A stretch of 24,199 bases of DNA, taken from a virus (lineage: Duplodnaviria; Caudoviricetes). Shown here one piece after another: positions 1-24,199 of this stretch. The notes below the pieces were generated by a model. That model was not told the origin of the DNA. It did not search any database and worked only from the letters and a program-made list of their open reading frames with translations. The stretch lies in the IMG/VR virus record IMGVR_UViG_3300024279_000014, positions 1 through 24,199 of that record, one strand, 5' to 3'. Position 1 is the stretch's first letter. Each line of letters opens with the position of its first letter. The translations under genes were made by a program, and so were the position numbers.

Positions 1-822
1 AAGATCGAGCGGATAGCGGCGGATCTGGCGGGCGCCTACGGTATTCAGGTGACGACGGAGCGCGATACAGGCCCGGCGATCGCGCACGCGATCGATCAGG
101 GCGAAACCGCTTTCGAGTCAATCGACCGCATGCTGAAACTGCGGCAACTGCTCGCGACGGACGATGCGCTCGGGCGTCTGGTGTTTATTGATGTCGGCTC
201 GGCGGGCACGGCGAAGACGTCGCTGAAGCTTGGCGACAACATCAAGAGCGCCGATGCGCCGCTCGACTACAAGGACGTCTATACCGAGTACATCTGCAAG
301 GGTCAGCGCGCGGGCACCGACGACGACTTCGGCGACACGGTCGCGAGCGAGTCGGCAGCGCTGACGGATACCAGTGTGCTCAGCCGCCGGCGCGTGCTGC
401 TCAAGAAGTCGAGCGGGCAGTGTGATGGCGGCACGGCAGCGCAGCGCGTCAAGTACGAGCAGGCGCACCGCAAAGCCAAGGCACTGGAGACGACATACAC
501 GGTGCAGGGCTGGCGGCAGGCCGACGGGACGCTGTGGCGCCACAACATGTTCGTTCGTGTGATCGATCCAGTGATCGGCTTCGACGACGAATTCGTCATC
601 TCCGAGATCACGTACTCGCTGGGCGAGGACGGAATGGTCGCGAAAGTTCAGGTTGGTCCGAAGGACGGCTACGTCAACAGCCCGGCGAAGAAGACGAAGA
701 AGCAGGGTGGCGGATCTGGCGGTGATGAGTGGAAGGACGTGACGCCCGCCGATAGCAAGGCGCCGAAGGTCAACAACAAGGCCGTTGCCGACGCGACGGG
801 CTGGAAGGACGTGAAACGCTGA
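1..822 (+). CDS. Mu gp44-like baseplate hub / tail protein (5' truncated by window)
   Basis: Frame is open from base 1. Contains YTVQGWRQADGTLW and ISEITYSLGEDG motifs typical of Mu P/gp44. First gene of the gp44-gp48 series. Confidence 0.85.
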   Translation, partial: KIERIAADLAGAYGIQVTTERDTGPAIAHAIDQGETAFESIDRMLKLRQLLATDDALGRLVFIDVGSAGTAKTSLKLGDNIKSADAPLDYKDVYTEYICKGQRAGTDDDFGDTVASESAALTDTSVLSRRRVLLKKSSGQCDGGTAAQRVKYEQAHRKAKALETTYTVQGWRQADGTLWRHNMFVRVIDPVIGFDDEFVISEITYSLGEDGMVAKVQVGPKDGYVNSPAKKTKKQGGGSGGDEWKDVTPADSKAPKVNNKAVADATGWKDVKR

Positions 823-1340
823 TGGATGCCCGTGCACTCGGAAAGCTGACGGCGCCGCTCGCGCGCGCCATTCAGAACATGCTCGTGCGCGGCACGGTAG
901 CGCTTACGACGGCCTCGACGAAGATGCAAACGCTGCAGGTCAAGCTGCTCGAAGGGGATACGCCGCTGCCGCTGGAGCACTTCGAGCCGTACGGCTTCAC
1001 CAGCCGCCCGAAGCAGGGCGCTGAGGTTGTGGCCGCGTTCTTCGACGGAAACCGGTCGCATGGCGTCGTGATCATCGCTGCAGACCGCCGTTTTCGGCTC
1101 ACGACGCTGGAGGACGGTGATGTCGCGATGTTCGACGACAAGGGCCAGTCGATCGTGCTGGGCGCCGACGGGATCACGATCACCGGCAATGTGAAGGTGA
1201 TCGGCAGCATCACGGCAACCGAAGGCATTCACGGGCAGGGCAACATCGTCATCGACGGCACAGCGTCCATTACCGGCGATGCAACGATCGGTTCTAAGTC
1301 GTTCCTCGGTCACACGAACGGCGGCTTGCACGTCGACTAA
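822..1340 (+). CDS. Mu gp45-like baseplate assembly protein V / central spike
   Basis: EHFEPYGFTSRP, GNRSHGVVIIAADRRFR and GDVAMFDDKGQ motifs, followed by beta-helix-like repeats (ITGNVKVIGSITA). TGATG coupling to the upstream gene. Confidence 0.9.
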   Translation: MDARALGKLTAPLARAIQNMLVRGTVALTTASTKMQTLQVKLLEGDTPLPLEHFEPYGFTSRPKQGAEVVAAFFDGNRSHGVVIIAADRRFRLTTLEDGDVAMFDDKGQSIVLGADGITITGNVKVIGSITATEGIHGQGNIVIDGTASITGDATIGSKSFLGHTNGGLHVD

Positions 1341-1360
1341 AACTCTCTCTTGAGGCGCCG

Positions 1361-1801
1361 ATGCCTAGTTATGCGCAGGACGTACCGCTGTACGTCAATG
1401 GCGTCGAATCGTCGTTGCTCGCGGAAACGAACCCGCTCGTGCGCGCGGCGATCATCTCGCTGTTCACGTGGCGTCGCGCCGAGCCCGACGATGTGGTCGA
1501 CGACACGAAGTGGGGCTGGTGGGGCGATAACGTGTCGGCGGTTGACGGCGACAAGATCGGCTCGCGGCTATGGCTGCTTGCGCGAGAGAAGCTGACGCAA
1601 GACACGATGAATCGCGCGGTTCAGTACGCGCAGGAAGCGCTCGCGTGGTTCGTCGAAGATGGCGTCGCCTCGCGCGTGACGGTCACTGCCCAGCGCATTC
1701 AGGTCAGTGGGATGGGCCTGACGGCGACGATTTACCGAGTGAATCAACCGCCGCTCGAACTGCGGTTCTCAGACGTTTGGAGTCTCATCAACAATGTTTA
1801 A
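1361..1801 (+). CDS. Mu gp46-like baseplate protein
   Basis: ISLFTWRRA, GWWGD, IGSRLWLLAREK and YAQEALAW motifs; GAGG RBS. Confidence 0.92.
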   Translation: MPSYAQDVPLYVNGVESSLLAETNPLVRAAIISLFTWRRAEPDDVVDDTKWGWWGDNVSAVDGDKIGSRLWLLAREKLTQDTMNRAVQYAQEALAWFVEDGVASRVTVTAQRIQVSGMGLTATIYRVNQPPLELRFSDVWSLINNV

Positions 1802-2846
1802 CCGCCCGGCGCTTACCGATATTGTCGCGCGCACGCGCGGCGACCTGCTGACGCGTCTGACGCAGGACGAACTGCTTCGCCGCGCGGATGCGGAAGTCAA
1901 CACGCGCGTGCTGGCGGGCGCGTCGCACGAGATCCACGGATACCTCGACTGGATCTCGCTGCAGATCATCTATGACACAGCCGACGACGAGCTGCTCGTG
2001 CGCTGGGCGTCCATCTGGAACGTCAATCGGAAGGATGCGCAGTTCGCTAGCGGAAACGTGCTTGTCACGGGCACGGCAGGCGAAACCATTGCGGCTGGCA
2101 CTGTGCTCAAGCGCGGAGACGGTGCTCTGTTTGACGTGACTGCCGATACGGTGCTTGGCGCGTCGGCTACGGCGGTACCGGTTGAAGCCGAGATCGCGGG
2201 CGCGGCCGGCAACACCGACGCCGGCGTGCAGATGACGTTCCTGAACACGATCGCGAACGTGCAGTCTGTCGTCGTCGTGGATACGAACAAACTGGTGAAC
2301 GGCTCGGACATCGAGTCAATTCCCGATCTGCGCGCGCGGCTGCTCGAGCGGATCCAGAATCCGCCGAGTGGTGGCGCGGCGGAAGACTACGTTGCGTGGG
2401 CGCTTGAAGTGCCGGGCGTCACGCGCGCGTGGGTCTATCCGAAAGAGATGGGCGCGGGCACGGTAACAGTGCGCTTCGTTCGCGACAATGACCCGTCGAT
2501 CATTCCGGACGCTGGCGAGGTCGCCGCCGTGAAGGCGTACATCGAAGATCCGTCGCGGCGGCCGGTTACCGCCGATCTGTACGTGGTCGCGCCGACTCCT
2601 GTCACGCTGAATTTCAATATCCAGCTCACGCCGAACACGGCAGCCGTCAAAGCGGCGGTAGAGGCATCGCTGCGCGACCTCTTACTGCGCGAGGCCGCGC
2701 CCGGCGTCACGCTGCTGATCAGTCATATCCGCGAGGCAATCAGCGTAGCGGCCGGCGAGACCGACAACGTGCTGATCTCGCCTACGACGAACCAGGTCTA
2801 CACGACGGGCCAGATGCCGGTATTCGGGGAGATCACATGGGCGTAA
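1794..2846 (+). CDS. Baseplate J-like protein (Mu gp47)
   Basis: GSDIES-LRARLL and PPSGGAAEDYVAWALEVPGVTRAWV motifs; synteny with gp46 and gp48. Confidence 0.93.
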   Translation: MFNRPALTDIVARTRGDLLTRLTQDELLRRADAEVNTRVLAGASHEIHGYLDWISLQIIYDTADDELLVRWASIWNVNRKDAQFASGNVLVTGTAGETIAAGTVLKRGDGALFDVTADTVLGASATAVPVEAEIAGAAGNTDAGVQMTFLNTIANVQSVVVVDTNKLVNGSDIESIPDLRARLLERIQNPPSGGAAEDYVAWALEVPGVTRAWVYPKEMGAGTVTVRFVRDNDPSIIPDAGEVAAVKAYIEDPSRRPVTADLYVVAPTPVTLNFNIQLTPNTAAVKAAVEASLRDLLLREAAPGVTLLISHIREAISVAAGETDNVLISPTTNQVYTTGQMPVFGEITWA

Positions 2847-3430
2847 GCGCTGACGCATATCGCGAGCACCTTCAGGATCTCTCGCCGCAGGGTCCGGCGT
2901 GGCCGCGCGAGTCCGACGCGTTCACGACACGCCAGCTCGACGCGTGGGCGCAGGAGTTCGCGCGCATCGACGCGCGCATCGACGCGCTGATCGAAGAGGC
3001 TGATCCTCGCACCGCATTGGAGTTGCTACCCGATTGGGAGCGTTTATTCGGCCTTCCGGATGAGTGCTACCCGGCATCGCAGACGATCGCAGAGCGTCGC
3101 GCGCGGCTGCTGCAAAAGATCGCATTTCAGGGCGGGCAGTCGCCGCAGTTCTTTATTGATCTGCTCGCGGCGCTCGGATACCCGGGCGTGACGATTACCG
3201 AGTTCAGGCCGTTCAAGGCAAACAGCAAATGCAACGCTCCGCTCAATCAGGGCGGGTGGCGATTCGCCTGGCGCATCAACGTGCCGAGCACCGCAACGGC
3301 GAAACGCTTCAATGCGGTGAGCCGCTGCAACGAGCCGCTTACGACTTTCGGTGATCCCGGTTTGGCGTGCGTGCTTGCGCGTTATGCGCCTGCGCACACA
3401 GTTCTATTTATCGCATACGGAGAGGCCTAA
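2837..3430 (+). CDS. Mu gp48-like / YmfQ (DUF2313) baseplate wedge protein
   Basis: PQGPAW, EADPRTALELLPDWER, GGQSPQFFI and PAHT motifs. Confidence 0.92.
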   Translation: MGVSADAYREHLQDLSPQGPAWPRESDAFTTRQLDAWAQEFARIDARIDALIEEADPRTALELLPDWERLFGLPDECYPASQTIAERRARLLQKIAFQGGQSPQFFIDLLAALGYPGVTITEFRPFKANSKCNAPLNQGGWRFAWRINVPSTATAKRFNAVSRCNEPLTTFGDPGLACVLARYAPAHTVLFIAYGEA

Positions 3431-4392
3431 TGCGCCGCATTTCCACAGCAACGCGAGTCATCGACAAGTTCGGTGCGGGCAAAGATGGTTTCACGAACGG
3501 CGATGCCGTATCGGGCCTTCCGGCGACCGATCTCGAGGACGTCTTTTTCGATCACGTTCAAGAAGAAATCGCGAACGTGGTTGAAGGCGCTGGCATCACG
3601 CTCGACGGAGCGAACCGTGCCCAGTTGCTCGCTGCGATTCAGGCGATGTTCGCTCCCGTCATCGGTTCTGCCCGCAACGTCAAAATGTTGGTTTCGGCAG
3701 CGAGCGCATCTGGGACGCTTACTGCTGACGAGATTACTGTAGGCACTGCGCTGGGCGGAAAGAAGTTTCTGCTTGCCAACTTCAATAAGACCATCAATCT
3801 CGCGACGACTGGCGCTGGCGGGATGGATACGGGTGCGGCGCCAGTATCGGGATATGTCGCAATATATGCGATTTACAATCCTGCGACGCAAACCAGCGCG
3901 CTGCTGGCGAAGAATGCAACGAGTTCGGTCCAGACAGAAGTTTATAGCGGTGCCAATATGCCGGGCGGTTATACGGCGTCGGCACTGCTCGCAGTGTGGC
4001 CTACGAATGGCAGTTCGCAACTTGTACAGGGGTCTGCCCAAGACCGCACATTTAGCCGGTTGTTTGTGCAGGTATTGAGTTCTTCGTCAACGCCTGCCAC
4101 ATTTACTGCTTTGAGTATTAGCAATGCGGTCCCGCCGAATGCAAAATCAATTGCGGGATCGATGACGTTTAATACCGGCGCCACGGCGGCGACTAGTGTT
4201 ATGTATGTTGCTGGCGACAGTAACGGTCTGAATCGTGAATTGGTGCAATTTACCAATAACGGAAGCACGACTACCAGTTGGAGTGCGCCTTTCAATATCC
4301 AGATAACGACACCGCAGACAATGTATTGGTCATCGACCGTTACCGCGGGGACAACCACGTTCTCAATTGAAGTCACGCGTTATTCAATATAG
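3430..4392 (+). CDS. Tail fibre protein (320 aa)
   Basis: Start reassigned to ATG 3430 (TAATG coupling, GAGG RBS). N-terminal DKFGAGKDGFTNGD...VQEEIANVVE anchor of Mu-type fibres; Ser/Thr-rich, more AT-rich C-terminal part. Confidence 0.85.
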   Translation: MRRISTATRVIDKFGAGKDGFTNGDAVSGLPATDLEDVFFDHVQEEIANVVEGAGITLDGANRAQLLAAIQAMFAPVIGSARNVKMLVSAASASGTLTADEITVGTALGGKKFLLANFNKTINLATTGAGGMDTGAAPVSGYVAIYAIYNPATQTSALLAKNATSSVQTEVYSGANMPGGYTASALLAVWPTNGSSQLVQGSAQDRTFSRLFVQVLSSSSTPATFTALSISNAVPPNAKSIAGSMTFNTGATAATSVMYVAGDSNGLNRELVQFTNNGSTTTSWSAPFNIQITTPQTMYWSSTVTAGTTTFSIEVTRYSI

Positions 4393-4403
4393 ATGGGACA
4401 TTC

Positions 4404-4595
4404 ATGACAACAACTATCTACGTGCAGTTTGCAGACGCTACAGAGCAATCGATTATTTCCTACTTTGGTTGCCCGCAGGACGCCACGGTCTACCCGAATC
4501 AGGGCGCGATCTCATCGACAGATAGCCGGTGGGCGACGTTTTATGACGCCTTTCCCGCTGCTACACAAAAGTCCCTGCCAACGCCTGGGGCATAG
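4404..4595 (+). CDS. Small tail-fibre-associated protein (63 aa)
   Basis: Lies immediately after the fibre gene with a GGGA RBS. Function is inferred from position only. Confidence 0.6.
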   Translation: MTTTIYVQFADATEQSIISYFGCPQDATVYPNQGAISSTDSRWATFYDAFPAATQKSLPTPGA

Positions 4596-4685
4596 GCGGG
4601 CAGTAGTAGGGTGGGTAACCGTCTTGCCGCAAGCATGGCGTTCATCGGACGCTGTAAAATACCCTGCTGTTCCGGAGGGGATCGA

Positions 4686-5807
4686 ATGAAGAAACTTGAC
4701 AGCCTCACTGCACTGCGATTTTTCGCAGCCGCTTCCATTGTCATTGAGCATAGCCGGAATGGGTTCCAGTCAATGGATTGGATTCCGATATTTCATTATG
4801 ATTATGGAGTCAGTTTCTTCTTCGTGCTGTCGGGGTTCATTCTCTGTTACGCGTACCGCAGTTTTGATGGCGCGCCAAGCGTGCGCGATTTCTATGTCGC
4901 ACGGATTGCGCGGATATGGCCGCTTCATCTCTTCATGTTGTGTGTCTACCTGATGTTGGTTCCGAAGTCGGGTTGGTCGCCGGGTTGGGGCGGCGGGTAC
5001 CATGCGGCGATAATTTTTTCAAATGCCCTGATGATTCACGCATGGATACCAATATCGGCATTTTTCTTCGGGTTAAACGCGGTGTCGTGGAGTATCTCAG
5101 CTGAGGCATTCTTCTACTTGATGTTTCCTGTTTTGCGCAATCGCTGGGCGCAAACTTGGCACTGGAAATCTCTTTTAGTGCTATCTGCTTCATGTGCGAT
5201 TCTGCTCATCTCGACAGCATATGGAGTAAAGCCGCTCAACCCATCTGATCCGTGGGCGATTTCATCCGAGGGCATCGGATATATATCACCCCTAGTCCGC
5301 ATTATCGAATTTGTAATGGGTATGCTGGTCTCAAACGCGTACGTAGCTATCCAAAGCCGAAAATTACCTGAAAGCGTGGCTATGTGGACGGTGATCGAGG
5401 TGGGCGCCCTGGCGTTGGTGGTACTGACCGATCGTTTAGTTGGGCATTCTTATGCGTCGCCGTGGTCTGTATTCTGTCTTGAATCCGCTGACGCTCCAGC
5501 ATTCGCTTTCGTCGTTTTGGTTTTCTCGGTCGGCAACGGCTTGATCTCCAGATTAATTTCTACGCGACCGCTAGTGCTTCTAGGGGAGTCGAGTTTCGCG
5601 CTGTACCTGCTCCATCTTGTTCTCTACAGGGTGTTCGACACGCATAGACAACTCTTTACTGTTCCCGATGCGGTGCTCTGCATCGGATACTGGGCGACGG
5701 CAATCGGGGTTTCTCTGCTGCTGTGGCGTTTCGTCGAAACCCCGGCGAGGGATTGGATACGGAATCGGGCGCGGCGCGAAGTCGTTCCAACATCGGCGGC
5801 GATTTAG
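4686..5807 (+). CDS. Acyltransferase family 3 (OafA/Oac-like O-acetyltransferase), moron
   Basis: Start MKKLDSL at 4686 after GGAGGGG. Motifs DSLTALRFFAA, GVSFFFVLSGF, RIARIWPLH, WSISAEAFFY, LGESSFALYLLH, FVETP. Many TM segments; more AT-rich than the tail genes. Confidence 0.9.
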   Translation: MKKLDSLTALRFFAAASIVIEHSRNGFQSMDWIPIFHYDYGVSFFFVLSGFILCYAYRSFDGAPSVRDFYVARIARIWPLHLFMLCVYLMLVPKSGWSPGWGGGYHAAIIFSNALMIHAWIPISAFFFGLNAVSWSISAEAFFYLMFPVLRNRWAQTWHWKSLLVLSASCAILLISTAYGVKPLNPSDPWAISSEGIGYISPLVRIIEFVMGMLVSNAYVAIQSRKLPESVAMWTVIEVGALALVVLTDRLVGHSYASPWSVFCLESADAPAFAFVVLVFSVGNGLISRLISTRPLVLLGESSFALYLLHLVLYRVFDTHRQLFTVPDAVLCIGYWATAIGVSLLLWRFVETPARDWIRNRARREVVPTSAAI

Positions 5808-6511
5808 AACCTGACCTTCATCTCGATCACATCCGCATCATTCCAGAGCGGCGGGATGTCACGCTGGTTGCTGTTGATCGACATGAAGTAGTGCCGATAC
5901 GAAAGGGTGAAGCGGCCGTTGCCGACGGATGCGCCGACAACTGGTGCAACGGACCAGTATGAGTCGGACACGTGCAGGTTTTGCGGCGCGCCGCTGCCCA
6001 CTACCTGCCAGCCGGCGATGTCTTCCGACCAGCTGTCGCGGTGCACGTATGCGCCCGCTTCGGCGCCGACTCGCACGCCGTTGATCCAGTAGTACGGCTC
6101 GAAGGTCAGGGCGACGCCTTGCGAGCGGCCGTCCCCGGTGAAGAAAGCCGTTGGAACGCCAGTCTTGTTGACGTAGGTGTGCGACTTCGCGTTGTAGTTT
6201 TCGTCCATCGGCGTGCACGAGCAATCGGCCGCAGCACGCCCGAGATTGACGTACTCGGCGTGCCAGTCGATGCCCCATTTGCCGCGCGAGATGACGGGGC
6301 CGGTGAAGCCCAAAGAGAACGCCGGTGGCTTGCTGGTCAGGTTCGAACCGCCCGGGATGCCTTGCTGCTGCCAGCGGCCGTCGACGGTGTTGTAGTGCGC
6401 CGCGCCGATACCGATCTCGGCCTGCACATAGTCGTTGATGTAATCAGCATGCGCCTCGGTTGATAGGGCGAGCGAAACCCCCACGGCGAGTGCCGTGATA
6501 TGCTTTTTCAT
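5804..6511 (-). CDS. Exported outer-membrane beta-barrel protein (235 aa)
   Basis: Start MKKHITAL at 6511 after GAGGA. Signal peptide ends in AHA; amphipathic strands (WHAEYVNLG, VGAEAGAY, FTLSYRHY); C-terminal MKVRF beta-signal with terminal Phe. Confidence 0.75.
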   Translation of the reverse strand: MKKHITALAVGVSLALSTEAHADYINDYVQAEIGIGAAHYNTVDGRWQQQGIPGGSNLTSKPPAFSLGFTGPVISRGKWGIDWHAEYVNLGRAAADCSCTPMDENYNAKSHTYVNKTGVPTAFFTGDGRSQGVALTFEPYYWINGVRVGAEAGAYVHRDSWSEDIAGWQVVGSGAPQNLHVSDSYWSVAPVVGASVGNGRFTLSYRHYFMSINSNQRDIPPLWNDADVIEMKVRF

Positions 6512-6555
6512 GATTCGTTTCCTCAACTTCGCGGGTGTGGACTCGGGTCAATCAG

Positions 6556-6584
6556 CGCCCCGACGGTTGCAGCCGTTCGGGGCG
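6556..6584. other. GC-rich stem-loop in the 5' leader of the beta-barrel gene
   Basis: CGCCCCGA-CGG-TTGCAG-CCG-T-TCGGGGCG inverted repeat. Confidence 0.65.
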
Positions 6585-6596
6585 TTTCTAATTTGT

Positions 6597-6677
6597 GCCT
6601 TCATAATGAAGGTGTTGATATGATCATAGGACGCCTCCATGATGAAGGCAAGCGGTTTGTGCTTTCATGATGAAGGT
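6597..6677. promoter_or_regulatory. Three 17-bp palindromic operators (consensus GCCTTCATnATGAAGGy), probable Arc-family binding sites
   Basis: GCCTTCATAATGAAGGT 6597-6613, GCCTCCATGATGAAGGC 6633-6649 and GCTTTCATGATGAAGGT 6661-6677, lying between divergent genes. Confidence 0.8.
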
Positions 6678-6691
6678 GCTAGGATTGGTTA

Positions 6692-6916
6692 ATGGCTACC
6701 TCCCTAGACCAATCTGACTTCATCAAGACGGCGCTTCGCTTGCCGCGCGAGCTTCATGCACGCGTACAGGTTTCCGCCGAGTCACATGGTGCGTCGATCA
6801 ACACGGAAATCATTCAGTTATTGCTGAAGGCACTCGACGGACAGACCGTTGAGTTAGGGGACAAGTCGCTCGACGAAATAGAAGCTCGAATGAAGAGAGC
6901 CATGAAGCACAAATAA
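6692..6916 (+). CDS. Arc/Mnt-family ribbon-helix-helix DNA-binding protein
   Basis: KTALRLPRELHARV-SA-SINTEIIQLL is the Arc-type RHH pattern. Confidence 0.88.
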   Translation: MATSLDQSDFIKTALRLPRELHARVQVSAESHGASINTEIIQLLLKALDGQTVELGDKSLDEIEARMKRAMKHK

Positions 6917-6917
6917 G

Positions 6918-6940
6918 AACCGCCGAAAGGCGGTTTTTTT
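6918..6940 (+). terminator. Intrinsic terminator
   Basis: AACCGCC-GAAA-GGCGGTT followed by a T run. Confidence 0.88.
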
Positions 6941-6962
6941 ACGCCTACACAAATCGACCATC

Positions 6963-6984
6963 AACCGCCTTCGGGCGGTTTTTT
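6963..6984 (+). terminator. Second intrinsic terminator upstream of holin
   Basis: AACCGCC-TTCG-GGCGGTT-TTTT. Confidence 0.85.
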
Positions 6985-7001
6985 CGTTAACGGGGAATCG
7001 G

Positions 7002-7232
7002 ATGAAAGCAAGCCCAACCGAGGCAGCGAGCTATGCAGGAAGCGCGGTAGCGATGGCCTCATCGCTGACGCTGACGGACGTAGGCGTGATTGTCGGTATC
7101 GCTACGGCGGCCCTGACGTTCCTGTTGAACGCGTACTTCATGCGGCGCAAGGACGCGCGCGAGCAGCGTGAATCCGATGCGCGTCTGCGCGAGATCGACA
7201 GCCACATTCACGGACACGGGGCTGCGCAATGA
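7002..7232 (+). CDS. Holin
   Basis: 76 aa with a TM segment (VGVIVGIATAALTFLLNAYF) and a charged C-terminus; overlaps the endolysin start. Confidence 0.8.
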   Translation: MKASPTEAASYAGSAVAMASSLTLTDVGVIVGIATAALTFLLNAYFMRRKDAREQRESDARLREIDSHIHGHGAAQ

Positions 7233-7681
7233 ACGTCGCTCTGCTCGAAGCGGAATTACGCCGCGATGAAGGCGTGCGTGATCGTCCATACCTGGACACC
7301 GCGAAGAATCCAAAGCGCACCGTCGGTGTCGGCCACAACATGGACGCCTCGCCGCTGCCCGCAAGCTGGACGTTTCCGCTGTCTCCCTCGCAGATACAGC
7401 AGCTGCTCGACAAGGACATCGCGGACACGTTCCACCAGCTCGACGTCAGTCTGCCGTGGTGGCGCGAGCTCGACGAAGTGCGAGAGCGCGTTGTCGCGAA
7501 CATGTGCTTCAACCTTGGTATTTCCAAGCTGCTGACGTTCAAGAAAGCGCTTGCCGCGATGGAGCGGGGCGCGTGGCTGGTCGCGGCGGCCGAGATGAAG
7601 GATTCCGACTGGTACGGGCAGGTCGGCGCGCGCGCCGTGCGCCTATGTCGCGCAATGCAAACCGGTGTCATGCCCGCATAA
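7229..7681 (+). CDS. Endolysin, T4-lysozyme-like muramidase
   Basis: LRRDEG-R-PYLDT-TVGVGHN catalytic E/D/T region; NMCFNLG and DSDWYGQVGARA motifs. Confidence 0.92.
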   Translation: MNVALLEAELRRDEGVRDRPYLDTAKNPKRTVGVGHNMDASPLPASWTFPLSPSQIQQLLDKDIADTFHQLDVSLPWWRELDEVRERVVANMCFNLGISKLLTFKKALAAMERGAWLVAAAEMKDSDWYGQVGARAVRLCRAMQTGVMPA

Positions 7682-7687
7682 ACCAAA

Positions 7688-7708
7688 GGCCCGCTTCGGC
7701 GGGTTTTT
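7688..7708 (+). terminator. Intrinsic terminator after endolysin
   Basis: GGCCCGC-TTCG-GCGGGTT-TTT. Confidence 0.8.
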
Positions 7709-7729
7709 CATTTACAAAGGAGTGTTCTC

Positions 7730-7948
7730 ATGAATCAGACGTCTCCCGCCGCGACCGGAACAGCCGTCACGGCGACCGCAGGCCTCGTTGCTGCGCTCGC
7801 ATGGGTCAACAACCATTACGGCCTCGGCTTGACCGCGCAGGATCAGGTGTCCATCGCCGGCGGCATCGTCGCCGGTATCCACTGGCTCGCGCAGCAGTAC
7901 GCCACTCGCGGCACCGTGAAGAATCCCGTAGTCACCGCCCAGCAGTAA
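7730..7948 (+). CDS. Small membrane protein (holin-like, 72 aa)
   Basis: AAGGAG RBS; two hydrophobic segments; located in the lysis cassette. Confidence 0.7.
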   Translation: MNQTSPAATGTAVTATAGLVAALAWVNNHYGLGLTAQDQVSIAGGIVAGIHWLAQQYATRGTVKNPVVTAQQ

Positions 7949-7986
7949 TCCCTCGCCGAATCCTCGGCAACCGCAAAGGAATCGTC

Positions 7987-8460
7987 ATGAAACGTATGCT
8001 GCGTATCGCGGCAGGCTTGGCCCTGTCCGCTTGTGTTATCGCCTTCGCTGGCTGCAAAAACCTTCCCACGGTTCAGCAGACCTTCTCGACGGCATGCCCG
8101 ATCATCGCGAACGATCTTCAGGTCGTCGCCGACTCGCCGCTCGTGAGCGCGGACGATCAAGCGAAGCTGAATAAGGACGTGATCCCGAAGGCGAAGGCGA
8201 TCTGCACCGCCGGCGGCCAGTTGAATGTCACCAACCTGAAGGCGTTCCACGACAGCCTGCTGCCGATGGCCGTCATGATCGTGCAGGCCGTACCGATGCT
8301 GCCGGATCAGACGTTGATCCTGCTCGCGCTGCAGACCTTCGGGCCTCTCGTGCAGCAGCAGGTCGACATGCTCATCACTGCGGTGACGACACCCGCTTCG
8401 GCACCAACTGCCGCGTCAGCGCCGGCGGCCGCCGCATCCGACGGAGCGGCGACGCAATGA
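7987..8460 (+). CDS. Lipoprotein (157 aa)
   Basis: AAGGA RBS; MKRMLRIAAGLALSACVIAFAG-C lipobox; Ala/Pro-rich tail. The true start is internal to the 334-aa track ORF. Confidence 0.75.
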   Translation: MKRMLRIAAGLALSACVIAFAGCKNLPTVQQTFSTACPIIANDLQVVADSPLVSADDQAKLNKDVIPKAKAICTAGGQLNVTNLKAFHDSLLPMAVMIVQAVPMLPDQTLILLALQTFGPLVQQQVDMLITAVTTPASAPTAASAPAAAASDGAATQ

Positions 8461-8837
8461 GCAAGTTCCTCACGTCTCTGCTGATGGAGAACGCCACCGG
8501 CCTGGACGATGGGAGGTGGCGTCTGATGGCGCCGCTGATCTATGACTCGGATGTTGCAGGCAAGGTCATCGTCGTGCCGACCGGTTTCATCACCGATCTG
8601 GCGTCAGTACCGCGCGTGCCCATCGCGTACATGCTTGCTGGTGGAAGCAGCAACGAAGCATCAGTCGTGCATGACTACCTCTACTCGCAACACCTCGTTG
8701 ACCGCGCGACGGCTGACGCAGTGCTGCGCGAGGCCTCGGCGGTTACGGGCGTTCCAGCGTGGCGCCGCGCGATCATGTGGGCGGCAGTGCGCGCGTTTGG
8801 CGGCTCGCATTGGGATGAGAAGCCCATTGCGGCGTGA
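8457..8837 (+). CDS. DUF1353 family protein
   Basis: VPTGFITDLASVPR, ASVVHDYLY, RATADAVLREA and MWAAVRAFG motifs; ATGA coupling. Confidence 0.85.
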   Translation: MSKFLTSLLMENATGLDDGRWRLMAPLIYDSDVAGKVIVVPTGFITDLASVPRVPIAYMLAGGSSNEASVVHDYLYSQHLVDRATADAVLREASAVTGVPAWRRAIMWAAVRAFGGSHWDEKPIAA

Positions 8838-8846
8838 CAACAGTCT

Positions 8847-8875
8847 ATGGCCTGTATTTCTGTTTTACAGGCTAT
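8847..8875. terminator. Hairpin between convergent genes
   Basis: ATGGCCTGTA...TACAGGCTAT inverted repeat (one G-U pair); no clear U tract. Confidence 0.35.
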
Positions 8876-9180
8876 GGACTGTATTTAATCGCTGGCCGTC
8901 CGAGAGGAACGATAAACGAATCGATCTCGCTTTGCGCAAGCTGGTCCCGACCGCCAATGCACACGACGCGCCCGATTTCCGTCACTCCGCGTCCGTTGCC
9001 GGTCATGGCGAGTTTCATCCCATGGTAGTCGCCGACTCGATAGACAGTGGGTTCCGGTGCCCTGCCGAAAGTAAAACCTTGGGCGCACGCGGGTGCCTTT
9101 TGGCTGGTTTGAATGACAAGCAGATCACCCTCGGCTTCCAAGATTGATTGGAGCCGTGCGATATATTCAGACAGCTTCAT
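8872..9180 (-). CDS. Hypothetical protein (102 aa)
   Basis: GAGGAG RBS; MKLSEYIARLQSILEAEGDL N-terminus typical of small phage proteins. Confidence 0.7.
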   Translation of the reverse strand: MKLSEYIARLQSILEAEGDLLVIQTSQKAPACAQGFTFGRAPEPTVYRVGDYHGMKLAMTGNGRGVTEIGRVVCIGGRDQLAQSEIDSFIVPLGRPAIKYSP

Positions 9181-9213
9181 CCATTCTCCTCGGCCTGCCC
9201 GCAGGCAGCGCGT

Positions 9214-9843
9214 CTATTTTACCCTTCCAAACCCCAACGCCTCAGGCCTGCTGTAGCCAGCGTTCTTGATCTTAATCCAGTTGAGTGAACGGCCGCGCAT
9301 ATAGACAGACCATGTTCGCTTTGCCACCATCCCCTCGAAGTCGTGGCGTTGCACCTGCTCGAACACAAGCTCTCCGACGCCCTCAGCATGCGTCACATAG
9401 ACTAGGCGCGGCGTGTCGTCAAAGCTGTCGCGAAGCTGCTGTTTGCGCTCGAATAGTGGCCTGTCTCGGAGGTCGCGCGTCCCTGACGTGAGCATATCGA
9501 ACACGTACAGGCGCGCGGGGCACTTCCTGACGGCAGATGGGATGCTTCTGGGCGATATGGTTTTGGCCCGCTGCTGGAGTAATCCAAAATCGCCGCCGCG
9601 ACCAGCTCCGACCGCCAGTTCCGCATCCAATACGAAATCGCCTGGCACCGCAAAAACAGCCTTGACGACATCGGGAAACGACAGGTTGAACGGCTTACCC
9701 TCGCGGCTGATCAGATCCACTTGATCGCCGTGCTTTCTGACAAGGCATCTGAAGCCGTCGAATTTCCATTCGAACAGCCAGTCGTGGCTCGAGAACGGAC
9801 GCTTTTGCAGCGTCGAGTGCATCAGGTCGGTCGCTTCGATCAC
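9214..9843 (-). CDS. ATP-dependent DNA ligase, adenylation domain only
   Basis: Motifs I EWKFDGFR, III FVLDAEL, IIIa LYVFDML, IV FEGMVAK and V WIKIK. Start uncertain (GTG 9843, ATG 9822 or TTG 9912). Confidence 0.85.
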   Translation of the reverse strand: MIEATDLMHSTLQKRPFSSHDWLFEWKFDGFRCLVRKHGDQVDLISREGKPFNLSFPDVVKAVFAVPGDFVLDAELAVGAGRGGDFGLLQQRAKTISPRSIPSAVRKCPARLYVFDMLTSGTRDLRDRPLFERKQQLRDSFDDTPRLVYVTHAEGVGELVFEQVQRHDFEGMVAKRTWSVYMRGRSLNWIKIKNAGYSRPEALGFGRVK

Positions 9844-10010
9844 TTTCGCGACGCAAACACATAAGCTAGTTTCGCCCACGCATCGTCTCGCGGGCATCCC
9901 GTCAGGCTGCAAAAATGCTCAAAGTCATCGACCGGTGTATGGCCTAGGTCGTTCGGCGCGCCCGTCAACTCGGCCAGGATCGCCTCTGGATTTCCGTACT
10001 CGAACATGGC

Positions 10011-10226
10011 TCACCTCCTTGGGCGACCCTCAGCATTGTTCGGGCCCGATTCATCATCTGAACCGGTCGCCCGCGCGAACATCGCACATGCCTGCTCCGG
10101 ATTCGGCTTCACAGTCATGCGTCCGCCATATAGACACGTGATCGTGGTCGGGCGCGGATTCTCTACCTGCCAATGCTCGCACATCCAGCAGCTTCGCCCC
10201 TCAATCGGTTCCGTGAAAAGTCCCAT
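10011..10226 (-). CDS. Small Cys-rich protein (CxxC...C...C), LexA-box preceded
   Basis: AGGTG RBS; CWMC, TC and AC residues; SOS box 8 bp upstream of the ATG. Confidence 0.65.
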   Translation of the reverse strand: MGLFTEPIEGRSCWMCEHWQVENPRPTTITCLYGGRMTVKPNPEQACAMFARATGSDDESGPNNAEGRPRR

Positions 10227-10234
10227 TTCGACAC

Positions 10235-10250
10235 CTGTATATCCATACAG
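10235..10250. promoter_or_regulatory. LexA (SOS) box
   Basis: CTGT-ATATCCAT-ACAG matches CTGT-N8-ACAG with an AT-rich spacer. Candidate -10 TACCAT on the minus strand at 10257-10262. Confidence 0.85.
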
Positions 10251-10404
10251 TGGTCAATGGTACGCCTATCGCGGTTAGTGTGTGCCATAGGCCGATGCCA
10301 ATCCCAATAGCAACAAGGGTCTGCCGGGTGTCAAAAGTCTGCACAATGGCACATTTCGACGTGCACAACCTATTGTTTCATTTGCATTATCTGGCGCTCC
10401 GTTC

Positions 10405-10451
10405 GATAGGTTAATAACCTATCCGGGGTTCGAATCCCCGTCTCTCCGCCA
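10405..10451 (+). mobile_element. attP core: 3' half of a tRNA-Ser
   Basis: Long variable arm GATAGG-TTAATAA-CCTATC, T-arm CGGGG-TTCGAAT-CCCCG, acceptor strand TCTCTCC, discriminator G and CCA. No 5' half upstream; 75 bp from the integrase stop. Confidence 0.85.
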
Positions 10452-10483
10452 CCCTACACATAAGGCTTTGCGGCCTTTCCACA

Positions 10484-10511
10484 AACCCCGCTGTGCCATA
10501 AAAGCGGGGTT
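10484..10511. terminator. Hairpin downstream of integrase
   Basis: AACCCCGCT...AGCGGGGTT inverted repeat. Confidence 0.5.
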
Positions 10512-10525
10512 GTGCCATAGAATCG

Positions 10526-11578
10526 TCAGCGCAGCGGCCTTACGCGCTCCGGTTTTCTGCGATAAATCCTCTCGGTAACCTTGCCGTCGGCGTGCGCGAG
10601 CAACGCTTGCGCGTGCTCAAGCGTCTCCGCATCGCTGGCGCATTTCGCACGGAGATCGTGCTCGGTGAAGTGCTCTTTGACCTTCGTCTCGTCGAGCACG
10701 CGCCCCATGAAATTGCGCCACATCGTGTCCCATCCGCCGGCGCGCCCGGTGTCCTCGTTGAAGTAGCACTCGCCGCTCCGGTTGCAGAACAGCCACGGCG
10801 CGATCGAGACTGGCCGCGTCGATTTCGCCATGGCGACGGCTTCGCGCAGCTCGGTTGACCATTCGTAGATGAGCCGCTTCCCGGTCGAGCTTTCCGTCTT
10901 TCCCGGCGTCACGTGGATGCCGTCCTCTTGCAGGTCTGACATCGTCAGGCGCAACAGATCGCCGCGGCGCAGTCCAGTCAGCAGTTTGAGGCGCATGTAC
11001 GCCTGGATCGCGAGCACGCTGCCGCTCTTGCGGCGCGACTCCAGCGACAGGCATTCGATGATTTCCCAGTCTTCGACATAGCGCGTGCGCGGCTTCTCGC
11101 CATCAAGTCTCACCTCGCCCTTGAAGGGATGCTTGTCGAGGTAACCCCATTCGACAGCCTTCGTGTAGGCGTGGGATAGCACTTCGATTTCGCGGCGCGC
11201 GGCTGTCTTGGCTGATCGCTTGTCGACGTACTGGTAGATGTGGCGCGGCTTGAGCGAGGTCAGCGCTAGCGCGCCCATCACTGCGCGCAGGCGCTTGATC
11301 GCGACGGCGTTGTGCGCCTGAGTCGTGACTTCCTTCTTCGGCACGACCTCGAGCGAATAGCGCTCAAGCAGTTCGCCGATGGTCTTTGCATCGTCGAGTG
11401 AGCCCAGCCGTTCGGCCCAAACCTTGTAGGCTTCGGGCAACGACTTTCCGAGTCGGAATTGCTTCTTCCCGTCCCACGACGCTTCCAGGCCCTCGGGCAC
11501 GCGGTAGTAATAGGCCCCGTGGATGGTTCGCCAGCGAGCCGGAAGGCCCTTGTTTTCTTTGTTTCTGGCCTTCGGCAT
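10526..11578 (-). CDS. int: Tyrosine integrase
   Basis: Catalytic R (TGLRRGDL), K (PGKT), HxLR (HDLRAK), H (LAHAD) and Y (RIYRR); N-terminal arm-binding domain (YYYRVP); adjacent to att. Confidence 0.95.
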   Translation of the reverse strand: MPKARNKENKGLPARWRTIHGAYYYRVPEGLEASWDGKKQFRLGKSLPEAYKVWAERLGSLDDAKTIGELLERYSLEVVPKKEVTTQAHNAVAIKRLRAVMGALALTSLKPRHIYQYVDKRSAKTAARREIEVLSHAYTKAVEWGYLDKHPFKGEVRLDGEKPRTRYVEDWEIIECLSLESRRKSGSVLAIQAYMRLKLLTGLRRGDLLRLTMSDLQEDGIHVTPGKTESSTGKRLIYEWSTELREAVAMAKSTRPVSIAPWLFCNRSGECYFNEDTGRAGGWDTMWRNFMGRVLDETKVKEHFTEHDLRAKCASDAETLEHAQALLAHADGKVTERIYRRKPERVRPLR

Positions 11579-11800
11579 TTATGCTGCGCTCCAGTCCGGC
11601 ATTGCTTCGTTCTGCGCGCTGCTGTCGCCGGCGGCGCCGAGCTGCTGCTCGACGTGGCGACGCGAGACGACCAGACGGCCATCGGCGCGCACCTTGTGTT
11701 CGATTCCCATCGCGCGCAGCGCGGCTTCCTGCGAAGCGCGCTGACGGCGCCCGGTCAAGTCGACCAGTTCTTCGGGTGAGAGAAACATCGAATTGATCAT
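11579..11800 (-). CDS. DUF4224 family putative excisionase
   Basis: FLSPEELVDLTGRR-Q-ALRAMGI-RADGR-VV pattern; its stop abuts the int ATG. Confidence 0.85.
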   Translation of the reverse strand: MINSMFLSPEELVDLTGRRQRASQEAALRAMGIEHKVRADGRLVVSRRHVEQQLGAAGDSSAQNEAMPDWSAA

Positions 11801-11856
11801 CTGATGCTCCAGTTTCTGCGTGTGGTTTCGATTACTCGTTGTGCTGCTTCGGTCAT
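11797..11856 (-). CDS. 19-codon ORF (MTEAAQRVIETTRRNWSIR) coupled to excisionase
   Basis: Read manually. Starts in the 18-bp repeat and ends in an ATGA overlap with the DUF4224 start. Confidence 0.4.
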   Translation of the reverse strand: MTEAAQRVIETTRRNWSIR

Positions 11857-11866
11857 GCTAGGATTC
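11849..11866. repeat. 18-bp direct repeat copy 1, TCGGTCATGCTAGGATTC
   Basis: Exact match to 12621-12638. Contains an extended -10 (TG-C-TAGGAT) on + and ATGA on -. Confidence 0.9.
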
Positions 11867-11888
11867 GCGGAAAAATCGGAGGCCATGC

Positions 11889-12266
11889 ATGAATGACTTC
11901 ATCCACGAGCATAAAGTCGAGACGTATAAGTCGCTCATCACGATCTCCCTTGAGGCTTTCAAATACCTCGCGTTGTTGAACGGCGGCGCCGCTGCAGGCA
12001 TGCTGACGGGCATGGACCGCGTCGTATCCCTGATTGGCAAATCGGCTTTCCGAGAGTCGATGGTCTTTTTTGTTACCGGGCTCGCTTGCAGTGGACTGGC
12101 AATCATCCTTGCCTGGTGCACGCAATATCGACTGCACGCAGAAAACATTGGTCGAGCGAAATTGGATAGCCATAAATCGATCGTCAATGTTGCTTTGGTT
12201 TGCGTTGTTCTCAGCTTTGCGGCGTTTTGCATCGGCTCCCTGCATGCGGCTTTTAAGATTCATTGA
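11889..12266 (+). CDS. Moron 1: membrane protein (125 aa, about 3 TM)
   Basis: GGAGG RBS; opposite orientation to the operon; more AT-rich; hydrophobic segments (LALLNGGAAAGML etc.). Confidence 0.75.
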   Translation: MNDFIHEHKVETYKSLITISLEAFKYLALLNGGAAAGMLTGMDRVVSLIGKSAFRESMVFFVTGLACSGLAIILAWCTQYRLHAENIGRAKLDSHKSIVNVALVCVVLSFAAFCIGSLHAAFKIH

Positions 12267-12628
12267 GTGCTGGCTTGCTTCTCTGCGGATGCCGCGATAG
12301 CGCTCAAGGCGGCGTCCCATTCCTTTTGCATCTGCGCGAGCTTCTCGCAGAGTTGATTGTCGAGTTCCTCGCCAGTTCGCTGCGCCATGTTGAACATCGT
12401 GTTCGCCATGCGCGCGCCGGCCCGCTTCAAAGCTTCGAATCTCGCATCCTTCGCCATTGCGCTGTCAGCGACAGGGGCGGCGTAGAGCGGCGTAACGCGC
12501 CAGCCTTGGTTCTCGTAATGCTCGACGGTGGGCTTCTTCGAAGTGAGAAAGGCCAATGCAGGGCGCTCGCCCTCGGGGGATGCGCATTCCCACGCAACAG
12601 GCTTCAGACTCTTGATGTTGTCGGTCAT
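12260..12628 (-). CDS. Eaa/Ead-like early phage protein (122 aa)
   Basis: Start MTDNIKS at 12628 inside the repeat; PVAW...VTPLYAAP module typical of lambdoid early-left mosaic proteins. Confidence 0.7.
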   Translation of the reverse strand: MTDNIKSLKPVAWECASPEGERPALAFLTSKKPTVEHYENQGWRVTPLYAAPVADSAMAKDARFEALKRAGARMANTMFNMAQRTGEELDNQLCEKLAQMQKEWDAALSAIAASAEKQASTQ

Positions 12629-12638
12629 GCTAGGATTC
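12621..12638. repeat. 18-bp direct repeat copy 2, TCGGTCATGCTAGGATTC
   Basis: Exact match to 11849-11866. Confidence 0.9.
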
Positions 12639-12660
12639 CGACCGCTCGGAGAAGAAAAAC

Positions 12661-13299
12661 ATGGAAAGAGTTGTGTATCGGTACGCGACCTTGGTTCTGC
12701 TGGCAATTTGTGGTTTCTTGGCTTATGACTGCGTCCCATGGAAAAAAGTGGACGGACCGACATGGGCTGGCTGGGCGCAGGCGATCGGTAGCGTCGCGGC
12801 GATAGCGGTTGCGATGTGGCTTGCCACACGAGAAGACCGCCGAAGGTCTGCCGAAGCTATGTCCCTTGCGGTTGCAACCGGAGCAGCTCTCACGACTCGG
12901 CTCGCTATTGCGTCGATACAAGCCGAGCGCCAGTGGAAGAAACTTGCTTTCATGGCTAAGCATGACGCCGCCCCCAGTACTTTTGAGACTGCAAACGAGC
13001 AACTGTCGGCGATAGACATCGGAACGATCGACGACGTGAAGTCTTTGATTCCTCTTCCCGACGACGCTGCGTACAAACTGGCGGGAGCGCAAGACCGGCT
13101 TCTCGCCGTACGGCGCATGCTGAAAATGGCTTCTGAGAGCCGTGAAATTCTCGATAACTCCGAATTGAGAAAAGATTTCGCCGGTCAGTGTGAGTGGTTG
13201 CTTGGCGAACTGCGAGACCTTGTCGACAAGGTCCATAAGGAATGCGAGCAGGCCAGTCATGGCCGCGTCAGTTCTGGCTGGCCTTTCAACTTGAGCTAA
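12661..13299 (+). CDS. Moron 2: N-terminally membrane-anchored helical protein (212 aa)
   Basis: GGAG RBS; two TM segments including WAGWAQAIGSVAAIAVA, then a helical soluble domain; inverted orientation. Confidence 0.78.
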   Translation: MERVVYRYATLVLLAICGFLAYDCVPWKKVDGPTWAGWAQAIGSVAAIAVAMWLATREDRRRSAEAMSLAVATGAALTTRLAIASIQAERQWKKLAFMAKHDAAPSTFETANEQLSAIDIGTIDDVKSLIPLPDDAAYKLAGAQDRLLAVRRMLKMASESREILDNSELRKDFAGQCEWLLGELRDLVDKVHKECEQASHGRVSSGWPFNLS

Positions 13300-13328
13300 T
13301 TTCTGGCATACCGATGGAGATCTCATAT

Positions 13329-14423
13329 TTACGCTCCCGCATCGACGGCTGGCGCTTCCGGCGAGGGGGCGGCGGGCAGCGGCGAGTGCTTCGGTTTCGC
13401 GGCCTGCTTGGCGCGGATCGCTTCTACCTTCGTCCAGATGCGCGCTAGTTCCGTCTCGCCAGCCGCGTGCATGTCTTGGCCGCTCGCGAGGCACAACGCG
13501 GCGAGCGTGACCATTACGCCGCCGACTTCCTGATGAAGCTCACCGATGGGCCGGTCGAACGTGTAGTCAACGAGCTGGTGCGCTTCGCTGCGCGTCATGC
13601 CGTTGGCCTGAACGAGTTCGGTCGCTTCCTCGAAAAAGCGATGGTTGCGCTCGATACGATCTGCCGCGATTTCAGCGCCGAAGCATTCCATCATCCACGG
13701 CTGCACGCGCGCCTGAAACGGCAACGCCACCTCTGTCGGCGCAATGGCGTCGTCGAATACCGCCGTCGCAGTGTCATTGGGTTCCGGCCAGATCACGTCT
13801 CGCGCAATGGCGTCAGTCGCTTCGGTAGTGGCGAGTGCGGCGCGGGCGGATTCGCGAGTGACGATCTCGACCGCCTCGGCTTCGAGATTCTGAAGGCGTC
13901 GCAGTTCGTGCAGTACGCCGCCGATCGATTCCGCTTCACTCACGGTGATTCCGCGATCTTCGCTGTAGCTCAGCGACTGGCAGTCGGCGATACAGGCCAT
14001 AAGAGCGTGCCGGGCATAGGGGTTCACAACATTCTTTGTGTCATCAAGAAATGACGCATACGCTTCGATCTGCGCGCGGGTTTTCTCCGCGACAGCATCC
14101 AACTTTCGCGCCCATACCTTGTGAATATGCTTTCCCTTGTACTCATCCGCAGCCGGGTTATAGGTGCGAAGCTCGTGCGCGATGCGCTCAAGTTCCGACA
14201 CGTGCGCCTCCCGCTCTGCAATGGCCGCTGCGTCAGCGAGGGGGGTGGGAGTGGCGGCCCATGTGTTTAATTCCGTCGTTAGCGTCGTGATCGGGTCGTC
14301 GTTGCAGACAATTGCTGGTGCGTCGCGTAGCACCATCAGTTCGCGGATTTCATGCGGCTGTCCGTTGAGTGCTGCCAGAAGTTGGCGTAGCGCCTTCGCG
14401 TCCACTTCAATTCGTTCGTTCAT
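13329..14423 (-). CDS. Mosaic early protein with C-terminal MazG-like NTP pyrophosphohydrolase domain
   Basis: RFFEEATELVQA and ELHQEVGGVMVTLAALC resemble the EExxE...ExxD pattern (final Asp replaced by Gly); AAGGA RBS. Confidence 0.65.
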   Translation of the reverse strand: MNERIEVDAKALRQLLAALNGQPHEIRELMVLRDAPAIVCNDDPITTLTTELNTWAATPTPLADAAAIAEREAHVSELERIAHELRTYNPAADEYKGKHIHKVWARKLDAVAEKTRAQIEAYASFLDDTKNVVNPYARHALMACIADCQSLSYSEDRGITVSEAESIGGVLHELRRLQNLEAEAVEIVTRESARAALATTEATDAIARDVIWPEPNDTATAVFDDAIAPTEVALPFQARVQPWMMECFGAEIAADRIERNHRFFEEATELVQANGMTRSEAHQLVDYTFDRPIGELHQEVGGVMVTLAALCLASGQDMHAAGETELARIWTKVEAIRAKQAAKPKHSPLPAAPSPEAPAVDAGA

Positions 14424-14443
14424 GGTTGTCGTTGTCCTTGCGG

Positions 14444-15457
14444 TTAGATCAGGATCACTTCGCGAGCTGCGCGGATGAATTCCGCCGCTGCTTCCGCATT
14501 GATCGCGTTGCCGTAGGCGCGCAGTCGTCCCACGCGCGAGGGAGCCCCATCAGCCAGCGGGAATGTGCCGGGTTCAACTGGCCGCCACTTGCCATCTCGG
14601 CATAAGAGCCAATCAGCATCTCGCCAGAAGCCGTTAGTCGGGCCGGCTGCGGGTTCTCTTTGAGCAGCGCGACTGCGTGATTCAGCGTCAGGTTCTTGGT
14701 AGTGAATTGCGCCGCTGGCTTTCTCAATGCATCCGTCGCTGTGGGCATCGGCCATCCAGCCAGGCAAGCTGCTGCCGCGAGATCCGGACCGTGATTGCGC
14801 ATCGCCTCGATCAAGCCGCCCTCGAAGGTACGCACTCCCTTCTCCGCGAGCGCGGCCGTTGGCGTGGGCCAACCCGCCAACCACGCGACGCGGCCGAGCA
14901 GCGCGTTCAGCGGAACGTTCGCGCACTCGCTGCCGTCCTTGTGATCGCGCGTGGTGGGCGTGGGCCATCCAGAAAGCTCGATCGCGGATTCCCGGCGTGC
15001 CGACGCCCGCAGCCGGGAACGGCTGACACCCGAAGGCGTAGTCCAACGTTTCCACGTCAGCTTGTACAAGGTCGATCCAAGGGTCGACGTCCTTGCTCGC
15101 AACCTGCTCTCCAAAGACGATTGCAGGTCGGCACTCGCCGATGAGCCAGGAGAAGTCTGGCCAGAGATGCCGCTCATCATCAAACCCAAGGCCTTTGCCT
15201 GCCGCGCTGAAAGGTTGGCACGGACAGGAACCGGTCCAAACAGGTCGATCGTCAGGCCATTCAGCGAGTCGAAGCGCGTATGACCAGACACCGATTCCGG
15301 CGAAGAAATGGCACTGCGTGTAGCCTCGCAGGTCATCAGGTCGGACATCTTCAATGCTCCTTTCGTCTACGTCGCCCGGCGCGATGTGCCCGGCGGTTAT
15401 CAGGTTGCGCAGCCACTGCGCGGCGTATGGGTCGATCTCGTTGTAGTAAGCGGCCAT
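14444..15457 (-). CDS. C5 DNA cytosine methyltransferase, alpha chain (lacks motif IX)
   Basis: Motifs [33 protein letters not shown] and [10 protein letters not shown]. Confidence 0.92.
14455..15354 (-). CDS. Overlapping alternative-frame methyltransferase beta chain (motif IX plus three WP(T/M)P modules)
   Basis: 299-codon same-strand ORF nested in the MTase; [15 protein letters not shown] is motif IX-like; EcoHK31I-type arrangement. True start uncertain. Confidence 0.75.
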
Positions 15458-15460
15458 CTG

Positions 15461-16369
15461 CTACCCGGTTTGGACGATCTGTTTCCGGACGGTCGCGGCA
15501 CGGGACTGGGAGCAGCCAAGGTATTTGCGGATCTCGGTCACGGTCGCGCGGAGTCGCCCGGCGGCAATTTCATCCAGCACGCGGGCAACGTCATCAACGG
15601 TCGTTTCCGGTGCAGCCTCGGCTTCTGTGACCGCGTTACTCGCTGCCGTGACTGGCGTTACTGCCGCGCCAGTATTGGGTTTGAGCGATTCGACTGGACG
15701 GAACGCGAGCAGCCAGCAGAAGCACGCGACTGCTTCGAGTACGGCGGCGAATGCGAGACTGGCGAGCAGATCGAGGCGACGGGACGCGATGCCGAACGCG
15801 GTCAGCGTGCCGGTCACCGGGTCTGTTACAGCAGCTGCGCGCGCGGCGTCGGCGCGATCCTGCGCGGCTTCCTGACGCTTCGCCTCGGTCGCTTCGACGT
15901 CGATCGCATCCAGCCGGGCGGCGAGCGTCGCGCGCTCAATACGCAGGCTCGGGCACGGTTCGGCGCAGCGGCGCTCGGTTACTCGGGCCAGTCGCGAGAC
16001 GACTGCGGCGCGGTCGGCGGCGATGACTGCCGGGTTGCGGCCGGTCGTGACTGCTGGCGGTACGGCCGCGGCGCGCACCTCGCCAGCATGCTTCTGAGCC
16101 AGGAGGAAAAAGACCGCGTGTCCGTAGCAGGTGGCCGCCATGCAGCCGATCCAGAGCAGTACGCCGATCAGCCGAACGCGCCAACCATGTGCACGGATCA
16201 GGGCAGGGAGCAGATGAGCTGCGACAACCAGCACGACGCCGACGGCGATCCAGAGCACCCGCTCAGCCAGAAACCCGCCACGCTGCCAGCCTGCCATGAC
16301 TGACAGGCACGCAGCAGTAAGGGTTGCCGGGACTGCGAGTAATGCCGGTTGCGCTCTCATTGGCATCAC
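15461..16369 (-). CDS. Membrane protein with coiled coil and C-terminal HTH
   Basis: Three N-terminal TM segments, Ala/Arg coiled region with CxxxC, a fourth TM, linker, and ATVTEIRKYLGCSQSRAA HTH. Confidence 0.75.
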   Translation of the reverse strand: MMPMRAQPALLAVPATLTAACLSVMAGWQRGGFLAERVLWIAVGVVLVVAAHLLPALIRAHGWRVRLIGVLLWIGCMAATCYGHAVFFLLAQKHAGEVRAAAVPPAVTTGRNPAVIAADRAAVVSRLARVTERRCAEPCPSLRIERATLAARLDAIDVEATEAKRQEAAQDRADAARAAAVTDPVTGTLTAFGIASRRLDLLASLAFAAVLEAVACFCWLLAFRPVESLKPNTGAAVTPVTAASNAVTEAEAAPETTVDDVARVLDEIAAGRLRATVTEIRKYLGCSQSRAATVRKQIVQTG

Positions 16370-16746
16370 TGCACCGTCTCCAGCGCGCGCTGTTCACGCC
16401 ATTGCTTCGCTCGCGCGACGCCGACCCGATACATGCACATGACGTTATGGAAAAGGGGAGCGGCAAGAATGCTGTCGTAGAGCTCGCCCTTGCCGGTCAT
16501 CACGCCCTGCTTGACCTTGCAACGCTTCCTTGCGAACTCGTCGTAGGCGTACTCGCTGCCCCAGTGTTCCTGATCCGCCTTGCTCAGTTCGTCCCATTGA
16601 ACGTAGAGCGCGCGGTTCACTTCTTCCGTGTCAGGCATGTCGCACACGCGAATCCATGCCGGGTGCTTCCGACAAAATTCGGCCGCGTGGGCTGAAGCTT
16701 GTTCGACGGAGAAGTACTCTTTGGTGTCTTCGCGCGGGCTCATCAT
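16366..16746 (-). CDS. Hypothetical protein (126 aa)
   Basis: Codon pattern fits the operon; ATGA coupling to the next gene. Confidence 0.7.
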   Translation of the reverse strand: MMSPREDTKEYFSVEQASAHAAEFCRKHPAWIRVCDMPDTEEVNRALYVQWDELSKADQEHWGSEYAYDEFARKRCKVKQGVMTGKGELYDSILAAPLFHNVMCMYRVGVARAKQWREQRALETVQ

Positions 16747-16820
16747 TCCGTGTCCAAAAAAGCGAGGGCCGGGACTGCGCCCTCGAAACGCGCGGCTCGG
16801 GGGAGCCGCCGCACTCGCAG

Positions 16821-17663
16821 TTACTCGGGGGAACCCAGCAGGATCGTTGTCGCCGTCTGCTCTTCGATTTGCGACCAGATCGCGCGGAACGCGGCTTCGA
16901 GCACCTTGTGCGGGCGCACGAGTTCGTACCAGATGGTCAGATTGCCGTCCTTGACGCGGTACTTGATGCGGGCTTCGACCGGCGACGGCTGGCCGTTTTC
17001 GAACACGGGGATTTCGAGCGTGATCTGCGACGGCATCGCGATCTTGTTGCCTGTGGCGTTGATGTCTTCCTTCCAGACGAAGTTGGTGCTTCCGTCCTGG
17101 AGGCGTGCGGCCGACACGAAATTGCCTTCCTTGCTAGCTTCGAAGTTGAGCGCGACACTCAGCATCGTCGAGCCGTCCGGCGTCACGATGTCCGGCAGGT
17201 TGTCTTCGATCAGTTCCGCGAACTCAAGCTGGTTGAGCGGTTTGCGGTCCTTGCTTGTCCAGGTCTTCCACTCGCGCGAGGCGGGCACCGCAAACTCGAC
17301 GCGGAACTGACGCCAGTTCGCGCCCTTGCTCAAGTCGTCGCCTGCCAGCGCATGCTCGTACGAGAGGTGATCGTCGATGACGCCCAGGATCTTCGCCGGG
17401 TCGAGCGATGCGTAGATCAGGCTCTCCGCACGTTTCTGGCGGTTGAAATAATTCACGAAGCTGTTCGCGTCGCGCAGCTTCACGACGCCGCTTGCTCGTG
17501 CCGGGGTTTCGAACACTTCGTCGACGATCTGCGCCTTGTAGCCTTCCGGAACGATGACGAACGGCTTGCCGTCCTGCAGCGTGCTTTTCTGCGCGCCGGC
17601 GAGCGAAGTGCCGGCAGCGAGTACAGCGGCGACGTTCTGTTCGCCTTGGAAATCGTGGAGCAT
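16821..17663 (-). CDS. DUF2303 (YfdQ-like) protein
   Basis: SREWKTW, QLEFAELIEDNL, FVSAARLQDG and IPVFENG motifs. Confidence 0.88.
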   Translation of the reverse strand: MLHDFQGEQNVAAVLAAGTSLAGAQKSTLQDGKPFVIVPEGYKAQIVDEVFETPARASGVVKLRDANSFVNYFNRQKRAESLIYASLDPAKILGVIDDHLSYEHALAGDDLSKGANWRQFRVEFAVPASREWKTWTSKDRKPLNQLEFAELIEDNLPDIVTPDGSTMLSVALNFEASKEGNFVSAARLQDGSTNFVWKEDINATGNKIAMPSQITLEIPVFENGQPSPVEARIKYRVKDGNLTIWYELVRPHKVLEAAFRAIWSQIEEQTATTILLGSPE

Positions 17664-17709
17664 GGTTTATCCGTTTAGAGTTGATAGATGAGAGGTGATT
17701 GACGCGCGA

Positions 17710-18042
17710 TTAGCCGAGCGCGACGCGGGGGCTGCTGTCTGCCAGGGAGATGCCGGGCAGCTCGGTTTGACGCTCGCTATGACGCGAGAGGTTGTTTTCG
17801 ACTGTCGGGAAGAACACCTCGGCGGTTTCTTTCTCACGCGGCAGCGTCGCGACGACCTTGCCGGTCACTTCGAGCGCGTCCTGCACCTTGGCGAACGGCT
17901 TCACTTCGAGCGTGATCGTGATCTTCCCGGCCTTGCCGGTGTCGCGAACCATCGCGACCAGCGTGTTCAGTTCGTTCGTCGCCTCTTCGACGACTGCGCC
18001 CCCGCGCAACTCCATGAGGGTCTGTGTAAAAGCTTTCTTCAT
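17710..18042 (-). CDS. YfdP-like partner upstream of DUF2303
   Basis: TGKAGKITITLEVKP and FFPTVENNLSR motifs; GGAG RBS; usual position before DUF2303. Confidence 0.75.
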   Translation of the reverse strand: MKKAFTQTLMELRGGAVVEEATNELNTLVAMVRDTGKAGKITITLEVKPFAKVQDALEVTGKVVATLPREKETAEVFFPTVENNLSRHSERQTELPGISLADSSPRVALG

Positions 18043-18071
18043 TGCTTGACTCCGTTTTAGAGGTACTGCGG

Positions 18072-18233
18072 TTATTCGTAGTAGCGCGTATAGGGCACAG
18101 CGTCGCTTTCGTGCTGCAGGCCGCTATCGCCTTTCTTTGCCGAGATAAAGATGCACGCCGTCAGGAGACCGAGAGACGTGCCGATCATCAATCCGGTAAG
18201 GAATACTAAGCACATGGTCATGATTGGATCCAT
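18072..18233 (-). CDS. Small membrane protein (53 aa, MDPIMTMCLVFLTGLMIGTSLGLLTACIFISAKK...)
   Basis: Read manually (below track cutoff); single TM segment. Confidence 0.55.
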   Translation of the reverse strand: MDPIMTMCLVFLTGLMIGTSLGLLTACIFISAKKGDSGLQHESDAVPYTRYYE

Positions 18234-18253
18234 TTCGGTGAGACTTTTCGGGA

Positions 18254-18379
18254 TCAGGTGCAGCGAACCACGCTGCAGCGTTCAAGTTCAGCTGCGCGAT
18301 GTTCCGACGCAGCGCAAAACATCATGTAGAGAGCCACGACGACAGCGGCGCCGGCCCAGATGCGGATCTGTTCACGCAT
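18254..18379 (-). CDS. Small membrane protein (41 aa, MREQIRIWAGAAVVVALY...)
   Basis: ATG lies 1 nt after the upstream stop; one TM segment. Confidence 0.55.
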   Translation of the reverse strand: MREQIRIWAGAAVVVALYMMFCAASEHRAAELERCSVVRCT

Positions 18380-18380
18380 G

Positions 18381-18590
18381 TCAGACGCCCAGCAAGTGGC
18401 AGAGTCCGCCAGCGACAAACGGCATTGCCGCGATAGCAGCGAGCGAGAGGCCGGGACGCTTCGTCGTGTTGCGCTTGTACTGGGCGAGTTCTTCGTCCGT
18501 GAGCGGCGGCAGGCTGTCGAAGTATTTGGCTTCGTCGGCAATGCGCGTCGCGAGGGTATGAAGTGGCTTAACGGCTTCCATCTCGATCAC
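18381..18590 (-). CDS. Hypothetical protein with C-terminal TM (69 aa)
   Basis: GTGA overlap with the upstream gene. Confidence 0.6.
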   Translation of the reverse strand: MIEMEAVKPLHTLATRIADEAKYFDSLPPLTDEELAQYKRNTTKRPGLSLAAIAAMPFVAGGLCHLLGV

Positions 18591-18778
18591 CTGTTGTTCA
18601 ACGAGGGGAGACGGGGATAGCCCTTTTCGAAGGCCACCTCGATCTCTACCTTCACGCGGTAACGGACCAGATCAGAGAGGGTGAGGACTGCGACTGAGCG
18701 ACCGACTCGAACCACAAACCGGCAATGGCCGTCGAGGCTCTTTGCTGCTGCACGGTGCATCGCTTTTCTGACATTCAT
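18587..18778 (-). CDS. First gene of PL operon, basic hypothetical protein (63 aa)
   Basis: GGAG RBS; directly downstream of PL. Confidence 0.65.
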   Translation of the reverse strand: MNVRKAMHRAAAKSLDGHCRFVVRVGRSVAVLTLSDLVRYRVKVEIEVAFEKGYPRLPSLNNR

Positions 18779-18832
18779 CTCTCACTCCAGGCTGTTTCTG
18801 GATCGGCGCTCAACGGTCAGCGCTTGAGATGA

Positions 18833-18873
18833 ATACTACAAATGTATTTATAGCTTGTCAATACAATTGTATT
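18833..18873 (-). promoter_or_regulatory. PL promoter with OL operators
   Basis: Minus strand TTGACA (18861-18856), 17 bp, TAGTAT (18838-18833). Operators ACTACAAATGTATT 18835-18848 and AATACAATTGTATT 18860-18873. Confidence 0.85.
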
Positions 18874-18923
18874 TGCGAATAGATTCTGAAAGGGGCATGT
18901 ATTTACCGTGGTGCCGAAGAAAC

Positions 18924-18948
18924 AAAAAAGCCCGCGCGTGGCGGGCTT
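18924..18948 (-). terminator. Terminator of the cI operon
   Basis: Minus strand AAGCCCGC-CACGC-GCGGGCTT-TTTT. Confidence 0.8.
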
Positions 18949-18966
18949 CTCTTATGTCGGCTGGGG

Positions 18967-19266
18967 TTAGTGCACGTATTTGGCGACAAAATACGCGGCA
19001 GCGACCAGCGCAGCGCACGCGCCGACGATCTTCCAAGTGAGGGAATGCAGCGCTTCGTGCAGATCTGATTTCGTGGCGACGGCTTCCAGGCGTGTCTCTA
19101 TGCGCGCCAATCTGTCGCGAGTTTCAAGGTTTGCCGCTTCGAGGGCTGAAATTCGAGCTTCCATCCCGCCATCATGGCCACCGCCACCGCCGCCGTCAAT
19201 TGGTCTCTCGACTTTCGCCTCGATCTTTCCGAGGCGTTCCATAAGTGAATAGTCAGGGCTAGCCAT
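18967..19266 (-). CDS. Coiled-coil protein with C-terminal membrane anchor (DUF1640/CCDC90-like)
   Basis: Gly linker, MEARISALE coiled coil, ATKSDL beta-layer-like motif and C-terminal TM. Confidence 0.7.
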   Translation of the reverse strand: MASPDYSLMERLGKIEAKVERPIDGGGGGGHDGGMEARISALEAANLETRDRLARIETRLEAVATKSDLHEALHSLTWKIVGACAALVAAAYFVAKYVH

Positions 19267-19486
19267 GCGATGTGCTGTCCGATCGGTTCTGTTCGATAGC
19301 CTTGCGGATGGAATCGGTAGATTCTTCCAGGCTGTCGATTGCGGTGGTCAGCAATACCATAATGGGTTCTGCTTTCTCGCGGTCGACGCCTTCCAAAACG
19401 AGGTATGTCACTTTGGCCAGTGCCTTCATCGTCGCTAACTGTGTACGAGATAAGGAGCTGAGCGCATCAATTTCTTGCCTAGTCAA
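19259..19486 (-). CDS. Small helical protein co-transcribed with cI
   Basis: Probable TTG start overlapping the cI stop (TTGA), alternative start 19498; overlaps the next gene by 8 bp. Confidence 0.55.
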   Translation of the reverse strand: MTRQEIDALSSLSRTQLATMKALAKVTYLVLEGVDREKAEPIMVLLTTAIDSLEESTDSIRKAIEQNRSDSTSHG

Positions 19487-20382
19487 TCCGGCCTCCACGC
19501 TGATGGTTTGGCGATCCAGCCGACATAATGCATCTTGTCTATTTCCGATCGGTCGATCGAAAGCTTGCCATGCGTCTCGTTGACGGAGAGCAGATGAACC
19601 CGCCCGCTGGCCTCGTAGATGAACTCCTTCACCATGACGCGGCCGTCCTTCGACTTTACGAGCACCTCGTCACCCGGCTGGATCACGTGGTTGGGCTCGA
19701 TCACAACGAACTCGCCGTCTTTAATCCGCGGGCGCATGCTGTCGCCCTTGCATTTCAACGCGTACGCGTCTTTGTCCTTTGTCGGGACGTCGACGTAGCC
19801 GTCACCATGGCCAACGGGATACTCGATGTCGGCCCAAAATCCATTGTCACCGAGCTGCGCCATTCCAACTACCGGTATGCCCCGCCAGCCAGTGACGGGT
19901 AAGGGGTTGTATTCGTCGTTGTATCGGACTGCCGTAGTGCGCGAGCCCTTGCCGAGCATCAACCATACGGAGTTGATGCCGAACTCCTCCTGGAGGGCGA
20001 CAGCCTGATCCACACCTATTTGTTTTGACTTTCCTGAAAGCCAGCCAGCGACGATTTCCTCGGTCGTTTTGGCGGCGGCGGCGACTTTGCTGATGTTCCC
20101 GCCGGCTTCCTCAAGAACAGATTTGATCCTATCAGCCAGCCCTGACGCCCCCATTGCGGGAATAGAGCCTGTTTCGGCCGTCTCTTTGCCCGTTCCCGTT
20201 AGCCATTCGACAGTTACGCCCAAGGCAGCTGCAATTTTTGGGAGGCGCGTCGAACTCTGGTTTCGGCCGCTTTCTAGGTGCCCGATGGTGCTCTGACTGA
20301 CGCCGGCCTTATCGGCTAGGTCCTCTTGCGACCAGCCGAGCCGGGTTCGAGCCTCCGTGAGGCGTTTTCCAATATTACTCAT
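19483..20382 (-). CDS. cI: CI-like repressor: two XRE HTH domains plus S24 peptidase (299 aa)
   Basis: HTH1 WSQEDLADKAGVSQSTIGHLESG; HTH2 NISKVAAAAKTTEEIVAGWLSG...INSVWLMLGKG; GDSM and VKE catalytic S/K; start reassigned to MSNIGK. Confidence 0.9.
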   Translation of the reverse strand: MSNIGKRLTEARTRLGWSQEDLADKAGVSQSTIGHLESGRNQSSTRLPKIAAALGVTVEWLTGTGKETAETGSIPAMGASGLADRIKSVLEEAGGNISKVAAAAKTTEEIVAGWLSGKSKQIGVDQAVALQEEFGINSVWLMLGKGSRTTAVRYNDEYNPLPVTGWRGIPVVGMAQLGDNGFWADIEYPVGHGDGYVDVPTKDKDAYALKCKGDSMRPRIKDGEFVVIEPNHVIQPGDEVLVKSKDGRVMVKEFIYEASGRVHLLSVNETHGKLSIDRSEIDKMHYVGWIAKPSAWRPD

Positions 20383-20448
20383 GTATTGGATTGTGCCCGA
20401 GGAGTCAACTACATTGGGATTGACTGGCAAATACATATGTATTAGTCT
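20374..20448 (+). promoter_or_regulatory. PR promoter with OR operators
   Basis: TTGACT (20420-20425), 17 bp, TAGTCT (20443-20448). Operators AATACATATGTATT 20430-20443, ACTACATTGGGATT 20408-20421 and ATTACTCATGTATT 20374-20387, same consensus as OL. Confidence 0.82.
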
Positions 20449-20477
20449 GTGGCTGTTATCACTCGAAAGAGGCAATC

Positions 20478-20678
20478 ATGGACGCGCGACAGCTCGTCGT
20501 TTCGATCAGGAAGCAAGGTCTCTCGCAAGAGCAGATCGCGGCGCGCACTGGTTTGTCGCAGGGCGCGATCAGCCATATCGAAACCGGCCGCCGTAAAAAC
20601 GTGTTCGCGACGACGAAGGAGCGGCTCCAGCAACTTCACGCGGAGTTGGCGAACGCGGCGTCGGCGGAGGCCGCCTGA
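20478..20678 (+). CDS. cro: Cro-like HTH regulator
   Basis: GLSQEQIAARTGLSQGAISHIETGR; divergent from cI; GAGG RBS. Confidence 0.88.
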   Translation: MDARQLVVSIRKQGLSQEQIAARTGLSQGAISHIETGRRKNVFATTKERLQQLHAELANAASAEAA

Positions 20679-20842
20679 TGCTCACCGCTGCCGAACAGAA
20701 GCAGATTCGGGACGCACTGTGCGCGATTGCAGTTCGAGGCGAGCGTTTCCAGGGTGAGCTTGCGCAGACGCGCGAGAGGCTGACGACGGAATTTCTCGCA
20801 CTGAAAGGGGCTGCAGCGCAGCCAGCAGCAAAAGCGAAGTGA
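20678..20842 (+). CDS. Hypothetical protein (54 aa, MLTAAEQKQIRDALCAIAVRGERFQGEL...)
   Basis: Read manually; TGATG coupling to cro with GGAGG upstream. Confidence 0.55.
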   Translation: MLTAAEQKQIRDALCAIAVRGERFQGELAQTRERLTTEFLALKGAAAQPAAKAK

Positions 20843-20953
20843 TTGCGCCGGGCTGAAGCACGAATAGCGTCACCGCTGTTGTCATTTTTGTTTTCCAGTT
20901 TCTTGTCGTTAGCTAGCACTTTAGTAGTCCTCACGTCAAGAAAACACGTCTGA

Positions 20954-21406
20954 ATGGGGCCCCAATTGAACGTTACCGACACCGCACATTCCGTCGCTCA
21001 CGACTACGAAGGCGGATGTGAATCGCTCGCGCCGCGCATGGGCCTGTCCGCGAACGTGCTCCGCAACAAGGTCGATCCGCGCAAAGACAGCCACAAGCTG
21101 ACGCTGGACGAGGCCGTGCGCATGAGCGACATGACGGACGACGACCGCGTTCTTGAAGCGTGGGCGCGTCACCGCGGCTTTGCGCTCGTGAAGATGCCGG
21201 ACGTGACCGGTTGCAGCGACGGCGCGATCGTCGAACTGATGGGCGAGGCATGGTCGACGCATGGCGAGGTCGGCAAGCAGATCTGCAAAACGCTCGAGGA
21301 CGGCCGCGTCGAAGAGAAAGAGGTCGCGCGTGTGGAAACGAGCATCTACAAGCACGCCCAGGTGCTGTTCAACATTTCGGCGCGTCTGCGCGGCATGACG
21401 GAGTAA
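20954..21406 (+). CDS. Phage regulatory CII family protein
   Basis: DYEGGCESLAPRMG-VLRNKVDP-HKLTLDEA pattern; position after cro; start may be TTG 20966. Confidence 0.82.
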   Translation: MGPQLNVTDTAHSVAHDYEGGCESLAPRMGLSANVLRNKVDPRKDSHKLTLDEAVRMSDMTDDDRVLEAWARHRGFALVKMPDVTGCSDGAIVELMGEAWSTHGEVGKQICKTLEDGRVEEKEVARVETSIYKHAQVLFNISARLRGMTE

Positions 21407-21411
21407 CCCTT

Positions 21412-21684
21412 ATGCGATCAACCCACACACAGCTGGCAGGCTACGACTCGATGACGAGCGCGAAGCGCTGCACGCAGAAGCAAATGATCCTGAACCTGTT
21501 CTGCGGCCCGGACGTGAAGCTGACACGCCAGGACATCGCCGACCGCACGAACCTGCGTCTCTCGTCCGTGTGCGGTCGCGTGCGCGAGCTGATCGAGGGC
21601 GACGCGCTGCGCGTGCGCGGCTCCGTGAAGTGCGCAGCGACCGGCGTGCACAACGAAACCCTTGGTCTGCCTGCCGCGAACTGA
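21412..21684 (+). CDS. Winged-helix protein (90 aa)
   Basis: LTRQDIADRTNLRLSSVCGRVRELI; start reassigned to ATG 21412. Confidence 0.75.
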   Translation: MRSTHTQLAGYDSMTSAKRCTQKQMILNLFCGPDVKLTRQDIADRTNLRLSSVCGRVRELIEGDALRVRGSVKCAATGVHNETLGLPAAN

Positions 21685-21685
21685 C

Positions 21686-22777
21686 ATGAGCGGATACGCA
21701 CACCAATGGGCGAAGCGTCAGCGGGTCGGCGACTCGTCTGCGAAAACGCTGCTTAAGACCTACGCGAACTGGGCCAGCGAGGACTATTCGACGTGGGTCA
21801 CCAACGAAGAGCTTGAGCTCGACACCGAGCTCAACATCCAGACGATCCGCAGCGCGCGGAAGAAGCTCATCGAGCTTGGCTATCTGATCGAAACGGACAA
21901 GCGCATCGGCCGGACGCAGAGCATCGTCGTCTACCAGATGCTCGCTCCCGCCGGCGCGACGATCGTTCAAAGCATTGATGCTCGTGGCGAAACAATCTCG
22001 CTGAGCCCGCCGACCCTCGAAGAGTTTCTGACTAAGAGGGGTGGAAAATACAGCCCCTCCAAATCTCACCCCTCTAAGGGTGGTGGAAATTCAAGCCCCT
22101 CCAAATCTCAAGCGGCTTCAGATCCCACTTCAAGCCCCTCCAAATCACACGTCGAAGGGGGTGAAATTTCACCAGAAGCCCCTCCAAATTTCGACACCAA
22201 GATAGCTTTAGTAGAGCAAGAGAAAGAAGTAGCTCAGCAACCTGCGCGGCGTGCGCCGCGAGTCGCGTTGCATGCCGAACTGCAATCGACCGAACTGCCC
22301 GATTGGCTCGCGTTTGAAGATTGGGACATGTGGTGCGAGCACCGCGAGGCCAAGAGCAAAGACGCGCCTTGGACGCGCGGCGCCGCGATCGTGTCGATTC
22401 GCCGCCTGACGAAGCTACGCGACCAGGGTCTTGATGCTCGCGCCGTGATCGAGGAGGCGGTGCTGCGCGGGTGGACGGGTCTGTTCCCGGTCAAGCCGGA
22501 TACGCCGGTTGCTGGCACGACGGCCGCTGTCGCTGCCGATTGGTGGAAAACGTCGAGCGGGATCGAATCGATGGGCGCGCGTCATAGCCTGAAGCAGAAG
22601 GATGGCGAGACGTTCATGCACTTCAAGGTCCGTGTTTTCAAGGCAGCAGGTCCGGGCGAATGGATGGAAGACATGCTGCGCACGGTCGGGCGGGAGAGCG
22701 AGGAACGGTACGAGCAGTTGTACGCCTACTTCAACGACATTCCGCGCGAGAAGGCAGCGCAAGCGGAGGTCGCATGA
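21686..22777 (+). CDS. Replication initiator (N-terminal HTH, lambda O-like organisation)
   Basis: N-terminal wHTH (ELELDTELNIQTIRSARKKLIELGYL), internal iterons, C-terminal LPDWL-W-W-HR...GWTGLF domain. Confidence 0.82.
   Translation: MSGYAHQWAKRQRVGDSSAKTLLKTYANWASEDYSTWVTNEELELDTELNIQTIRSARKKLIELGYLIETDKRIGRTQSIVVYQMLAPAGATIVQSIDARGETISLSPPTLEEFLTKRGGKYSPSKSHPSKGGGNSSPSKSQAASDPTSSPSKSHVEGGEISPEAPPNFDTKIALVEQEKEVAQQPARRAPRVALHAELQSTELPDWLAFEDWDMWCEHREAKSKDAPWTRGAAIVSIRRLTKLRDQGLDARAVIEEAVLRGWTGLFPVKPDTPVAGTTAAVAADWWKTSSGIESMGARHSLKQKDGETFMHFKVRVFKAAGPGEWMEDMLRTVGRESEERYEQLYAYFNDIPREKAAQAEVA
22034..22189 (+). repeat. Replication origin iterons, 4 x AGCCCCTCCAAAT
   Basis: Exact copies start at 22052, 22094, 22133 and 22177; three are preceded by a GGGGTG(G)AAAT-like element. 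Confidence 0.85.
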
Positions 22778-23352
22778 CGAAGCGAGCCACATCCCTGCGC
22801 TATCCGGAGAGCGCGATAACCGACGGCAAGTTCGGCACGGCGACGGTTCGCGAGTCGCTCCGTCCCGCGATGACGGCCGCCCAACTGGCGATCTACAAAA
22901 AGACCGGCAACCCGCCGCAGACGTCCGCGCTCGATGAGATCGACCTCGACGACCCGTTCGAGATCAAGCGCCCGTCGCTGGCCGACCAGATGGCAGCACG
23001 CAAGAAGCTCGCGAAATACCGCAACACGAAGTGCGAGTCGGAGGGAATCAAGTTCGACAGCAAACGCGAGATGGCGCGTTGGCACGAGCTAGTGCAGATG
23101 CAGGCGCGCGGCGAGATCCGCGATTTGCGCCTGCAGGTGCCTTTCGTCCTCACCGAGCGCAAGCGGCGCGACGACGGCACGTGGGAGCGTGCGTGGAAGT
23201 ACGTGGCCGATTTCGTCTACGTCGAAGCTGCGACGGGCAAGCAGATCGTCGAGGACGTGAAGTCAGAGATCACGCGGAAAAACGCGGCATATGTGCGTGC
23301 TCGCAAAGCAATGCTGGCGATCCACGACATTTCGATTCTGGAGACCATATGA
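22774..23352 (+). CDS. DUF1064 family PD-(D/E)xK nuclease
   Basis: KYRN, GIKFDSKRE, LQVPF, YVADFVY and VEDVK motifs; ATGA start after GGAGG. Confidence 0.88.
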   Translation: MTKRATSLRYPESAITDGKFGTATVRESLRPAMTAAQLAIYKKTGNPPQTSALDEIDLDDPFEIKRPSLADQMAARKKLAKYRNTKCESEGIKFDSKREMARWHELVQMQARGEIRDLRLQVPFVLTERKRRDDGTWERAWKYVADFVYVEAATGKQIVEDVKSEITRKNAAYVRARKAMLAIHDISILETI

Positions 23353-23726
23353 GCACCGAAGTGAAAAAGACGCGGTGTCGCACGATGAGCATGGAGCAAC
23401 GGCTCGTGTGCGAGTTCTTCGAGGCGCACCCGAACTCGACGCGCCCGGAGTGCAAGGCAAAGTTGGGTGGCGATCAAAAGGCGATTTCGCGGAAGGTGGA
23501 TGCGCTGGTGGTATCCGGGTACCTAGTCGCCACCTCCGAGGGGAAGATCCCGACGTTCGCATGCACCGGGAAGAAGTTCCCCCACTCGGATGAATACAAG
23601 GCTAGCCAGAAATGGATTGAGGCCAAGATGCGCTCCGCGGCGCGCAACTCGGATCGCGCGATCACGCTTGATCTCGTCGCCGCTTCGATGCACGCGATGG
23701 TGACGGTTGGGAGGGCTGCAGCGTGA
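23349..23726 (+). CDS. Hypothetical winged-helix-like protein (125 aa)
   Basis: ATGA-coupled start MSTEVKK; FFEAHPNST...ISRKVDALVVSGYL. Confidence 0.65.
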   Translation: MSTEVKKTRCRTMSMEQRLVCEFFEAHPNSTRPECKAKLGGDQKAISRKVDALVVSGYLVATSEGKIPTFACTGKKFPHSDEYKASQKWIEAKMRSAARNSDRAITLDLVAASMHAMVTVGRAAA

Positions 23727-24085
23727 AGCTCTACATCTCCGGCCCGATGACCGACCTTCCCGAACTCAACAAGCCGGCATTTCACGCCGAGGCGGCACGG
23801 CTGCGCGCGTTGGGATTCGAGGTCGAGAATCCGGCGCTAGTCGAACTCGGTCCAGATGCAACGTGGCTCGATTACATGCGCGTCGACATCAAGCTGGCCG
23901 TCGACTGCGACGGTATCGCAATGCTTCCCGGTTGGGAGAAGTCGAGAGGGGCGCCGATCGAGCGGAATCTCTTGCACGACCTGGGTCTGCCGGTCTATCG
24001 CGCCAGCACGATCGTCGGCTTTGCGGCCGGCATGGTCGTGCTAAGCGCTGACGTGCTCGCGCCGGCGGAAGCGGAGGCCGCGTGA
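23723..24085 (+). CDS. DUF4406 family (nucleoside deoxyribosyltransferase-like fold)
   Basis: LYISGPMT, ENPA, DYMRVDI and MLPGWEKSRGAPIE motifs. Confidence 0.88.
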   Translation: MKLYISGPMTDLPELNKPAFHAEAARLRALGFEVENPALVELGPDATWLDYMRVDIKLAVDCDGIAMLPGWEKSRGAPIERNLLHDLGLPVYRASTIVGFAAGMVVLSADVLAPAEAEAA

Positions 24086-24199
24086 ACCAACCCAGTCCGA
24101 TCGAACTGCTGCGTGCTGAGGCGGTGAATTTTGAGGAAGAGGCGACGGAGGTCTGCGGATATTGGCGTGGGCACCTTGTCTGGGTGGAGCGCAAAGACG
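24082..24199 (+). CDS. Hypothetical protein, 3' truncated
   Basis: GTGA overlap with GGAGG RBS; open to the window end. Confidence 0.5.
   Translation, partial: MNQPSPIELLRAEAVNFEEEATEVCGYWRGHLVWVERKD

Follow-up and report, generated by a model that had tools for sequence, protein, structure and literature searches.

Stop-free antisense frames coupled at both ends across inverted cargo genes of Burkholderiaceae prophages suggest a ribosome relay

The window, by which we mean the whole 24,199 nt stretch that was analysed, carries on its minus strand seven ORFs of 364, 233, 122, 136, 19, 73 and 350 aa, which follow one another down to the excisionase (xis) and integrase (int) genes. Two genes of the opposite strand, here called cargos (morons), sit between these co-directional operon genes (Table 1). 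The coordinates and lengths given for the seven ORFs in a preliminary description were reproduced, as was its statement that no junction gap exceeds 2 nt, the distances measuring +2, -4, -4, -4, -4 and 0 nt. Family searches bore out the identities of xis and int. The label ‘MazG-like’ for the 364-aa gene was not confirmed, there being no Pfam match and no PDB sequence match; its one DNA match lies under a gene annotated as nucleotide pyrophosphohydrolase in phage Pam3. The C-terminal half of the 122-aa gene is similar to early genes upstream of xis in loci L039 and L040, and the mini-ORF is conserved upstream of xis in three relatives (L002, L024 and L045) and in two alleles without cargo (L036 and L047). 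Among named phages, no close relative was found in INPHARED. The candidate early-left promoter is the likely source of the operon transcript. No terminator-like site was seen on the minus strand between 10300 and 14600, and junction RNA folding was unremarkable (z -0.8 to +1.6).

Table 1. Features of the early-left locus, in window coordinates
Feature	Position	Strand	Remarks
Early-left (PL-like) promoter candidate	18833..18861	-	TTGACA-17-TAGTAT; consensus match only
364-aa early gene	13329..14423	-	TAA feeds bridge 2; unknown-function PHROGs 8593/14118 over C-terminal part
Bridge 2, 233-codon putative relay frame	12625..13326	-	Antisense to cargo 2; TGA overlaps next ATG
Cargo 2, 212 aa	12661..13299	+	Hydrophobic N-terminal segment; no assigned function; 0 TTA/CTA/TCA
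Junction repeat copy 2, 18 nt	12621..12638	both	Hexamer 12631-12636
122-aa early gene	12260..12628	-	TGA overlaps bridge 1 ATG
Bridge 1, 136-codon putative relay frame	11853..12263	-	Antisense to cargo 1; ATGA overlap at either end
Second open antisense frame, 124 aa	11858..12232	-	Over most of cargo 1; ends at the repeat's TAG
Cargo 1, 125 aa	11889..12266	+	Predicted membrane protein; no assigned function; 0 TTA/CTA/TCA
Junction repeat copy 1, 18 nt	11849..11866	both	Hexamer 11859-11864; mini-ORF start and bridge 1 stop
19-codon mini-ORF	11797..11856	-	TGA overlaps xis ATG
Excisionase (xis), 73 aa	11579..11800	-	DUF4224; PHROG excisionase
Tyrosine integrase (int), 350 aa	10526..11578	-	Family searches

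The preliminary description had both bridges opened by an ATG at the junction. The ORFs are real, but their frames are open further upstream (previous stops at 13540 and 12465), so each junction ATG has other in-frame starts ahead of it. The ATG of bridge 2, 2 nt past the upstream TAA, has an SD-like site of -7.9 kcal/mol. The two ‘...ILA-TGA’ ends are likewise present but lie in one 18-nt direct repeat, and so do not count as independent evidence. Both cargos lack TTA, CTA and TCA codons, as had been claimed. The accompanying caveat that openness is cheap in GC-rich genes proved weaker than first stated, because cargo GC3 is only 0.62 and 0.59 and the chance of zero antisense stops, at the rates of cargos out of register with the bridge frame, is 0.085 and 0.034 for the two cargos.

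The 16-nt core of the direct repeat occurs as two exact copies in the window, where 0.19 matches would be expected at up to 3 mismatches. On the cargo strand this junction element is promoter-like, copy 2 reading as an extended -10-like TG-n-TAGGAT; on the operon strand it holds the start of the next gene, copy 2 reading TAG-C-ATG-A, in which a stop is followed by the ATG of the 122-aa gene and the TGA that ends bridge 2. Each cargo begins 36 nt away from the bridge TGA. The element may double as the cargo promoter; a promoter scan of the window did not list it. Across the cassette family it takes the form TG-n-TAGGAT with A-rich positions 7-9 nt downstream, the invariance of the hexamer being by construction in this motif set; cargo homologs found by protein search carry the variants TAGTAT, TACGAT and TAGGCT. 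Three exits occur at the element: a TGA on the ATG, which is preferred, a TAG one base earlier, and in-frame fusion. Matches to a motif variant having C ahead of the ATG, like most matches across GTDB, were set aside as largely chance, lying outside the homology network. Stretches from phages Magia, Bm1 and IPK contained no variant of the junction motif.

In Burkholderiaceae prophages the junction repeat marks a cassette, for which 161 non-redundant cargos in about 70 families were collected. Most are proteins without assigned function; Pfam matched 5 of 79 cargo representatives, one of these at a chance site, and the ESM Atlas returned only hypothetical-protein clusters. Cargo and TGA frame share one codon register in 107 of 155 cassettes (111 of 164 before rows were dropped), one third being expected (binomial p 1e-19). 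With one random member per family, a mean of 44.4 of 67 (minimum 37) remained in register. The spacing from cargo to TGA is 36 nt in 45 cassettes and 39 nt in 49, the neighbouring values of 35, 37, 38 and 40 nt accounting for 8, 8, 9 and 6, and the leaders differ widely in sequence despite this spacing. Antisense to the cargo, the frame is free of stops in 86 of 108 in-register cargos, where 38.2 ± 4.4 would be expected, and in 24 of 53 that are out of register; a family bootstrap placed the difference at 0.16-0.48. GC3 is equal in both classes (0.62). Antisense stops are contained in 22 of the 108 in-register cargos.

Both ends of these frames are joined to neighbouring genes. Among open in-register frames, 54 of 91 start at -4 or -1 relative to the upstream stop. 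In a blind walk, a canonical start overlapping the upstream stop led to the motif in 53 of 120 cassettes, where recoded sequences gave 19.9 ± 3.3 (maximum 26 in 60 runs). With a leader indel added, the null stayed the same (19.8), since arrival at any of the three exits is counted. A further 30 of 150 cassettes, in which the script could call no upstream ORF, stand outside the 120. Bridged examples are locus L183 in Cupriavidus necator and locus L184 in Paraburkholderia. In the comparison across related prophages, the earlier proposal of selection for open, junction-coupled antisense frames passed on register bias, on the lack of TTA, CTA and TCA in in-register cargos only, on overlapping canonical starts with SD-like sites, and on the peptide drift, frame switching and empty alleles described below. 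SD-like sites precede 74% of motif-reaching starts, compared with 20% of random positions and 39% of non-reaching canonical starts. A role of bridges in making up for an absent SD at the downstream gene was rejected, since the family trend runs the opposite way. No single relay start reaches the motif in 58 of the 120 evaluable cassettes (55 with a relaxed exit), which makes the relay a strong tendency and not a rule. A multi-step relay reaches it in 29 of these 58 unbridged cassettes, a figure that has no null and is not counted.

Homologs indicate that the peptide encoded by a bridge drifts freely. Over 59 non-independent pairs from 12 families, median dN/dS was 0.22 for cargos and 1.31 for bridges; the latter is no lower than the 1.04 of the antisense frame in 7 unbridged pairs. 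Purifying selection thus acts on the cargo only, and bridge identity drops to 24-40% where cargo identity is 61-65%. Cargo 2 belongs to the largest cargo family (82% identity with its homolog in L634). In a sample of 11 homologs of the two window cargos found by protein search, independently of the motif, 7 have an open frame with entry at -4 or +2, though two of these 7 are nearly identical; the neighbours and exits of the homologs differ. At L046 a homolog of cargo 1 (84% identical, dS about 2) is bridged in another frame that is fused to the next gene, and this frame is homologous to the second antisense frame over cargo 1 in the window. In the empty alleles L036 and L047 and in phage Magia the neighbours are joined directly, the cassette site being an ordinary ATGA overlap, from which the entry overlap may be inherited. 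A search with the integrase gave upstream regions that were mostly empty or unrelated, among the matches listed. Taken together, peptide drift, the switching of frame and exit between homologs, and the empty alleles argue that the open, doubly coupled frame is itself selected. As far as sequence comparison can tell, what is conserved is a stop-free frame joined to both neighbours, and not its peptide.

The likely purpose of such a frame is that ribosomes cover the operon transcript on its way to xis and int. Ribosomes leaving the upstream early gene would re-start at the bridge, cross the whole cargo in antisense, and pass on to the next early gene where the bridge ends. An early-left transcript covered in this way would spare downstream genes, xis and int included, polarity of the Rho type; the bridges would be translated on induction, and the benefit would be protection from premature termination. 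A ribosome relay by which an antisense insertion escapes polarity is, in our view, the probable explanation. The selected, coupled frame proposed earlier as a design for cargo insertion stands, with the reservation that about half of the cassettes lack such a frame. Nothing points to Rho specifically, as the C/G skew of the operon strand is the same in bridged and unbridged cassettes (p 0.44; C exceeds G in 105 of 120 cargos). No N-type antiterminator could be made out, the small ORFs after the promoter candidate having no PHROG match, though one may be present.

A different purpose, in which bridges are translated to deliver ribosomes to the next start by translational coupling and transcript coverage is incidental, seems to us unlikely, though it is the strongest of the alternatives. 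It would suit the preference for the exact ATGA exit over the TAG exit (107 vs 27, about four to one); a TAG exit would leave the RNA just as well covered, so the geometry of hand-over matters too. It would also suit the window, where the starts of bridge 1 and the mini-ORF have no SD-like site and that of the 122-aa gene has a weak one. However, the family consensus (profile) places GAGG on the operon strand ahead of the downstream ATG, the downstream SD is slightly stronger in bridged cassettes (-5.2 vs -4.5, p 0.015), and xis and int each carry an SD-like site of their own.

Bridge ribosomes might instead prevent cargo mRNA from pairing with the early transcript and RNase III from cleaving it, or aid an excludon-like switch-off of the cargo on induction. 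No terminator-like site was found on the plus strand after either cargo (after 12266 or 13299), and in 48 of 61 bridged cassettes there are at most 20 nt between the upstream stop and the cargo end, which makes complete overlap of the two RNAs unavoidable. A prophage defence gene is switched by antisense in a noncontiguous operon (PMC11087260). That paper states no need for an open operon-strand frame, and its main text is without the words ‘translation’, ‘rho’ and ‘polar’; moreover, none of 80 cargos, both window cargos included, matched PADLOC. We consider this reading improbable.

The view that the frames are open as a side effect of codon bias, the junctions being remnants of an ATGA overlap at the insertion site, appears largely refuted and very improbable. 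In-register antisense frames are often open and this can follow from codon use, according to bioRxiv 10.1101/724807; operon genes with GC3 of at least 0.80 are stop-free in 12 of 26, and the entry overlap can be older than the insertion, as the empty alleles show. Codon bias, however, cannot depend on leader length modulo 3 or produce the double peak at 36 and 39 nt. Other codon boxes show no depletion of A-ending codons (0.199 vs 0.185, in- vs out-of-register cargos), relays also use out-of-register frames (L046, L305, L361 and L318), and operon genes with GC3 below 0.70 are stop-free in only 1 of 26, though these genes are longer than cargos. Least probable of all is that bridges are true overlapping protein genes, for instance cargo inhibitors: despite long ORFs, good starts and the functional overlapping genes reported for phage Fc02 (PMC9936078), the dN/dS, the identity and the changing frame described above speak against it, and bridges have no Pfam or PHROG match.

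If the ribosome relay is real, long antiparallel ORFs would gain a function in translation and not in a product, and dozens of unrelated accessory gene families would bear a hidden second code; one silent codon change would suffice to test it. The relay would explain strand flips in the annotation of prophage early regions, and it suggests how antisense inserts could be designed to be non-polar. About 70 families of small accessory proteins carry the mark of the junction motif, which could serve as a search tag for many uncharacterised lysogeny genes. We incline slightly to the wider view that Burkholderiaceae prophages hold a natural non-polar cassette system, in which one element would act as cargo promoter, ribosome hand-over and exchange boundary, and antisense codons would be translated only to keep ribosomes moving. 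New here are the repeat element at the bridge ends and the cargo register test; a literature search outside subscription papers and supplements gave no account of the relay or the junction motif.

The closest known systems are the noncontiguous operons of S. aureus and phage 80alpha (PMC11034616 and PMC11087260), which share an antisense gene nested in an operon, with its own promoter there and only a promoter-like element here, and in which a prophage likewise ties an accessory gene to the lysis-lysogeny switch. In those operons the antisense stretch is described as untranslated and as tolerated via runaway transcription in Firmicutes; such stretches, where ribosome-free RNA gets terminated, are a named difficulty in transcription-translation-coupled bacteria (PMC11034616), to which the relay would be a concrete answer, making noncontiguous operons possible in these bacteria by this route. 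In the prophages compared here, the sequences show instead a frame that selection keeps free of stops and that is coupled to the gene on either side, while the insert is an exchangeable cassette that recurs with a fixed element at its junction. Translational coupling through ATGA or TAATG stop-start overlaps is textbook knowledge. The same -4 and -1 overlaps are used at both bridge ends; unlike in ordinary coupling, the ORF that is coupled here encodes no conserved product and runs across an entire antisense gene. In-register antisense frames described earlier also avoid stops with an unselected peptide, and their authors speculate that translation itself may matter; in the text available, no coupling to flanking genes, register constraint, operon context or mechanism is given. 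Phage morons are self-promoted accessory genes, classically with their own promoter and terminator, and T4 PeSL elements and mycobacteriophage start-associated sequences are short repeated motifs at gene starts that go with modular exchange. Compared with these, no terminator-like site follows the cargo here, and the motif serves both strands and sets the relation between reading frames. In leader peptides and engineered non-polar cassettes, translation matters and the product does not, and re-coupled translation makes an insertion non-polar; here the translated stretch would run to hundreds of codons, is natural, and lies opposite a gene under purifying selection.

The preliminary description of the relay region, in which stop-free minus-strand frames (bridges) cross two inverted accessory genes (cargos) on the way to xis and int, was recomputed and all seven ORFs and six junctions agree with it. 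Missed at the time were a single 18-nt direct repeat that contains the ends of both bridges and a distance of 36 nt from cargo start to bridge TGA, identical for both cargos. The operon-strand sequence of the repeat is TAG-C-ATG-A, and its cargo-strand sequence looks like an extended -10 element. Because both bridge ends lie in one repeat, the two exits amount to a single observation and any test must rest on relatives. The codons TTA, CTA and TCA are absent from cargo 1, a predicted membrane protein, and from cargo 2, at a GC3 of about 0.6. In the window, which is an entire virus record of 24,199 bases, a good SD-like site precedes bridge 2 and none was seen at the starts of bridge 1 or the mini-ORF, so unit 1 should rely most on re-initiation. 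A second antisense frame, open across most of cargo 1 and stopping at the TAG of the repeat, may be a spare or earlier relay.

Features of the window and of related loci
Feature	Position	Strand	Remarks
Mu-like baseplate and lysis genes	left part of window		
Acyltransferase gene	4611-5807	+	low GC, after tail genes
Small ATP-dependent DNA ligase gene	9214-9912	-	beside lysis genes
Likely attP core	10423-10450		just beyond int; resembles 3' part of a tRNA; no whole tRNA here by ARAGORN
Mini-ORF	11797-11856	-	19 codons, before xis
Junction repeat copies	11849-11866; 12621-12638		
Bridge 1	11853-12263	-	
Second antisense frame	11858-12232	-	
Cargo 1	11889-12266	+	
Bridge 2	12625-13326	-	
Cargo 2	12661-13299	+	
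C5 methyltransferase	14444-15457; 14455-15354	-	two completely overlapping frames, PHROG methyltransferase match for each
PL-like promoter candidate of early-left operon	18861-18833	-	operon leads to xis and int
PL-like promoter region	18833-18950	-	AAATACA-type repeats around promoter; two-way terminator-like hairpin precedes
cI and replication genes	beyond early-left operon		
Iteron-like repeats	22032-22193		four, inside O-like replication gene, spacing about 42 nt
Cargo in L029	2866-3465		weak HEPN (Swt1-like) match
Cargo in L020	2095-2469		TonB C-terminal match
Phage Magia (L647)	4503-6048		reverse transcriptase and Avd-like gene in early-left operon, per annotation

Motif scans over viral contigs, metagenomes and genomes returned at least 502 distinct sites. 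Of 151 genomes from one genus, 28 carry the motif (control matches, 0); of 78 from another, 19 do (control matches, 2). Among the matches listed, a protein-homology network that includes the window comprised 237 sites. A filter on GC and degree retained 230, and 205 of these carried a cargo ORF of at least 40 codons, its start picked by SD score with frame ignored; they fell into 164 clusters (80% identity) and 73 families. Of the clusters, 161 were complete, and the register count leaves out six rows whose spacing was odd or whose context was due to chance, among them an RNase HII. Network matches with a named host all belong to Burkholderiaceae (Paraburkholderia, Cupriavidus, Ralstonia pickettii, Caballeronia and Herbaspirillum). 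The ATG of the motif starts many different early genes, each time with a different cargo on the opposite strand; in 45/161 the downstream ORF either has fewer than 40 codons or is truncated where the locus ends. One locus, L020, has five motif copies within 7 kb. Tandem cassettes are found there (five sites) and in L003, L007, L011 and L026, some spaced only by ORFs of 9-30 codons starting at the motif. Among homologs found by protein the hexamer varies with positions 1, 2 and 6 constant as T, A and T, a pattern that fits a promoter role. In L001, L005, L013, L217, L340 and L342 a TGA within the SD-like part of the motif closes certain frames roughly 11-20 nt short of the ATG, possibly a fourth exit.

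The spacing between TGA and cargo start shows two peaks, 36 nt (45 cassettes) and 39 nt (49), with 8, 8, 9 and 6 in the troughs beside them, and is a multiple of three in 107/155 cassettes; with one random member per family, 44/67 are in register on average. Two founder sequences do not account for these peaks, as the leaders are very diverse. Antisense stops are absent from 86 of 108 in-register cargos, where out-of-register rates predict 38.2 ± 4.4, and the coupled frame crosses the whole cargo in 80/108 in-register against 7/53 out-of-register cassettes. GC3 and the use of other A-ending codons are similar in the two groups. The out-of-register control is conservative, since cargos in register with the TAG or the ATG also leave those frames open in part of it (13/29 and 5/24, respectively). 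For cargos of at least 100 aa the figures are 27/39 in register and 8/25 out of register.

Entry into the bridge was analyzed by a blind walk from the longest upstream ORF with the bridge ignored, for which 120 cassettes were evaluable (30 had no such ORF and 11 had short flanks). A start lies at -4 or -1 in 86 of the 120, and 53 of these reach the motif, against 19.9 ± 3.3 (maximum 26, 60 runs) under synonymous recoding. Frames of relatives are therefore open and junction-coupled above codon-recoded controls, the check proposed with the preliminary description. SD-like sites are present at 74% of entry starts that reach the motif.

Eleven homologs of cargo 1 or cargo 2 were found by protein, leaving out L635 (a repeat of L046) and the weak L646. 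In seven the frame is open and its entry lies at -4 or +2 relative to differing upstream genes, with exits by ATGA, TAG, fusion or farther away; the other four (L642-L645), in other genomic contexts, are not open and hold 1-4 antisense stops each. In L046 the cargo-1 homolog is relayed via another frame, fused to the next gene. Median dN/dS is 0.22 for cargos and 1.31 for bridge peptides (59 non-independent pairs, 12 families); by this measure cargo proteins are under purifying selection and bridge peptides are not. Neighbours are coupled directly in the empty alleles L036 and L047, before the mini-ORF, and in phage Magia, empty at the junction occupied in L019. The cassette is thus an ATGA overlap stretched into a relay.

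The architecture is real and selected: the sequence comparisons demonstrate that selection keeps the frame open and its ends translation-like, without constraint on the protein. The bridge frame would be translated from the early transcript, to the benefit of downstream genes, which would still be expressed. Rho polarity acts on ribosome-free RNA, and the most likely route would be that several hundred ribosome-free bases are denied to Rho. Against this reading, about half of the cassettes are unbridged, and C/G skew did not separate bridged from unbridged cassettes. Cassettes favour the exact ATGA exit, which suggests a role for hand-over too. An antiterminator might also act on the early transcript.

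Antiparallel ORFs that avoid stops, and whose peptides are unconstrained, were already known (10.1101/724807), with no mechanism offered in the abstract or discussion of that report. Searches of openly accessible literature returned neither relay nor motif. The cassette is built like the noncontiguous operon described in PMC11087260 and PMC11034616. According to the latter, transcription has to continue through untranslated antisense regions, and the explanation given is runaway transcription in Gram-positive bacteria. The architecture is a variant of the noncontiguous operon, to which it adds a part that those literature searches did not find in print, a product-free relay frame together with a two-strand junction element.
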